DNA from: Elainellaceae cyanobacterium
Lineage (GTDB): Bacteria; Cyanobacteriota; Cyanobacteriia; CAZCXK01
Direction of reading: 5' to 3'
Length of the DNA: 47,735 bases
Assembly (NCBI GenBank): GCA_051117555.1
Contig: JBNPEG010000154.1
Location: 1-47,735, forward strand
Shown: piece after piece, positions 1 to 47,735 of the stretch
How positions within the stretch are numbered: position 1 is the stretch's first letter
How the letters are laid out: every line of letters starts with the position of its first letter
Made by a program: the position numbers and the translations under genes
The notes under the pieces: model-generated
Told to the model about the DNA's origin: nothing
Database searches by the model: none
Seen by the model: only the letters and a program-made list of their open reading frames with translations

Positions 1-126
1 CTCGGCATCCTGTCCAACAGTTGGTAAATTAGCTCTTGGGCGTGGGCAAGGATCTTCATGAGACTTGCAATTTATTGGTTCCACGCCCTTTTTTCTCATT
101 CCTGCTGCCTAGGTGCAAGATATGAG
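1..126 (-). mobile_element. Left end of an IS element: 16-bp terminal IR at 111-126 and N-terminus of a DDE transposase (ATG at 59, reading out of the window)
   Basis: AGGTGCAAGATATGAG (111-126) is the exact reverse complement of 47615-47630. The minus frame from 59 reads MKILAHAQELIYQLLDRMP, like the N-terminus of a common cyanobacterial transposase family as recalled (IS4/IS701-like; exact family uncertain). Confidence 0.85.
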
Positions 127-633
127 CCAACTGATGCGTTGGGGCGATTGGTCTATGCCAAAACAGGAGGCAGTTCGTATCGAAGCACCGATAATGAGCT
201 GTGGGTCGCTTTGGCTGAAAAAGCCTACGCACAACTGAATGAATCCGGATGGATTGGCCAAGATGGAACAAATTCGTATACGGGAACTAATTTGGGATAT
301 TCATCTGCAACGATGAGACAAGTTACAGCTCAAAGTACGATATCCAGGCGGTTAGATACTGCTTCTACTCCAAATTCTTTGGTTGATGCCTTCAATTCAG
401 GTCAACTCACTGCTCTCACCACCAAGGGCAGTAGCGAGGTTGCTCCTACACTCGTCCCCGATCATTCCTACACTCTGATTGAGTATGAAGCATCAACTCA
501 ACGATTTACTCTTTTCAACCCGTGGGGATTGAAGGGAGGCTATTCGAATGGACGTTATATTCCTGGAACGATTCAATTGGGTTGGGATGAAATTGTCCAA
601 AACTTTACCGGATACGTCTACACCCTTTCCTGA
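127..633 (+). pseudogene. 3' fragment of a calpain-like (peptidase C2) cysteine protease gene, interrupted by the IS
   Basis: Motifs ELWVALAEKAYAQL, HSYTL and FNPWG are present (catalytic His/Asn region). The catalytic Cys region is missing, and the first 23 codons of ORF 58..633 are IS sequence. Confidence 0.8.
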
Positions 634-859
634 GCGGGTGAATAGGCAATATGTATTTTCCTGAAGTCAATGGACCTGGCTCATCATAGGGCGATCGCAT
701 CCTTCTTGGCATCAATGTCAAATCTAGCGGCATTTCAGCCGGTACAAGATTCGCTAGGTGGCAAGAACTCGTCATAGACCTCGGATTGAATAGTGATAAG
801 CTGGGGAGTTGAAAATCGTTGGACGTTTCCTTCTCCTTTTATCGCCCTTGGAGTGATTT

Positions 860-1237
860 GTGTCCTATATTTATAGCTCACCCGCACCATATTTTTTACT
901 CGTCGCCGGACTATTAGCTGGCGTTTCTTGTGGTTTAGCATTTTCTGCCACTCTTAAGGAATCTGTTAAAGACTGGTCGATAACCCGCACCCGCGAATCA
1001 CTAGCCGCGATTCGAGGAATTCGCCTCCTCATTCCCTTTTTGGGGATTTGTGGGGGCGTTTGTGTGTTTCTCGCATCTGGGATTCAAATTTTTGCGTTCC
1101 CGGCTAAGATTTCCTATGCGATCGCCCTCCCATTGACCGTACTAACGGGAGGTCTAGTGTGGTATCAACTGGGTCAGATTTTACGCCAACTCCAGCGAGG
1201 GGGGTCAAAGGCGCTCGATCTAGATTCGCTATTTTAA
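860..1237 (+). CDS. Conserved cyanobacterial membrane protein, function unknown
   Basis: 125-aa ORF with three hydrophobic segments and a C-terminal GGSKALDLD. Confidence 0.75.
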   Translation: MSYIYSSPAPYFLLVAGLLAGVSCGLAFSATLKESVKDWSITRTRESLAAIRGIRLLIPFLGICGGVCVFLASGIQIFAFPAKISYAIALPLTVLTGGLVWYQLGQILRQLQRGGSKALDLDSLF

Positions 1238-1280
1238 GCGGCACGACAGTTGCGACTGGCACGATTAGACGGGGTATTGT

Positions 1281-1973
1281 CTATTTCGATTGTTCGAGAA
1301 CCTGTAGACAGGCTTCAACAGACGCGCCCTGCTCCATCGACTTTACCAGAGCCTCATAAGCGGCCTGGTGCGTTTCGAGGAGCGTTTTTGCTTGTAATGC
1401 AGACCACCGCTCTTTGAGGTTGCACTCTTGCATCGGACGACGCAGCTGAGTCCACAAAATTCGCATCTTTTGGCGATCGTCTTCTCCTCCTTCGGCGTTG
1501 CCGTAGGTGAGTGTCTCGGCTGCAACGCCAGCCATCCAGACCTTGCAATAGCGGTCTACTAAGCTTGACGATAATGCACCGCCCTCTAACTGAGCGTCGA
1601 GCTCTTGGCTATCAAAACTCACGCCGCCCAATCCTGGCTGCCCTCGACGAAATGCGTCCCAAGCGCTTAGGGTGTAGCTTGTGATCGGAATATTGAGCAA
1701 ATGGGCAACAAGGAAATGTCCTGCCTCGTGGTGAACGACGCGACGGCGATGTTCTGGAGAAAAGCGAGCAACCCAATCGAGGAGAAGCGTGCTGCCACGC
1801 CCTTGCCAGGCGAGGGTGTCGACTGTGGCGATGCTCAACATCCCGAACATGGCGATCGCCGGAACAGCAGGGGAGAGATTAATCAGGGGGCCAAAGACGC
1901 TCATCATAACGAGCGAGAACAGGGTAATAGCGAGAAGATTAAGCGAGGTCTGACCCACAGATGATGCTCCCAA
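1281..1973 (-). CDS. FtsH/M41-like Zn metalloprotease without ATPase domain
   Basis: N-terminal TM helices, HEAGH zinc motif, MAGVAAE and GGEDD; start codon uncertain. Confidence 0.8.
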   Translation of the reverse strand: MGASSVGQTSLNLLAITLFSLVMMSVFGPLINLSPAVPAIAMFGMLSIATVDTLAWQGRGSTLLLDWVARFSPEHRRRVVHHEAGHFLVAHLLNIPITSYTLSAWDAFRRGQPGLGGVSFDSQELDAQLEGGALSSSLVDRYCKVWMAGVAAETLTYGNAEGGEDDRQKMRILWTQLRRPMQECNLKERWSALQAKTLLETHQAAYEALVKSMEQGASVEACLQVLEQSK

Positions 1974-2021
1974 ATTTGCAATGAGTATCTAAAATTAACT
2001 ATCAAAAATTAATTGTCAAAA

Positions 2022-2849
2022 TTAATTATCTGGATTCGCCGAAGACGAGGCGCTATTGGGTGAACCGTAGAACAACTCTAGACTCTCAGTATCGCCGACA
2101 AAACGCCAATGCCACGGTTCGTAATTCACACCAGAGGCATTGTCCTTGGGAAAGGATAATTCAAAGTTATAATACGCTGCATGCTCCTCAAGCCATCGAA
2201 ATGCAGGCGTGTCTTCAAAATCAGTCTGAACATCAGTTTCAGGACGAGTCGCGTCCCCAATATCGATGGCATAGCCGGTATGATGTTCGCTATAGCCAGG
2301 AGGCGCACTCGTTTCAGCACGGTGAGTTGTAGCTTGCCCTTCTTCTGCCTTGATGCCAAAGAACAGATATTTTTGATAGTCAATCGAGCGAAACCCAGAC
2401 AATGCAACCAAATAGATATCGTCTGCTCGGGCTGCATCTGCCATTGCTAGAAATTGGTCAGCCGCAGACTCGCGAAGCTTAACCTTACCATCTGCGGTTA
2501 CTGAAACCAGAATATCTTCCGATACTTCTTCGTAGGGTCGGTGTCCTAGCAGGGTATCTGGAAATTGGATTCCAATGTTGCTAAGTGCGTCTCGTATACC
2601 TGGTTTGGCAGGGGTGACAGGGGCAGCCGTCACGGAGTCGGCTCGACTCGCGCCTTGAAGCTGCCAGACCCCCCAAATTGCTGCTAACAGGGCGATCGCT
2701 CCAACGCCAATGCCTCCCCAAACCCAGGGAAACAAAAATTTCGATGTTGCCGATGGAGCTTTAGGGGTTTCCCGCAACGCTTCGGGGATATCATCAGGGT
2801 CATGTGCTGGAAAATTAGACGACTTTCCAGGCAGATTAGGATTATTCAC
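2022..2849 (-). CDS. D-alanyl-D-alanine carboxypeptidase (M15B/VanY family)
   Basis: SGFRS, APPGYSEHHTGYAID and YEPWHWRF motifs; N-terminal TM anchor. Confidence 0.9.
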   Translation of the reverse strand: MNNPNLPGKSSNFPAHDPDDIPEALRETPKAPSATSKFLFPWVWGGIGVGAIALLAAIWGVWQLQGASRADSVTAAPVTPAKPGIRDALSNIGIQFPDTLLGHRPYEEVSEDILVSVTADGKVKLRESAADQFLAMADAARADDIYLVALSGFRSIDYQKYLFFGIKAEEGQATTHRAETSAPPGYSEHHTGYAIDIGDATRPETDVQTDFEDTPAFRWLEEHAAYYNFELSFPKDNASGVNYEPWHWRFVGDTESLELFYGSPNSASSSANPDN

Positions 2850-2965
2850 AGCCTAACCTCTGTAGGTGATGTAACTCAGTACTATTAATTGTAAACTGGG
2901 ACACGGACTCTGCCAGTGCTGAAGCGCACGTCTCGACACAAGTTTTTGTGACCTCATCCAGGCAT

Positions 2966-4012
2966 ATGGCTGATTTAGAATCCAATCTCATTCGACTTTA
3001 TCTTCCGCTCGTTGCATGGGTTGGGTTAGGGGTCGTGCTAGGAATGAAGCTCCCGGTGCAGGTACCGTTCTATCTGGGTAAGTTTTTGTTTTGGATAGGC
3101 GTACCCATCAGCATTTTGACATTTTTGCGCCAAGCGGATTTATCGGAGTCAGTTTGGGTAGTTCCGGCGATCGCTTGGATTGCCATTCTGTTAGGGGCTA
3201 GTTTGGCATGGTCTTGGATGATGATCACGGGTAGGGTGAAGCGTTCATCTCATCTTTCTAGGCAGCGATCGCCCTCTCAGGATGGTATTGAAGATGCTGA
3301 GGATGCTAGCAGCGTTGCGGATGAGTCGTCCCATCATCTGACTCATTCCGCTCATAAACCCTGGAGCTTACCGACTCAGGGAAGTTTTATGCTCTCGGCC
3401 ATGATTGGCAATACGGGCTACTTGGGATATCCTGTCGTACTAACCCTGATGGGGCCTAAATTTTTCGGGTGGGCAATTTTTTATGATCTCTTAGGTAGCA
3501 CACTAGGGGCATACGGATTGGGCGTTATTCTTGCAGCTCGATTTGGAACCAGTTATCAAAACATGGGGCAGCTTTTTCAAGCCATCCTCATCAATCCAGC
3601 ATTCTGGAGCTTTTGGGCAGGGTTGGGGTTTCGTCAAGTGCCCCTACCGCAGCCCGTCGAGCGCGGTTTATTGGGCATTGCTTGGGCGATCGTAGCCGCA
3701 TCACTACTTCTGCTAGGGATGCGGCTTAGCCAAGTTTCATCGTGGCGAAATGCCCAAAAAGCAGCGATTAGCCTAAGCATCAAGATGCTCATCGTGCCAA
3801 TGGCGTTAGGACTATGCCTGCCAATCATCGGGATCACGGGCTCTGCGCGGCTGGTCGTGATTTTGCAAATGGCGATGCCTCCTGCCTTTGCCACTCTGGT
3901 TATTGCTGAAGCATACAATCTCGATCGAGGGCTCACCGTCACTGCTCTGGCGATTGGCTCAATCGGGATTTTAGCCACACTGCCCATCTGGCTATGGCTA
4001 TTTGGGACGTAA
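2966..4012 (+). CDS. AEC (auxin efflux carrier) family transporter
   Basis: GNTGYLGYP and QMAMPPAF motifs, about 10 TM segments; ATG at 2966 chosen. Confidence 0.88.
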   Translation: MADLESNLIRLYLPLVAWVGLGVVLGMKLPVQVPFYLGKFLFWIGVPISILTFLRQADLSESVWVVPAIAWIAILLGASLAWSWMMITGRVKRSSHLSRQRSPSQDGIEDAEDASSVADESSHHLTHSAHKPWSLPTQGSFMLSAMIGNTGYLGYPVVLTLMGPKFFGWAIFYDLLGSTLGAYGLGVILAARFGTSYQNMGQLFQAILINPAFWSFWAGLGFRQVPLPQPVERGLLGIAWAIVAASLLLLGMRLSQVSSWRNAQKAAISLSIKMLIVPMALGLCLPIIGITGSARLVVILQMAMPPAFATLVIAEAYNLDRGLTVTALAIGSIGILATLPIWLWLFGT

Positions 4013-4059
4013 CCCAACCTAGTCAATACCTTCCGCTTATACTTACAGCAGGTTATTAA

Positions 4060-4527
4060 CTAACCCACCCAATTCACATCTCCATCGGAGGAAGGAACAG
4101 ACGGCAATGGTTTGGAGATAGGTACCTCACGACGTTGCTGCTGTTGGCTTTCGGACTTTTGGGAAGAATTAGAGGCTTGCCTGGCAGCGCGTTGAGGCTG
4201 CGGAGGGGGGGGAGGGGGAACTGAGCGAGAGGGTGAAGCATTGTGGGCAGCATTCTGGGGTGTGGTATCCTTCGATCGCCGTTCCGGGACAACGACCTTC
4301 TTCATCAAGTATTCAGTGGTTTGCTGTTTAACCCACCCACGAGCGGCTAAAACTTCACCAAAGCGCATACCGGTGGCTTTCTGATCATTTAGGGCAACTT
4401 CAATCTGAGCCCGGGTGACCAAACCCGCCTCTTCTAAATATGCGCCAATTCGTTTGCGAGTGTTGTTTAATACTGTAGGCACGGTGTGAAATTGATAGCG
4501 ATCTATACTGTCTCGATACATACCCAA
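4060..4527 (-). CDS. Small protein with an MshEN-like (T2SSE_N) motif and a Pro/Ser/Gln-rich tail
   Basis: RIGAYLEEAGLVTRAQIEVALNDQ followed by RFGEVLAARGWV matches the tandem RLGxxLxxxG pattern; the true start may be GTG at 4482. Confidence 0.7.
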   Translation of the reverse strand: MGMYRDSIDRYQFHTVPTVLNNTRKRIGAYLEEAGLVTRAQIEVALNDQKATGMRFGEVLAARGWVKQQTTEYLMKKVVVPERRSKDTTPQNAAHNASPSRSVPPPPPPQPQRAARQASNSSQKSESQQQQRREVPISKPLPSVPSSDGDVNWVG

Positions 4528-4871
4528 ACTGACATGTCACGACACGGGCAGTTCAGTAAAGATATCTTCAGTAAAGATATCTAGTGATGCACTCAACTCG
4601 GCCCTCGCCCAGATTTGCAGTTTTGTTAGAGAAACGTTCTCATTCCGAGCTGGACGCGGCTTCATACTGTAGATGAACCCAATTAACTAGACCTGAACTG
4701 CTTTGTTTAGACCAATCACTTGGCATACTGATCGTCAGATGCAACCCTATTTACGACGTCAACCGAAGTAAGACGGATCTAAAAATTACTATTTCATCTA
4801 GCATAGCAACAGATTTATTAAGAGTTTAAGACAGATTAAGGGTTAGCTATGTAATTACTCTAAGTTTTGAT

Positions 4872-5831
4872 GTGGTTAGCATGGCAGATTACAGATATTC
4901 AGACGAATCAAGAGAATTGCCCAATGACCCCTCTCAAGTCGCGCGGAGTCGGGCGTTGGTGCTCATTAATCCCCATGCACGGCAAGGGGGAAAAAACGTC
5001 TCAGAGGCGATCGCCTATCTTAGGTCATTTGGGTTAGATCTAATTCAGCCGTCTATCGATCAGTCCCAAGATTTTTCCCAGCTCATTTGCGACTATCGCG
5101 ATCAGGTTGATCTTGTGATCGTCGGTGGCGGAGACGGCACCCTAAATTCTGCGGTCGAAGGGCTAATCGATACTCAGCTTCCGCTCGGCATTTTGCCGCT
5201 GGGGACGGCGAATGATCTGACCCGAACGCTGGGAATTCCGACATCATTGTTTGATGCCTGTGAGGCGATCGCCACTGGAACTCCTCACCGCATTGATCTC
5301 GGATGGGTAAACGGCAAACATTTCTTTAACGTGGCGAGCGTTGGGCTGAGCGTCAAGATTACCCAGCAGCTCTCTAGAGAAGCCAAGCGACGCTGGGGAG
5401 TTTTAGCCTATGCAACGACTGCATTTCAGGTAATTGTTAAGAATCGCCCCTTCAGGGCTGAAATTCGCCTTCCAGGTCAATCGTTTCGCATCCGCACGGT
5501 TCAAATTGCTGTGGGCAACGGTCGTTACTACGGAGGCGGCATGACCGTTGCCCATGACGCCACCATCGACGATCAGCGCCTCGATCTATATAGCCTTGAG
5601 ATTGAGCATTGGTGGCAGTTCATCACGCTCATCCCCGCACTCTGGATTGGGCGTTTTCATGAATGGCTGGGAGTGCGGACGCTCGAAGCTCAAGAGATTG
5701 AAATTCATACCCGTAGCCCTCATCTGGTGAATACTGACGGGGAGATCACGACCCAGACGCCTGCTCACTTTCGATTAGTGCCGCATGCGATCGCAGTTAT
5801 TGTTCCTCGAAATAAAAGCGATAATTGGTAA
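4872..5831 (+). CDS. YegS/DAGK family lipid kinase
   Basis: INPHAR, GGGDGT, LPLGTANDL, NGRYYGGG and DGE motifs. Confidence 0.92.
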   Translation: MVSMADYRYSDESRELPNDPSQVARSRALVLINPHARQGGKNVSEAIAYLRSFGLDLIQPSIDQSQDFSQLICDYRDQVDLVIVGGGDGTLNSAVEGLIDTQLPLGILPLGTANDLTRTLGIPTSLFDACEAIATGTPHRIDLGWVNGKHFFNVASVGLSVKITQQLSREAKRRWGVLAYATTAFQVIVKNRPFRAEIRLPGQSFRIRTVQIAVGNGRYYGGGMTVAHDATIDDQRLDLYSLEIEHWWQFITLIPALWIGRFHEWLGVRTLEAQEIEIHTRSPHLVNTDGEITTQTPAHFRLVPHAIAVIVPRNKSDNW

Positions 5832-5907
5832 GACTTGTTGGCAAATAGGGCGATCGCCTCCACTCTCTGCTTCCTCCTCTCTCTACCCAATTCGGTGCAA
5901 CTCACCT

Positions 5908-7998
5908 ATGGAACAACTCATGCAGGTCTTTTCGGGCAGTCCTAGCCCGATCGTTGCGTTTACGATTCTGCTGCTGGTGATTCTGATTGTTCCGCCTTTT
6001 TTTGAACGCCTAAGATTACCTGGGTTGGTCGGTCTTCTATTTGCAGGGGTCGTCTTGGGATCAGACGGCTTAGGACTATTAAGTGCCGAATCTGAAACGA
6101 CAAAACTGCTTTCGGACATTGGCAAAATTTATCTCATGTTTGTCGCCGGACTTGAAGTTGACTTAGGAGAATTTCGCAAAACTCGTACGCGTTCGTTAGG
6201 ATTTGGCTCGGCAACGTTTTTGGTGCCTCTGATTGTAGGCACCCTGATCGGATTGCACTTTGAGTTTGGCTGGAATGCATCCGTCCTGATTGGCTCTCTG
6301 CTGGCATCTCATACCCTGTTGAGCTACCCCATCATTCAACGCTTGGGTGTGGTTCGCAATGAGGCCGTTACGGTCACAATTGGGGCGACGATTTTTACGG
6401 ATATTGCTGCGCTGCTGGTCTTAGCTATTTGCGTATCCATTCAGGATGGTGAGTTCTCGATTGCGAGTTTGACCGTTCAGCTATTGGCTCTTGTGATATA
6501 TTCGTTCGTGGTCTTGGTTGGCTTTGACTGGGCAGGAAAAGAATATTTTCGGCGCACGAGTGAAGAAGAGAGCAATCAGTTTTTGTTTGTGCTTCTTGCG
6601 GTTTTTCTGGCCGCTGTCGGTGCTCAAGTCATTAATGTCGATAAAATCGTCGGTGCATTTCTTGCCGGTCTTGCGGTAAATGATGTGGTAGGGCATGGCC
6701 CCGTTAAAGAGAAAGTAGAATTTGTGGGCAGTACGCTCTTCATTCCGTTTTTCTTTGTGGGTACTGGGTTGCTTTTAGATGTGCCTGCATTTGTACAAAG
6801 TCTAACGACGGAATTTGACCTCACCTTCGCCATTGTCATTGGTTTATTTGTTAGCAAGTTTCTTGCAGCGCTCATTGCCAAGGTTATGTTTCGCTACAGT
6901 TCAGCAGAGTTGTTCACCATGTGGTCACTCTCCTTGCCACAGGTCGCTGCGACATTGGCTGCCGCATTGGCGGGGCTGGAAGCCGGATTGTTGAGCGAGT
7001 CAGTATTCAACAGCGTCATTGTGCTAATGTTAGCCACCTCATTATTAGGCCCCCTGATTACCGAACGGTTTGCGGTAGGCTTATCAGTTCCTAAACCCAA
7101 CTTAGACGTGGTCGCTCATGACGATTGGTGGATTGGTGAAGACGATGGGTCTGGCGATCTCTCAGAACCAGAGGGCGGTCATCCGTTTACGGTTTTAGTG
7201 CCCATTTATAATCCGCTCACTCAGCGGTATCTGATTGAGATGGCCTCTCTCTTGGCGAGACATGAATCTGGAATCATCGTGCCGCTTTCGATCGCCAAAG
7301 CTCAAGTGCATCCGGACGAACCCCAGCTTAATGGACTGCTCCGACAGAGCCAACGGTTGCTTCAGAGGGCTTCGGATATTAGTCGAGAATTTGATATCCG
7401 AGCAGAACCCCGAATTCGAATCGATGACGATATTTCCAATGGCATTAGCCGCACGGCTCGCGAAGTCTATGCCAATCTCATTGTCATGGGATGGAGTGAA
7501 ACTACTGGATTGAAGGCGAGGCTATTTGGCAATTTAATTGACAGCGTGTTTTGGGCCTCTCACTGCCCGGTTGCGGTTGCCCGACTTTTAGACGACCCGA
7601 TTAACCTGCATCGCATTTTGGTGCCCGTTAAAATTATCACGCCGCAAACAATCCGGACGATTCGGTTTGCCCAATTTTTTGTGGATACCAATCAAGCGTC
7701 TCTGACCCTGCTTCATGTGTGCGATCGCCGTACACCCGCCGAGCAAATCAAAGACTTCGAAGCAGAGCTCGCTCAGCTCTTTGCGCAATCTGTCTCCCCC
7801 AACAATTTCACAATCAAAACCATTCGCCACGATGATGTTGCAAACGTGATTCTAGATGTCTCAAAGGAATTTGACATGGTAATCTTGCGATCAATGCGTC
7901 GACGCACTGCCGGAGGTTTAGCGGTCAGCGATGTAACGACTCAGGTGATTCGATCACTAACGGGATCAATGATTCTATTTGGCGAACCCCATTCGTAG
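5908..7998 (+). CDS. Cation:proton antiporter (CPA2) with C-terminal universal stress protein domains
   Basis: About 12 TM segments with ATIFTD and GAFLAG, followed by two USP-like domains (VLVPI...LIVMGW...CPVAV; ILVPV). Confidence 0.88.
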   Translation: MEQLMQVFSGSPSPIVAFTILLLVILIVPPFFERLRLPGLVGLLFAGVVLGSDGLGLLSAESETTKLLSDIGKIYLMFVAGLEVDLGEFRKTRTRSLGFGSATFLVPLIVGTLIGLHFEFGWNASVLIGSLLASHTLLSYPIIQRLGVVRNEAVTVTIGATIFTDIAALLVLAICVSIQDGEFSIASLTVQLLALVIYSFVVLVGFDWAGKEYFRRTSEEESNQFLFVLLAVFLAAVGAQVINVDKIVGAFLAGLAVNDVVGHGPVKEKVEFVGSTLFIPFFFVGTGLLLDVPAFVQSLTTEFDLTFAIVIGLFVSKFLAALIAKVMFRYSSAELFTMWSLSLPQVAATLAAALAGLEAGLLSESVFNSVIVLMLATSLLGPLITERFAVGLSVPKPNLDVVAHDDWWIGEDDGSGDLSEPEGGHPFTVLVPIYNPLTQRYLIEMASLLARHESGIIVPLSIAKAQVHPDEPQLNGLLRQSQRLLQRASDISREFDIRAEPRIRIDDDISNGISRTAREVYANLIVMGWSETTGLKARLFGNLIDSVFWASHCPVAVARLLDDPINLHRILVPVKIITPQTIRTIRFAQFFVDTNQASLTLLHVCDRRTPAEQIKDFEAELAQLFAQSVSPNNFTIKTIRHDDVANVILDVSKEFDMVILRSMRRRTAGGLAVSDVTTQVIRSLTGSMILFGEPHS

Positions 7999-8154
7999 TT
8001 CATCCTCCTCCAAAACCCGATTCACGTATCGCAATGTGCAATTGCGCCAAGCGCATACTGCTATATTTTCCTGCATCCCTCTCGCCATTATGCTTTTCTT
8101 GTATCCAGGAGTCGGTACAATGAGCAAAGGAAGGATTAGTCTGTGGAGGCAAGA

Positions 8155-8352
8155 ATGACCTCAGAATCTCAAAACCTGCCGTCAACCGAGACCTCCCTAG
8201 AATCGGAGAGTTCAGATAATTCTAAATTGTCGCAGGTAAATCAGTCTCAAGGGCTTAATTTATATCGAGCCGAGTCACCGTTGCCAGGTAATCGTCCGAT
8301 TGCTGACAACGACACCGAAGATATTGATGACATGCTTGGATATCTCGACTGA
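8155..8352 (+). CDS. Small acidic hypothetical protein
   Basis: GGAGG RBS 5 nt before the ATG; C-terminus LPGNRPIADND...MLGYLD. Confidence 0.6.
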   Translation: MTSESQNLPSTETSLESESSDNSKLSQVNQSQGLNLYRAESPLPGNRPIADNDTEDIDDMLGYLD

Positions 8353-8448
8353 GACGAATCACTCCTCGGAGTTGTTCTAGAATCAACGAAACTGTTGTTG
8401 TCCGTTTTGCCCCATCGAGCGATCGCCCTAGATTGCTCCATTAGCCTA

Positions 8449-9036
8449 ATGAGCTATACCACAGAGCAACTCATTCAGATCTTAGATCAAGAACTCCGGG
8501 CAACCTGGAGAGGGGAGCGGATTTTGCTCTCCTCCGCCGACCGGATTCACAACCCGGTGATTTCTAAAGCCCTTGGCTCAGAGAAGTTAAGCAAAGTCTT
8601 TGCCTATCGAGACTTTCGCAGCCAGATTCATGATTATCAGCTTCAGCATCACGTTTCAGGTCTTATCTGGCGCACGTGTTCATTTCGAGGGCATGAGATT
8701 CCTTCACCAGAATTGCACAATCAGTTGGTCCCTGTCCCCGGCGATAAGGAAACATTAATCGCTTCAAAGCCTTCGATTATTACCTTTTGGCGCGATGTGA
8801 CCCAAGGTATGAATCTTTGGTTAGTCGGCGATGAGCCGGTTCAAACCTCCAATGATCATGTCGAACGGCTGATTTCAGATGCGGAATGGGTTGAGGTTGA
8901 TGCTGCACGCACCGAGCTTTACTTGAGCCTGTGTTGGGGAAATCCCAAAGAGTGTCATTATAAATGGGCATGGCCCAACTCATATTGTGAACGGATTATT
9001 GCTGCGGATGCTGAACCTAGCTCAATCAAGGTATAG
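8449..9036 (+). CDS. Hypothetical cyanobacterial protein
   Basis: Open 195-aa frame starting MSYTTEQLIQILDQELRA with protein-like composition. Confidence 0.7.
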   Translation: MSYTTEQLIQILDQELRATWRGERILLSSADRIHNPVISKALGSEKLSKVFAYRDFRSQIHDYQLQHHVSGLIWRTCSFRGHEIPSPELHNQLVPVPGDKETLIASKPSIITFWRDVTQGMNLWLVGDEPVQTSNDHVERLISDAEWVEVDAARTELYLSLCWGNPKECHYKWAWPNSYCERIIAADAEPSSIKV

Positions 9037-9095
9037 TGAATGCCATATTGAGTTTGTTCGTCAGGTTCGAACGATTTACGTTCAGGAGAATTCCG

Positions 9096-9407
9096 ATGCC
9101 AATTGCCGTTGGGGTGATTGAGACCCAAGGTTTTCCGACTGTTTTAGCGGCAGCAGATGCGATGGTTAAAGCGGGTCGAGTCACGATTGTTCGCTACGAT
9201 CGCGCTGAAAGCGGACGTCAGTTTGTCGCGGTGCGAGGTCCTGTGTCGGAGGTCAAACGTGCGGTAGACGCCGGAATTGAAGCGGCTAATCGGCTCCCCT
9301 ACGAAGGAAAAGTGACCACCTATTATATCGTTCCTAACCCCCCCGAAAACTTAGAAGCCGTATTACCCATTGACTACAGTGAGGAATCGGAGGAGTTTAG
9401 AGTTTGA
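9096..9407 (+). CDS. ccmK3: Carboxysome shell hexamer CcmK3
   Basis: BMC domain (AVGVIETQGFP...AADAMVKAG...VRGPVSEV...IVPNPPEN); AGGAG RBS; first of the tandem ccmK pair outside the main ccm operon. Confidence 0.85.
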   Translation: MPIAVGVIETQGFPTVLAAADAMVKAGRVTIVRYDRAESGRQFVAVRGPVSEVKRAVDAGIEAANRLPYEGKVTTYYIVPNPPENLEAVLPIDYSEESEEFRV

Positions 9408-9577
9408 TTGCACCGCAATGGGACACTGCAAAAACAAATGTGTACAAATATAAAGAGTTATTGTACACATTACGCAACGCTAGTTTTCGACAAAATCTAG
9501 TCTGAAGACTCGTACAATGAGTTAGATTTGAATGTGCATTAAGTTCGGTTGCTTGTCATTGATTCAGGAGAGGGGAC

Positions 9578-9934
9578 ATGCCAGAGGCAGTTGGGTCGCT
9601 TGAAACGAAAGGATTTCCGCCCGTGCTTGCCGCAGCGGATGCGATGGTGAAAGCCGGTCGAGTTACATTAGTGGGGTATATCCGTGCGGGCAGCGCTCGC
9701 TTTACCGTCAATATTCGCGGAGATGTGTCTGAAGTCAAGGCTGCCATGGAAGCCGGGGTTGAAGCTGCAAAAAATGCCCCTGGCGGTGTGCTCGAAACCT
9801 GGGTGATCATTCCGCGCCCTCACGAAAATGTGGTTGCGGTATTACCCATTGACTTTAATGAAGATGTCGAAGTATTTCGTCGGTCCGTGGAAGAACCTCT
9901 TTTGCCTGGGCGGGGTAACGGCGCAGGACGTTAA
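9578..9934 (+). CDS. ccmK4: Carboxysome shell hexamer CcmK4
   Basis: BMC domain (AVGSLETKGFP...GSARFTVNIRGDVSEV...IIPRPHENV); follows ccmK3. Confidence 0.88.
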   Translation: MPEAVGSLETKGFPPVLAAADAMVKAGRVTLVGYIRAGSARFTVNIRGDVSEVKAAMEAGVEAAKNAPGGVLETWVIIPRPHENVVAVLPIDFNEDVEVFRRSVEEPLLPGRGNGAGR

Positions 9935-10290
9935 TTGACGCAATTCACGGTGCGTATTGGCATAGCCAATTTGGACACCCGTTAGTCACGGATGTGTCAA
10001 TGGTGTAGTTGACCACGCCGAGTGATATGTAACTGGGCAACGATTGGAACGCCGGTCATTGTTCATGAATGATGCGTCTTAAAGACGCCAGCAGCATCGA
10101 AAAGATCTATCCATCAAAGAGCCATCCTGCGAGATTTCTCGTATCCGATCTCCTGAGAGCAGATTTTCGTGTAAGTCGACCGTCCTCGGTCGCGTGTGCC
10201 CTAACCGTGGGGATGTGAGCGAGACGTTAGGCTCCGCATTGCCACGGCAAACGCACGTAATTACACAAAATTTGGAACACTCTCATCTCC

Positions 10291-10506
10291 TCATATTTGA
10301 TGAGTATCGTCGTCGGGGAGAACCCACTTGGGTGGCTCCGTCATTTTTTTCATGACGGCTTCTTGGGCGATCGCCAACATATCATCTAACGAGGTTTCGT
10401 GGATGAATTTCGATGCTTGCTCCTTATACTCCAAATTAGGGCATCGATCTCCTAAGACGCAGCCATTCACACAGGCTTCTGCACAATTAACTTGAGCGGG
10501 GTTCAT
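10291..10506 (-). CDS. Small Cys-rich conserved cyanobacterial protein
   Basis: CxxxCxxGCxxGxxCP motif; GGAGG RBS upstream on the minus strand. Confidence 0.7.
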   Translation of the reverse strand: MNPAQVNCAEACVNGCVLGDRCPNLEYKEQASKFIHETSLDDMLAIAQEAVMKKMTEPPKWVLPDDDTHQI

Positions 10507-10702
10507 TTAATGTGTCCTCCTGCTATCCAGAATCACAAATCGCACATTAACAAAAATCACATGATCGTGCATAGCTTATCAGTGTGCGGTGCGAGTCGCT
10601 ACTAACCATTTCTTCCGCGCTGGTTCCGATCGTAGCGCACTCCGCTAGGGGATGGGGTAAGGGGTAGCTCGCATAAATGCAGAACCAATCGTCGATGATG
10701 CG

Positions 10703-11920
10703 TCAGTCTGGCAGCTTATATTGCCCGACGATTCGCTGCGCAAATTCTGGCACATGAGCCTCAAGTTTTTGGGGATAATGCCGTTTGACATAGAGATAAT
10801 TGCGCGTGAAGTGAGAATCGATGGAAAAACGAGCATACTCGAGTCCTTTAGGCCCGATTTTTTCGATAACGATGCCCATAAGTTTGGCTGCCCACATTGG
10901 CAATGTCACGCCTTTGTCGTAGGCGGGTATGCTTTGCTGAACAGCATTTTGGCGATCGCCAGCTGACATCACGGGTTGCGTATCTAACTGATCCATGACG
11001 AGATCTAGCATCTCTTGTCCGCGATCGTTGCGAACGACAATCCATTGCCAGCCAAAGGGGGCTCCCATGTAGCCCACTACCAAATCGGCTAGAGAATTGA
11101 CATAGTCAAAACAGCTCATACACGACGGCGCAAACACATCTTTAAGCTGGTTCGTCTTTAAGCCAAAGAAGGGTACCTTCTCAATCGAGCCATCCTCATG
11201 CTTAAAATGAACTTGAAAATCCTGCATAAACTCGTAATGCACAACTGTCTCAGGCGATCGGCTGGTGGTCTCCAAGAATTTCTGAAGTCCAGCGCGGGTC
11301 ACGTTATCGACGCACGGGGTGCCTAATACATATAGCTTTTCTAACCCGAGCGTTTGCTCGACGGCTCGAAGCGCCTGAATCTGACACCCAACCCCAATCA
11401 CTAACACCCGTTTCATGCCAGACTGTTCAATCTGCTCTAGAACTGACAGATTGGGGGACAGGGTTGGCTTATTGACGCGCGCGGCTAAAATCTCCTCGGG
11501 TGTACGAGCGACGATGGGCATCGGTTGAAAGCGGTCGTCGGCGGTATTTTGGACGCAAACCACGCCTTCGACTAGCCCTCGATTCAACATCTCGATCGCC
11601 ACCGTGCTGACAATTCCCGTCCATTGAGCGCCATCAATGGGTTCTTTTTTGCGAGCTGCCATCATGGTCTGGCGCACCCCAAAATACCAATCATCAGAGA
11701 TATCTAGATCGCGCGATCGCCCATGGGTTTGTTCTTCAAGATTGGCAATTTGCTGATTGAGGAATGCGCACGCCTCTTTGACATAGTGAATATAGTGGGT
11801 GTCGCATAGACCACACTCACTGCAAAGAGCTTTCGCCGGACGAGCTTTCCCGGGTGGAAGTGCCTTTGCTTTTTGATGAGGCTGAGATAGACCAACAGAT
11901 TGAGGCTGCACCACAGTCAT
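10703..11920 (-). CDS. bciB: Ferredoxin-dependent 8-vinyl (divinyl chlorophyllide) reductase, F420 hydrogenase beta-subunit family
   Basis: CSECGLC, GAQWTG, GVGCQ, GTPCVDN and SCMSCFDY Fe-S/FAD motifs typical of the slr1923-type protein. Confidence 0.85.
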   Translation of the reverse strand: MTVVQPQSVGLSQPHQKAKALPPGKARPAKALCSECGLCDTHYIHYVKEACAFLNQQIANLEEQTHGRSRDLDISDDWYFGVRQTMMAARKKEPIDGAQWTGIVSTVAIEMLNRGLVEGVVCVQNTADDRFQPMPIVARTPEEILAARVNKPTLSPNLSVLEQIEQSGMKRVLVIGVGCQIQALRAVEQTLGLEKLYVLGTPCVDNVTRAGLQKFLETTSRSPETVVHYEFMQDFQVHFKHEDGSIEKVPFFGLKTNQLKDVFAPSCMSCFDYVNSLADLVVGYMGAPFGWQWIVVRNDRGQEMLDLVMDQLDTQPVMSAGDRQNAVQQSIPAYDKGVTLPMWAAKLMGIVIEKIGPKGLEYARFSIDSHFTRNYLYVKRHYPQKLEAHVPEFAQRIVGQYKLPD

Positions 11921-12035
11921 ATAAAACCAGGATTATTAAATACTGCAACTGAACGGCTTTAATGATTCATCCTACAAGAAGAAAGGGGGCGAGGCTTTGA
12001 AATATTACGATTTAGTAAAGCAGGAGACACGTTCA

Positions 12036-13562
12036 TCATCGGGGTGAATTGCCTGATCGAGAGTGGCCGATTGCCCGGACAGAGCGAGTAAACCAGGCAA
12101 ACAGAATCAGCACTGAAATGATTTCTAAACGCCCCATCCACATCAGCAGCATTAGCGTCAGTTTTCCTAACCAAAATAGATCTGGATTGGCAATGCCGAT
12201 CGATAAGCCGGAGGTGCCCAGTGCTGATGCAGCCTCGAAGAGAACGTCAGATAGTCGGTAGGTTGGCTCAACAGCATGAAATAAAACAACGGTTCCCACT
12301 CCCAGTAGGGTCAACCAGAGCGTTGCTAAGACGGTTGCCGATTTTAAGTGACGGTGGGCTTCGATTTCTGACAGCACGGTTCCGTCTATTTCGTAGCGAA
12401 GCTCATCAGGCGATTCTCGATACATCAACCGGAGATGCCACACCACGGATTTGTACAGGACTGCAACGCGATCGAGCTTTAACCCCCCCACCGTTGAGCC
12501 TGATATCGCCCCAAAGACCATGGCTAGGCTCATCATCAGCGCAGCGATCGGGCTCCAATTTTCTTCCTGAATGGTACTTAATCCGCACGTTGTCAGGGCA
12601 GATGTCCATTGAAATGCGCTATCTAACCACTGCCAAGACCCTGCAAACCAGTAATGTTCGAACAGCAGTACAAGGGTGCCAGTGCTGAGCAAGAACCAAA
12701 AAACACGATGACGGGTATCAATCCAAAGGGCAGAGAGTTGCCGATGTCTGAGCAGGCGCGTATGGGTTAAGAAGCTGACAGCCCCTGTGATCATGATGAG
12801 AATTGTCACAATTTGGACTGAGGCGCTATAAGTCTGAAAGCTATTGCCTGTGATGGCAAAGCCGCCAGTGGCGATCGCCGTTAGCCCATGATTGACGGCT
12901 GCCCACCCAGGCATGCCAACTAACTTGAGCAACAGAATGCTCAAGCCAGTGTACAGGAGATAAATTTTCCAGATTTCTTGGGCGGTTTGTCGAAGGCTCG
13001 GAGCCAATTTTTCTTCCCGTGCTTCGGCTGAATACAGTTGGCTAATGTTTGCGCTTGGTTCTAGAACGGTGAGAGTTAATACGATCAGCCCGACTCCTCC
13101 AATCCATTGCGTAAACGAACGCCACCACTGCAAACAGTGCGGCAACTGGCTAGAGTCTCGCGCCATCGTCAGTCCTGTGCTTGTGAAGCCAGAGACAGAT
13201 TCAAAGAGCGCATTCCAGACATTTTGAAATTCTCGAACCGTTTGCGGCGTCTCTGGCAGACTCGATAAATGAAACGCAATCAGCAGATAGGGAATGGCAC
13301 CTAGGAGAAATAAAATTAACCAGCTCAGCGCCACAATCAACAGCGCCTGCCGAAATTGGGCAGCTTTTTCTCGCCGAAATCGACGATAAAGCCACTGCCC
13401 AATACCGATAGAAATAATTGCGGTTAGAAGAAACGCCAGAATCGCATAATATTCGTTGAATACTATACATACCGGGATCGATACGAGTGCCATGACTCCA
13501 GGCACTTGCATCAGCAATCCTAAAGCTCTGAGGGGCGTTTTGTTCTGTTTACCAACCTGCAA
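12036..13562 (-). CDS. trkH: TrkH family K+ uptake membrane protein
   Basis: Four pore loops (SGFTSTG, AIATGGF, ALTTCG, ALGTSGLS), plus GSTVGGLK and MWMGRLE. Confidence 0.9.
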   Translation of the reverse strand: MQVGKQNKTPLRALGLLMQVPGVMALVSIPVCIVFNEYYAILAFLLTAIISIGIGQWLYRRFRREKAAQFRQALLIVALSWLILFLLGAIPYLLIAFHLSSLPETPQTVREFQNVWNALFESVSGFTSTGLTMARDSSQLPHCLQWWRSFTQWIGGVGLIVLTLTVLEPSANISQLYSAEAREEKLAPSLRQTAQEIWKIYLLYTGLSILLLKLVGMPGWAAVNHGLTAIATGGFAITGNSFQTYSASVQIVTILIMITGAVSFLTHTRLLRHRQLSALWIDTRHRVFWFLLSTGTLVLLFEHYWFAGSWQWLDSAFQWTSALTTCGLSTIQEENWSPIAALMMSLAMVFGAISGSTVGGLKLDRVAVLYKSVVWHLRLMYRESPDELRYEIDGTVLSEIEAHRHLKSATVLATLWLTLLGVGTVVLFHAVEPTYRLSDVLFEAASALGTSGLSIGIANPDLFWLGKLTLMLLMWMGRLEIISVLILFAWFTRSVRAIGHSRSGNSPR

Positions 13563-13649
13563 CTGACTTTAATCACGCGACACCTATGACTTTAAGCAGG
13601 CGTCCTTGGGTTGTCATGGTTCGCAGGTGTAATGTTGAATAGTGCGCCA

Positions 13650-13684
13650 AATAATAAGCCCCGGCTATATATAGGTGCCGGGGC
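13650..13684 (-). terminator. Intrinsic terminator-like hairpin
   Basis: GCCCCGGC / GCCGGGGC 8-bp stem (13658-13684), followed by TTATTATTT on the minus strand. Confidence 0.7.
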
Positions 13685-13936
13685 GAAGTACTAATAGAGG
13701 TTTCGAATAGATTTTCAAATCCGCTTTGAACTTAAATCTATAGTAGGACGCTCTCTGTTAAGGAAAAATAATTCGGGCATAAACCATTGATGAAGATCTG
13801 GGAACAAATTTTTGAATATCGCAGTCTGCCCGCACTGGATCGCGCAGTCTTCTGAATTACGCAAAGCTTTGGGAGACGCATCCGGCACTCCCGACGGTAT
13901 GAGGCGTTCCTAAGATGCCGATGCGACGATGCCAAA

Positions 13937-14581
13937 TTAGGCGATCGCCACTGTGATGTCTCGAATTCGCTCAATGTGCTGGTGTAGCCCATCTACGTCG
14001 AGGCGATAGCTGAGCGGGTTGGCAATGAGTCGAGCCGTGCTTTCAAAAAGTGAGTCAATTTCGATTAAGTTGTTTTCTTTCAGCGTTCGTCCGGTTGCAA
14101 CTAAGTCAACAATTGCTTCTGACATCCCCGTAATTGGACCAAGTTCAACTGACCCATAAAGCGAGATGAGCTCAACGGGTAAATCAATCTGCTGAAAATA
14201 GTCACGGGCACAGTTAACAAACTTTGAGGCGACCCGGCAGTGGGGGGGCAAGTCGAGCGCAGAGCGATACGGACTAGAGGTTTTCACGGCAATCGACATG
14301 CGGCAGTTGCCAAATTTGAGATCGACGAGATGAGCAACTTGGGGCTGCTTTTCTCTCAAAATGTCGTACCCAACGATGCCAAGCTGAGCCTGTCCGTATT
14401 CCACATAGACAGGTACGTCATAATTACGCACCAGCAACGCTTTAGCACGGTGGGCTGAATCCCAAACTTCAAGCTGTCGATTAGAATCATCCAGCAGCAC
14501 GCTAAAATCTAGCCCGATTTGCTGGAGCAATCGAATACTGTCCTTTAAAAGTGCCCCTTTCGGGAGTGCAACCGTTAGCAT
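13937..14581 (-). CDS. hisG: ATP phosphoribosyltransferase, short form
   Basis: [21 protein letters not shown] and [11 protein letters not shown] motifs. Confidence 0.95.
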
Positions 14582-14596
14582 AACCGTCAACGTATA

Positions 14597-15064
14597 TTAG
14601 ATTCCGGTTTGATAGGCAGGAGACGCTACCCACGAGATTGCGATACCGAGTGCTAGCCCAGCAATGACTTGAACCGGGGTATGCCCTAGCAATTCTTTTA
14701 GTCGGTTTTCGTTAAAGGTTGGGTGTTCTCGAAATAATTCGTCAATAATTTGATTGAGAATTCGAGCTTGGATGCCTGCGGCTTGCCTAACCCCTGCTGC
14801 ATCATACATGACAACGATCGCGACGACAAAAGCGATCGCAAATTCTGCGCTACTCCAGCCTATCGTTTGCCCAACTCCAGATGCTAATGCTGCCACCAGG
14901 GCTGAATGAGCACTGGGCATTCCACCTGTTTCAAAGACTGTTTTCACACTGACTTTGCCATACCGGACAAATTCAATCGGCAGTTTAAGCGCTTGAGCTG
15001 AGAGACAAGCTATCAGTGCAATGACCAACACTCGGTTGTCCAAGATATGCCAGAAGTCTTGCAT
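14597..15064 (-). CDS. Divergent PAP2 family protein (DUF212)
   Basis: GGMPSAHSA, VMYDAAGVR and LKELLGHTP motifs; usual partner of crtE. Confidence 0.9.
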   Translation of the reverse strand: MQDFWHILDNRVLVIALIACLSAQALKLPIEFVRYGKVSVKTVFETGGMPSAHSALVAALASGVGQTIGWSSAEFAIAFVVAIVVMYDAAGVRQAAGIQARILNQIIDELFREHPTFNENRLKELLGHTPVQVIAGLALGIAISWVASPAYQTGI

Positions 15065-15078
15065 GATCGTTTGTAAAT

Positions 15079-15999
15079 TTAATTCGTGCGGGCAACAATA
15101 AAGTCGGCGAGTGCCATCAGCGGCTGAGCAAGCCCACCAAACGGTTTAAGCTCGGTTTTGGCGGCAGCGATGAGCTGATGAGCTTTCTGTTTAGAGACAT
15201 CAATTCCCCAAATGCTGGGATAGGTAGCTTTTTGCGCTTGTAAATCTTTTCCGGCGGTTTTTCCAAGTTCGGCTTGCGTGGCGGTGATGTCTAAAATGTC
15301 ATCCACAATTTGGAAGGCTAGACCAATATACTGAGCATACCGAGATAGCCGTTGAACATCCTGTTGGCAGGCACCCGTCAGCACTGCGCCACACACCACC
15401 GACGCTTCTAGAAGCGCGGCTGTTTTATGCTGGTGGATAAAATCAAGGGTTTCAATCGACACATCGTGTTGTCCTTCAGATTCTAAATCGACCGACTGCC
15501 CGCCAACGAGGCCAGCGGCTCCTACAGCACGACCCAGCCGTGCAACCACATCTAAGATGAGGTTAGGGGACACGTTGTGGGTTTGAGTGGCGACAAATTC
15601 AAATGCGTAGGCGAGTAGCCCATCCCCCGCTAAAATGGCGATCGCTTCTCCGTATACCTTATGGTTGGTGAGTTTGCCTCGACGATAATCGTCATTATCC
15701 ATCGCCGGTAAATCGTCATGGATTAATGACATCGTATGAATCATTTCGAGGGCACAAGCCGTTGGCAGTGCCATATCAATGGTGCCACCCGTCATTTCGC
15801 AGGTCGCCAGACACAGAATGGGCCGCAGCCGCTTTCCTCCTGCCATCAGCGAGTAGCGCATTGCTTCATAAATTTGTTCTGGATAGACGACTGTAATGGA
15901 CTGCTCTAGGGCATGCTCAACCAAGGCTTTGCGCTGGGTCAAATAGTCCATCAAGTCAAAGTTGGATTGGGATGAACGGGTATCGTCTGTCACGACCAT
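15079..15999 (-). CDS. crtE: Geranylgeranyl diphosphate synthase
   Basis: [21 protein letters not shown] and FQIVDDILD motifs; folD-crtE-DUF212 synteny. Confidence 0.93.
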
Positions 16000-16085
16000 G
16001 CTTTTAGAACTAGTCATATCCTCAACTATATTCGCAGGAAATTGTGGCTTAGGCGAAACTCGGTGACTGAACTCAGGATATTGCA

Positions 16086-16952
16086 TCAAAGTTGAAGGCG
16101 CTGGCGAAAACTCCAGACTGTGTTGTACAACAGCATCGTGACCGTCATCGGCCCTACACCGCCAGGCACAGGCGTAATCCAGTCTGAGACGGCATAAACC
16201 TCATCAAACTGCACATCTCCCACGAGGCGAGTTTTACCGGTGCGATCGCTGACTCGGTTTATCCCAACATCGACAACCACTGCGCCCGGTTTGACCATCT
16301 CGCGGGTGATGAATCCGGCGCGACCCACCGCTGCGACTAGAATATCGGCACTTTGGGCGATCGCCCCTAGATCTTGAGTTTGAGAATGCGCTATGGTCAC
16401 GGTTGCATCGGCTGCCACCAGCAGCATCGCCATCGGCTTGCCCACCAAAATGCTGCGTCCGATGACGACAGCCTGTTTCCCCTTGAGAGAAATGTTGTAC
16501 TCGTTTAGGAGACGCATGACACCGGCGGGCGTGCAGCTCTGTAATCCGGCTTCTCCTCTCAAAAGCTGCCCCATATTGTAAGGGTGGAGCCCATCGGCAT
16601 CTTTTTCAGGGACAATCTGATTGAGGAGTGCCACGGCATCGAGATGGGCAGGCAACGGCAGTTGTACTAGAATTCCATCGACATGGTCATTTTGATTGAG
16701 AGCCTCGATGGTTTGCTCTAGTTCGGTTTGAGAGGTTTCGGTCGGAAAATGCTGACCATACGACGCAATGCCAACCCGCGCACATGCCTTTTCTTTGCCG
16801 CGCACATAGGCGGCGCTGGCCGGGTTATCGCCGACCATCAAGACGGCTAACCCAGGGGGGCGACCCGCAATTTTGCTGAGCGTTTGCGCCTGTTGAGCCA
16901 AATCAGTCTGAATTGTCTTCGCTAACGCTTTACCATCCAATAGATCAGCCAT
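16086..16952 (-). CDS. folD: Methylenetetrahydrofolate dehydrogenase/cyclohydrolase
   Basis: [31 protein letters not shown] and [11 protein letters not shown] motifs. Confidence 0.96.
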
Positions 16953-17100
16953 GCTGAAGTAGAGTAGAGTGAGATTAGGGTTCGGTGTCTATAATGAGCG
17001 GTTTAACTCTCATATAGTGTCTCAGATTTGGTTACGCGTTTGAGAAGAATGAGTCAAACCCTTAAAAATTCAACGCACTGACTCATCAATGCACTGACTG

Positions 17101-17553
17101 ATGGATAGATCAAATTTGAAGTGTAACGGGATGGCTGTGTACCGTTCTTCTGTAAGAAGTTGGCTGGGGGGGTGGCTGGGGGGATTCATTCTTTTGTTTG
17201 GAATCCAAGCGTGTAGCCCGTTTATGTCTTCTGACTGGGGAGTGTTTGCATTCGATTGGTTTCGCAGAGTTCGTTCTGTTGAGTCGATTGATACGCGTTC
17301 GGCTGCTGGACAGACCGTTTATCTCCAGGGAACAGTAGGCGATCGCATTCCCTTGATCGACGCCCAGGTCTATCAACTGCGCGATGATTCCGGTACGATT
17401 TGGGTGCTCACCTCCGATTCTCAGCTTCAGTCGGGCGATCGCGTGCGGATTTTGGGAGAGGTGCGTGTTCAAGACTTCCCCGAACTTGGAAAAGACGCTA
17501 GCGACATCTATATTTATGAATTAGACCAGCTAGAACCCCTCGTAGATGAGTAG
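17101..17553 (+). CDS. Putative exported/lipoprotein with an OB-fold domain
   Basis: Hydrophobic N-region ending IQAC; VYLQGTV...YQLRDDSGTIWV...GDRVRILGEV. Confidence 0.65.
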   Translation: MDRSNLKCNGMAVYRSSVRSWLGGWLGGFILLFGIQACSPFMSSDWGVFAFDWFRRVRSVESIDTRSAAGQTVYLQGTVGDRIPLIDAQVYQLRDDSGTIWVLTSDSQLQSGDRVRILGEVRVQDFPELGKDASDIYIYELDQLEPLVDE

Positions 17554-17596
17554 GCAAATTGTGACTTTTATCCCCGTCATGACCGTCTGATTTCCT

Positions 17597-18043
17597 ATGC
17601 CGCTAGCCGCTGATGCTCGACCTAGAGTCGTCGGAGCCATCCTCAGACAAAACGACCAATTTCTCATGCAGCTCCGCGATGACATTCCGACCATTGCGTA
17701 TCCGGGACACTGGGCGTTTTTTGGTGGGCATATCGAACCTGGAGAAACGCCTGAAGCAAGTATGAGGCGAGAGCTCCTCGAAGAAATTGGATACTGTCCC
17801 TCGATGCTGACTGAAATTGGCTGCTATGACAATTTAAACGTGATTCGATATGTCTTTTATGGATTATTAGACATTTCCATTGATAGACTAGTCCTCGGTG
17901 AAGGATGGGACTTAGACTTGTTTACGAGTGAGCACATTCACCAAGGCTATCGGTTTTCCAATCGAGCCAAAAAGATATGCCCGATCGGACTGCCTCACCA
18001 ACAAATTTTGCTCGATTTTTTGCAGCAGAGTGACGGGGTTTGA
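17597..18043 (+). CDS. NUDIX hydrolase
   Basis: Nudix box GGHIEPGETPEASMRRELLEEIG. Confidence 0.92.
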   Translation: MPLAADARPRVVGAILRQNDQFLMQLRDDIPTIAYPGHWAFFGGHIEPGETPEASMRRELLEEIGYCPSMLTEIGCYDNLNVIRYVFYGLLDISIDRLVLGEGWDLDLFTSEHIHQGYRFSNRAKKICPIGLPHQQILLDFLQQSDGV

Positions 18044-18096
18044 CGAATTAACCTGAGCACTAATCAAACTGGCACTCCATACGATAGGAACGCTCC

Positions 18097-18861
18097 ATGG
18101 TCAACTCAGCATCTCGACAGCTTGATCGATTAGGTCAAACGGGTCGGATTGACCCCGATGACTATCAGATTCGAGAGAGTAAACGTGCAAAGCATGTGTC
18201 GATCAAAGTGTCTCATTTGGGTGAGGTTGAAGTTGTTGTCCCGCCTCAGTTCGATCGTCGTGAGTTGGCTAAAATTTTGGCACAGCGACAACGTTGGATT
18301 GAGAAACACCTCCATCGAATCGCGGCAGAGAGGCGATCGCTCTCTCCCAAGCCTGAAGACCCTTTGCCTGCTCAGATTTTGCTGCGATCGCTCTCCGAAG
18401 AGTGGACGATTGATTATCAACTGACTCAACGGGTCGCTCCGTCCATCTCAGTTCCGCAGCCGGGGCGTCTTGTTCTCCGCACCCTGGATATCTCACCAGA
18501 TATCTGCTATCCCCTATTGCGCCACTGGCTGAGTCAGCAAGCGAGAATTCACTTTGACCCTTGGCTTCAAGACATTAGTCAAACCATTCAACTGTCGTAC
18601 AGCGCCATGTCTGTTCGGGGGCAAAAGACTCGATGGGCAAGCTGTTCAAGTCGCAAATCTATCAGCCTCAATTACAAGCTCTTGTTTCTGCCGCCTGCTC
18701 TGGTTCGCTATGTGTTTATTCACGAACTGTGTCACACGGTTCACCTGAATCATTCGACAAAGTTTTGGGCACTAGTGGGCGAAAAAGAGCCCCATTACAA
18801 ATCGCTCGATCGAGACTTGCGAACGGCATGGCGATATGTGCCGGAGTGGGTCGATCGGTAG
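18097..18861 (+). CDS. YgjP/DUF45-like Zn metallohydrolase (M48/SprT-like)
   Basis: QKTRWASCS, YVFIHELCH and NHSTKFW motifs. Confidence 0.88.
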   Translation: MVNSASRQLDRLGQTGRIDPDDYQIRESKRAKHVSIKVSHLGEVEVVVPPQFDRRELAKILAQRQRWIEKHLHRIAAERRSLSPKPEDPLPAQILLRSLSEEWTIDYQLTQRVAPSISVPQPGRLVLRTLDISPDICYPLLRHWLSQQARIHFDPWLQDISQTIQLSYSAMSVRGQKTRWASCSSRKSISLNYKLLFLPPALVRYVFIHELCHTVHLNHSTKFWALVGEKEPHYKSLDRDLRTAWRYVPEWVDR

Positions 18862-18920
18862 TCCGTAGAGCGTTGAATGATGGTTGCGAGTCAGCATTAT
18901 TTCTGATCACGATGGGGGGA

Positions 18921-20999
18921 CTACGATTGGGGGCGATCGCTCGGTTCTTTGACACGTGCCAAGACCTGAATCTTGCTCAGATTTCTCACCAGCCGCTTTG
19001 CTTGATGCTTAAATAGCGGAGTCGGTAACGTTTTGGGAAGATCCTTCATACAGTCTCGGGCGTCATGAATGCGACATCCTGAAATCAGAGCAATTTCAGT
19101 GCCGCCATCAAAGCTAGCCTGCGGAGTTAAGGCAGTTTCGATGACCACGTTCCACCGCCGAGGTGCCATTTCTGCTTGTTCGATGCGCTTCAACCCTTCA
19201 CGAGTCGCTAACACAATCAAGCGATCGCCCTCTCTCAGGCGAATATCGTCGGACGGCATGAATTTAGGAAGATCCTGCGCCAATTTTTGATAATAAATAG
19301 GCACCACATCGTACCCATACGCTACTTCTGACAGCAATAGCCCGTTCAACGTATCATCGGCTTCAATTCGATATTCAGTGACCAGCACGGTTGTATGGTC
19401 GAGTCGAAAGAGGCTGAGGACATTCTCACCAAATGCGGCTGCGACAAATGCCTCTGCGGAGAGGGCCGATACACAAAGCACCTGGGCATACGAAAAGAGC
19501 CCGGCGATATAGTTGCTAAATCGCTGGTCGTAGGTACGAATCACGATGCGGCTGTGGGGGTTGGCGTCGTGAACCATAAGCCCCATTTCCAAGTTCTGCA
19601 TCTCGTCTTCGGTGACGGCAATGATGCTCTTGGCCGACGATAGATTGGCCTGGGCGATCGCCTGACTCAGATCCCCCGAGATAATCGGAATCTGAGGGAG
19701 TAAATCTGGATCGGGAGTGCCTTGCATCATGCCGATCAGCGGTTGTTTGAACTCTTGCAGCAACGCGGCGACGCGCCGACCCACTCGCCCTAGCCCGATG
19801 ACCACAATGTGATTTTGCGGCGGTAATGGAGGACGCCGCCGCAAAAATTGCAGCCGCATGGTCAACAAATTCTCGGTTAATAGCGCATAGAGCACTCCGA
19901 CAAACGCCGTGCCTGCTAGCGTCAGTCCTAGACCAAAGAACCGCAACCACCAGGGAATGGGCACGGTCAATTCAAATTCGCTAAACAAATCGCCATAGCC
20001 GCCAAGCAATAAAACGACCGTGGCGTAGAATGCATCCGGTAAGCGGGTGCCTGGATAAAATAACCAGAATAAAAGTGTTCCAAGGCTCAACAATGCGATT
20101 ACGGTCACACCACACAGCGCGACGACGCGACGAATTTGATGGCGATCGCTCTGTCTCCAAAATTGGGTGAAGGTGCGTTTGAAACTCGCCCAATTCAAAT
20201 GCTGAATAATGTGCTGTAATCCTCTACTTTTGGTTCGAGTTACATCAGGAGTAGCGGAGGGTGCTTTCGTGAGGAGATATGGTGAAGCTTCAAGGGTGAT
20301 TAGCCAATCCCCCGTCCGAATGATGGCATCAGGATTCCAATCATAAAATTGGCTTGATGAATTGGATAGCTCACCCGATAACGATGCCGGACGATGCTTT
20401 AAAACCTGGCGGCGGCGGCTGTTTAGTTCATACACTTGACGCACATTGCACCAGCGATCGCTCGATTGAATCGTGCGCTGAATGACGTGCATGATTTGGT
20501 CATCGATGTTGAAAAATCCTAGAATCTCCTCATCGAGCGCCGTGAGGGCAAACGCTGACGCTGAAAGCTGAGTGGGCTCAAATGCTGCAAAGTTTTGAAG
20601 CTGTTGCTCTAAAAGCTGATTTAGATTCTGCTTAGACGATCGCACAACCAATCGAATGTCTGGATTGATTAGCCTGGCCGCAAACGCTGCTTCAATATTG
20701 ACGCGCTCATCGGATGTCACGAGTAACACCGCTCGACAAGTCTGGATTTGCGCTTTCTCTAGGATGTCGCTGCGTCGACAGTCTCCCGTCCATAATCCGT
20801 TTAAAGATTGAGGGATTGTCGGAATTTCCCAACTTTCTGGCGGGACTAAATCAACCGCATTCACCCGAACACCAAACTCTTTAAGCAGGGCAACACAATG
20901 TTGTCCCAAGCTCCCCAGTCCACACACCAAGATGCAGTCTAGCTCGTGACTGTAAGATAACGTGGGATTGGAATCCACAGGAGACGGCATGGGAATCAC
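18921..20999 (-). CDS. Potassium channel family protein with multiple TrkA-N/RCK domains
   Basis: Two Rossmann motifs (VCGLGSLG, VIGLGRVG) flank a 2-TM pore with GGYGD. Confidence 0.88.
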   Translation of the reverse strand: MIPMPSPVDSNPTLSYSHELDCILVCGLGSLGQHCVALLKEFGVRVNAVDLVPPESWEIPTIPQSLNGLWTGDCRRSDILEKAQIQTCRAVLLVTSDERVNIEAAFAARLINPDIRLVVRSSKQNLNQLLEQQLQNFAAFEPTQLSASAFALTALDEEILGFFNIDDQIMHVIQRTIQSSDRWCNVRQVYELNSRRRQVLKHRPASLSGELSNSSSQFYDWNPDAIIRTGDWLITLEASPYLLTKAPSATPDVTRTKSRGLQHIIQHLNWASFKRTFTQFWRQSDRHQIRRVVALCGVTVIALLSLGTLLFWLFYPGTRLPDAFYATVVLLLGGYGDLFSEFELTVPIPWWLRFFGLGLTLAGTAFVGVLYALLTENLLTMRLQFLRRRPPLPPQNHIVVIGLGRVGRRVAALLQEFKQPLIGMMQGTPDPDLLPQIPIISGDLSQAIAQANLSSAKSIIAVTEDEMQNLEMGLMVHDANPHSRIVIRTYDQRFSNYIAGLFSYAQVLCVSALSAEAFVAAAFGENVLSLFRLDHTTVLVTEYRIEADDTLNGLLLSEVAYGYDVVPIYYQKLAQDLPKFMPSDDIRLREGDRLIVLATREGLKRIEQAEMAPRRWNVVIETALTPQASFDGGTEIALISGCRIHDARDCMKDLPKTLPTPLFKHQAKRLVRNLSKIQVLARVKEPSDRPQS

Positions 21000-21084
21000 C
21001 CTCCGTGGTAAAAGAGATTTGCCATCATTGTATTTCTAATCTTGAGCGATTAGGATAGCCAAAGATGTGCTGAAATGACTGATA

Positions 21085-21729
21085 TTGTTAAAGAACTTGC
21101 GTGACCCGGTCGATTATTCCGAGGCGATCGCCCATTTGAGTGAGGCAGATTTGATTTTGGCTCGACTTATTGAGCGAGTCGGGCAGTGTCGCCTCGATGA
21201 GGCACAACAGACCGGAGATTTACTGTATTCTTTGTCGCGAACCATCATTCATCAGCAGCTTTCCATTAAAGTCGCTGCAACAATTCATCGTCGATTCCTT
21301 CAGCTTTATGCACCCCATCCGTATCCAACGGCTGATTTGATTCTCAGCACATCGGATGAAACCTTGAGAAGCGCAGGAATGTCCCGATCAAAAACTACTT
21401 ATCTCAAAGACCTTGCACAGAAAATCATAGACGGTCTGCCCGATGTGGATGAGCTTGCCACTCTTGATGATGAAACCATTATTGACATTCTCACTCAGGT
21501 AAAAGGCATCGGACGATGGTCAGCCCAGATGGTGCTCATTTTTCGACTCCATCGGCTTAACGTGCTGCCGACTGATGACCTCGGCGTTCGGACAGGCATC
21601 CGCATTCTCTATCAACTGAATGAACTGCCCAATAAAAAAAGCGTAGAACACATCGGGCAGCTTTGGCGACCCTATTGCTCAATCGCAGCCTGGTATCTGT
21701 GGCGCAGCCTTGATATGACGCAACCTTGA
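21085..21729 (+). CDS. DNA-3-methyladenine glycosylase (AlkA family, HhH-GPD)
   Basis: IIHQQLS, VKGIGRWSA, LPTDDLGV and WRPYCSIAAWYLW motifs. Confidence 0.9.
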   Translation: MLKNLRDPVDYSEAIAHLSEADLILARLIERVGQCRLDEAQQTGDLLYSLSRTIIHQQLSIKVAATIHRRFLQLYAPHPYPTADLILSTSDETLRSAGMSRSKTTYLKDLAQKIIDGLPDVDELATLDDETIIDILTQVKGIGRWSAQMVLIFRLHRLNVLPTDDLGVRTGIRILYQLNELPNKKSVEHIGQLWRPYCSIAAWYLWRSLDMTQP

Positions 21730-21937
21730 TGTGGATATTAAGTCAGTTGCCCTGATTGACTGACAAACCTCACAATACTGGCAGCCTGTTAGCACGTGAG
21801 CGATCGCGGTGCTGCTGTAAACCTTACAGACGTCTGTTGAGCGATCGCCATGCCTCTATAGGGTAAATCAAACCAATGTGAGTCATCACAATTCAATGAT
21901 CATCGATAACCTTCATATGTCGAGCCCTGATCATTCG

Positions 21938-22195
21938 ATGTTTGTCGATAACAATGGCATGTTTCTCTATGACAATGGCATGTTTCTCTATGACAATGGC
22001 ATGTTTCTCTATGACAATGGCATGTTTCTCTATGACAATGGCATGTTTCTCTATGACAATGGCATGTTTGTCGATGACAATGGCATGTTTGTCGATGACA
22101 ATGCTTCTGTAATGATTGCAATCCTATGTTGACCGATAACAATGCTTCTGTAACGGCTGCAATCCTATGTTGACCGATGACGATGCTTCTGTAAT
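21938..22195. repeat. 21-bp tandem repeat (8 units, 21938-22105) followed by a 42-bp duplication
   Basis: Unit ATGTTT(C/G)TC(T/G)ATGACAATGGC, five copies identical; then ACAATGCTTCTGTAA...GCAATCCTATGTTGACCGAT about 2.4 times. Confidence 0.95.
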
Positions 22196-22208
22196 GCAAA
22201 TCCCTTTG

Positions 22209-22417
22209 CTACTCAGGGTTATCAAGTTTTTCCTGAAAGATAGCTTCGACTTCTGTTTCAGGATTAGCCAAGCTGAAAGGGGACGGTTGGCGATTTGCCG
22301 GATTACGGCGACTCATCAAAACCTCTAATGCGGCCTGAAAAGTTCTGGGTCATTTCTGTAGTTGGAAAGGTACTGCTTTAATTCAGCATTTGTCATTTGC
22401 GACAAATCCGATTTCAT
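22209..22417 (-). pseudogene. Frameshifted DUF6887-like small protein gene
   Basis: Reads MKSDLSQMTNAELKQYLSNYRNDPEL; adding one base in the run at 22338-22341 continues FQAALEVLMSRRNPANRQPSPFSLANPETEVEAIFQEKLDNPE*. Family assignment is from recall. Confidence 0.65.
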
Positions 22418-22476
22418 AGAACAATCTCCCAACTTCCATCTTCATCAATCACACGTGCGATCTCATCACGTCCGAC
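22414..22476 (-). pseudogene. 3' remnant of a DUF6888-like partner gene
   Basis: VGRDEIARVIDEDGSWEIVL* ends in an ATGA overlap with the DUF6887-like start; the 5' part is absent and the remnant abuts the kinase stop codon. Confidence 0.45.
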
Positions 22477-24582
22477 TCATCTAAGGTCTGGAGGTTCTAC
22501 GGTATCGGTTGTGACATTATCAACCGATACCGTCAATTCATAGGAAACAGGTTCTGACGACGTAGAAACCACGACGACTTCATAAAATCCGGTTTGGGGG
22601 AGCTGTCCAGACCAGGTTAGATCGCGCGAGTCTGCTAGCAGATAGGACACGTCTGACGTTGGACTTGGCACATAGATCGACAGCAGAGTTGTTTGAGATG
22701 GCGCCTGTAGATTTAGCCGCAGAATTTGTCCTTCAGATAATCCCATGATATAAACCTGCCCGCCTCCAGGCTGGAGAGTGCCATCGACGCGATCGCCAAA
22801 CTCCCCCTCTGGAAACCGAATTCGAGTCAAGGTTTCTCCCGATTGAAGGGCATCCACTTCATCGGCTGCAATGCCGTGCCAAATTTGCCCGATTGGTTGA
22901 TTGAGAAACTCGTTATCCACCTGGTCTGGAAATAGGTGAAAGAAGCGAGCATCGGTAAGGTCATACAGCGCGTCGCTGCTGACATTAAGCTGGTTAACGG
23001 CGTTGCGCCACCGCTCTCGATCGGCTTGCGTGTAGCTGCCTAAAGATTGGCGGGCATCTGCACTCAGCGTCTCCTCCAACGTATCTAACCAATCAGAGGC
23101 GATCGCATCCCATCGCGATCGCCACTCAGCATCCTCATCAGACTCGGTGAGGGCTCGTCCTTGCTGGTCAGGATACTCGTCGTAGAAACGGGCATCCGTT
23201 AGACTCACTAAAAACGCCTCGTCGATGCCTAACTGCTCGCGCTGTTGTCGCAATGCCTGTTTGCGTGCCTGCTCATCTGCGGAAAATGTTGGCGACGAGT
23301 CAATGCGCTCCTCAGTTGGCTGGGACGGATTAGGGTCGAGCAAGGTTGACAGCCATTGATAGCCAATCCACCAGCCCAGCCCTGCGACTCCAACAATGAG
23401 GGCGATCGCAGAAAAGAGTTGCCCGAAGGCAAATGACGGACGTTGCGGCGACATTGACGGGGCCATTGATGGGGCAACTGACGGGGTTGCAGTCGCCGCT
23501 CTCGTTGCCGTTGACGGAGCCGGGGCAGGATATTGCCCTACATAGTGGGTCGGTTCGGGTGAAGAGACGATAGACGGAGCGGCGCTCGGTTGCTCAGCGG
23601 GTTTAGGAATCGCGTTGAGCCGTTGCAACACGTCACGTGCCGATTGATAGCGATCGCCCGGCTTGGGTGAAAGCATTTTTTCAAGCACATACGTCAACGC
23701 AGGACTCACCCGAACGTGGTGTTGCCAATAATCCGTCGTTTCTTCATTCACCAGTAAATGGGGAGAATGCCCCGTCAGCAACACCAACGATGTGACTGCC
23801 AGTGAATACAGGTCACTATGGGGAAACACCTGCCCTGAGCGCAATTGTTCTTTAGGCGCGTATCCCTGTTTCCCTAATAATGTCAGGATCGTCTCGGGCG
23901 GAGCCGTTTGACGGTGCTGGGCAAATTCAGTTGCTGCGACATAAGCCGCTTGCTTCACCCCTCCAAAATCGATTAGTACTGGCGTCTGATCGGCATCCCG
24001 TAAGATTAAATTATCAGGAGAAATATCTCGATGAATGACGCCAGCACTGTGGATATACTGCAAGACGGGCAAGACCTTCTGGAGAAATTCAATGATTTCA
24101 GCTTCAGTGAAGCATTGCCCATGCCGCTGAAGAGCATCAATCAGCTCCTGATACGTTTGCCCTTCAATATAGTCTTGGACTAAAAACAGACGCTCTCGTC
24201 CTTCAAAATCCGCCCGCAGCAGTTCGCGGAATTTAGGAATTTGCGGATGATGAAGTCTATATAGAACGCCTGCTTCACGTTCAAACAATGATTCAGCTTT
24301 GCGAAGCGCTTCAGCTCCCTCCACTTGGGGCGCAAATTCTTTGAGGACACACGCCTCATCAAATCGATGAATATCTTCCCCTAAATAGGTTCGCCCAAAA
24401 CCACCATGGCCTAGTTGACAGCGAATACGATATCTCAGCCCCACTACCGTTGCAGAATCCGCTCCTATCATGACCCGTGGATCACATTTAGGCGCAATGG
24501 GAACAAGCTCCTCGCCACATAACCGACAAAATCGGCTATCTGGAGAATTTTCATGTCCCTGGCTACAACGGATGGATGACAT
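22477..24582 (-). CDS. Hanks-type Ser/Thr protein kinase with N-terminal zinc ribbon, one TM helix and an extracytoplasmic C-terminal domain
   Basis: CSQGH...FCRLCG, LGHGGFG, VLKE, HRDISPDN, IDFG, GYAPKEQ; TM segment near residues 390-410. Confidence 0.93.
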   Translation of the reverse strand: MSSIRCSQGHENSPDSRFCRLCGEELVPIAPKCDPRVMIGADSATVVGLRYRIRCQLGHGGFGRTYLGEDIHRFDEACVLKEFAPQVEGAEALRKAESLFEREAGVLYRLHHPQIPKFRELLRADFEGRERLFLVQDYIEGQTYQELIDALQRHGQCFTEAEIIEFLQKVLPVLQYIHSAGVIHRDISPDNLILRDADQTPVLIDFGGVKQAAYVAATEFAQHRQTAPPETILTLLGKQGYAPKEQLRSGQVFPHSDLYSLAVTSLVLLTGHSPHLLVNEETTDYWQHHVRVSPALTYVLEKMLSPKPGDRYQSARDVLQRLNAIPKPAEQPSAAPSIVSSPEPTHYVGQYPAPAPSTATRAATATPSVAPSMAPSMSPQRPSFAFGQLFSAIALIVGVAGLGWWIGYQWLSTLLDPNPSQPTEERIDSSPTFSADEQARKQALRQQREQLGIDEAFLVSLTDARFYDEYPDQQGRALTESDEDAEWRSRWDAIASDWLDTLEETLSADARQSLGSYTQADRERWRNAVNQLNVSSDALYDLTDARFFHLFPDQVDNEFLNQPIGQIWHGIAADEVDALQSGETLTRIRFPEGEFGDRVDGTLQPGGGQVYIMGLSEGQILRLNLQAPSQTTLLSIYVPSPTSDVSYLLADSRDLTWSGQLPQTGFYEVVVVSTSSEPVSYELTVSVDNVTTDTVEPPDLR

Positions 24583-24662
24583 AGACGCTAACAGACTTCA
24601 TGAATCAAGAATAATGGCAGGTTAGACAGAGGGTTCTGCAAACACCTCATTTTCTTATCCTC

Positions 24663-25361
24663 TCAAATATTTCCATAAACTGGCATCGTTGCCCCTCGAA
24701 TATCTTGAGCGGCATCGGATGCTAGAAAACAAATGACGTTGGCTAGTGATTCGGGTTTGACCCACTGGTCGGCATTGTCAGACCCCATGGCTTCGCGGTT
24801 TGCTGGGGTGTCAATCACACTGGGCAATACCGAATTAGCCGTAATATTTTTTTCTTTGGTTTCTTCGGCGATCGCCTTCGTGAGTGCGACAACTCCGGCT
24901 TTTGATGCACAGTAAGCAGCCAACTGGGCACCCGGTTGCTCTGCCCCCCGCGATCCCACTGTGACAATGCGCCCATAGCCCTGGTCAAGCATTCGTCGAA
25001 GGCTATATTTACAGGTTAAAAACGTGGTGTTCAGATTTAGATCAAAGTCTGCTTTCCAATCGGCATATCGGTATTCGTGAGCGAGCCCCATCGAGAAGCC
25101 ACCGACTAAATGAATCAGCACATCAACACGCTCCATCGTGTCAACGACTTTCTGAACGGTTTCTTCATGGGTTAAATCGGCTGAGACAAATTTAATCTTG
25201 GATAAGTCGGAGGGCGAGAGCTTTTCCTTTAGTGTTTCAACATCGTGATCACTGTAATATGGAACCGTAACAGACTCAGGCTCTCTAGCCAAGACCGAGG
25301 GAGTCACCCCCATCCCCAATCCTCCGGTGCCGCCTGTTAGTAAAACGTGCTTGCCTTTCAT
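24663..25361 (-). CDS. SDR family oxidoreductase (FabG-like)
   Basis: TGGTGGLG, YCASK and PSVIDT motifs. Confidence 0.9.
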   Translation of the reverse strand: MKGKHVLLTGGTGGLGMGVTPSVLAREPESVTVPYYSDHDVETLKEKLSPSDLSKIKFVSADLTHEETVQKVVDTMERVDVLIHLVGGFSMGLAHEYRYADWKADFDLNLNTTFLTCKYSLRRMLDQGYGRIVTVGSRGAEQPGAQLAAYCASKAGVVALTKAIAEETKEKNITANSVLPSVIDTPANREAMGSDNADQWVKPESLANVICFLASDAAQDIRGATMPVYGNI

Positions 25362-25504
25362 GGATTACTCCTTCCATATCGGTTCTGTTCGCTGGATAAT
25401 GCTGGTGCTATTCTTACTCAGTAAGGAAATGAATAAATCTATCAGACGAAGCAAGAATTAGCATCAATCATGCGTCGCAATTCGTTTATGAGGAGGAAAG
25501 GCTG

Positions 25505-25867
25505 ATGCAGATTCTTCGCCCCCTTCACACCGCAATCCTTGTGTCAGATTTGGAAAACGCTGAACGGTTTTACGGAATTGTGTTGGGGCTACCAAAGGTC
25601 GACCGCCGCCTTAAATATCCGGGCGCATGGTATCAGCTTGGAGACTATCAGATTCACCTCATTCTGGATCAAACCTCTCCCAACGGGCTGCACAATCCGG
25701 AGAAATGGGGTCGTAATCGCCATATCGCGTTCGCGATCGCTGATTTGGGTGAGACAAAAGAGCGTTTGATAGCGCATGGTTTTGAGATTCAACTAAGTTC
25801 GTCAGGGCGAGCCGCATTGTTTACTCAAGATCCAGACGGCAACGTGGTGGAATTGGCAGAGGTCTGA
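25505..25867 (+). CDS. VOC/glyoxalase family protein
   Basis: HTAILV...QIHL...HIAF...DPDGNVVE; GAGGAGG RBS. Confidence 0.9.
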   Translation: MQILRPLHTAILVSDLENAERFYGIVLGLPKVDRRLKYPGAWYQLGDYQIHLILDQTSPNGLHNPEKWGRNRHIAFAIADLGETKERLIAHGFEIQLSSSGRAALFTQDPDGNVVELAEV

Positions 25868-25999
25868 TGGCACATCTGCACGACTATGCAATCTCAATTG
25901 TGATGAATTTGACATTTTGCTAAGCCATCGGGAACTTTCTGCTGTGAGATGGGTCGTAGTTGTCTATAATCCCTCACGTTCTGGAAAGGGTGACTTGAC

Positions 26000-26662
26000 A
26001 TGGTAATCTCGACGCGATCGCACTCTAAAATCGCCCTACTAACCGCAGCAGGTCTTATATCCACAGCGGTATTGCCTGTTTTGAGGAGCGTTCCCGCTAC
26101 AGCGATGACGCCTCAGGTATATACCGTGGCGCAGCTTTTTCCTACGTCTAGAATCGGGATTCCAGATGGGACAGTGATTCCAGTTCGCTATGACGAAGCA
26201 GAAAAGATCATTGTGACACCGGATGAAACCGCTGAGATTTCTCTAACGGTTGCGTCTGACATTCGTTCCAGTGCAGGCACAGTGCTCATTCCGGCGGGGA
26301 GCGTCATTGAGGGTGAGCTTCAGCCTATGGATGATGGCACTCGATTTGTGTCTGACGAGATTGTGTTTCCTAACGAGCGACGCCTTCCAATTGATGCTAC
26401 CTCTACCCCCATTACGGATACCGAAGTCATCACTGAAGAGAGCGACCCAGATATCTTGCGAGGGGCTGCGATCGGGGCTGCTGCTGCCGCCATTTTATTT
26501 GAGGTGCTCGGCGACATCGACATTATCGAAGTGTTAGGCGGAGCGGGATTGGGAGCCTTAGGCGCGATATTGCTTGGAGGCGACAAGGAAGAGGTTGAGG
26601 TCCTTGTGATCGAACCTGAAACTGACCTAGATTTGACATTACAGTCTGATTTTGAACTCTGA
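26000..26662 (+). CDS. Exported cyanobacterial protein with glycine-zipper-like segment
   Basis: Signal peptide; IPAGSVIEGEL beta domain; GAAIGAAAAA...GGAGLGALG. Confidence 0.7.
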   Translation: MVISTRSHSKIALLTAAGLISTAVLPVLRSVPATAMTPQVYTVAQLFPTSRIGIPDGTVIPVRYDEAEKIIVTPDETAEISLTVASDIRSSAGTVLIPAGSVIEGELQPMDDGTRFVSDEIVFPNERRLPIDATSTPITDTEVITEESDPDILRGAAIGAAAAAILFEVLGDIDIIEVLGGAGLGALGAILLGGDKEEVEVLVIEPETDLDLTLQSDFEL

Positions 26663-26702
26663 TTTTGAACTCTAGCGGGTCGACGGGTGCCACCTTCAAA
26701 CC

Positions 26703-27359
26703 CTACTGCGACAGTATTGCAACGTCGGGTGTTAATAAAACCGCGTCGCGGCTATCAATGATGGCGGCAGTAAAGTTGCGATCGCTCAGGGTTTGCAAAA
26801 CCAATGCAGCACTGTCAGGATCATCGGTGTAGGCCGCTAGTAAGTATGGCTGCTGCCCGTAGACGATCAGCCCCACAGGCGTATCCAATAGCTGCTGAAC
26901 ATCAATCGCAATGTCAGGACGATTGAAATACTGCACAATGACCGCATAGCCAACTCCAAGAGGACGAGGAGCATAAGCAGGCATCGGCTCGGCTGACGAT
27001 GGGGCGATCGCAGAGGATTGAACAACCACAAAGGTCTGAAGGTTTTCTGTATCAGATAGATACTGAGCCCACGATGACGCAACGTCTCGGCTGGTGAACC
27101 CGCTAACTCGTAAAACAACCGTTTCTAAATAATCACAAATAGTGGTATTGGTTCCTCTGGGCAGAATTTGCTGAATTTGAGTGGGATCGGAATTGGGTTG
27201 ATTCCGAATAAGCAGCAAATATTCTCCCGCAGTGGGAGGCTGACACGGGGGATAGGATTGAGCAGTGGCGATCGCCTGAATGCTACCCCATATAGCAGTG
27301 CCTAGCACACAGCTAGCTAGCAGAAAATGTTTCAAAATCCAGATTTTTTGATGATTCAC
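26703..27359 (-). CDS. Exported hypothetical protein
   Basis: Signal peptide ending ATAQ; CQPP..GEYLLL. Confidence 0.7.
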   Translation of the reverse strand: MNHQKIWILKHFLLASCVLGTAIWGSIQAIATAQSYPPCQPPTAGEYLLLIRNQPNSDPTQIQQILPRGTNTTICDYLETVVLRVSGFTSRDVASSWAQYLSDTENLQTFVVVQSSAIAPSSAEPMPAYAPRPLGVGYAVIVQYFNRPDIAIDVQQLLDTPVGLIVYGQQPYLLAAYTDDPDSAALVLQTLSDRNFTAAIIDSRDAVLLTPDVAILSQ

Positions 27360-27384
27360 CTGACCTAATAAAGATTAAATCACC

Positions 27385-27714
27385 TTAAGACACGCTACTC
27401 AGAGAAGCAAGCGGATCCGGAATTGTCTCAGACGGAGCATCAAATTTTCCTGTGATGACAAACTCCAATCTAAGTTTTAGCCACATAATGAATTTTTCGT
27501 CGGTGGAGATGACAGCGGCTGCAGGTTGAGGACAATTGGCCCTAACCGCTGCTAATTCGGGTGACTCTAGAAACGCAGGCTGAGGAACAAGCCAGAAATC
27601 AAGCTGCTTGCCGCGTTCTGCATAGTTTCGAGTGCGTTCTTGAAGAACTTCCTCAAGAGGCTCTTCGTCTATTAGGAAGGCTTGACTCGCTAACACATAA
27701 TAGTAAGTCTGCAT
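27385..27714 (-). CDS. ycf54: Ycf54, MgPME cyclase accessory protein
   Basis: TYYYVLASQAFL..EEPLEEVLQER...DFWLV.QPAFL...WLKLRLEFV. Confidence 0.92.
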   Translation of the reverse strand: MQTYYYVLASQAFLIDEEPLEEVLQERTRNYAERGKQLDFWLVPQPAFLESPELAAVRANCPQPAAAVISTDEKFIMWLKLRLEFVITGKFDAPSETIPDPLASLSSVS

Positions 27715-27849
27715 AATCTCGGACGGTTTCGTACTACTCACTGATGATGTCAAGGCGCTTAGCTATAAGCCAATATTAAAATCAATTCACTGCCCCATAG
27801 CCATATCCCATATGGTAGCGCGAGCGATCGCCCGATTGTCGAGCTTTAG

Positions 27850-28302
27850 CTAACCTTTTGTTGCGTTTTCTGTTGGGACTGTATTTTCCATAGATAGAGT
27901 TGCTTCTAATGTGAGACAGTTACGCCCGTTCACTTGAAGACGATATTCGACCCGATCCATCAGACGATTGAGAATCAACCAGCCATATCCTCCTTCCTGC
28001 AGGTCTCCTGGTTCTGGGGGCAGGTAGGTCGACAAATCAAATCCTTTTCCGTAGTCCCAAATTTCTAAGCAAACGTCTCGGGCTTTTACTTCTAACCGGA
28101 TTAAGACGGGTAGGTTAGGCTGCTCTCGATGCGCATGACGAACTACATTGGAGTATGCTTCAACCAGCACCAACCGTAACCGATTCGCTTGACGTGACCA
28201 GTCTACAGAGTCTCCCAGCTCTGTCTCCAGACATCCCAGCAGCCAACCTTCGACAATATTGAGAAATTTTAAATCACTCGGTACATGCAGTTCCGTTCTC
28301 AT
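27850..28302 (-). CDS. RsbW/SpoIIAB-like anti-sigma factor kinase
   Basis: EAYSNVVRHA, WDYGKGFD and EGGYGWLIL motifs (HATPase_c_2). Confidence 0.88.
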   Translation of the reverse strand: MRTELHVPSDLKFLNIVEGWLLGCLETELGDSVDWSRQANRLRLVLVEAYSNVVRHAHREQPNLPVLIRLEVKARDVCLEIWDYGKGFDLSTYLPPEPGDLQEGGYGWLILNRLMDRVEYRLQVNGRNCLTLEATLSMENTVPTENATKG

Positions 28303-28305
28303 GAT

Positions 28306-30042
28306 TTACAGAACCTCCAGAGAAAGAATGGTTTGATCGTCGTCCTGAACGTCATTCTGGGATTGAATCTGATCAAGAATTTTTTTGAGGCTCAGTTCCC
28401 CCCGCTCTTGAGCAAGGAGTTGCCAAAGCCCCGTCTGCCGAAGCATAGAATTGCTGGATTTATCTAGATGTGTGCTGTGAGATGACGAAACCGTTGCTTC
28501 AGTAATTCCATCGCTGGTCAATAGTAAAACACTTCCACCGTCTAGTGAGACATGGCCAGATGGAGCCTGCCAGTTTGGTAAAATCCCGAGCGGCACTCCT
28601 CGATTCTTTAAATACGTCGGTAAATACGTCAGTTCGCAAGAATCTGGTTTAGGGTTGGCCGACGACTGTATGGCTAACTCTCTATAAGACCAAACCATCG
28701 GATAGATATGTCCTGCATTAGCATAAACCAGTTGATACGTTGAAGGAGTATAGCGAGCAATAACAGCCGTGATGAAGCAATTACTGCTCGCGAGATCGTC
28801 AAACATGCTGCTGTTTAAGCGTTGCATGACAACATTTGGATCAGGTGAAATTTCCTGGGATAGTTCTCGGCGTAAGATCGAAATTGCACTTGCCATAAAT
28901 AGGGCGGCTGGTACCCCTTTGCCAGATACATCTCCAACCGCGACCCAAATATCTCCTTGGGGATGAATGTATACTTCGAAAAAGTCCCCACCCACTTCAC
29001 GGGCCGGATAACAACAAGCCTGAATTTTAACATTCTCTAAGTCAGGCCAACTTTGCCGGAGCAGGTTGGTTTGAATTTGACGAGCGACCGCCAACTCTGC
29101 GCGCATCTGCTCTGTTTGGTCTTGAATTTGCTGATACAGTCTCGCTTGAGAAATCGCTAAGGCCGCCTGTGCAGCAACTTCCTCAATCAGGTTGACCTCT
29201 TCGGGAGTCCAAGATGGAATAATACTCTCTCGATAAAATGCCAACACAGCCAGTGCATCTTGCTGATAAGTCAAGGGGACAACTAGCTGCGTGTATGGGA
29301 CAGACTCTATGATCTGATCTGAGTCAAGTTGAATGTGCTGACATTTTAATGCGGACATCAGCGAATTGATCGATTGCGCTTCAACGTAGCTGAGGGATTG
29401 ATTGGTGAGTCGATGGGCAGACACATACGAGAAAACCTCGGATGAGAGATTATAGGCTTTGCCCCCCGAGTCATGGGTGGATACAACGGGATGTAAAATG
29501 CAAATTGCAGCATCAAAGGTTTCCCCAAGAGTTTGGACAATAGTCTGGAGCATGCTGCGGTAATCTAGTGATTCTCGAATGGCTGTTGTGACAGTATTAA
29601 ACAGGGATTCGCGGCGTAAGGCTCGACGTAGTTCATGAGTCCGATGCTTAATCACCCGATAGGTTTCAGATGCTTGCAAGACCATTGATTGAAGTGCGTC
29701 AGGATTCCAAGGTTTGGTAACGTACTTAAAGACTTTTCCTGTATTGATTGCTCCAACTAAGTCTTCGACATCCGTATAGCCTGTTAGCACAATCCGGATT
29801 GTATCTGGAAATGCCTCCACTGTCCGACTTAGAAACTCGGTTCCTTTCATCATGGGCATTCGCTGGTCGGAAATGATAATTGCCATTTCCCCATGCTGTT
29901 CCAAGATTTGAAGGGCTTCGGGCCCACTGGCTGCTCTAAAAACAACGAAATGCCGGCGGAAGGTTCGATACAACAGATCGAGATTGTCAGATTCATCATC
30001 GACGACTAGCAGTTTCAGTTTTTCGCCATCTGACTGAGTCAT
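28306..30042 (-). CDS. Receiver-GAF-SpoIIE (RsbU-like) PP2C phosphatase
   Basis: REC domain (VVDDE, ISDQRMP, KPW), GAF domain, then VGGDFF, GDVSGKG, NAGH, SDGITEA and DDQT. Confidence 0.92.
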   Translation of the reverse strand: MTQSDGEKLKLLVVDDESDNLDLLYRTFRRHFVVFRAASGPEALQILEQHGEMAIIISDQRMPMMKGTEFLSRTVEAFPDTIRIVLTGYTDVEDLVGAINTGKVFKYVTKPWNPDALQSMVLQASETYRVIKHRTHELRRALRRESLFNTVTTAIRESLDYRSMLQTIVQTLGETFDAAICILHPVVSTHDSGGKAYNLSSEVFSYVSAHRLTNQSLSYVEAQSINSLMSALKCQHIQLDSDQIIESVPYTQLVVPLTYQQDALAVLAFYRESIIPSWTPEEVNLIEEVAAQAALAISQARLYQQIQDQTEQMRAELAVARQIQTNLLRQSWPDLENVKIQACCYPAREVGGDFFEVYIHPQGDIWVAVGDVSGKGVPAALFMASAISILRRELSQEISPDPNVVMQRLNSSMFDDLASSNCFITAVIARYTPSTYQLVYANAGHIYPMVWSYRELAIQSSANPKPDSCELTYLPTYLKNRGVPLGILPNWQAPSGHVSLDGGSVLLLTSDGITEATVSSSHSTHLDKSSNSMLRQTGLWQLLAQERGELSLKKILDQIQSQNDVQDDDQTILSLEVL

Positions 30043-30493
30043 TCGACTCCAATACTCCAATCGTTTGTGGGATGCAATAGATTCTGGATGGAGGGCCGAT
30101 ATAGACTATGAGGTAAAATTTAACATGTCAAAATTCATAGCTATATATAGAAGCATATTTGAAGCATATTTATAGACACGTGTCAGCCACCAGGAAATTT
30201 CGTAGTGTTTATTCATACATACAATAAATTTTCAATAAAACCGGGATGAATTACCGTAACACCGCTAATTAATAACGTACGTCGTCTTATAGCGAGTTGG
30301 ATCACACGTGTAACAGTCGTCAATGAACCCTGTATGCTTGATTCGTCCATCTAGAAAATACCCCAAATTGAGCAAATGCTAACAAGTCATTGGTGAATTT
30401 GGACAATTAGGTTCGATAAAACTATCCGATTCTGATAAAGAGTCTTTTAAGTTAAAGAGATTGTAAGCGGCGCCTTCAACCTGTGGATTAAGC

Positions 30494-31330
30494 ATGGATT
30501 TGACACTGATGACATTTAATCTTCGCTACGATAAGCCTGATCCGGGCGATCGCGCGTGGAGTTCTCGCAAAAAGGCGGTTGCAGCAGTAATTCAGCATTA
30601 TTCCCCCGATATTATTGGGACTCAAGAGGGTAAAGCTCATCAACTGCTCGATTTACACCGATTACTACCGCATTACCAGAGCACAGGAGGCGATCGGTAT
30701 GGTAACGGCACGGGCGAACATTGCGCCATCCTATACAACCCTCAACGATTGACGTGCTTAGAGTCCACTGATATTTGGTTAAGCGATACGCCCGATGTTC
30801 CGGGAAGCATAAGCGCTGAATGGGGAAACCCCCTTCCTCGCATGGCGACTTGCGCTACGTTCACCGATACGCGATCGCGTGATGAAACCATCGTTGTATG
30901 CAACACTCATCTTGATTATGAGAGTGCCACTGCTCGCGAACGAGGAGCCCGACTAATATGCGATCGCCTTGTACAGCCCTCAGAGAATTCGGCTGTATTT
31001 GTTACAGGTGACTTTAATTGTCCGCCTGATTCCCCTCCTCGCCAATGGTTGGCTCAGTTTTCTTGGGGCAATATGCAGATGGCAGATGCGCTAGCTAGTC
31101 AGCCGTTAGACTCACAAATGACGTATCATGCCTTCACCGGCAGAGCTGATGCGGCAATCGATTCTATTTATTATGCGGGGCAACTCCATCTAACGCGTGC
31201 CGAAGTCAATTCGCACCAGTGGAATGATGTATATCCGTCAGACCACTTTCCGGTATACGCTGCCTTTCAGACGCCTTCTAATCCGACATCGCTAGCGGAG
31301 CAGAGCGAAGCCATGCCCTCGGGGCTTTAA
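30494..31330 (+). CDS. Endonuclease/exonuclease/phosphatase family protein
   Basis: MTFNLR, GTQE, NTHLD, GDFN, ID and SDHFP motifs. Confidence 0.92.
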   Translation: MDLTLMTFNLRYDKPDPGDRAWSSRKKAVAAVIQHYSPDIIGTQEGKAHQLLDLHRLLPHYQSTGGDRYGNGTGEHCAILYNPQRLTCLESTDIWLSDTPDVPGSISAEWGNPLPRMATCATFTDTRSRDETIVVCNTHLDYESATARERGARLICDRLVQPSENSAVFVTGDFNCPPDSPPRQWLAQFSWGNMQMADALASQPLDSQMTYHAFTGRADAAIDSIYYAGQLHLTRAEVNSHQWNDVYPSDHFPVYAAFQTPSNPTSLAEQSEAMPSGL

Positions 31331-31793
31331 ACCCAAAATCAAGAATTGGTATAAACCTATCAATAGGTGTAGACGCCAGACCTTTCAACCGGCGGAGGAA
31401 AATCTGCCTTAGCTTTATTAAGCTGGTAGAATAAAGGTAGCGGGGTCTGCTACACATCATGTAGTCGATTGCTGAGACGTAAAGCGTGGGCAATGCGCCA
31501 CCTTAATCAAGAGTAGTAGTCATGCTCCTGATTTATCCAAGTATGTTGGCTCATATGGATGATTAATTAGGTTCGCCCACTAAGGCGACCTGTTAGGGCG
31601 AAGACTCAAAGATGTCCTAGGCGCTATCTTAAAGCTTAGACGTCAGCTGATGAATTGTCCGAAGAACGCTCGGTAAGCGTATTCGAATGTAGTTGGTTTC
31701 TTCCTACTAGTGATGCATTGCAATTGAGGTTGAAGAAGCCCGGACGTTCCAAGGCGATCGCTACTCTATTTGGAACATAAGAGGGGTTTAATT

Positions 31794-32225
31794 ATGAAAT
31801 ATGCTTTGTTTGCAGCACTATCATTATGTGCAACTTTAGCATTTGCTGCACCCGTTAGAGCAGAAAATCCTGAAGATGTTCGTCAGTTATTGGAAACGCG
31901 GCAATGTTACGGCTGTGATCTATCAGGTGCTGACTTAAGTAATGCTCATTTGATTGGCGTAGATTTGAGAAACGCTGATTTAGAGGATGCTATTTTAGTC
32001 GGGACTAACTTTGAAGGGGCTGATCTCACTGGAGCTAATCTAGAAGGCGCCGATCTAACGTCTGCATTTCTGACCAACGCTAGCCTCAATGAAGCCAATC
32101 TAGATGACGCAAACTTTACAGAAGCGCAGATTTATCACGCCGATGTTAGTGGTGCCTCAATGGACAATATTGACCTCACAAATGCTCAGGTTTACGGGAC
32201 AGGGATTAGTATTGGTGGAGAATGA
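31794..32225 (+). CDS. Exported pentapeptide repeat protein
   Basis: Signal peptide, CxxC, then A(D/N)Lxx repeats. Confidence 0.92.
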   Translation: MKYALFAALSLCATLAFAAPVRAENPEDVRQLLETRQCYGCDLSGADLSNAHLIGVDLRNADLEDAILVGTNFEGADLTGANLEGADLTSAFLTNASLNEANLDDANFTEAQIYHADVSGASMDNIDLTNAQVYGTGISIGGE

Positions 32226-32387
32226 AGCCCCCCGTAATGGAAACGAAACCCATATGCGACGCTAACTGCGACGCTAACCATGACAGTCGAGCCGGCGATC
32301 GCGCTATCTAGGTAAAATAGATGGGCGCCAGTGTAAGTGCGTTATCCGTATTATTGACTTAACTCTCTCGGCTGACGTGTTGTCGTT

Positions 32388-33050
32388 ATGCTTATCCCTC
32401 TCAATCGCAAGAAGTTTGAAGACATCATTCCTCTCGTTGCAACTAGCGAACAATATAAATACTGCTGGGGAAAGCTGCCTGATGTCCTCAGGCGGCTTCT
32501 GTATTCTTTGGCAGGAGTGATTGTTGTTCTAACACTTCGATATTTTTTAGGCGAAGGATTCGACCTGTTCATGTCTATTTTGGCGATCGTCGTGGGGCTA
32601 TATTGGCTTTGGAGCCCGGTTTATTGGGCGAGTCGTCGCAATGCAGAGTATCGCAAGTTTACCTACAGCGGTTTCTGGCAAGGAGAAGTTATTGAAAAAT
32701 TTATTACCGAAGAATTAATCGGTCAAGAAGAAACTGTTAATAAGCAGGGAGAATTAGTCATTATCGAGAATCGAGAGCGCCGCCTCAACTTAGAAGTCGA
32801 AGATGAAAGTGGATTTAAAACGATTCTTCAGGTTCCCCTTCAGCGCAGCCATCGCACGATTCGCCCGGGTGATATTGCCGAAATGGTTGTTGTCTCTAAC
32901 CGCCCAGACTTAAGCCGTATTGCTAAGATTTCAGATATTTATCTACCCGATAATGATCTTTGGGTCAGTGATTATCCTGTATTGCGCCGAGACGCCTTTA
33001 TTGATACGAGTCGCCAACTCAATCGCGGTGGGTTTGCTTACGGTGGTTAA
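32388..33050 (+). CDS. Conserved cyanobacterial 2-TM membrane protein
   Basis: MLIPLNRKKFEDIIP start, two TM segments, NKQGELVIIENRERR. Confidence 0.8.
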   Translation: MLIPLNRKKFEDIIPLVATSEQYKYCWGKLPDVLRRLLYSLAGVIVVLTLRYFLGEGFDLFMSILAIVVGLYWLWSPVYWASRRNAEYRKFTYSGFWQGEVIEKFITEELIGQEETVNKQGELVIIENRERRLNLEVEDESGFKTILQVPLQRSHRTIRPGDIAEMVVVSNRPDLSRIAKISDIYLPDNDLWVSDYPVLRRDAFIDTSRQLNRGGFAYGG

Positions 33051-33676
33051 TTAAGGTCACCGCTCTCTTGTCCGTATGCTTGCCACGCCAACTCGACCAA
33101 GCCATTGACAATAGCCGCTGCGACGACTGCACTGCCTTTGCGCCCTTTAATGCGAATATGAGGAATTAGAGTGTTTTGCAGTCTTTCTTCAACCGTTTCC
33201 ATACCGATAAACCCTGCTGGAGTACCAACGACGAGTGCTGGCTTGATTTCTTCAGTTTCAATTAGGTCAACAAGCGTCGATAAGGCAGTTTGAGATTGAC
33301 CCACTACAAAAAGTGCTTCTGGATAACGTCGAGCTAGTGTTTCGATGCCCCACGCGGCACGGGTTTTTTCGCGTTGAGGACGTGTCAGCGCATCCATGCT
33401 GCAATAAACAGGGTTAGCAAACGTCTGTTGAATAATCGGAGTAATACCCACCTGCACCATCGGTACGTCAACCACGATTGTGCTCCGTGCTGCAAGGGCT
33501 GCTGCCCCAGCTTGGAGGGCTTGATCAGAAAATCGAATCAGGTTTCTATATTCAAAGTCAGCAGTTGCATAAATAACCCGACGGACGATTTCATATTCAG
33601 ATGGAGAGAATGCGTGGTCGCCGATTTCCCGGTCGATGATTCTTAGACTTTGTGCGTCGGTGATGTGCCATTCCAT
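33047..33676 (-). CDS. cobH: Precorrin-8X methylmutase family protein
   Basis: S..IID, RRVIYATADF, VDVPMV, GTPAGF and GRKGSAVVAAAIVN motifs. Confidence 0.85.
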   Translation of the reverse strand: MEWHITDAQSLRIIDREIGDHAFSPSEYEIVRRVIYATADFEYRNLIRFSDQALQAGAAALAARSTIVVDVPMVQVGITPIIQQTFANPVYCSMDALTRPQREKTRAAWGIETLARRYPEALFVVGQSQTALSTLVDLIETEEIKPALVVGTPAGFIGMETVEERLQNTLIPHIRIKGRKGSAVVAAAIVNGLVELAWQAYGQESGDLN

Positions 33677-33899
33677 GACTGCCATGAGAACTGTTCCAAG
33701 CAAATTTTTAAAGACGGTTCCACATTTGATTGAATCAAATTTCAGTAATCTCCGCTTCTACTCCGTTTCGAATCGTATTACTTTGCTCGAATAGTACCGC
33801 AGCCGATGATGATCGAGTCTATTTGCGACAAGCCAGTGGCTCTTTTGAATTGCGGCTTTGATCGGGTCTGATGACGTTCATTCTAACGATTCTGAGTTG

Positions 33900-33991
33900 T
33901 ATAGCCCTACGGGCTTAGGTTTGTGTGTGAGCCCCTGCGGCGCGAGGGCTCACACACGTTTAACGTCCTAACGCGAGGGCGTACCGCTATA
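33900..33991. repeat. Small dispersed repeat (MITE-like) with TATAGC/GCTATA ends and an internal hairpin
   Basis: GTGTGTGAGCCC...GGGCTCACACAC stem; shares both ends with the element at 36949-37221. Confidence 0.75.
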
Positions 33992-33998
33992 CTTTCTC

Positions 33999-34754
33999 CT
34001 AAGCGCATCGGGTTTCCTTGCTGTCGCAGCGTTGCCTAATTACTCGCTGAGTGTAGGCAGCAGTCACAAATGATTTGAAAATGCGCTGTTGAAGCGGGTC
34101 ATGAGGTGACATTTCTGGATGCCATTGGAGTGTAATAGCCCAGGGATGACATTCATGCTCGAGAGCTTCAATGACTCCATCGGGTGCGTAGGCAGCAATT
34201 CGCCATCCCTTTGGAGGGGCAGTTACTGCTTGATGATGCCATGACACGATTTCCATAGTTGATGTTTCGACAATCCGAGCAAGCTGACTGTCTTGAATAA
34301 CATTAACCCAATGTCGCGTTGGGCGGCGTTGTTCTTCTCGATGGGCGATCGCCATTCCGATCGCGTCAGGCAAATGAGAAAACAGGGCTGCACCACTTGC
34401 CACACTCAATATCTGCAATCCCCGACAAATTCCTAGGATTGCAACATTCGAGCGGAGGGCTATCGCTGCGAGTGCAAGTTCGGCGGTATCTCTTTCAGAA
34501 TCAACTTTATAAATTTCTGGATGAGACATCCCCTTATAACATTTGGGTTCAATGTCACCGCCTCCTGTGAAAACAAGCCCATCGACCTGATGAATAATTG
34601 CCTCGTGGTAAATCTTTCCAGGAGGCAACAGAATAGGCAGCCCTCCTGCCTGATAAATAGCATCTACATAATCTGCAAGCAGGCAAAATTCCCCCTTTGG
34701 GCTCCGACCCAATGTAGTAATACCGATTACAGGTGGATTCGAAAGGCTGTTCAT
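33999..34754 (-). CDS. Gamma-glutamyl-gamma-aminobutyrate hydrolase family (peptidase C26) glutamine amidotransferase
   Basis: TGGGDI, GICRGLQ, SWHHQAV and QWHPE motifs. Confidence 0.9.
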   Translation of the reverse strand: MNSLSNPPVIGITTLGRSPKGEFCLLADYVDAIYQAGGLPILLPPGKIYHEAIIHQVDGLVFTGGGDIEPKCYKGMSHPEIYKVDSERDTAELALAAIALRSNVAILGICRGLQILSVASGAALFSHLPDAIGMAIAHREEQRRPTRHWVNVIQDSQLARIVETSTMEIVSWHHQAVTAPPKGWRIAAYAPDGVIEALEHECHPWAITLQWHPEMSPHDPLQQRIFKSFVTAAYTQRVIRQRCDSKETRCA

Positions 34755-34941
34755 GAATCAATTTAGAACCGATCTAGTGTGATTTAGTAGGAGAGTTCCG
34801 TTAGCTAACCATAGCTCTCATTGTACGGAACGCACATCCAACATGATAGAAGCATGCTAGTAGCTAGTAGTGCGTGACGATTACCCCCTCCCCTATTAAC
34901 GAGGGTTACCTAATCCAAACCGTCTACAAGGATCTCTGAGA

Positions 34942-35033
34942 TGTAGCAATCCCAAATGGGTTGTGAGTGGTGGGACGGGCGGCGCCCGCCCCACCACTCA
35001 CACACAATTCGCGAGCAATTTAGGATCGCTATA
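34942..35033. repeat. Roughly 92-bp MITE-like repeat, inverted copy of 37257-37348
   Basis: TAGCAATCC...GGATCGCTATA termini; GC-rich internal hairpin TGAGTGGTGGG...CCCACCACTCA. Confidence 0.85.
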
Positions 35034-35119
35034 GATTACTGCGAATTCTAGGACTTGACGAGAACGATACTTCGATTAGAAACTAAGTCACATAGTCTCC
35101 ACCACAGAATAGAAAAATC

Positions 35120-35422
35120 GTGCTGGCTGCGCTACTAATTATCATTTTTGGCTTAATGCCTTCCCTGGTTTCAATCTGGGTGATGCGTCAAGTTGACGCA
35201 AGAGCGCAAGCGAGGTTGAGACTGGCAATGGATGCTATTGCTTCTCGAGGAGTCTGTAATCTTAGGTTTGCTCCTGATCAGCACTATGTTCAAGGAGTCG
35301 GATATATTATCGGGGATATCACCTGTCGATTTAATGCTCGATCTAGCTATATTCGCTGTGCTGTTAACCCAATGGGACCTTGCCAGGATTGTTCTCACTA
35401 CGAACCTAAAGAACTCAATTAG
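35120..35422 (+). CDS. DUF6464-like protein (N-terminal TM, C-terminal Cys cluster)
   Basis: IGDITCRFNARSSYIRCAVNPMGPCQDCSHY. Confidence 0.8.
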   Translation: MLAALLIIIFGLMPSLVSIWVMRQVDARAQARLRLAMDAIASRGVCNLRFAPDQHYVQGVGYIIGDITCRFNARSSYIRCAVNPMGPCQDCSHYEPKELN

Positions 35423-35432
35423 CAAGCAACAC

Positions 35433-35678
35433 AGTAGTGGCCTGACATGCTTAAGATAGTGCAAATTCTTAAAGGGCTGAAACTCTTGGACCCGATGCAT
35501 TACGCTGCGCTAACGCCACCCTACTGGTTTGACATGCCTAAAATAGTGCAAACTTTAAAAGGCTGAAACTCTTGAAATCGGTGCGTTACGCTGCGCTAAC
35601 GGCACCCTACCTGATGCACTATTTTGGCTGTGCCACGCCACTACCTCATGCACTACTTTAGCTATGCCACGCTAGTAG
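35433..35678. repeat. Composite REP/MITE-like cluster: two ~87-bp tandem units and two ~34-bp units
   Basis: Each long unit ends in a REP-like GTGCGTTACGCTGCGCTAACG(G)CACCCTAC. The short units (TGCACTATTTTGGCTGTGCCACGCCACTAC) are imperfect inverted copies of the long-unit starts. Confidence 0.8.
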
Positions 35679-36552
35679 ATGCCTCTAAATCAGACAAATA
35701 TCACTTCATTATCACCTCTTTTAGAAGGAAAATTGATAGTTGAAATTTCAAGCTCTAGTGCGGTATACGAAGATTTAGAAGTTGCTACTATTTAGAATAA
35801 ATCTAGATTATTTGAGTTAAAAATTTAGAACAAACCTCTCTTTTATCTGGCTATTTATTGATTATAACTATCAATTAATGACTGATTTTTTACATCTTTC
35901 ATAGCTGATTTGTCTTAAAAAGCTTGATCGATTCCTATAGCAGTATGTGCTTGAGTTAAGCACAAGGGTGGTATGCAATCCGCGCTGAACACTGCTTTGC
36001 TTTGTATGCAAGGCGATCGCAAATTCCTCTATGTAGCGTATTCCCAATCAGAATTTAGAAGATGGTGTATAGAAAACTGAGCGCCGCGCAATCCGTTAGA
36101 TCTATACAATCGGAAGCGAAAAGAGGAAACCGTATATTTGCGTAATCGAGCATATTAAGCACCGATTTAAAGTCCTCATGAAGGGGGCTTAAATCCTCAC
36201 AAAGGCTTCACATATTCCCGCTGATCTGATTGAAAGACTAATGCTATGTTCGAAATATCCAGCAGTCTTAATCAATCATGATTGGCCTTTATACCTACTC
36301 ATCAGATCAACATTGAATTAGCAGAAAACTTTAGTCCCGATTTAATGAACATTCAGCTGATTAGCGGATTTGATGCATTTTTTGGGGATGCTAGTTTAAG
36401 CGATATGTAATTCCGATACTATCGAGCATTTCCAACACTGAATCTCACTTTTCCCATATTGATATTGATGTATCAGAGTGAGGTGAGATATGGCATCCGT
36501 CCCACCATGAAATCATTTTCTATCCCAGTGCAAGTAGGTACTGTTTTCCCAG

Positions 36553-36831
36553 ATGAAGTCTAATCCTTTAGAGAATCAGCCAGCCAAGCCGGAAATCGGA
36601 ATTTATGACTGCGAAGTGCACCTCAAGTTCAAGCTGATCGAGGACAAGAGCATACTGAGCGATCGCGATCGCCTTCTTGAGATGCTACTCGACGCGTTCT
36701 CCTGCGGTGCTGATGAATATCTAGAACCTATCCAAGTAAATGCTGTTGCTCAAGAAATTTCGGAAACCGAAGCATCGGCTCGAATGCGCCGCCAGGTGAT
36801 TCGGTTACGCAACTCAAGCAAACTGTCTTAG
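36553..36831 (+). CDS. Npun_R1517-family small regulator
   Basis: GIYDCEVHLKFKLIE...LLDAFSCGADEYLE...MRRQVIRLRNS; family recognised from recall. Confidence 0.75.
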   Translation: MKSNPLENQPAKPEIGIYDCEVHLKFKLIEDKSILSDRDRLLEMLLDAFSCGADEYLEPIQVNAVAQEISETEASARMRRQVIRLRNSSKLS

Positions 36832-36857
36832 GACTAGGACTAGGACTAGGACTAGGA
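36829..36857 (+). repeat. (TAGGAC)n short tandem repeat, about 4.8 units, starting at the stop codon
   Basis: TAGGACTAGGACTAGGACTAGGACTAGGA. Confidence 0.9.
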
Positions 36858-36968
36858 ATTGAAATCGTCGCTATTTAGTGATTCAGTCTCGCCCTACAGA
36901 TCGATCACTCGTCATTTTTTTACGATTATTCAACCAGAGCATTCAATATATAGCCCTACGGGCTCACC

Positions 36969-37173
36969 CTGATTGACTGACAAAAGATCAGAGGCTGGCG
37001 GTTGAAACCGCGCCTACACAACCAAAATCGACCTATAGCCTTCGGCATGGCTTCGCTAGCGTCGACTGTTCTCAACCCGCCTAGGCGGGTTTCGACGTAT
37101 AGCAGCAGTTACTCTGCGAGCAGCCGCTATGCGTCTACAACTGCCGCAAACCAAAGTTTTGTCAGTCAATCAG
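36969..37173. mobile_element. 205-bp MITE with perfect 17-bp terminal inverted repeats, nested in another repeat (36949-37221)
   Basis: CTGATTGACTGACAAAA (36969-36985) and TTTTGTCAGTCAATCAG (37157-37173); flanks CGGGCTCACC and CGGGCTTGCC look like a 10-bp target duplication (8/10). Confidence 0.8.
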
Positions 37174-37256
37174 CGGGCTTGCCACACGTTCAACGTCCTA
37201 ACGCAAGAGCGTACGGCGATAGATTGAGAGGCAGGCATAACAGAATATTGAGCATA

Positions 37257-37348
37257 TATAGCAATCCTAAATCGCTTGTGAATTGTGTGTGAGCGGTGGG
37301 GCGGGCGGCACCCGCCCCACCGCTCAAAACCCATCTGAGATTGCTATA
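37257..37348. repeat. Roughly 92-bp MITE-like repeat, inverted copy of 34942-35033
   Basis: TATAGCAATC...GATTGCTATA termini; internal hairpin TGAGCGGTGGGGCGGG...CCCGCCCCACCGCTCA. Confidence 0.85.
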
Positions 37349-37421
37349 GTGAGACGCAAGGTTATTCGTTGACGTTAAAATCTTGTCAGTCTACTCGAAT
37401 TGCCACTCACAATCTGCTCAT

Positions 37422-39506
37422 ATGTCTAACTCTCGCCAATCGCCACGTCATCTGACCGCGCCAACTGCTCCTAAACAGCCTAAAATTTTTGAAACTCATG
37501 GCGATCGCACCATTGATGACTATTACTGGATGCGCGATCGCGACAATCCGTCAGTGCTTGAATATCTCAAAGCCGAGAATGCCTACACGGCCTCTCGGAT
37601 GCAACATACCGAAATGCTGCAAGAGCAGCTTTATGAAGAGATGTTGGGGCGTATTCAGGAAACAGATTTATCAGTCCCCTATCGCCATGGTGATTATTTT
37701 TACTACAGCCGCACTGAGGAAGGCAAAGCTTACGGGATTTTCTGCCGAAAATTGAGGAGTTTAGATGCCGATGAGGAAATCCTACTAGACAGCAATCAAC
37801 TTGCTGACGGCGAAGAGTTCTTTAGTTTGGGTGACGTTGAGGTTAGTCCTGATCATCAGCGATTGGCCTATTCTACAGACACTAACGGGTCAGAGAGATA
37901 TACCCTCGTTTTTAAAGATCTTAAAACCGGAGAGCATTTTTCAGAACGCATTGCCGACGTCAGTGGTGTGGTATGGGCAAATGATAACCAGACGCTCTTT
38001 TATCTGCGAATTGATGCAGCAAACCGCCCTTTTCAACTCTGGCGACATCGATTAGACACTGATCCCAGCCATGACACGCTGATCTACGAAGAACCGGATG
38101 AGGGGTTTTATCTCGATATTAGCCGGAGTCGTAGCAATGCGTATCTGTTTTTATCGGCAGACAGTAAAATTACGTCTGAAGTTAGGGTTTTAGATGCAAA
38201 TCAGCCAGAGGGTGAATTGCAAATAATTCAGCCTCGCCAGTATGGAATTGAATATTCTGTCGACCATCATCCAGGGCTAGATGATTCGTCAACTAATCGG
38301 TTTTATATCGTCACGAATGAAGATGCCATTAATTTTAAGCTAATGGTAGCGCCCGTTTCGGCGCTGGGCAAAGACAACTGGGAGACAGTCATCCCTCATC
38401 GAGAGGACGTCATGCTCAACGGGGTCGGAGTCTTTGCCAATCATTTGGCGATTCATGAGCGAGAAAAAGGGCTGCCAATCCTCCGCATCCAAGCGCTTTC
38501 AAGCGGAGAAATCACAACCATCGATTTTCCAGAACCTGCCTACGAGGTATATCCGGGGTTTATGCCGGAGTTTGATACTCGGATGCTGCGGTTTACCTAC
38601 AGTTCACTAACAACCCCCTCGTCTGTGTTTGACTACAACATGGACACTCACGAACGGGAGTTGAAGAAGGAAACTCCCGTGTTGGGAGGATATGACCGCA
38701 CTCACTATGCGAGTGAGCGGCTGATGGCGATCGCTCAAGATGGGGCGCAAGTGCCTATTTCTCTCGTTTACAAAAAAGGCGTGAAGCAGAATGGTGATAA
38801 TCCTCTGTTCTTAGTGGGGTATGGTTCCTATGGGTATCCCTATCCAGCAACGTTTTCATCAAATCGGCTTTCATTGCTGGATCGAGGGGTTGTTTGTGCG
38901 ATCGCCCATATTCGTGGCGGCGGGGAAATGGGGCGCAAATGGTATGAAGGCGGCAAGTTTCTTCACAAGCGAAACACATTTACTGATTTCATTGCCTGTG
39001 CTGAATATCTGATTAAGCAGGGTTGGACGAGTTCAAACCGTCTCGTCATTTCGGGTGGAAGCGCCGGAGGGCTGTTGATTGGGGCAGTGCTCAACATGCG
39101 TTCCGATCTGTTTCAAGGGGCGATCGCCGATGTGCCGTTTGTGGATGTGGTGACGACGATTCTCGACCCGACGCTGCCATTGTCGGTGATGGAATGGGAT
39201 GAATGGGGCAACCCCAATGACAAAGTCTATTACGACTACATGAAGTCGTATTCGCCCTATGACAACGTGAGGGCTCAAGACTATCCTCATCTGCTGATTA
39301 CCGCAGGCTTGAATGACCCCAGAGTGTCGTATTGGGAGCCTGCAAAGTGGGCTGCAAAGCTGCGTGACCTCAAAACTGACCAGAATCGCCTGCTGCTGAA
39401 AACTAATCTAGATGCAGGGCACGCTGGCGCGTCTGGACGGTATGGTCGGCTGAAGGAAATTGCGTTTAGGTATGCATTTGCTTTGGATTGTTTAGGACTT
39501 GCCTAA
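37422..39506 (+). CDS. ptrB: Oligopeptidase B (S9A)
   Basis: DDYYWMRD, GYGSYG, HIRGGGE, GGSAGG nucleophile, NDPRV and AGH motifs. Confidence 0.93.
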   Translation: MSNSRQSPRHLTAPTAPKQPKIFETHGDRTIDDYYWMRDRDNPSVLEYLKAENAYTASRMQHTEMLQEQLYEEMLGRIQETDLSVPYRHGDYFYYSRTEEGKAYGIFCRKLRSLDADEEILLDSNQLADGEEFFSLGDVEVSPDHQRLAYSTDTNGSERYTLVFKDLKTGEHFSERIADVSGVVWANDNQTLFYLRIDAANRPFQLWRHRLDTDPSHDTLIYEEPDEGFYLDISRSRSNAYLFLSADSKITSEVRVLDANQPEGELQIIQPRQYGIEYSVDHHPGLDDSSTNRFYIVTNEDAINFKLMVAPVSALGKDNWETVIPHREDVMLNGVGVFANHLAIHEREKGLPILRIQALSSGEITTIDFPEPAYEVYPGFMPEFDTRMLRFTYSSLTTPSSVFDYNMDTHERELKKETPVLGGYDRTHYASERLMAIAQDGAQVPISLVYKKGVKQNGDNPLFLVGYGSYGYPYPATFSSNRLSLLDRGVVCAIAHIRGGGEMGRKWYEGGKFLHKRNTFTDFIACAEYLIKQGWTSSNRLVISGGSAGGLLIGAVLNMRSDLFQGAIADVPFVDVVTTILDPTLPLSVMEWDEWGNPNDKVYYDYMKSYSPYDNVRAQDYPHLLITAGLNDPRVSYWEPAKWAAKLRDLKTDQNRLLLKTNLDAGHAGASGRYGRLKEIAFRYAFALDCLGLA

Positions 39507-39555
39507 AAACGATTTCGGGAGGTAACTCACGTAGATATTCTCCGAGTAGACATTC

Positions 39556-40515
39556 ATGCCTATGGTTCGTGTTAGAGCACCAGACCTTCCTCAGACTGGC
39601 TCTTGGTTGAATTGTGATCAATCTGTATCGTTGAAAGATCTGCGGGGATACGTCGTTATTCTCGATTTTTGGACGTATAGCTGTATTAACTGCCTGCACG
39701 TTATTCCGGATGTCAGGTATTTAGAACACAAGTATGGCGATCGCCTGGTTGTCATCGGCATTCACACCGCCAAATTTGACCATGAGCACACTCTAGAGAG
39801 TGTTCGGCAGGCAATTGCCCGGCATGGAATTATGCATCCCGATGGTGGCAGAGCACTCGATGTTGATCTAAATTCCCCGTGGGATTTGGTAATAGTAGAT
39901 GCAATGATTTATGTCGCAATGGCAGGAGCGCATCAAATCTGGGCAATTGACCGTGACGGCACGAGTCAAACATTGATTGGCACAGGAGCAGAATTTTGCG
40001 TTAATGGAACACGTGATACTGCTGCATTTGCTCAACCAAGCGGGACTACTACTGATGGAGATGACCTGTTTGTAGTAGATAGTGAAACAAGTTCAGTTCG
40101 CCGAATTAAACGAGGAGAAAGTCCGACTGCTCACACGGTCTGCGGCAGTGGTCAGCTATTTGAGTTTGGCGATCGCGATGGGATTGGATCACATGTGCGC
40201 TTACAACACTGCTTGGGACTGGCCTATGGGGCAGGTTACCTGTGGCTTGCCGATACCTACAACCACAAAATTAAACGAGTGCATCCGGTAACGGGAGACT
40301 GCCAGACTCTATGCGGGATGAGCAAAGCAGGCTTTCGAGACGGCATCGGTCTAGATGCTGCTTTTTCAGAACCCTCTGGATTAAGCTACGCCGACCATCA
40401 TCTGTATGTTGCAGATACCAATAATCATGCCATTCGAATGATTGATCTTGATACGTTGAAGGTGACAACGCTGCACAGTCCGACCCTGTGTTCACCCTAT
40501 GTCTGCCAGCCTTGA
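39556..40515 (+). pseudogene. Thioredoxin-like + NHL-repeat protein with an apparent in-frame internal deletion
   Basis: DFWTYSCINC thioredoxin start; the domain stops at IMHP and jumps directly to LNSPWDL NHL blades. Confidence 0.65.
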
Positions 40516-40572
40516 GCGATTAGTGCCTCTGCAATCTACCCCTCTACTCTACTTTTCTCTCTCTTGCGCGAA

Positions 40573-40718
40573 GCGGCAATTGAAATTGCGTCTACACGAA
40601 CGAAACCCGCCTGCGCGGGTTAAGGAAATTGTCTGTGAGGATGGACATAGTCTATGTAGCCGCCGATTTTAATCGGACGGCACAAGCGAATGTTCTGGGT
40701 CTGATGGCGATCGCCCCA
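40573..40718 (+). repeat. 146-bp direct repeat, left copy
   Basis: Identical to 45265-45410; contains the hairpin AACCCGC...GCGGGTT and ends just after a HIP1 site. Confidence 0.95.
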
Positions 40719-40957
40719 AATATTACCCTCGATCACGGTTGCACTCCTTGTGAACCTAGATCCTTCATCCCCAACGCAAGATAGGAATGTGAGAACACAA
40801 TAAAATAGTATCGCGGTTTTAACCGCCAGCATTCAGAGTCTGGTCAGACAGGGGATATGCACAGGTTAAGGATATCTAAATTTTTTTTGGACTGGACAAC
40901 AATTTAGGAGTTCTTGATTTACCCTGGGGTAAAGAAATTAGTGAACCCAAGAGTTTT

Positions 40958-41293
40958 ATGTCAGACGAATATATTTGGATTGTGACCGATGACGCTGAAC
41001 CTTCTGATATCGAAGGTCAGCGGGGCTGGGGAGAGGAGGTTCGCAAGCGGCTGAATACGGCAGTGCAAGTTCCAGTTTCTCTGCTAGAGCAAAACATGAA
41101 CCGCTTTTTGCAGTTTGTCGGGCGACTGTTTAAGCAGGTTGATCAGCAAATCGGTGCTGATTCAGATATGCAACTAGATGAGGTGGAATTGTCGGTCGAA
41201 ATTAGCGGCAAGGGTGAAATTAAGCTGATTGCTGGTGCAGAAGGGAAAGGAGCGATTACTCTAAAGTTTAAGCGTATCGAAACGTCAGCGTAG
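40958..41293 (+). CDS. Pepco-like (peptidase co-occurring) small protein
   Basis: LDEVELSVEISGKGEIKLI...GAITLKFKR pattern; stop codon is 3 bp before the caspase gene. Family assignment is from recall. Confidence 0.7.
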   Translation: MSDEYIWIVTDDAEPSDIEGQRGWGEEVRKRLNTAVQVPVSLLEQNMNRFLQFVGRLFKQVDQQIGADSDMQLDEVELSVEISGKGEIKLIAGAEGKGAITLKFKRIETSA

Positions 41294-41296
41294 GAA

Positions 41297-43264
41297 ATGG
41301 CACAAAACTGGGCGATCGCCATCGGCATTAATCAATATGAGCATCTTTCGCAGTCGTCACATCTAAGATATGCCGTGCGTGATGCAGAGCTGATGCGTGA
41401 TTTTTTGTGTCAGACTGCTAGCTTTCCTGAGAAGAATGTGTTGTTGTGTTCTGATGAGTCTCGCCCTATCGGGTCTATTTTCACCCGCCCGTCACGGTCA
41501 AATTTAAGGCGGTTATTGCGCGAAGAACTGCAGCAGGCGCACGGAGCTGACAATCTTTGGTTCTTCTTTGCCGGACATGGCATGGCAGGACGAAATGGCG
41601 ATTACTTCTTGCCGATAGATGGCAATCCCAATGATTTGGAAGATACGGCTGTTTCTGTCGATTTTGTGACCGAGTATTTGCGCCGCTGTCAGGCCAAAAA
41701 TGTGGTGCTGATTCTTGATATGTGTCGCAATGAAGGTAGAAATGATAGTCGAGATATCAGCGTTAGTGTAGGTAAGCAAACCATCAAATTGGCCCGCGAG
41801 CGGGGCATGATTACGATGTTTTCCTGTAGCCGAGGGGAGCGATCGTATGAGATTCCTGAGCTAGAGCAAGGGGCGTTTACCCACAGCTTGGTAAATGGGC
41901 TAAAGCAGCACACGATTTTGCGACAGCTCGATGACTATTTGAGGCGAGAGATTCCAGGCTTACGGCAACGCTATGCCAAACAAATCCCGATTCCGCGAAT
42001 TATTCCTGAACCGGGATGGAAATATGATGCGCCTCTGCTGCCTGGATATGCTACCCAATCAGACGTAGGGCAGTTGATTGAGCGAGCAACCCAAGCAGAA
42101 CTCGACGAAGACTTTGAACAAGCCCGTCAGTTTTGGTGGCAGGTGATTGATGCAGGGTCTCAGTCTGAGCGGTCAACAGCCCGGAATGCACTAGATCGAA
42201 TTAGAAGGAAGGAGATGGCGAGGATTCAATCCGTGCCGTCTGCATCGCCACCACCATCAGTTTCTCCTGTCGGAAGGGATATAGGCGAAACCATATCGCC
42301 ACCCAATCCCCAACCTGAAGAAAAAACTACCAACCCAACAGCAACAGACCCGTTTCGTTTGCAAGATTTTCCTTTTAAGACTGCACGAATTGTATCTGTG
42401 CGCAAAGAGGGAGGATTGCTGGGTTTTGGTGGGCAAGCGGTGTGTGACATAAAGCGAGAAGGCTGCACTGCTAAATGCTTTGTTGAGCCGTTGGGCAATG
42501 GTGTCACGCTAGAGATGGTGCAGATTCCAGGAGGCACATTCATGATGGGGTCTCCTGAATCTGAAGATGGATATAAAAGTGAACGACCTCAGCATTCAGT
42601 AACGGTCAAACCATTTTTCATAGGTAAGTTTCCTATTACACAAGCACAGTATGAAGCAGTGATGGGAAACAATCCTGTGACGCAATATGATAGTGACCGC
42701 TTTGTTGCGCCTGATAAGCCCGTCGTTGGCGTGAGTTGGAATGATGCGATCGCCTTTTGTGAACGCCTGTCTCAACAAACTAAAACCGAGTATCGTTTGC
42801 CGAGCGAAGCCGAATGGGAATATGCCTGTCGTGCTGGAAATGAAACGCCGTTTCATTTTGGTGAAACAATCACGACTGACCTAGCAAATTATCGAGGAAC
42901 GGATTGGGAATATCAGGGGACAACGTATCCTGGCAATTATGCAAATGGGCCGAAAGGAGAATATCGAGAAGAGCCAACGCCAGTCGGTAGTTTTGCTGCT
43001 AATGCGTTTGGGCTGTTTGATATGCATGGCAATGTGTGGGAATGGTGCCTTGATCATTGGCATGAAAATTATCAAGATGCACCCACAGATGGAAATGCTT
43101 GGATCGAAGGCGGAGATAAGTCTCTGAGGCTGCTGCGGGGCGGTTCTTGGCCCTACGACCCGTGGGACTGTCGCTCAGCGGACCGTGTCAGGCTCAATGC
43201 AGACTTTAGGAGCGACGACTTCGGGTTTCGTGTTGTGTGTTCTGTGCCGAGGTCTCTTCCCTAG
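41297..43264 (+). CDS. DGR target protein: caspase (peptidase C14) domain, Pro-rich linker and FGE-sulfatase/CLec domain with C-terminal VR
   Basis: AIAIGINQY, FFFAGHG and LILDMCRN (His-Cys dyad); then IPGGTFMMGS, RLPSEAEWEYACRAG, GLFDMHGNVWEW and RGGSW...GFRVV. Confidence 0.95.
   Translation: MAQNWAIAIGINQYEHLSQSSHLRYAVRDAELMRDFLCQTASFPEKNVLLCSDESRPIGSIFTRPSRSNLRRLLREELQQAHGADNLWFFFAGHGMAGRNGDYFLPIDGNPNDLEDTAVSVDFVTEYLRRCQAKNVVLILDMCRNEGRNDSRDISVSVGKQTIKLARERGMITMFSCSRGERSYEIPELEQGAFTHSLVNGLKQHTILRQLDDYLRREIPGLRQRYAKQIPIPRIIPEPGWKYDAPLLPGYATQSDVGQLIERATQAELDEDFEQARQFWWQVIDAGSQSERSTARNALDRIRRKEMARIQSVPSASPPPSVSPVGRDIGETISPPNPQPEEKTTNPTATDPFRLQDFPFKTARIVSVRKEGGLLGFGGQAVCDIKREGCTAKCFVEPLGNGVTLEMVQIPGGTFMMGSPESEDGYKSERPQHSVTVKPFFIGKFPITQAQYEAVMGNNPVTQYDSDRFVAPDKPVVGVSWNDAIAFCERLSQQTKTEYRLPSEAEWEYACRAGNETPFHFGETITTDLANYRGTDWEYQGTTYPGNYANGPKGEYREEPTPVGSFAANAFGLFDMHGNVWEWCLDHWHENYQDAPTDGNAWIEGGDKSLRLLRGGSWPYDPWDCRSADRVRLNADFRSDDFGFRVVCSVPRSLP
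43129..43251 (+). repeat. DGR variable region (VR)
   Basis: Aligns without gaps to 44934-45056 with 18 mismatches, every one opposite a TR adenine. Confidence 0.97.
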
Positions 43265-43333
43265 CCCTTTTCTCTTTTGCTCTTTTACTCTTTACCCTTC
43301 TTTTCTCTTGCGCGTAGCGCTAAAAATTTTTTT
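43265..43333 (+). promoter_or_regulatory. Post-VR pyrimidine tract and GCGC-GTA-GCGC mini-hairpin, candidate retrohoming cis element
   Basis: C/T-rich tract, then CTCTTGCGCGTAGCGCTAAAAATTTTTTT. DGR targets typically have a hairpin downstream of the VR. Confidence 0.55.
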
Positions 43334-43451
43334 GCCTTTAAGAGACATAACGTAACGGTTTGCTTTGATCAGGCTCAAAATGTTCAGTCGCGATGAGATA
43401 TTGGTTCTTATATCCGTTCAACACCAAATCATCTAAAAACATCATTACGTT

Positions 43452-43796
43452 ATGGACGATTTACCTGTTATCCAGAAAACCTATGACCTGATCAAGTGGT
43501 ACGTCCCCATTCTCAACCGATTGCCCAAAAACCACAAGTTTTTGTTAGGCGACAGAATGGTGACCGGGCTCTATGATTTGCTCGAAGGGTTGATTCAAGC
43601 TCGCTATTCTCAAAACAAACTGACTCGACTAGAAACCCTCAACAGCCACCTTGATATCTTACGCCATCAAACTCGCCTGCTTCTCGATTTTGAATTAATA
43701 AAACCAGAGCGATATCAGCACATTGGGCAACTCATAGACTCCGTTGGCACTGATTTGGGGGGCTGGATTAAACAACAGCGTAAAAAACCATATTAA
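43452..43796 (+). CDS. avd: DGR accessory variability determinant Avd
   Basis: 114-aa helical protein ([13 protein letters not shown]...[12 protein letters not shown]...LGGWIK) lying between target and RT. Confidence 0.92.
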
Positions 43797-43817
43797 ACAA
43801 CAGCGTAAAAAACCATC

Positions 43818-44876
43818 ATGAAACGCTACGGCAATCTCTGGCCTCAAATCATCGACTTTGAGAATATCTTACTTGCTGCTCGCAACGCTCAAAAAGGTAA
43901 ACGGTTTCGAGACAATGTGCTGGCCTTCAACTACAACCTGGAACATGAACTCAACCAGATTCAACGCCTCCTCCAAACCAAAACCTATCAGCCCGGAGCT
44001 TACCGCACCTTTCAAATTCGAGAACCCAAACCTCGCACAATTTCAGCGGCTCCCTATCGAGATCGAGTAGTGCATCACGCCCTCTGCAACGTGATCATGC
44101 CTATCTTGGAGCGTTCTCTAATTTTCGATACTTATGCAAACCGTTGGGGCTTTGGCACCCACCGCGCCCTTCATCGCTTTACACAATTTGCTCGGTCTAG
44201 TCGATATATTCTTCAGTGCGACATTCGTAAATACTTTCCCAGCATTGATCATGAGATCTTGAAAACCCTGCTACGTTGCAAGATTAAATGCCTGGATACT
44301 CTCTGGCTGATTGACACGATCATCGACAACAGCAACGAACAAGAACCTGTCATTGTTCACTTTCCAGAGGATGAATTACTCACACCACTACAACGCCGCC
44401 GAGGGCTTCCCATTGGCAATCTCACCAGTCAATGCTTTGCCAATATCTATCTCAGCAACTTTGATCACTTCATCAAAGAACAACTCAAGGTCAGCAAATA
44501 TCTACGCTATGTCGATGACTTTGCGCTATTTTCTGACGACCGCATGTTTCTTACTGAAGCAAAAGCCATAATTGAAAACTACTTGGTAGACTTACGTCTC
44601 AAGATTCACCCCGTCAAAAGCCAGCTTTATAAAACAGAAATCGGTGCTAACTTCGTAGGATTTCGCGTGTTTCCAAACCATATTCGAGTTCGAAGTGAGA
44701 ATTTACGACGATCTCGACGACGATTGCGACGATTGAAACATGAGTACAAAATCAATCAGGTTAGCTTTACAACACTGACCCAATCGATCCAGAGCTGGGG
44801 GACACACCTCAAACATGCAGATAGCTGGCGTCTACGCGACGATATTTTTACAACCTTGATTTTTACGAATGCATAA
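43818..44876 (+). CDS. DGR reverse transcriptase
   Basis: [33 protein letters not shown] (DGR-type GxxxSQ) and YVDD; 352 aa with no maturase or endonuclease extension. Confidence 0.96.
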
Positions 44877-44933
44877 CTTTTGCTCTTAATTGGCTATTCT
44901 TCAGCTATTCTTTCGATTGGGACAGGTTGATCT

Positions 44934-45201
44934 GCTGCTGCGGGGCGGTTCTTGGAACAACAACCCGAGGAACTGTCGCTCAGCGAACCGTAACAGGAAC
45001 AATGCAGACAATAGGAACAACAACAACGGGTTTCGTGTTGTGTGTTCTGTGCCGAGTACTCTTCGCCGTCAGAGCTGATGGATGGGAATTCATCAGGAGT
45101 ACATGAAGAGTCCAGACCTGTTCCTGTGAGGGCAGTAACGCCTTCCGAAAATAAACCAGAGCCAGATATCTTGGTAAGTTCGCTGAAGAGTTGTCTGGCT
45201 C
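44934..45201 (+). ncRNA. DGR template repeat (TR, 44934-45056) and structured 3' spacer
   Basis: AAC-rich copy of the VR; downstream stems CTGATG...CATCAG, GAGGGC...GCCTTC and GAGCCAGA...TCTGGCTC. RNA ends are not known. Confidence 0.9.
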
Positions 45202-45264
45202 CATTAAAATATTCCTTATATTCCATCAAAAGCTCAGATCCCAGACTTTTTGATGAAAAAGCCG

Positions 45265-45410
45265 GCGGCAATTGAAATTGCGTCTACACGAACGAAACCC
45301 GCCTGCGCGGGTTAAGGAAATTGTCTGTGAGGATGGACATAGTCTATGTAGCCGCCGATTTTAATCGGACGGCACAAGCGAATGTTCTGGGTCTGATGGC
45401 GATCGCCCCA
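45265..45410 (+). repeat. 146-bp direct repeat, right copy
   Basis: Identical to 40573-40718. Confidence 0.95.
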
Positions 45411-45416
45411 CGTCGA

Positions 45417-45731
45417 ATAGTCATCATTCACGATCCGATGGCAATCATTCACCACCCGATAGTCATCATTCAATGTCTGATAGTCATCATTCAATGTCTG
45501 ATAGTGAATGTTCAATGTCTGATAATGAATGTTCAATGTCTGATAATGAATGTTCAATATCTGATAATGAATGTTCAATATCTGATAATGAATGTTCAAT
45601 GTCTAATGGTGAATGTTCAATGTCTGATAATGAATGTTCAATGTCTGATGGTGAACGTTCAATGTCTAATAGTGAATGTTCAATGTCTGATGGTGAACGT
45701 TCACTATCGGATAGCGATCGTTCACTATCCG
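45417..45731. repeat. 21-bp tandem repeat, 15 units, degenerate at both edges
   Basis: Consensus ATA(A/G)TGAATGTTCAATGTCTG; no unique spacers. Confidence 0.95.
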
Positions 45732-46039
45732 ATGGCCATCATTTCATATTCGAGTAAGAAAATCTTATATTGCGCATGGATTGATCACCATCCAATATCA
45801 AATTTCCACCACCGGATATCAAATGAAGTCGGTCGAATATAAAACCGAGACCAACGAGATTAGAAAATTTAATATCGCCAGGCAAACATTTCAATTCGTT
45901 TGGCAAATCAAGACCAACGGATATGAAATCAAAACCAGCTCACATCAGTTTTCTTAATTCCGGGATGCAACTTGCGCGATCGGCGGATGGAGTGATGGGG
46001 TAATCAAATCATCTCCATCACTCCCAGACTCCATTACTT

Positions 46040-46324
46040 CTAAACGGGCGATCGCCAACGAATCAGATAACTCATCACGTCACCTTGTTCGGGTGTGATG
46101 ATGATGCCCGTTTCAGGTACGTGAAGTAATGGACTCCACAATCGCTGCTCCACATAGCCCAGCACATGTAGATGATGAATAGTGCTTTGCACACCGTTGG
46201 TAGAACCGAGCAGAATATGCCGCAAGGGTTCTCGCTCAGGTTGAGCAGTAGGAGAGACGAGCAATAGCGGACTGTTCGCCTCACCATCAAGGGTAGGCGA
46301 TGAAGTATTAGGTAAGTATGTCAC
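46040..46324 (-). CDS. Conserved cyanobacterial hypothetical protein
   Basis: REPLRHILLGS..GVQSTIHHLHVLGY.E...WSPL pattern; start uncertain (GTG 46324 or TTG 46366). Confidence 0.7.
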   Translation of the reverse strand: MTYLPNTSSPTLDGEANSPLLLVSPTAQPEREPLRHILLGSTNGVQSTIHHLHVLGYVEQRLWSPLLHVPETGIIITPEQGDVMSYLIRWRSPV

Positions 46325-47005
46325 TGGGATTCCTCTGAGAGTGAGTAGGGTAAGGAATCCCAACAACTTGGCCGTCCCAGACGGTGTACAGTGCGAGACG
46401 GCCTAGAATAAATCTAGCCTTCGCGACTGGGTATTGCAGTCGTGGGGGTTAGGTGCCGGAATTGTTGCCAGCAATTTCCGGTACCGCCTGACCAAGTTCT
46501 TGGGAAAACAAGCTGCGGACAAAACAGCTATAGCTCAAAACGCTACCGAATTTGACGAACCAAGTCAAGTCAAATTTGATACTAATTTTGGATGAGATGA
46601 TTAGATGAGCACAGTGCAACTGTTGTGAATGATGCACTCGCGTTTCACAATTTCTTAATGGCAAATGTTGGTGGAAGGTGGATAGGATGAGGGGCGATTA
46701 GGTGACAATCCCCCAATCTCTAGAATTAACCATCAGATATGCCGGATAAAACCTTGAAACTGAGGAATTATCTAGCAAAGTTTCTGTATAGTTCCTGAAA
46801 GACTGGATATTATCCGGTAGATGTGCTGTATAACTGCGGAGATAGAGGATATTGTCCAGCGGATCTGACGTTGAATATATAGTTAGGCGGCTCAAGGCTA
46901 CCTGTGGGGATGTTGTTTCAATGTTCTTGCAGTGCCAAAAGACAATTCCTTCGTCTGACATACAATTGAGTAGAGTCTATTTGCCCTCTGCTCTGCCAAA
47001 CCTTC

Positions 47006-47614
47006 ATGAATGCTGATGTCACCTCAAAATCAATCTTGCTGCTGGCTGCGAACCCCAAGGGGACGGGAAGCTTGCGTCTGCAAGAAGAAGAGAGAGAAAT
47101 TAAGGAGCGTCTCCGTCTAGCTGGGTATGGCAAAGTACCGATCAACTCGACTGGGGCTACTCGTAGCAGAGATATTCAACAAGCGATGCTGGACTTTAAG
47201 CCACAGGTCGTTCATTTCACAGGTCATGGTATAGGGAAAGATGGTTTGGCTTTTGAGGATGTGGCAGGACATCTTAAGCTGATTGACTCAGATGCGTTAG
47301 CTAACCTATTCAAACTTTTTTCTAATCATGTAGAGTGCGTTGTTCTGAATGCCTTCTACTCAGAGTTTCAAGCTGAGGCGATCGAGCAACATATTGATTA
47401 CGTGATTGGGATGAATCAAGCGATTGGCGATCGGGCAGCAATTGAATTTTCTGTCGGTTTCTACACGGCATTAGGGGCTGGAGAATCAATCGAGTTTGCT
47501 TATGAACTGGGTTGTAATGCAATCCAGCTAGAGGGTATTCCGGAACACTTAACTCCAGTCCTGTTCGTAAAAAAAAAGGAATCTGAAAACGTAGAGTTTC
47601 AAAATTTTGATAGA
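47006..47614 (+). pseudogene. CHAT (caspase-clan) domain gene truncated by IS insertion; catalytic Cys replaced by Phe
   Basis: ILLLAANP...LRLQEE.REI, VHFTGHG, and VLNAFYS where LNACxS is expected. The last residues LISCTW* come from the IS terminus. Confidence 0.8.
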
Positions 47615-47735
47615 CTCATATCTTGCACCTGGTAATTTGAACTTCAATTCCCTGCTGTTGCAACAAGGAACGTTTTCGTTCGATATCGGCTAACAACAGT
47701 GTCACTAAAACATCTGCCAAAGCGGCTTCTAGCAC
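47615..47735 (-). mobile_element. Right end of the same IS family: transposase C-terminus and 16-bp terminal IR
   Basis: CTCATATCTTGCACCT at 47615-47630; the minus frame reads VLEAALADVLVTLLLADIERKRSLLQQQGIEVQITRCKI* with the stop inside the IR. Confidence 0.85.

Follow-up and report, generated by a model that had tools for sequence, protein, structure and literature searches.

Exact 146-nt direct repeats around a DGR cassette in an Elainellaceae cyanobacterium, and a single-repeat empty site in near-identical environmental strains

The window analyzed here (the whole stretch of 47,735 nt, contig JBNPEG010000154.1 of assembly GCA_051117555.1, Elainellaceae cyanobacterium) carries a DGR between two direct repeats, R1 and R2, which raises the question of whether such a cassette can be gained and lost through the repeats that bracket it. 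The first-pass annotation had proposed that the cassette may integrate or excise by recombination at the repeat. The interval and its borders comprise the following features:

40573..40718, + strand: repeat copy R1, 146 nt, 100% the same as R2
40958..41293, + strand: Pepco-domain gene (adaptor of conflict systems; Pfam PF24393, E 1.7e-30)
41297..43264, + strand: DGR target, N-terminal caspase (Peptidase_C14) and C-terminal FGE-sulfatase/CLec (Pfam)
43129-43259, + strand: VR in the target (VR/TR pair)
43452..43796, + strand: Avd, DGR accessory protein (Pfam bAvd; NCBIfam NF033474, 137 bits versus a cut-off of 80)
43818..44876, + strand: DGR reverse transcriptase (RT; Pfam RVT_1)
44934..45064, + strand: TR, 131 nt, 85% identical to VR
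45065..45264, + strand: post-TR region, with a truncated terminator hairpin at its end, abutting R2
45265..45410, + strand: repeat copy R2, 146 nt, 100% the same as R1

The DGR is thus complete, with the Pepco gene, the caspase-CLec target and its VR, Avd, RT and TR. Nineteen of the 20 TR/VR mismatches fall at TR adenines, and the RT shows 64-84% amino acid identity to 160 fetched DGR RT loci. An earlier description of the interval as DGR genes and short spacers only holds for the DGR itself, but the left edge also contains about 70 nt from the tail of a cytochrome P460-type gene, together with the end of a MITE.

According to a repeat search of the window and a script comparison, R1 and R2 lie 4692 nt apart (start to start) and agree at 146 of 146 positions, as previously stated. 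Also as stated, the identity ends at both copies 4 nt beyond a HIP1 site (GCGATCGC; 40707-40714 in R1, 45399-45406 in R2). The bases outside are unlike, with A versus G upstream and AATATT versus CGTCGA downstream. Copying by the DGR's own RT was considered as the origin of the pair and ruled out, as R1 and R2 agree at all 36 adenines. The repeat was compared with the assembly of the source genome (G000; 6.06 Mb, a draft of 256 contigs with 100-N gaps within related repeat arrays) using sensitive BLAST, which returned 67 rows. Among 17 genome matches of the 146-mer, the two at 100% are R1 and R2 themselves, whereas the other 15 are either 79-90% identical over most of the unit described below or short exact pieces (22-28 nt). 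The objection that many identical copies exist therefore fails.

The repeat is not a neutral 'att-like' sequence but a composite, in which a REP/REPIN-like unit of about 110 nt is followed by a linker of 23 nt and an extended HIP1 motif of 13 nt:

40573-40682, + strand: REP/REPIN-like unit in R1
40683-40705, + strand: linker in R1, between the unit and the extended HIP1 motif
40706-40718, + strand: extended HIP1 motif GGCGATCGCCCCA in R1, a 13-mer with 156 copies in the genome
36969..37130, - strand: MITE/REP-like superfamily member near 36998, of the same superfamily as the 5' part of the repeat

R1 contains 3-4 hairpins (DNA fold z of -2.0 on the + strand and -3.1 on the - strand). The unit family is small, with 8 further near-full units in the genome; its members are 82-89% identical and without nt 111-146 of the repeat. 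The first 50 nt or so of the unit yield about two dozen matches, mostly to related MITE family members. Hairpins tagged with GTAG/CTAC occur in inverted orientation, the left tag in 7 of 9 units and the right tag in 3 of 9. The resemblance noted earlier between the 5' part of the repeat and the element near 36998 is real, both belonging to one family of hairpin-rich MITE/REP-like elements, and the remark that other dispersed repeats have diverged is true for those compared, namely the REP-like units and an element with a 21-nt array (E2, 69-81%).

An empty site with a single repeat, which the annotation suggested looking for in relatives, was found as an exact allele. In Logan contigs of two soil metagenomes from one study (two samples, depth about 3), position 40572 is joined directly to 45265. 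Record 15 of X3 (496 nt) reads 40460-40572 and then 45265-45458, and record 24 of X4 (288 nt) reads 40465-40572 and then 45265-45444, each with 0 other letters; at the joint of both, 4692 nt are skipped and the shared stretch is 146 nt. To the left of the joint 108-113 nt, and to its right 180-194 nt, match the window with zero mismatches. Each flank is specific to this copy: the left one is unique in G000, and the right one corresponds to this E2 copy, not to its 69-81% paralogues. Depth in X3 and X4 was 0 in 8 of 8 bins from 40904 to 42775 (Pepco gene and N-terminal part of the target), and in both runs 39500-40572 is covered, at 2-4 differences per 106-342 nt. Near-identical environmental strains hold the same site with one repeat and without the cassette. 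When JGI metagenome contigs were scanned for the exact pattern of the left junction, there was no hit, and in the congeners G001 and G002 the contigs break inside the upstream NHL gene, short of the orthologous site. A junction of the circular form (45264, repeat, 40719) was not seen in the Logan contigs, whose k of 31 is too short to reveal one.

These data bear on the possibility that two copies of a dispersed repeat stand beside a resident DGR by chance, with no role in its history. The region is crowded with dispersed repeats, and chance bracketing does occur, since the DGR of another cyanobacterium (L216) is bracketed by a 43-nt exact repeat with at least 42 copies in that genome. However, the 146-mer has no third copy, and the family members are divergent and lack its last 36 nt. 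The empty allele loses exactly the cassette and one repeat, so that the repeat must be the breakpoint in either direction. Chance flanking is largely refuted and extremely improbable.

The empty allele also invites the reading that the chromosome has a single repeat and that the 4.7-kb cassette with its repeat exists as a circle of its own or at another place, threaded through the 146-nt node by the short-read assembler. Such an artefact would fit the single-repeat allele found in nature, the draft state of G000 with its gaps in related repeat arrays, and an exact repeat longer than common k-mer sizes; 'integrated' and 'chromosome plus circle' give the same graph. On the other hand, a stable 4.7-kb replicon is unlikely because no replication or partition gene was found in the cassette (Pfam/NCBIfam), such a node is normally resolved by read pairs or by reads of more than 146 nt, and the adjacency of post-TR region and REP-like unit is independently present at contig C81 and at G002:C40. 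We consider this reading quite unlikely.

A scan of the 47.7-kb contig that took in 43 of its 44 non-nested ORFs with 110 aa or more, along with three shorter ORFs, found no integrase or transposase Pfam family, in agreement with the earlier statement that no integrase gene is nearby; downstream of the cassette the contig comprises 2.3 kb only. No tRNA and no Rfam families over threshold were found. Site-specific integration would need an integrase in trans, with the cassette as a cis-mobilizable element and the two repeats as attL and attR. A small accessory cassette framed by exact direct repeats, together with a one-copy empty site, shows the classical att pattern, and a related DGR (L124, RT with 64% amino acid identity) is a 5.2-kb DGR-only insert between 58-nt exact copies of a tRNA-Asp 3' end, with no integrase among the 8 ORFs tested inside it. 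ICEs that carry DGRs and have att repeats at tRNA-Lys have been described (10.1101/2024.11.15.621889). Against this, the repeat contains no tRNA, tmRNA or known RNA gene, its ends are the edges of resident repeats (unit start, HIP1 end) and not a gene end, and 146 nt of identity is ample for RecA without a site-specific enzyme. An integrase in trans is very unlikely.

With only two copies of the repeat, an empty allele with one, and no integrase or transposase found in the ORFs scanned on the contig, the cassette plus one repeat behaves as a gain/loss unit bounded by the repeat. To this extent the proposal of recombination at the repeat is supported, in part: the 4692-nt segment is probably a strain-level insertion/deletion unit with ends set by the repeat, formed by recombination there. 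The repeat could serve as a recombination substrate because it is made of resident repeated DNA. The mechanism would be general (RecA-type) homologous recombination, for which no element-encoded recombinase would be required. A crossover between the direct repeats would delete the cassette as a 4.7-kb circle with one repeat and leave the chromosome with one repeat; in reverse, the same reaction could bring the cassette into any chromosome with a single-repeat site. Insertion might take the form of a Campbell-type single crossover of the cassette circle, or of 'ends-in' or homology-facilitated integration of taken-up DNA, in which the REP-like unit would be the anchor and the extended HIP1 motif the place of an illegitimate join. 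In Campbell-type integration one stretch of homology is enough, the insert becomes flanked by the duplicated homology, and the reverse crossover restores the single copy; this process and RecA deletion between direct repeats are known mainly from plasmids and laboratory constructs, and homology-facilitated illegitimate recombination occurs in naturally transformable bacteria. Unlike in the Campbell-type cases, one end of the duplicated block here falls at the extended HIP1 motif. A preprint reports that HIP1 increases homologous integration in natural transformation (bioRxiv 10.1101/2024.09.10.611283).

Because the repeat contains a REP/REPIN-like unit, a Y1 (IS200/RAYT-type) transposase acting in trans becomes a rival route. 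On contig C81, tandem arrays of the unit family (period 137-140) lie on both sides of a 164-aa IS200-type Y1_Tnp ORF (PF01797, E 3e-23; NF033573, 74 bits versus a cut-off of 55; HVH and YIRNQ motifs in the sequence), one of five Y1_Tnp loci in the genome. An enzyme from C81 or from one of the four other loci could make a hairpin-guided cut at the same site in both REP-like units on single-stranded DNA, which would free the cassette and one repeat as a single-stranded circle, close the donor again around the other repeat and allow the circle to be pasted elsewhere; the expected products would be no different from what is observed. Yet the identity of R1 and R2 extends 36 nt past the unit, through linker and HIP1, which fits recombination of a duplicated segment and not a unit-guided cut. 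Known Y1 elements pair a left end with a different right end and do not use two left ends. Moreover, a second insertion site of the cassette is not known, G000 yielded no closely related second cassette (66-81% identity between this locus and the other DGR loci of the genome), and no RAYT homologue was found in five stretches of G002 examined. The GTAG/CTAC-tagged inverted hairpins recall REPs and REPtrons, including cyanobacterial ones (PMC3733652), and IS200/IS605 is described as the transposase family commonest near cyanobacterial DGR targets (PMC7517822). On balance, a Y1 route is unlikely, and recombination at the repeat is preferred.

Regarding the direction of the change, the edges of the cassette and its flanks are of interest:

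40520..40572, + strand: left flank before R1, homologous to the post-VR spacer (after the stop codon of DGR target genes)
40719..40811, + strand: decayed 3' tail and downstream bases of a cytochrome P460-family gene, about 22 codons, stop at 40785-40787
40806..40852, + strand: right-end fragment of a palindromic MITE family member (TIR CTGATTGACTGACAAAA), with 19-28-nt matches to C1, C44, C111 and C253 (compared with full members by eye)
45398..46056, + strand: dispersed element E2, right flank, with a 21-nt tandem array at 45385-45796

The left flank is 80% identical to the post-VR spacer at G002:C5 over 56 columns (54 nt of G002; window 40520-40575) and shares a 21-nt exact match with that of C180. 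Positions 40741-40811 match G003:C113:1963-2033 (a 71-nt DNA match, 82%, E 3.4e-12), the 3' end of a gene for a 203-aa PF16694 protein. The P460 family is present in 2 of 41 genomes searched (G003 and G028); neither the family nor a full gene copy was found in G000, G001 or G002, and the family profile did not recover the tail from the six-frame translation of the genome at E<=10. No homology was seen at the junction of R1 and cassette (40718|40719). At the other end, post-TR homology with the closest DGRs stops at 45201-45203, and the 37 nt that separate the terminator from the unit at C81 and G002:C40 are absent at the 45264 side of this cassette. Recombination at the repeat does not account for how the first filled allele arose, with its non-homologous 40718|40719 junction and the missing 37 nt, and this weighs against that explanation. 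The first 13 nt of E2 are the last 13 nt of the repeat, and all six copies examined (C178, C16, C192 and C248 of its own genome, G002:C76 and G001:C400) open with the same 13-mer. The values of 69-81% to the four own-genome copies refer to the shared repeat-array part; one copy is 89% identical over a 332-nt downstream stretch. The adjacencies of R2 to its neighbours on both sides, the post-TR region and the 21-nt-array element, are thus known from other loci too.

Gain of the cassette in the source lineage is mildly favoured over loss in the metagenomic strains. The cassette is poor in HIP1 (2 sites in 4546 nt, where the genome averages 6.8; among 2473 windows, only 3.8% contain no more than 2), a stray P460-family gene tail sits at its left end, and this avd/RT was not found at the DNA level in the congeners G002 (99% complete) and G001 (61% complete). 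Deletion, however, would yield the empty allele equally well, and a gained cassette would remain liable to loss through the same recombination.

Repeat bracketing of this kind is not general among related DGR loci: 4 of 90 with enough flank are enclosed by a repeat that is 40 nt or longer and 95% or more identical, none of this kind. At DGR loci of Thiohalocapsa PB-PSB1, structural variation driven by repeats and MITEs has been described, with hairpin-forming MITE-like repeat arrays and coexisting strain variants with and without DGR parts, for which cargo transposition, or homologous recombination of one repeat copy with another, was proposed (PMC10907252). The C81 locus resembles these cases in that avd and RT have been lost there and repeat arrays lie directly beside it. 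The repeats in Thiohalocapsa originate from the terminal inverted repeats of ISs and for the most part degrade DGR parts (PMC10907252), whereas here an exact, unique 146-nt duplication surrounds a DGR that is whole and intact, the other allele is an empty site without remnants of the cassette, and the repeats belong to a family linked with a Y1 transposase. Bacteroides ICEs at tRNA-Lys likewise show direct repeats around a DGR-bearing insert in integrated and empty (scar) forms (10.1101/2024.11.15.621889), but these are described as tens of kb long with their own integrase and transfer genes, in contrast to 4.7 kb with no mobility gene found and a repeat of resident repeated DNA. REPIN-RAYT systems and REPtrons share with C81 a Y1 transposase gene between its own hairpin repeats, GTAG-tagged inverted palindromes, and clustered and dispersed units (PMC3733652, PMC3116915, PMC3337134). 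Unlike those systems as described, the family here is small, with units of about 110 nt and 3-4 hairpins in direct tandem arrays and five Y1_Tnp loci; REPINs, moreover, are not known to carry cargo. The present case is a variant of repeat-driven DGR locus dynamics, distinguished by the exact repeat around a whole DGR and by the clean empty site. If homologous recombination at the repeat is the true mechanism, this would be a natural Campbell-type route for a whole DGR.

The two repeat copies, R1 (window 40573-40718) and R2 (45265-45410), are identical at 146 of 146 nt, lie 4692 nt apart and are flanked by different bases on both sides. Each copy contains a HIP1 site (40707-40714 and 45399-45406), 4 nt after which the identity stops; both the identity and its end at HIP1 are as claimed in the first-pass annotation. 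The window is the entire contig C116 of a draft assembly of 256 contigs (6.06 Mb). A genome-wide count of the 146-mer, proposed at first pass as a check, returned exactly two identical copies, the remaining 15 of the 17 matches being 79-90% identical or short pieces, and a more sensitive BLAST search (67 rows) yielded no further identical copy in the assembly. The reverse transcriptase (RT) of the DGR itself was considered as the copier of the repeat and ruled out, because R1 and R2 differ at 0 of 36 adenines. No Rfam family scored above threshold over the repeat (the best was a 24-nt hairpin resembling CRISPR-DR28, with 31.7 bits against 35), and a tRNA search at the repeat found none.

An empty site with a single repeat, as had been predicted, is present in metagenomes. 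Four metagenome runs, read as Logan contigs, were examined (shares 0.06-0.09; none is the source strain). Contigs from two soil samples of one study (X3 and X4) join 40572 to 45265, a joint that skips 4692 nt and at which the 146 nt fits either side. Record 15 of X3 (496 nt, depth 3.1) covers 40460-40572 and 45265-45458, and record 24 of X4 (288 nt, depth 2.9) covers 40465-40572 and 45265-45444, each with 0 differing letters. These flanks are specific to this locus, since the left one is unique in the draft genome and the right one is this copy of an array element whose paralogues are merely 69-81% identical. X3 and X4 pieces over 39500-40572 show 2-4 differences per 106-342 nt, so that the strain concerned is about 99% identical, and depth is zero in 8 of 8 bins from 40904 to 42775. 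A natural allele consisting of left flank, one repeat and right flank thus exists; coming from a single study, it counts as one independent observation. The two alleles differ by the cassette and a single repeat copy, and the break falls at the repeat; to this extent the earlier reading of integration or excision through the repeat is supported in part.

The other two runs (X1 and X2) hold a related cassette (about 90-93%), X1 also with tandem units of the repeat; the sides of their joints from 41131/41134 to 45264 span just 33-36 nt, and no conclusion is drawn from them. The exact 33-nt left-junction pattern had 0 matches in JGI metagenome contigs. In the two congeners the contigs end within the NHL gene upstream of the cassette (G002:C20 119 nt past window 40115, G001:C190 at about 40229), and the remainder of this gene was not found in either assembly by DNA or protein search. 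In the same thioredoxin-NHL gene, about 546 nt are absent at window 39842-39852 relative to G002:C20:159966-160512, or else G002 gained an NHL repeat block.

The cassette between R1 and R2 comprises the following features:
40958-41293, Pepco-domain gene
41297-43264, target gene with caspase and FGE-sulfatase/CLec domains, variable repeat (VR) at 43129-43259
43452-43796, Avd
43818-44876, RT
44934-45064, template repeat (TR)

The RT is of the DGR clade (RVT_1, E 5e-19) and shares 64-84% amino acid identity with the RTs of 160 fetched loci, several of which are annotated DGRs on plasmids. Avd matches NF033474 with 137 bits (cut-off 80), and the target carries an FGE-sulfatase domain at residues 406-647, with the VR at the 3' end. 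The TR/VR pair measures 131 nt and has 20 mismatches, 19 of which fall at TR adenines, the hallmark of a DGR that is active or was so until recently. At the avd/RT junction (43767-43816), 25 nt are duplicated exactly and in tandem. The duplication is missing in the closest relatives, L061 and L141, where the avd stop overlaps the RT start; with the duplication, both frames stay open here and avd ends in a new stop. An open frame of 125 aa (MEYKEYF from an internal ATG) on the minus strand at 45100-45271 runs antisense through the conserved post-TR region and TR; a similar antisense frame occurs on contig C81. The frame had no match in Pfam, and the conservation of the post-TR region may be at the RNA level (3' part of the DGR RNA) rather than coding.

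The 146-nt repeat is a composite of three parts:
repeat nt 1 to about 110, REP-like unit, member of a hairpin-rich family
repeat nt 111-133, linker, no match elsewhere
repeat nt 134-146, extended HIP1 motif GGCGATCGCCCCA, 156 copies in the genome

Beyond the two repeat copies, eight near-full units (82-89% identical) are known in this genome, confined to tandem arrays with a period of 137-140 on contigs C75 and C81. The C81 arrays flank both sides (two units on one, at least five on the other) of a 164-aa ORF (C81:45250-45744), which matches Y1_Tnp (PF01797, E 3e-23) and the NCBIfam IS200/IS605 transposase model NF033573 (74 bits, cut-off 55) and in which the HVH and YIRNQ motifs are visible. 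Three to four hairpins are predicted per unit, two of them carrying GTAG/CTAC tags in inverted orientation; across nine aligned units the left tag is CTAC in 7/9, and the right tag is GTAG in 3/9 and ATAG in the other six. With an IS200-family Y1 transposase gene flanked by repeat copies, the C81 array resembles REPs adjoining RAYT transposases ('REPtrons'); passages in PMC3733652 describe a tagged-hairpin pattern for these, cyanobacteria included, to which the tags of the present units may correspond. The genome holds five Y1_Tnp loci; no RAYT homologue was seen in five stretches of G002 examined. The unit is also related along its entire length to a palindromic MITE family of about 150 nt with terminal inverted repeats, and the repeat near 36998 to which the 5' part had been likened at first pass proves to be a copy of this family (window about 36969-37130).

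At the other end, the extended HIP1 13-mer is the start of all six examined copies of the 21-nt-array element, including the one after R2. This element (window 45385-46056, with copies on C178, C16, C192 and C248) is about 650 nt long, always begins with the 13-mer and holds a variable array of 21-nt repeats, which also form long imperfect palindromes. Both neighbours of R2 are adjacencies known elsewhere, because the post-TR region followed by the unit recurs at a DGR remnant on C81 and at its orthologue G002:C40, and HIP1 followed by the array element recurs in all examined copies. The R1/cassette junction (40718/40719) is a one-off.

A Y1 transposase acting in trans would be an attractive mover of the cassette because of the REPtron link of the unit and because IS200/IS605 transposases are, according to a part of PMC7517822, those most often found near cyanobacterial DGR targets. 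However, such a transposase leaves the identity over 36 nt beyond the unit unexplained, and no second insertion site of the cassette was found in the draft genome; we consider this route unlikely.

The first-pass annotation had reported no integrase nearby, and Pfam scans of the contig (all but one of the 44 non-nested ORFs with 110 aa or more, plus three shorter ones) agree, having found no integrase, transposase or replication gene; the scanned ORFs are housekeeping and signalling genes and the DGR. Downstream of R2 the contig extends for just 2.3 kb. Direct repeats at both ends and a one-copy empty site are shared with integrative elements, and no cognate tyrosine or serine recombinase was found in the cassette or on the contig. 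The locus does not fit an IS200/IS605 element or a composite transposon: neither the cassette nor its vicinity holds a transposase, both ends are direct copies of one sequence, and there is a single site. An assembly artefact or episome, i.e., a chromosome with a single repeat and a separate cassette circle, would give the same assembly graph as an integrated cassette, and the draft is gapped in related arrays; the cassette, however, is without a replication gene, and we hold this explanation to be decidedly unlikely.

General homologous recombination is the simplest enzyme system for the indel. A perfect direct repeat of 146 nt in copies 4.7 kb apart is an ordinary RecA substrate. Crossover between R1 and R2 would leave one repeat in the chromosome and release a 4.7-kb circle; run backwards, it would integrate such a circle. 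In a variant, taken-up DNA ending in the unit would pair with a resident unit, which fits because this DGR lineage carries the unit after the post-TR region; the other end would be joined illegitimately 36 nt past the unit, directly behind the extended HIP1 motif, and repair on a second copy of the chromosome would then duplicate precisely the unit, linker and HIP1. Uptake of this kind would account for both edges of the duplicated block. HIP1 sites have been reported, in a portion of bioRxiv 10.1101/2024.09.10.611283, to increase homologous integration in natural transformation 'in a manner reminiscent of' Chi, and a role of HIP1 in gene transfer is also argued in part of a 2026 paper.

The cassette may well have been gained in this lineage. 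Window 40741-40811 matches contig C113 of G003, another of the 41 genomes searched (82%, E 3.4e-12), and the matched stretch there is the 3' end of a 203-aa cytochrome P460-family gene (PF16694), from 14 codons before the stop into the sequence behind it. In the window, this tail, read in frame, continues in decayed form as far as the repeat boundary. No P460 gene was found in the draft genome, and a fragment of foreign surroundings therefore seems to have arrived with the cassette. The same query found none in G001 (61% complete) or G002 (99% complete), 2 of the 41 genomes matching overall. HIP1 is scarce in the cassette, whose 4546 nt contain 2 sites where the mean is 6.8; a count of two or fewer occurs in just 3.8% of 2473 genome windows. 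The avd and RT of the window were not found at the DNA level in G001 and G002. The P460 tail, the few HIP1 sites and the absence from the congeners lean to gain. Counting against it, a profile built from 70 P460 family members (those of 74 matches with 180 aa or more) failed to recover the tail, a deletion between R1 and R2 would yield an identical empty allele, and positions 40520-40572, adjoining R1 on the left, are similar to the spacer that follows the VR in DGR targets, which hints at an older DGR-related history at the site. None of the 160 RT loci has P460 beside it.

The 160 related RT loci were surveyed for bracketing direct repeats (at least 40 nt at 95% identity or more). Such repeats were found at 4 of the 90 loci whose flanks reach 2.5 kb or more upstream and 0.8 kb or more downstream, none being of the present kind:
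L124, tRNA-Asp att pair
L216 (815-857 and 5292-5334), abundant exact 43-nt repeat (at least 42 genome copies) bracketing a DGR in a Gomphosphaeria MAG
L177, partial avd duplication
L191, heptamer repeats

Matches to the 146-nt repeat itself occur near 4 of the 160 RT loci and are all short, and in the closest relatives (RT 79-84% amino acid identity) homology stops at window 45201-45203, short of R2. The arrangement is therefore local rather than a trait of the whole clade. L216 serves as a control for chance bracketing, given the copy number of its repeat, and demonstrates that it occurs; here, however, chance flanking of a resident DGR by a dispersed repeat is contradicted by both the uniqueness of the 146-mer and the empty allele, and is extremely improbable.

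In the metagenome contig L124 (1082-6366) a caspase-CLec target, Avd, RT, TR and about 1 kb of non-coding DNA lie between a complete tRNA-Asp and an exact 58-nt copy of its 3' end. None of the 8 ORFs tested between the tRNA-Asp copies is an integrase, and the insert has the appearance of an island without an integrase, placed at the att site of a tRNA. This related, DGR-only insert of 5.2 kb suggests an integrase in trans with R1 and R2 as att sites for the window too, but the repeat here is no gene end, and we regard that explanation as highly improbable. Related DGRs are found on 32 plasmid records (60-90% identity); 9 phage records gave short matches in the CLec domain of the target and were rejected as DGR carriers. 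No close relative of the cassette was found among plasmid and phage records.

Further DGR-type loci are present in the draft genome. The C81 locus (C81:46400-48445; L018 6400-8445, minus strand) is without avd or RT and consists of a TIR and FGE-sulfatase target (443 aa, VR-like end), a post-VR spacer of about 230 nt, a TR-like copy and a post-TR region with the repeat arrays and Y1 transposase gene immediately behind it; in the orthologue on G002:C40, TR and the greater part of the post-TR region are lost as well. Contig C8 carries a complete DGR (C8:4800-7950, L020; target, avd, RT, TR and a second target) that is 66-74% identical in DNA to that of the window, and no unit of the repeat family is present on C8. 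Another Pepco and target pair is located on C180.

The nearest published picture, as far as the consulted portion of PMC10907252 goes, is Thiohalocapsa PB-PSB1, in which MITE-like arrays and transposons reshape DGR loci, long reads reveal variants with and without DGR parts, and homologous recombination between repeats is named as a possible cause. New here in comparison are a clean, base-exact allele pair for a whole intact DGR, the lack of a recombinase, and ends made of a REP-like unit and HIP1. No published description of such an arrangement was found in open-access text. Known DGR vehicles are phages, plasmids, ICEs and transposons. For chromosomal DGRs with bacterial proteins as targets, a passage of 10.1101/2024.11.15.621889 describes mobility as 'relatively unexplored'.

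At this locus a whole, apparently active DGR with a conflict-system partner gene is a 4.7-kb presence/absence unit between strains about 1% apart, bounded by resident repeats and without a recombinase of its own. Its movement is directly testable, because both alleles are natural and the breakpoints are base-exact. The locus ties together REP-like repeats with Y1 transposases, HIP1 and DGR-diversified defence sensors, cyanobacterial features that have mostly been studied separately. Tentatively, the cassette could be a recombinase-free, circularisable DGR module that passes between HIP1-rich cyanobacterial strains when DNA is taken up and recombines, with resident REP-like units and HIP1 motifs as anchors and a Y1 transposase possibly seeding the sites. 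If so, such 'housekeeping' repeats of the genome would act as universal docking sites for accessory cassettes.

Follow-up and report, generated by a model that had tools for sequence, protein, structure and literature searches.

The window analysed here, a stretch of 47,735 nucleotides of cyanobacterial DNA, carries between positions 40958 and 45064 of its forward strand a cassette of five consecutive elements: a gene for a small Pepco protein, a gene for a C14 caspase ending in an FGE/CLec domain, an Avd accessory gene (bAvd), the reverse transcriptase (RT) of a diversity-generating retroelement (DGR), and the TR of this retroelement. The cassette is most likely a member of a class of toxins, recently described, that are activated by proteases. 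By analogy with the one Pepco that has been tested, we think it rather probable that it works as a self-diversifying sensor, protease and executioner, in which a cytosolic sensor-orthocaspase, diversified by the DGR, would license the Pepco protein as a suicide switch against invaders. The original prediction for this locus is confirmed as an observation, and its interpretation of the function is supported in part. The coordinates of all features are collected in Table 1, and each family assignment scores above the curated cut-off of its model.

Table 1. Features of the cassette and of the repeats on either side of it; positions are those of the window.
Feature	Position	Strand	Remarks
Direct repeat, copy 1, 146 nt	40573..40718		240 nt upstream of Pepco; 100% identical to 45265-45410
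Pepco gene, 111 aa, predicted pro-toxin and substrate	40958..41293	+	PF24393
DGR target, 655 aa: orthocaspase-type C14, helical and Pro-rich linker, FGE/CLec sensor	41297..43264	+	ORF, Pfam
Caspase (C14) domain, residues 4-231	41306..41989	+	Peptidase_C14 PF00656, E 2.2e-21
FGE-sulfatase / C-type-lectin-fold sensor domain, residues 406-647	42512..43237	+	PF03781, E 4.2e-62
VR	43129..43259	+	Diversified codons of residues 619-642 (43151-43222); VR spans residues 611-655
Avd accessory protein, 114 aa	43452..43796	+	PF22296 bAvd, E 1.5e-20; NCBIfam NF033474, 137 bits (cut-off 80)
DGR reverse transcriptase, 352 aa	43818..44876	+	PF00078 (RVT_1), E 5.2e-19; IGNLTSQ at residue 199, YVDD at residue 231
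TR	44934..45064	+	85% identity to VR
Direct repeat, copy 2, 146 nt	45265..45410		200 nt downstream of TR; belongs to a conserved TR-spacer-repeat unit

The original prediction placed a Pepco-like gene directly upstream of the caspase. A gap of 3 nt indeed separates the stop of the one from the start of the other, both on the forward strand, and the small gene does encode a genuine Pepco, which matches the Pfam model PF24393 with an E-value of 1.7e-30 and 106.2 bits (cut-off 27) over positions 1-112 of 112, scores 105.6 bits in a profile search of the whole genome, and has a weak match to Trypco1 (17.9 bits, under the cut-off of that model). Its C-terminus consists of the invariant motif L102-K103-F104-x-R106, with the codon of R106 at positions 41273-41275, followed by a tail of five residues, IETSA. 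In an alignment of 33 Pepco sequences (A2), residues K103, F104 and R106 are invariant in 33/33, and a second invariant basic site, R22 (R or K across this alignment), lies in a disordered loop. The F-x-R motif is kept in 135 of 139 complete Pepco C-termini and is followed by a variable tail whose length is 1-13 residues, with a mode of 4-5; R106 is also the final position of the Pfam model. The strands VELSVEIS and AITLKFKR, read from the sequence, alternate hydrophobic and polar residues, as expected of the wall of a barrel. The AF2 model of the monomer (pLDDT 75.9) has a beta-helix-beta-helix-hairpin layout; a Foldseek comparison of this model with the PDB returned nothing under E = 1; hairpins from beta-pore-forming toxins are among its highest-ranked rows, but these are not significant and are given no weight.

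The 655-residue partner begins directly with its caspase domain, in which the predicted His/Cys dyad is intact: among 31 aligned homologues, the histidine of the motif FAGHG (H94, codon 41576-41578) is present in 31/31, and the cysteine of LDMCR (C143, codon 41723-41725) in 30/31, the exception being the truncated sequence of locus L017. Proteases of the C14B type cut after Arg or Lys, using an S1 pocket made of two conserved Asp and one Ser (PMC9626678). When the pocket residues are placed by motif position, both aspartates, D29 and D141, are invariant together with H94 and C143 in a 28-row alignment (A3), D29 lining up with the aspartate in the 'IND' motif of Yca1; the position of the serine, before G-H-G, is occupied by Ala92 in the window caspase and by Ser in most relatives. 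The AF2 model of the domain (pLDDT 88.5) has as its best PDB folds the MALT1 paracaspase (E 6e-12) and the metacaspases AtMC9, AtMC4 and Yca1. With these four invariant residues and this modelled fold, the protease looks active.

Between the caspase and the CLec domain lies, as had been predicted, a helix-like segment followed by a Pro-rich stretch (13% Pro over residues 301-400), and Pfam detects on the whole protein the C14 and FGE domains only, with no vWA, AAA or STAND NTPase domain. The NCBIfam model 'caspase_w_EACC1' scores 78 bits on the window caspase, under its cut-off of 140. The expectation that there would be no signal peptide or transmembrane helix is borne out by the maxima of the 19-residue Kyte-Doolittle mean, 0.73 for the target and 0.63 for Pepco. 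A structure prediction of the complex between the caspase domain (A3) and Pepco (A2) gave a score of 0.00, which is evidence neither way.

The VR, which the original prediction located in the C-terminal lectin-fold domain of this cytosolic orthocaspase, bears an adenine-specific substitution pattern. It differs from the TR at 20 of 131 positions, and 19 of these 20 are adenines in the TR, which contains 34 of them: the binomial probability of such a bias is about 1e-10. The differences alter 13 codons (residues 619-642), including 11/11 AAC codons. The Avd and RT genes sit between the VR and the TR, and the DGR parts are intact: Avd, RT (with its catalytic motifs) and TR are full-length and uninterrupted. 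The motif I/LGxxxSQ is a hallmark of DGR reverse transcriptases.

Among the FGE genes of the genome, the window TR matches its own VR only. The genome holds a second Pepco-caspase-FGE pair, on contig C180, and another DGR, on contig C8, whose RT is 64.5% identical to the window RT and where VMAP-C and AAA_5 genes are present. The C180 paralogue was rejected as a second target of the window DGR (43 mismatches to the window TR, just 20 of them at A) and as a target of the C8 TR (37 mismatches, 14 at A); there is no TR in the 448 nt downstream of it. Remote RT loci in the genome of another locus, L010, were similarly discarded as the source of the TR at L010: their TRs do not fit the L010 VR.

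The linkage of Pepco genes to caspases is strongly conserved: the next gene downstream encodes a caspase at 30 of the 32 loci of the genome_contigs set, at 61 of the 80 metagenome loci, and at 35 of the 40 places drawn from a sample spread evenly over the phylum. Of the 19 metagenome loci at which C14 gave no match, five have less than 200 nt of downstream sequence, four have CHAT proteases, and one has a TIR gene followed by C14. Among 29 downstream caspases, 15 carry a GUN4 domain, 7 an FGE domain, one nSTAND5 and one DnaJ_C, and five have no second domain or are cut. As read from these sequences, the Pepco-caspase pair is a constant, portable output unit with an exchangeable input, the caspase's C-terminal domain, which can be a DGR-linked FGE, the SAVED domain of CBASS, GUN4 or STAND.

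The intact combination in cis of Pepco, caspase-FGE and DGR was found in none of 152 other Pepco loci (the sets overlap), and neither a caspase nor a Pepco was found at any of 11 DGR loci of the same clade. A VR-TR pair with no RT within 4-10 kb persists at eight other caspase-FGE loci linked to Pepco, Avd remnants adjoin the FGE genes at loci L174 and L182, and genomes G137 and G407 have RT fragments only. Intact cis-DGR versions are rare in this survey, and RT-less TR-VR pairs recur beside such genes.

Evans et al. (2025, bioRxiv 10.1101/2025.11.14.688446) name Pepco with citations of Nicastro et al. 2023 (NAR) and Kaur et al. 2020; the link between Pepco, caspase-FGE and DGR may already be described in the former. 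In their account, the Pepco of Streptomyces subrutilus (SsPepco) is both substrate and death effector, a pore-forming beta-barrel activated by a neighbouring protease: it assembles into SDS-resistant 9-10-mer beta-barrels, the protease removes its C-terminal tail, SsPepco truncated exactly at the cleavage site kills E. coli, and its deletion abolishes toxicity. The original prediction had taken the small protein to be a cofactor, an inhibitor or a substrate of the caspase; the Streptomyces results sharpen this choice to a substrate, and add the role of executioner. It had also declared that no experimental characterisation was known. This is superseded for the Pepco-protease principle, and stands for the caspase-linked and DGR-diversified versions, on which a literature search found no experiment. 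The sole Pepco experiments, in this un-reviewed preprint, concern a trypsin-linked Streptomyces protein cut after Ile; as partners of Pepco it describes proteases of the Ser or Cys type, each fused to a sensor that is FGE, STAND or peptidoglycan-binding.

The window shares with SsPepco and its partner SsAvs4 a small PF24393 gene immediately upstream of a sensor-fused protease and, by analogy, a predicted logic in which the sensor activates the protease, the protease cleaves Pepco, and a pore results. The components differ: SsAvs4 is a trypsin-like protease with a STAND/Avs4 sensor of the phage portal, and the cut after Ile97 removes a tail of ~2 kDa (about 20 residues), whereas the window has a C14 orthocaspase predicted to be Arg/Lys-specific, the motif L-K-F-K-R with a five-residue tail, no NTPase, and a sensor rewritten by a DGR. 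Where Avs/STAND sensors have their central STAND NTPase domain, the window protein has its helical, Pro-rich linker. The same pair also occurs in a CBASS operon on plasmid pOSC7112.01 of Oscillatoria nigro-viridis PCC 7112 (NC_019763.1), with a Pepco ending in KLKFKR-TTTNS and a caspase 39% identical to that of the window. This caspase bears a SAVED domain, and the pair sits beside DncV-like CD-NTase and E1/E2 genes, in the position of the CBASS effector according to computational annotation: the CD-NTase of this operon feeds the input, a SAVED cyclic-nucleotide sensor, whereas the window has a DGR-diversified lectin fold in that role.

Other systems resemble the sensor side of the cassette. 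The orthocaspase-CLec DGR proteins of filamentous cyanobacteria (Vallota-Eastman et al. 2020, PMC7517822) have the same N-terminal peptidase and the same C-terminal CLec domain with a VR; the part of that account considered here reads their role as regulatory and mentions no small upstream gene or toxin, whereas the window target is paired with a Pepco. The DGR-linked VMAP/MoxR-vWA ternary systems (Kaur et al. 2020, PMC7159879; Doré et al. 2024, PMC10907252), of which there is an example on contig C8, have in common with the window the RT clade, the order FGE target, Avd, RT, TR, and the idea of a diversified antigen sensor that feeds a peptidase effector. The window, however, has no adjacent MoxR ATPase, vWA or VMAP gene, and its sensor and protease lie on one polypeptide. 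The EACC1-caspase modules (Evans et al. 2025) likewise combine a Cys protease with a small pro-toxin that becomes pore-forming once cleaved, and a DGR association is mentioned for them, but their effector family is different from the Pepco of the window.

Assuming that the cassette is indeed a suicide switch, a VR variant would bind a ligand, most plausibly a molecule of a phage or other invader, and the caspase domains would be brought together and switched on, in the way that dimerisation turns on paracaspases. The caspase, predicted to be Arg/Lys-specific, would then cut the presumably co-transcribed Pepco, as homology to the one tested Pepco suggests. The likeliest cut would be after the invariant Arg106 of L-K-F-K-R, removing the five-residue tail; the alternative would be a cut after the invariant basic residue 22, in its disordered loop. 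Since the tail behind R106 has just 1-13 residues, against about 20 in SsPepco, the cleavage site is uncertain. Through the cut, a Pepco oligomer already assembled as a beta-barrel would become a membrane pore, and the cell would be killed or arrested, a form of abortive infection.

The sensors of the sister modules suggest another use for the same output unit. GUN4, interpreted as a sensor of tetrapyrroles (Kaur et al. 2020, PMC7159879), is the commonest of them, so the unit may serve physiological stress or cell-death control, and not necessarily immunity. Applied to the window, this would make the Pepco-caspase pair a physiological switch, for instance in filament differentiation, photo-oxidative stress or ageing, and the DGR a means of tuning the recognition of endogenous or environmental ligands ('regulatory pathway tuning'). 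We consider this rather unlikely, even though it is consistent with the count of sister caspases (15/29 with GUN4, 7/29 with FGE), with the regulatory interpretation of orthocaspase-CLec variable proteins (Vallota-Eastman et al. 2020, PMC7517822), with the stress-response roles raised for related modules (Evans et al. 2025, 10.1101/2025.11.14.688446), and with the position of the cassette outside any defence island: in an operon of CBASS, which is known to act against phages, the effector position is taken by the same pair; among its other partners are STAND, TIR and CHAT, which typify conflict systems; and hypervariation of a binding site is hard to square with a fixed endogenous ligand. There is also the idea that the DGR is a fossil, in which case the VR, diversified in the past, would now be frozen, and the module, if working, would be a sensor of fixed specificity. 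The eight RT-less loci, the Avd remnants at L174 and L182, the RT fragments of G137 and G407, and the C180 paralogue that fits no TR all agree with such decay. In the window, however, the retroelement is complete, and just 1 of the 20 VR-TR differences lies outside adenines, which argues against long neutral decay; we hold this explanation to be unlikely.

The toxicity of Pepco can itself be questioned: it could serve as an adaptor, chaperone or inhibitor by which the caspase is held or positioned, the real substrates being other host or phage proteins. Trypco1/2 are listed among 'adapter domains' (Doré et al. 2024, PMC10907252) and called merely trypsin-co-occurring domains (Kaur et al. 2020, PMC7159879), so short a C-terminal tail would be an odd pro-peptide, and a caspase that has no effector is described as still protective (Evans et al. 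2025, 10.1101/2025.11.14.688446). Against this stand the killing of E. coli by SsPepco alone, when cut to its cleavage site, and the loss of toxicity upon its deletion (10.1101/2025.11.14.688446). Both the amphipathic strands, which resemble those of a barrel, and the basic motif are, moreover, invariant, and a harmless Pepco seems to us very unlikely.

Most candidate cellular DGR systems are large and comprise many genes, with MoxR, vWA or STAND among their components. The suicide switch proposed here needs just two proteins for a lethal read-out and three retroelement parts (Avd, RT and TR), which should allow its reconstruction in a laboratory strain, as a compact test system for DGR-diversified sensing. 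The rebuilt cassette would directly test whether a randomised lectin-fold domain can act as an antigen receptor that triggers the proteolytic activation of a pore, and would show if caspase-linked Pepcos use an Arg site, against Ile in the trypsin-linked ones. The role that DGR-diversified proteins play in cellular hosts, and the benefits that they bring, have been called elusive (Doré et al. 2024, PMC10907252). Tentatively, and with more doubt than confidence, we propose that the cassette may be the smallest complete 'anticipatory immune receptor plus executioner' so far seen in bacteria: a DGR-programmable lectin sensor and an Arg-specific caspase on one polypeptide, a 111-residue pre-assembled pore protein as the only substrate, a diversifier in cis, no NTPase or chaperone layer, all in a repeat-bracketed unit that is possibly mobile and whose RT possibly serves satellites.

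The neighbours of the cassette are genes for an S9 peptidase, a thioredoxin-like/NHL protein and a short CHAT protein; the 37 kb around it consist of housekeeping genes, with no defence island, and PADLOC, which is without a Pepco model, recognised no system at the cassette. Over the window, Rfam gave 0 matches at the gathering threshold. A scan of positions 40400-45500 counted fewer promoter and terminator sites than shuffled controls, and found no inverted repeat directly 3' of the VR. A DNA search with the whole cassette in 40 relatives found it as a unit in none, nor any near-identical relative for a comparison of VRs; in a search for the empty site in genomes of the same genus, synteny breaks at ~40115-40230, at contig ends (G007, G006), and resumes on other contigs. 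Among sequencing runs, two contain small shares of this DNA, both in the form of contigs, and no RNA run is listed as containing it. The 4.7-kb unit is bracketed by identical 146-nt repeats of a conserved TR-spacer-repeat element, so its movement or exchange as a block is possible. The other copies of this repeat in the genome, at most 89% identical, form tandem arrays on contigs C75 and C81. Positions 44941-45374 of the window align over 470 nt, at 75.7% identity, with the TR-spacer-repeat unit that follows a TIR-FGE gene on C81, and the window RT may also serve RT-less 'satellite' TR-VR pairs of the genome such as the one of this gene.

The original prediction placed a Pepco-like gene of 111 codons 3 bp upstream of a gene for an N-terminal C14 caspase with an intact-looking His/Cys dyad, followed by a CLec domain that carries the variable region (VR), and saw no signal peptide or transmembrane helix. 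Open reading frames, Pfam matches, the comparison of the VR with its template region (TR) and hydropathy profiles show that this is correct in all particulars open to test here. The small protein matches the Pepco family over its full length, its stop codon lies 3 nt before the caspase-FGE start, and neither protein has a hydrophobic stretch (the maximal 19-residue hydropathy is 0.63 in Pepco and 0.73 in caspase-FGE). The table lists the elements of the cassette.

Elements of the cassette and the repeat that flanks it
Feature	Positions	Strand	Description
146-nt perfect direct repeat	40573-40718 and 45265-45410		brackets the cassette, from Pepco to TR
Pepco ORF, 111 aa	40958-41293	+	PF24393, E 1.7e-30, 106 bits (cut-off 27), full 112-position model
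Caspase-FGE ORF, 655 aa	41297-43264	+	Pfam Peptidase_C14 at residues 4-231, FGE-sulfatase at residues 406-647
VR	43129-43259	+	3' end of the FGE domain, one half of a 131-nt repeat
Avd ORF, 114 aa	43452-43796	+	Pfam bAvd; NCBIfam 137 bits against an equivalog cut-off of 80
Reverse transcriptase (RT) ORF, 352 aa	43818-44876	+	Pfam RVT_1; motifs IGNLTSQ, YVDD
TR	44934-45064	+	just behind RT, other half of the 131-nt repeat

The VR and TR have 20 differences, 19 of them at adenines of the TR, which has 34; by codon, 13 differ (residues 619-642), among them each of the TR's 11 AAC codons. Among the FGE genes of the genome, this TR matches only the VR of the cassette. Judged by its sequence, the diversity-generating retroelement (DGR) is intact. 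Orthocaspase-CLec variable proteins, which the original prediction named as DGR targets of cyanobacteria, are indeed listed in Vallota-Eastman et al. 2020 (PMC7517822).

The caspase has its full set of catalytic residues. H94 is found in 31/31 aligned sequences and C143 in 30/31, the exception being the truncated L017, and H94, D141, C143, R144 and D29 are invariant in a 28-row alignment of the domain. In a phmmer comparison of the N-terminal half with the yeast metacaspase Yca1, FFAGHG falls on YSGHG and LRYAVRDA on LRGCINDA. The AlphaFold model of residues 1-265 (pLDDT 88.5, pTM 0.90) is closest to the MALT1 paracaspase (E 6e-12), then to Arabidopsis metacaspases 9 and 4 and Yca1, with animal caspases ranking below. 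According to PMC9626678, C14B proteases cleave after Arg or Lys, with an S1 pocket built from a Ser and a pair of conserved Asp; orthocaspases have no p10 domain and are calcium-independent, and dimerisation activates paracaspases. By motif position, the window caspase keeps both Asp, and has Ala92 at the Ser position, which is Ser in most relatives. The sole low-confidence loop of the model (window 41297-42091), residues 150-155 after the catalytic Cys, has pLDDT <50; it is Arg-rich (NEGRNDSRD) and of variable length among homologues, which makes it a possible autoprocessing site.

The pairing of Pepco with a caspase is real: three surveys agree on it, which overlap and are not de-duplicated (L043, L050, L052, L053 and L060, for instance, repeat L014, L019, L018, L017 and L024). 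When the window Pepco was searched against one genome from each species, it gave 32 cyanobacterial loci, with a caspase directly downstream at 30; Pfam C14 was confirmed for 29/29 downstream ORFs tested, and L021 keeps a remnant only. At the two exceptions, L003 and L009, the contigs stop about 630 nt past Pepco, and small DUF2283-type genes fill this interval. In metagenomes, searched with the Pepco alignment, 80 of 151 relatives were kept, and a caspase follows at 61/80 loci; for the other 19, the downstream sequence is shorter than 200 nt at five, CHAT proteases follow at four, a TIR gene succeeded by a C14 gene at one, a TIR at one and a WD40 protein at one, and the rest are without a large ORF nearby. 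The Pepco profile matches 56/401 genomes sampled evenly across the phylum, in 35/155 genera. In the third survey, limited to the best 40 places by E-value of 70 listed, a same-strand caspase follows at 35/40, the exceptions being L165, L169 (a 879-nt contig), L175, L182 and L187. In the genome studied here, contig C180 (3 kb) bears another Pepco-caspase-FGE pair. Small DUF2283 genes also separate Pepco from its caspase at L007:5298-5528, and stand behind Pepco, at contig ends, at L003:3571-4160, beside a PBECR2-like nuclease fragment, and at L009:5381-5847; they may be toxin-antitoxin-like insertions.

What varies is the second domain. Among 29 caspases of the first survey it is GUN4 in 15, FGE in 7, nSTAND_NTPase5 in one and DnaJ_C in one; in the other five it is absent, or a contig end or truncation interrupts the protein. 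The conjugative plasmid pOSC7112.01 of Oscillatoria nigro-viridis PCC 7112 carries a Pepco (PF24393, E 8e-30; C-terminus KLKFKR-TTTNS) immediately 5' of a C14-SAVED protein whose caspase is 39% identical to that of the window. The locus (NC_019763.1 212981-216560) is a CBASS-like operon: a DncV-like CD-NTase with an AGS_C domain comes next, with E1/E2-like genes beside, and by these neighbours the pair occupies the effector slot. Given such diverse partners, Pepco and orthocaspase behave as a constant output unit with varied inputs.

How the output might work is suggested by the Pepco of Streptomyces subrutilus. According to Evans et al. 2025 (bioRxiv 10.1101/2025.11.14.688446), this protein forms 9-10-mer beta-barrels resistant to heat and SDS; Avs4, the trypsin-like protease encoded next to it, cuts after Ile97 and so takes off a C-terminal tail of 2 kDa. 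A construct that stops precisely at Ile97 is lethal to E. coli, and toxicity requires an amphipathic helix. The authors count Ser and Cys proteases with a fused FGE, STAND or peptidoglycan-binding sensor among the partners of Pepco. In our 33-row Pepco alignment, from which L011 was left out for its frameshifted tail, L102, K103, F104 and R106 are invariant, and the final position of the Pfam model is R106. The motif F-x-R is kept in 135/139 complete C-termini of the three overlapping sets (exceptions L011, L046, L175 and L178), and the tail past its Arg varies from 1 to 13 residues, mostly 4-5. A second basic position, R/K22, is found in 33/33 sequences, within a G-Q-[RK]-G motif in a loop of low model confidence.

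The predicted chain of events is then that a VR variant would bind a ligand in the cytoplasm, which would bring caspase domains together and activate them; the caspase would cleave Pepco behind one of its conserved basic residues, more likely R106, as the Streptomyces protein is also cut at its C-terminal end, and otherwise R22; and the trimmed barrel would permeabilise the membrane. We consider this chain moderately probable. Doubts come from the very short Pepco tail, the Ala in place of the S1-pocket Ser, the prevalence of GUN4 in sister modules and the housekeeping genes that surround the cassette.

Published work now largely explains the components. The cassette belongs at once with the protease-activated Pepco modules and with the DGR-diversified orthocaspase-CLec proteins. 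In Kaur et al. 2020 (PMC7159879), DGR-fed FGS/CLec domains belong to VMAP ternary conflict systems and FGS is read as an effector; in Doré et al. 2024 (PMC10907252), diversified CLec targets are read as sensors, near which lie Trypco 'adapter' domains and effector domains of the peptidase type. The text of Evans et al. (10.1101/2025.11.14.688446) names DGRs for the EACC1 family only, and the literature consulted on Pepco/Trypco or DGR-caspases in cyanobacteria, which did not extend to Nicastro et al. 2023, cited together with Kaur et al. for the Pepco name, contains no Pepco-DGR link. This analysis contributes that explicit link, a putative cleavage motif of the Arg type, the relative in a CBASS operon and the TR-VR pairs that lack an RT; the main value is a compact, testable model for the role of DGR-diversified intracellular sensors.

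Among the sampled loci, no other has all parts intact in cis. No RT or full Avd lies near the other Pepco loci (0/32, 0/80, and 0/40 for the best 40 of 70 listed), within flanks of at most 6-7 kb either way for surveys one and two, and of 4 kb upstream and 10 kb downstream for survey three. Avd remnants, 67-68% identical, stand just behind the FGE domain at two loci (L174:7864-7938, 25 residues; L182:3688-3867, 60 residues) and are traces of lost cis-DGRs beside Pepco-linked targets. Conversely, 0/11 DGR loci from other cyanobacteria, with RTs 59-68% identical to the window RT, have a caspase or Pepco; in most, the ORFs preceding the targets have sizes like those on contig C8, where Pfam identifies genes for VMAP-C and for an AAA_5 ATPase. 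C8 (L123:216-7996) holds the second DGR of our genome, with these two genes, a 911-aa FGE target, Avd, RT and TR, and also a 304-aa FGE-only target; its TR matches a further VR, that in an FGE gene of contig C177, with 16/22 differences at adenines.

We also scanned 51 FGE loci, nearly all Pepco-linked caspase-FGE (7, 21 and 23 per survey), for a local TR. Eight have a TR-like copy about 200-220 nt past the stop codon, with adenine-biased differences: 11/15 in L004, 11/14 in L010, 13/16 in L071, 13/18 in L092, 14/20 in L114, 12/15 in L158, 11/20 in L159 and 17/21 in L160. No RT or Avd lies within 4-10 kb of these pairs. Some of their genomes (G002, G075) hold full RTs elsewhere; with the query used, others (G137, G407) show fragments only, and G001 shows none. 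The TRs could be 'satellites' served in trans, or the pairs could be fossil DGRs. The eight pairs make DGR diversification a recurrent feature among Pepco-linked caspase-FGE proteins. A TIR-FGE gene on contig C81 (L121:4114-5445, minus strand) has its own RT-less VR-TR pair, with 14/17 differences at adenines; counted together with the eight, the TRs lie about 200-230 nt past the stop codon.

Elsewhere in the genome, copies of the 146-nt repeat reach no more than 89% identity and form tandem arrays on C75 and C81. The window segment 44941-45374, from TR through spacer to repeat, shares 75.7% identity, over 470 nt, with the sequence that follows the C81 TIR-FGE gene, a likeness that places the repeat in a conserved TR-flanking element; that its other copy, 5' of Pepco, is identical points to recent recombination or block transfer. 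Same-genus assemblies break at exactly this region, and the cassette as a unit was found in no relative's genome searched.

The arrays (L121:1987-3527 on C81, L122:3674-4216 on C75) contain copies of about 110 nt, 82-89% identical, with a period of about 135 nt, and that of C81 sits behind the RT-less TR. A single copy of about 115 nt, 81% identical, adjoins an FGE gene in a same-genus genome (L126:1202-1310). As RNA, the 146-nt repeat folds barely better than shuffles (z = -1.95). Directly after its second copy, in window 45385-45800, a 21-nt unit is repeated in tandem at least 15 times; the array is partly palindromic and has several open frames (Ser/Asp/Glu/Cys-rich or Ile/Val/Gln-rich); a similar array exists in a relative (G007:C76). 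An element of about 93 nt at 37256-37348 and, inverted, at 34944-35033, with dozens of both-strand copies in two same-genus genomes, looks like a miniature inverted-repeat element. Finally, 1.6 kb downstream of the cassette, window 47006-47635 encodes a stand-alone 209-aa CHAT protein (Pfam E 9.8e-09, PADLOC 'chat' 5.6e-19).

Follow-up and report, generated by a model that had tools for sequence, protein, structure and literature searches.

The window analysed here, a 47,735-nucleotide stretch from an Elainellaceae cyanobacterium, raises the question of whether its interval 41297-45201 is a genuine and complete DGR and, if so, which protein it diversifies and for what role. A preliminary description made from the sequence alone had read it as mutagenic retrohoming of the BPP-1 type with the gene order target(VR)-avd-RT-TR. 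Our analysis supported this reading, as the order was correct and each named component was present. At a probability of about 0.9, we interpret the interval as a complete chromosomal DGR of the filamentous-cyanobacteria lineage, arranged as Pepco - target(VR) - avd - RT - TR - structured 3' RNA, with a BPP-1-like mechanism and a sensor role that we infer. All features described below are on the forward strand.

The variable repeat (VR, 43129-43251), which covers the final 41 complete codons of the target's lectin-fold domain, aligned with the template repeat (TR, 44934-45056) over 123 bp without gaps and with 18 mismatches. All 18 mismatches were located at TR adenines, 15 of the 33 adenines being unchanged, and the chance of this outcome among 123 positions is 5.9e-13 (hypergeometric). 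The preliminary description had named non-A mismatches as evidence against it, and the computed alignment contained none over the 90 non-A positions of the block. In the target frame, the differences affected 13 codons, 12 of them falling on the first and 6 on the second codon position. The A-bearing codons of the TR block were 13 AAY, 3 AGG and 1 GAC, beside TCA and GCA, in which the third-position A is silent, and an AGT at the 3' edge, and no A-to-N change in the block can produce a stop codon. The AAY codons alone allow 15^13 (1.9e15) variants, and all A-bearing codons together allow 8.4e17 protein variants. The first non-A differences directly flanked the block, at 43252/45057 on the 3' side and at 43125-43128 on the 5' side. 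The computed values thus reproduced the earlier gapless alignment, the 18 of 33 adenines changed in 13 codons, the counts of AAY, AGG and GAC codons, the exclusion of stops, the estimate of ~2x10^15 and the position of the IMH/IMH*-type boundary. Remote VRs matching this TR, which had been proposed as a further check, were searched for in the genome; neither a remote VR nor a further TR copy was found in the 6.06-Mb assembly.

The VR flank at 43252-43309 consists of the IMH-like boundary and, after it, a pyrimidine-rich tract in which YCTYTT-type units recur periodically; the target stop codon (43262-43264) falls inside this interval. Such tracts are conserved 3' of the VRs throughout the lineage, and pyrimidines made up 76% of the first 60 nt on average (65 flanks). 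An HMM built from the VR flanks of other genomes had three matches in this genome, all of them VR flanks (contigs C180, C116 and C81). Next comes a short GC hairpin with a 4-bp stem and a 3-nt loop, followed by A5T7 (43310-43334), which may be a terminator or may correspond to the GC inverted repeat that follows the IMH. Perfect GC-rich hairpins with a 3-4-nt loop were found in 34 of the 65 related VR flanks compared to 0-5 in 20 shuffles, mostly 46-72 nt past the VR end; the window's hairpin, with its 4-bp stem only, is weaker than most of these and under the threshold of that survey. It lies ~58 nt past the VR, behind the pyrimidine tract, as opposed to 4-34 bp in phage DGRs according to PMC3240598. 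Homology and position suggest that the flank may take part in homing.

The template RNA of ~290 nt is structured, and its helices covary. We fetched 80 related loci out of 395 RT relatives, 61 of which entered the RNA alignment. The consensus structure had 40 predicted pairs, 32 of them with compensatory changes; paired cells amounted to 96.6%, compared to 29-45% when the partners were slid, and none of 500 shuffles reached the observed values. The MFE fold of the window RNA recovered every helix (z = -3.72). The 3' RNA element was present in 75 of the 80 loci, and the other five were cut by a contig end or had a truncated RT. A long-range duplex brackets the TR, with its 5' strand at 44919-44928 pairing with 45115-45124 in the MFE fold; an equivalent duplex recurs with the same spacing in most of the 61 loci, and its outer pair covaries. 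RNAalifold and pair counts placed a template:primer-type duplex with an enclosed hairpin at 45058-45113, where 45058-45064 pairs with 45105-45111 and G45056 with C45113, and the enclosed 9-bp hairpin (45075-45096) carries a GGGA tetraloop and is of the Avd-binding stem-loop type. A45114, directly 3' of this duplex, was invariant in 61 of 61 loci. The alignment and the MFE fold assigned 45115-45158 to the 3' strand of the bracket (45115-45124), a 6-bp stem-loop (45128-45145) and an A-rich single strand (45146-45158). The long interrupted stem-loop at 45159-45201, a counterpart of the bRT-binding stem, was recognized by covariation, with compensatory changes at 12 of 12 pairs (helix 6). This layout agrees with survey statements on Cyanobacteriota, according to which the Avd-binding stems measure 9 bp and carry GNRA loops and the Stop duplexes are conserved.

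Comparison with the BPP-1 DGR (mtd-avd-TR-brt), for which RNP structures are available (Handa et al., bioRxiv 10.1101/2023.10.23.563531, PDB 8ub7 series), showed the same A-specific flow of information from TR to VR, a Brt-type RT, an Avd-family accessory protein, and a lectin-fold gene whose 3' end holds the VR, with an IMH/IMH*-type boundary. Downstream of the TR, the RNA elements also form the same series: an Avd-binding hairpin, a template:primer duplex, an adenosine ~56-58 nt past the TR, a duplex joining an upstream to a downstream strand, a small stem-loop with adenosines after it, a single strand and a long RT-binding stem. The bracketing duplex is the counterpart of the 'cPRT Stop' duplex. 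However, BPP-1 is phage-borne whereas this element is chromosomal, its order is target-avd-TR-RT instead of target-avd-RT-TR, its hairpin loop is UNCG instead of GNRA, and its target is a tail-fibre protein instead of an FGE/TvpA-type CLec fold fused to a caspase. By analogy with the mechanism established for this prototype, the transcript of ~44919-45201 would fold with its upstream strand paired to the downstream strand and the TR looped out; the 9-bp GNRA hairpin would bind the Avd pentamer and the long 3' stem the RT. The 3' edge of the TR (ACUCUUC) would form a duplex with GAAGAGU ~50 nt downstream, which, judging by homology and position, may place the invariant A45114 to prime the cDNA in cis. 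The RT would then copy the TR with misincorporation opposite adenines, and the cDNA would replace the VR, with homing guided by the common constant ends and probably also by the VR-specific 3' flank with its IMH-like edge, periodic pyrimidine tract and GC hairpin.

The target gene (41297-43264, 655 aa) encodes an N-terminal caspase-like protease (Peptidase_C14, aa 4-231, Pfam E 2.2e-21), a linker and a C-terminal FGE-sulfatase/C-type-lectin-fold domain (aa 406-647, Pfam E 4.2e-62). Its scores against the NCBIfam model caspase_w_EACC1 were under the cut-off of that model, and no N-terminal signal sequence was obvious from reading the translation. The target matched TvpA (2y3c) among PDB sequences (E 4e-20), and its AF2 model (pLDDT 86.1) matched PvdO, FGEs and TvpA in Foldseek (TMq 0.75 and rmsd 4.0 for TvpA). 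TvpA from Treponema denticola, a solved DGR variable protein, has the same FGE-type C-type-lectin fold with a C-terminal VR; it is a surface lipoprotein, as opposed to the window target with its N-terminal caspase domain. The gene upstream (40958-41293, 111 aa), which ends 4 nt before the target gene, belongs to Pepco (Pfam PF24393, E 1.7e-30, 106 bits against a cut-off of 27), and its product is a presumed protease-activated pore-forming effector, following the family function given in PMC12642450. The fusion of the lectin-fold domain to a caspase-like protease, together with the position of the gene behind Pepco, makes a hypervariable cytoplasmic sensor the most likely role. Randomization of the AAY, AGG and GAC codons would diversify the putative ligand-binding face of the lectin-fold domain, binding of an invader-derived ligand would activate the protease, and the activated protease would cleave Pepco, turning it into an active membrane pore that kills the infected cell. 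This pathway is proposed from homology and position. A similar arrangement is found in the SsPepco-SsAvs4 modules (Gao lab preprint, PMC12642450), where a small Pepco gene also lies directly upstream of a protease-sensor fusion and FGE domains are among the sensors named. The protease there is trypsin-like instead of caspase-like (cysteine), and a conserved isoleucine rule is reported for the serine-protease partners of Pepco. The sensor is DGR-diversified here, whereas that preprint mentions such diversification for EACC1 modules and none for Pepco.

It could be argued that the DGR is real but that its target is no anti-invader sensor and instead a protease with regulatory or housekeeping duties in cell differentiation or homeostasis. 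Vallota-Eastman et al. (PMC7517822) indeed read cyanobacterial DGR targets, including orthocaspase-CLec proteins, as tuning regulatory pathways, no cyanobacterial DGR target is known to have a defence phenotype (PMC12691664), and the adjoining genes of the window resemble housekeeping genes (oligopeptidase B, an NHL/thioredoxin protein and CbiC). However, Pepco, which directly precedes the target, has been demonstrated by experiment to act as a death effector licensed by a protease in an Avs4 system (PMC12642450), and the paralogous VR-bearing genes of the same genome sit in TIR, NACHT and MoxR/VMAP-associated contexts, which belong to the conflict-system set of PMC7159879 and PMC10907252. We consider the regulatory explanation unlikely. 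The combination of Pepco with a caspase-FGE target near the RT was in the minority, occurring in 7 of the 80 related loci.

The recent activity of the element is a reasonable reading of its sequence, considering the clean VR/TR block together with the intact ORFs and RNA helices. Alternatively, the element may be a recently silenced DGR, structurally intact yet inactive and with its signature still undrifted. In favour of this, a 25-nt tandem duplication of two identical copies (43767-43816) at the avd/RT junction parts the avd stop from the RT start, which overlap in the closest relative (L006), and may thus reduce their translational coupling. DGR loci of this genome and its relatives clearly decay. 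Contig C89 carries the deletion scar of a third DGR, with a 71% ortholog in L051 lying within a complete DGR; a scar is also present in a closed relative genome that lacks RTs altogether, and a degenerate TR in another. A clean signature can also outlast its neighbouring RT, since RT-less cassettes retain near-clean signatures. Against silencing stand the three intact ORFs (avd and RT included, despite the duplication), the absence of non-A differences, the intact helices and a related metagenome contig with a VR differently mutated at the same adenine positions. This contig (run X1, 13.8 kb, ~92% identical) had at least 19 VR differences, with 16 of those listed at TR-adenine positions, and weakly supports diversification in nature. 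The strain itself was not found in the sequencing runs examined (best share of words 0.12), which yielded contigs of relatives only. TR RNA expression and low-level A-mutagenesis have been reported for the Nostoc punctiforme DGR (PMC12691664). Taken together, we regard silencing as quite improbable.

The avd gene (43452-43796, 114 aa) scored 137.1 bits against a curated cut-off of 80 with NCBIfam NF033474 (DivGenRetAVD), in agreement with its earlier naming, and matched Pfam bAvd (E 1.5e-20). Its identity rests on these profiles, as no pairwise similarity to BPP-1 bAvd was detected. The RT (43818-44876, 352 aa, Pfam RVT_1), in which LPIGNLTSQ and YVDD are legible, had BPP-1 Brt as its best PDB match (8ub7_A, E 5.7e-47) and showed 33% identity to the phage Brt gene (E 3e-55). 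The rival reading, in which the RT comes from a group II intron, a retron or a defence system and the TR/VR pair is a common duplication of the 3' part of the gene that has diverged, is effectively refuted: although the best NCBIfam RT model was group_II_RT_mat (119.8, far under the cut-off of 300) with no DGR-RT family among the matches, and some phage homologues are labelled 'retron-type' by depositors, the Brt chain leads the PDB matches by 30 orders of magnitude, group II and retron RTs matched at 3e-15 and weaker, the IGNLTSQ motif and an adjoining Avd gene (RT-adjacent in 78 of the 80 related loci) are present, the mismatches are confined to adenines, and no intron or retron RNA family reached threshold (the sole group II match, within the target gene, had 20.3 bits against a gathering value of 34, E 0.61). 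The preliminary description had named a closer affinity to group II or retron RTs as contrary evidence, and the RT proved far closer to Brt by similarity.

A second complete DGR with three VRs is located on contig C8, and contig C81 carries an RT-less cassette of a target and TR without avd or RT. The RT-binding RNA stem of the C81 cassette was identical to that of the window at 43 of 43 positions, compared to 28 of 43 for the C8 element. Two copies of a MITE-like 146-bp direct repeat, 100% identical, flank the module on the left (40573-40718) and right (45265-45410); the family had 14 BLAST matches in four contigs, seven of which adjoin the RT-less TR on C81. Thiohalocapsa sp. PB-PSB1, as described by Doré et al. 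2024, likewise has one complete locus per class beside RT-less loci, with MITE-like repeat arrays in place of the RT; here, the C81 cassette adjoins an array of the module-flanking repeat (110-146 bp). The VRs of the RT-less loci in PB-PSB1 match the TR of the complete locus, whereas the C81 cassette has its own, different TR, and thus only proteins, and no template, would need to act on it in trans.

The 395 RT relatives were mostly from filamentous cyanobacteria, indicating a common lineage. The 80 fetched loci, with 64-84% RT identity, were nearly all from this group, with a few from Thiotrichaceae/Thiomargarita. At least one VR was found nearby in 50 of 61 loci, and 53 of 65 related VRs had no non-A mismatch within the 100-nt block compared. 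The lineage has been published as Lineage 4 of Wu et al. 2018 (PMC5758913), by Vallota-Eastman et al. 2020, and as clade 5 of Doré et al. 2024 (PMC10907252), in line with the earlier remark that such DGRs are known in cyanobacteria, and the Nostoc punctiforme DGR is grouped with it; the clade label of our RT is assigned by similarity. Gene order, Avd, several DGR loci per genome and FGE-type targets with caspase, TIR, NACHT, kinase or vWA contexts are shared with this cyanobacterial and multicellular-bacteria lineage, and no difference of kind was found. A search of two genomes from the same genus, 61% and 99% complete, found neither the RT nor the RNA element, suggesting that the element is no stable lineage trait. 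The element is a genuine, intact DGR, a clean but ordinary example of a well-described kind, and its target is likely a hypervariable intracellular sensor that would be wired to cell suicide.

We compared the template repeat (TR, 44934-45056) with the variable repeat (VR, 43129-43251), which sits at the 3' end of the target ORF. In a computed ungapped comparison, the two repeats aligned over 123 bp with 18 mismatches, and 18 of 18 were located at TR adenines (P = 5.9e-13 by chance); 15 of the 33 TR adenines were unchanged in VR. The 18 changes were spread over 13 codons of the target frame, with 12 at first positions, 6 at second positions and none at third positions. The TR block contained 13 AAY, 3 AGG and 1 GAC codons, from which no A-to-N change can reach a stop, and the potential variants amounted to 1.9e15 for the AAY codons alone and 8.4e17 for all codons. 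Non-A mismatches began directly beyond the 123-bp block, giving an IMH/IMH*-type boundary at 43252/45057. The preliminary description had claimed a gapless 123-bp alignment with 18 differences in 13 codons, all at TR adenines, with the same codon make-up and AAY sequence space, no reachable stop and non-A differences only past the block; its figures were reproduced exactly by the computed comparison, and the non-A mismatches that it had named as evidence to the contrary were absent from the alignment. It had also proposed a search for remote VRs. An A-tolerant scan (up to 12 non-A mismatches over 123 nt) together with blastn over the whole assembly, which comprises 6.06 Mb in 256 contigs and includes the window as the complete 47.7-kb contig C116, found no VR of the window TR besides the known one.

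The (I/L/V)GxxxSQ palm motif is a hallmark of the DGR RT clade. The window RT (43818-44876) matched RVT_1 and carried LPIGNLTSQ and YVDD in its translation. Its best relative among solved structures was PDB 8ub7 (E = 5.7e-47, versus 3e-15 for the best group II RT), whose chain was checked to be the BPP-1 Brt sequence, and it was 33% identical to BPP-1 Brt (E = 3e-55). The product of avd (43452-43796) scored 137.1 bits against NCBIfam NF033474 DivGenRetAVD (curated cut-off 80) and matched PF22296 with an E-value of 1.5e-20. Pairwise similarity between this Avd and bAvd was absent, and the assignment therefore rests on profiles. A group II intron or retron identity of the RT was rejected, as the group_II_RT_mat model scored 119.8 (cut-off 300) and retron_St85_RT 63.9 (cut-off 235), and no Rfam family of group II intron or retron RNA reached its gathering score in 40000-47735. 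Judged by similarity searches, the RT is thus of the DGR type and nearer to Brt than to group II or retron RTs. Clustering with the latter enzymes was the second finding that the preliminary description had named as speaking against a DGR; because the RT is nearest to Brt, an Avd is present, and the rival models and RNAs stay below their cut-offs, the original assignment holds.

Some further features of this region were noted. A 25-nt tandem duplication lies at the avd/RT junction (43767-43816); in the closest relative, the stop codon of avd overlaps the start of RT, whereas 21 nt separate the two in the window. A minus-strand ORF overlapping TR (44894-45271) had no family and was taken as spurious. 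A consensus scan for promoters and terminators gave fewer sites than shuffled sequences.

A structured RNA, conserved among related loci, extends from just 5' of TR to 45201. In a scan with one genome for each species, 395 places with RT relatives were found, and the best 80 of them were 64-84% identical and nearly all from filamentous cyanobacteria. The 3' RNA element directly followed TR in 75 of these 80 loci, and the other five were cut by contig ends or had a truncated RT. RNAalifold on 61 copies gave 40 pairs, 32 of them with compensatory changes; 96.6% of the cells were paired, compared to 29-45% with the partners slid by 1-3 columns, and none of 500 shuffles matched the observed values. 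The TR 3' edge (45058-45064) pairs with a downstream strand (45105-45111), and a 9-bp hairpin with a GGGA tetraloop (45075-45096) lies inside this duplex. These are followed by an adenosine invariant in 61 of 61 copies (45114), a 6-bp stem-loop (45128-45145), an A-rich single strand (45146-45158) and a long interrupted stem (45159-45201). Furthermore, a bracket duplex around TR joins 44919-44928, 5' of TR, with 45115-45124. It recurs at a fixed spacing in most loci, with covariation (A:U, C:G or U:A) at the outer pair. The duplex scored 8.27 on average, and this fell to 7.2-7.4 when the partners were exchanged and to 6.2-6.4 when the upstream sequence was shuffled. The minimum-energy fold of the window RNA (z = -3.72) showed every one of these helices. 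TR/VR homology presumably stops at 45056 because the primer duplex starts there. No Rfam family covered the TR-flanking RNA, and sub-threshold CRISPR-DR28 and miRNA matches were located in repeats and taken as chance. An array of ~21-nt tandem repeats at ~45411-45720 gave only sub-threshold miRNA-family matches in Rfam. In one relative's DGR (L009, 5860-6156), TR is present a second time ~800 nt downstream of the first copy, truncated at its 5' end and with a post-TR element of its own.

The layout of this RNA matches that of the BPP-1 RNP element by element, as opposed to by sequence homology. According to the accessible account of that RNP, it contains an Avd-binding stem-loop and a cPRT Stop duplex formed by strands up- and downstream of TR, each with a counterpart in the window RNA. 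Its TR:Sp template-primer duplex primes at the Sp56 adenosine, and the window counterpart lies at +58. The small stem-loop followed by adenosines, the single-stranded "Thumb Ring" and the bRT-binding stem of BPP-1 also have a matching series in the window. By analogy, the comparison shows that the window element has all the parts that would be required for cis-primed reverse transcription. Avd-binding stems of 9 bp with GNRA caps, as well as conserved Stop duplexes, are already on record for Cyanobacteriota DGRs in the accessible part of Handa et al. (bioRxiv 10.1101/2023.10.23.563531), and the RNA structure of the window is therefore a confirmation and not a discovery.

The VRs of this lineage showed a further pattern downstream, which did not occur downstream of the TRs. 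It consists of an IMH-like edge and a ~50-nt periodic pyrimidine-rich tract, to which a GC hairpin (loop of 3-4 nt) is often added. The 65 flanks, which came from 50 of 61 loci, averaged 76% pyrimidine in their first 60 nt, and 34 of them had a strong perfect hairpin, mostly 46-72 nt past VR (0-5 in 20 shuffles). A profile built solely from the flanks of other genomes matched three places in the 6-Mb genome, all of them VR flanks. In the window, the pyrimidine tract occupies 43252-43309 and the hairpin 43310-43320, with only 4 bp, followed by A5T7. DGRs are already known to carry GC inverted repeats after IMH, and Wu et al. 2018 (PMC5758913), in its accessible part, gives them for only 34% of DGRs. 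A description of the pyrimidine tract after VRs was found neither in the accessible parts of Wu 2018, Guo 2011, Vallota-Eastman 2020 and Doré 2024 nor by full-text search. Target-site recognition or an effect on local DNA structure is a candidate role of the tract. The idea that CTCTT repeats in the flank mimic the primer-binding heptamer of TR was rejected by inspection, as the primer duplex is changed in C81 (another contig of this genome) and in L041 (a fetched locus) with the flank repeats unchanged.

We searched the genome for other DGR components. Only two RT and avd pairs were found by tblastn, on C116 and C8, and a profile search detected the 3' RNA element four times in all. The C8 locus (L002, 2544-7999) is a second complete DGR, with avd at 5354-5707, RT at 5677-6768 and TR at 6788-6910, in a VMAP/MoxR-AAA context. 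Its TR matched three VRs, two flanking and one remote, with 18, 12 and 14 differences, each of them at an adenine. The remote target (L005, 27833-27955 in the coordinates of C177) has an in-frame TAG where the paralogs have Trp; pseudogenisation or an assembly error may account for this. C81 (L001, contig positions 44000-52000) carries, on the minus strand, a TIR-FGE target (3114-4445) with its own TR (~2769-2887) and 3' RNA (2613-2784). The TR and 3' RNA of this cassette lie within ~220 nt of the TIR-FGE gene without avd or RT, and its VR and TR differed at 14 adenines and one further base. Next to the cassette, on its downstream side, are a 100-N gap and an array of 110-bp repeats.

Two more loci had VR-like ends. 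In C89 (L004, minus strand), a NACHT-HEAT-FGE gene (182-2999) has its VR-like end fused directly to the 3' RNA element, without TR. A 71% ortholog of this gene in L051 lies inside a complete target-avd-RT-TR locus, and C89 is probably a scar left when VR x TR recombination removed avd, RT and TR. A comparable scar was seen in L088, from a closed relative genome without DGR RT. The 3-kb contig C180 (L003, minus strand) carries a second Pepco and caspase-FGE pair (446-2754, 42% identical) with a strong 3' flank, the profile match of which is VR-type. A reverse scan of the whole assembly found no TR able to template the VR-like ends of C180 and C89.

Several repeats were observed around these loci. 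Identical 146-bp direct repeats (40573-40718 and 45265-45410) bracket the whole Pepco-target-avd-RT-TR module, and the array of ~21-nt repeats lies just past the right-hand copy. The 146-bp family has 14 BLAST matches in the genome, seven of them as an array by the RT-less TR of C81. The stretch just left of the upstream copy (~40535-40572) looks like a VR 3' flank. It contains a pyrimidine tract and a GC hairpin, and its identity to the flank on C180 is 85%. The repeats and this flank-like stretch hint at repeat-mediated rearrangement or mobility of DGR modules. Near the contig end, 47006-47635 is an ORF with a CHAT (caspase-like) domain, and the last 133 bp (47603-47735) belong to a dispersed repeat with 12 occurrences on 11 contigs, which probably caused the assembly break.

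The RNA of the C81 cassette kept all helices, the primer duplex via compensatory changes. Its Stop strand was identical to that of the window at 13 of 13 positions and its RT-binding stem at 43 of 43, whereas the stem of the C8 DGR was identical to the window at only 28 of 43. Tentatively, and with a probability of roughly two in five, the window RT-Avd may serve two template RNAs, its own and that of the C81 cassette with its distinct TR. Across 41 genomes (the source and 40 relatives), the RNA element was present in 12 and a DGR RT (E <= 1e-40) in seven, and both same-genus genomes had neither. RT-less cassettes were found in two relatives. A target-TR-3' RNA cassette with a caspase-FGE target (G014:C49) showed no non-A and 10 A differences, with RTs elsewhere in the genome, and a kinase-FGE cassette (G003:C43) showed one non-A and 14 A differences, with an RT elsewhere in the genome. 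As opposed to these, the closed genome G012, with no RT, contained a scar only, and G017, also with no RT, contained a TR with lost adenines and no VR nearby. The occurrence of cassettes where an RT exists, and of scars or degenerate TRs where it is absent, fits trans-service in this tiny sample. For Thiohalocapsa, the accessible part of Doré et al. 2024 (PMC10907252) describes loci that lack an RT, have MITE arrays and are probably active in trans.

The identity of the C81 stem has another possible origin. A general rule that RT-less cassettes share the RT-binding stem of the resident DGR was rejected, as the stems differ in G014 and G003. Since the stem identity was not replicated in these two genomes, the 43 of 43 match in C81 may stem from recent recombination. 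An avd-RT pair hidden in the 100-N gap of C81 is unlikely because the gap lies inside the 110-bp repeat array and no third RT occurs on any contig, barring a copy that collapsed during assembly.

The target protein (41297-43264) comprises a Peptidase_C14 (caspase) domain and a C-terminal FGE-sulfatase domain. An AlphaFold2 model of the FGE domain from 62 natural sequences reached a pLDDT of 86.1, and a model from a 6-sequence alignment (pLDDT 52.7) was set aside in its favour. Structural matches of the model were PvdO, true FGEs and TvpA, a DGR variable protein from Treponema (TMq 0.75); TvpA was also among the sequence matches of the target. In the translation, the caspase domain retains the His of AGHG and the Cys of LDMCR, which we take to be its catalytic dyad. 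Upstream by 4 nt lies a gene of the Pepco family (40958-41293; 106 bits against a cut-off of 27), which gives the arrangement of a Pepco-protease effector module, a small Pepco protein encoded beside a serine or cysteine protease with a fused sensor. The Pepco and caspase-FGE pair also occurs on C180 and at 7 of 80 related DGR loci. Both Pepco copies in the genome end in a conserved LKFKR and a short variable tail, suggesting a putative cleavage site at basic residues. According to the accessible part of a 2025 preprint (PMC12642450), Pepco is a beta-barrel that becomes a lethal membrane pore once a partner protease trims its C-terminal tail, and FGE domains are among the sensors fused to such proteases. 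No obvious N-terminal signal sequence was seen on reading the target translation. The paralogous VR-bearing genes of this genome lie in TIR, NACHT-HEAT and MoxR/VMAP contexts, which belong to the conflict-system repertoire in the accessible parts of Kaur et al. 2020 (PMC7159879) and Doré et al. 2024.

These data suggest a mechanism in which the DGR would diversify the lectin fold of a cytoplasmic sensor, and the diversified sensor would license the caspase, which would activate the Pepco pore toxin; the steps beyond lectin-fold diversification we infer. In view of the upstream Pepco gene, the retained caspase His and Cys, the lack of an evident signal sequence and the conflict-type paralogs, this is the best-supported reading. 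A regulatory role of the target, as read by Vallota-Eastman et al. (PMC7517822) in the accessible part of that paper, is kept as a rival.

No sequencing run matched the source organism, the best one containing 0.12 of the sampled words, and no RNA run was among those listed. Two metagenome contigs, both from relatives of the source organism and not from the source strain, bear on the activity of the element. A 13.8-kb microbial-mat contig, ~92% identical over the locus, had at least 19 VR differences from the window; of the 19 listed, 16 were at TR-adenine positions, and a second, shorter contig showed the same tendency. The differences point weakly to diversification since the lineages split, as opposed to present activity.

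Taken by similarity, the window element is one that would work like BPP-1 and belongs to the published DGR lineage of cyanobacteria and multicellular bacteria. It appears to group with Lineage 4 of Wu 2018 and clade 5 of Doré 2024, as the best 80 of 395 RT relatives are nearly all cyanobacterial, with FGE-type CLec targets in conflict-system contexts. Its gene order, Avd sequence and target architecture set it apart from BPP-1, as does the spacing of its target-site hairpin, but it is no different in kind from its own cyanobacterial lineage. The element is real, complete and well preserved, yet ordinary; the lineage, the lectin-fold targets, the caspase, TIR and NACHT fusions and the idea of a "hypervariable antigen sensor" are already in print, and nothing is new in kind.

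The value of the locus is that of a compact annotated example, with the sensor (FGE with VR), caspase and Pepco executioner in two adjacent genes beside the mutator. It is thus a convenient three-gene test bed for the proposed DGR-sensor cell suicide. Furthermore, the genome shows four life stages of DGRs, namely complete loci, an RT-less cassette, a deletion scar and an orphan VR. Taken together, these offer a concrete case in which trans-service of a foreign template could be tested. If trans-service is true, DGR templates would be portable plug-in modules, and one enzyme set would program several unrelated sensors via different templates. The pyrimidine tract found lineage-wide after VRs only, a second undescribed element and a candidate target-site signal, may follow the same logic.
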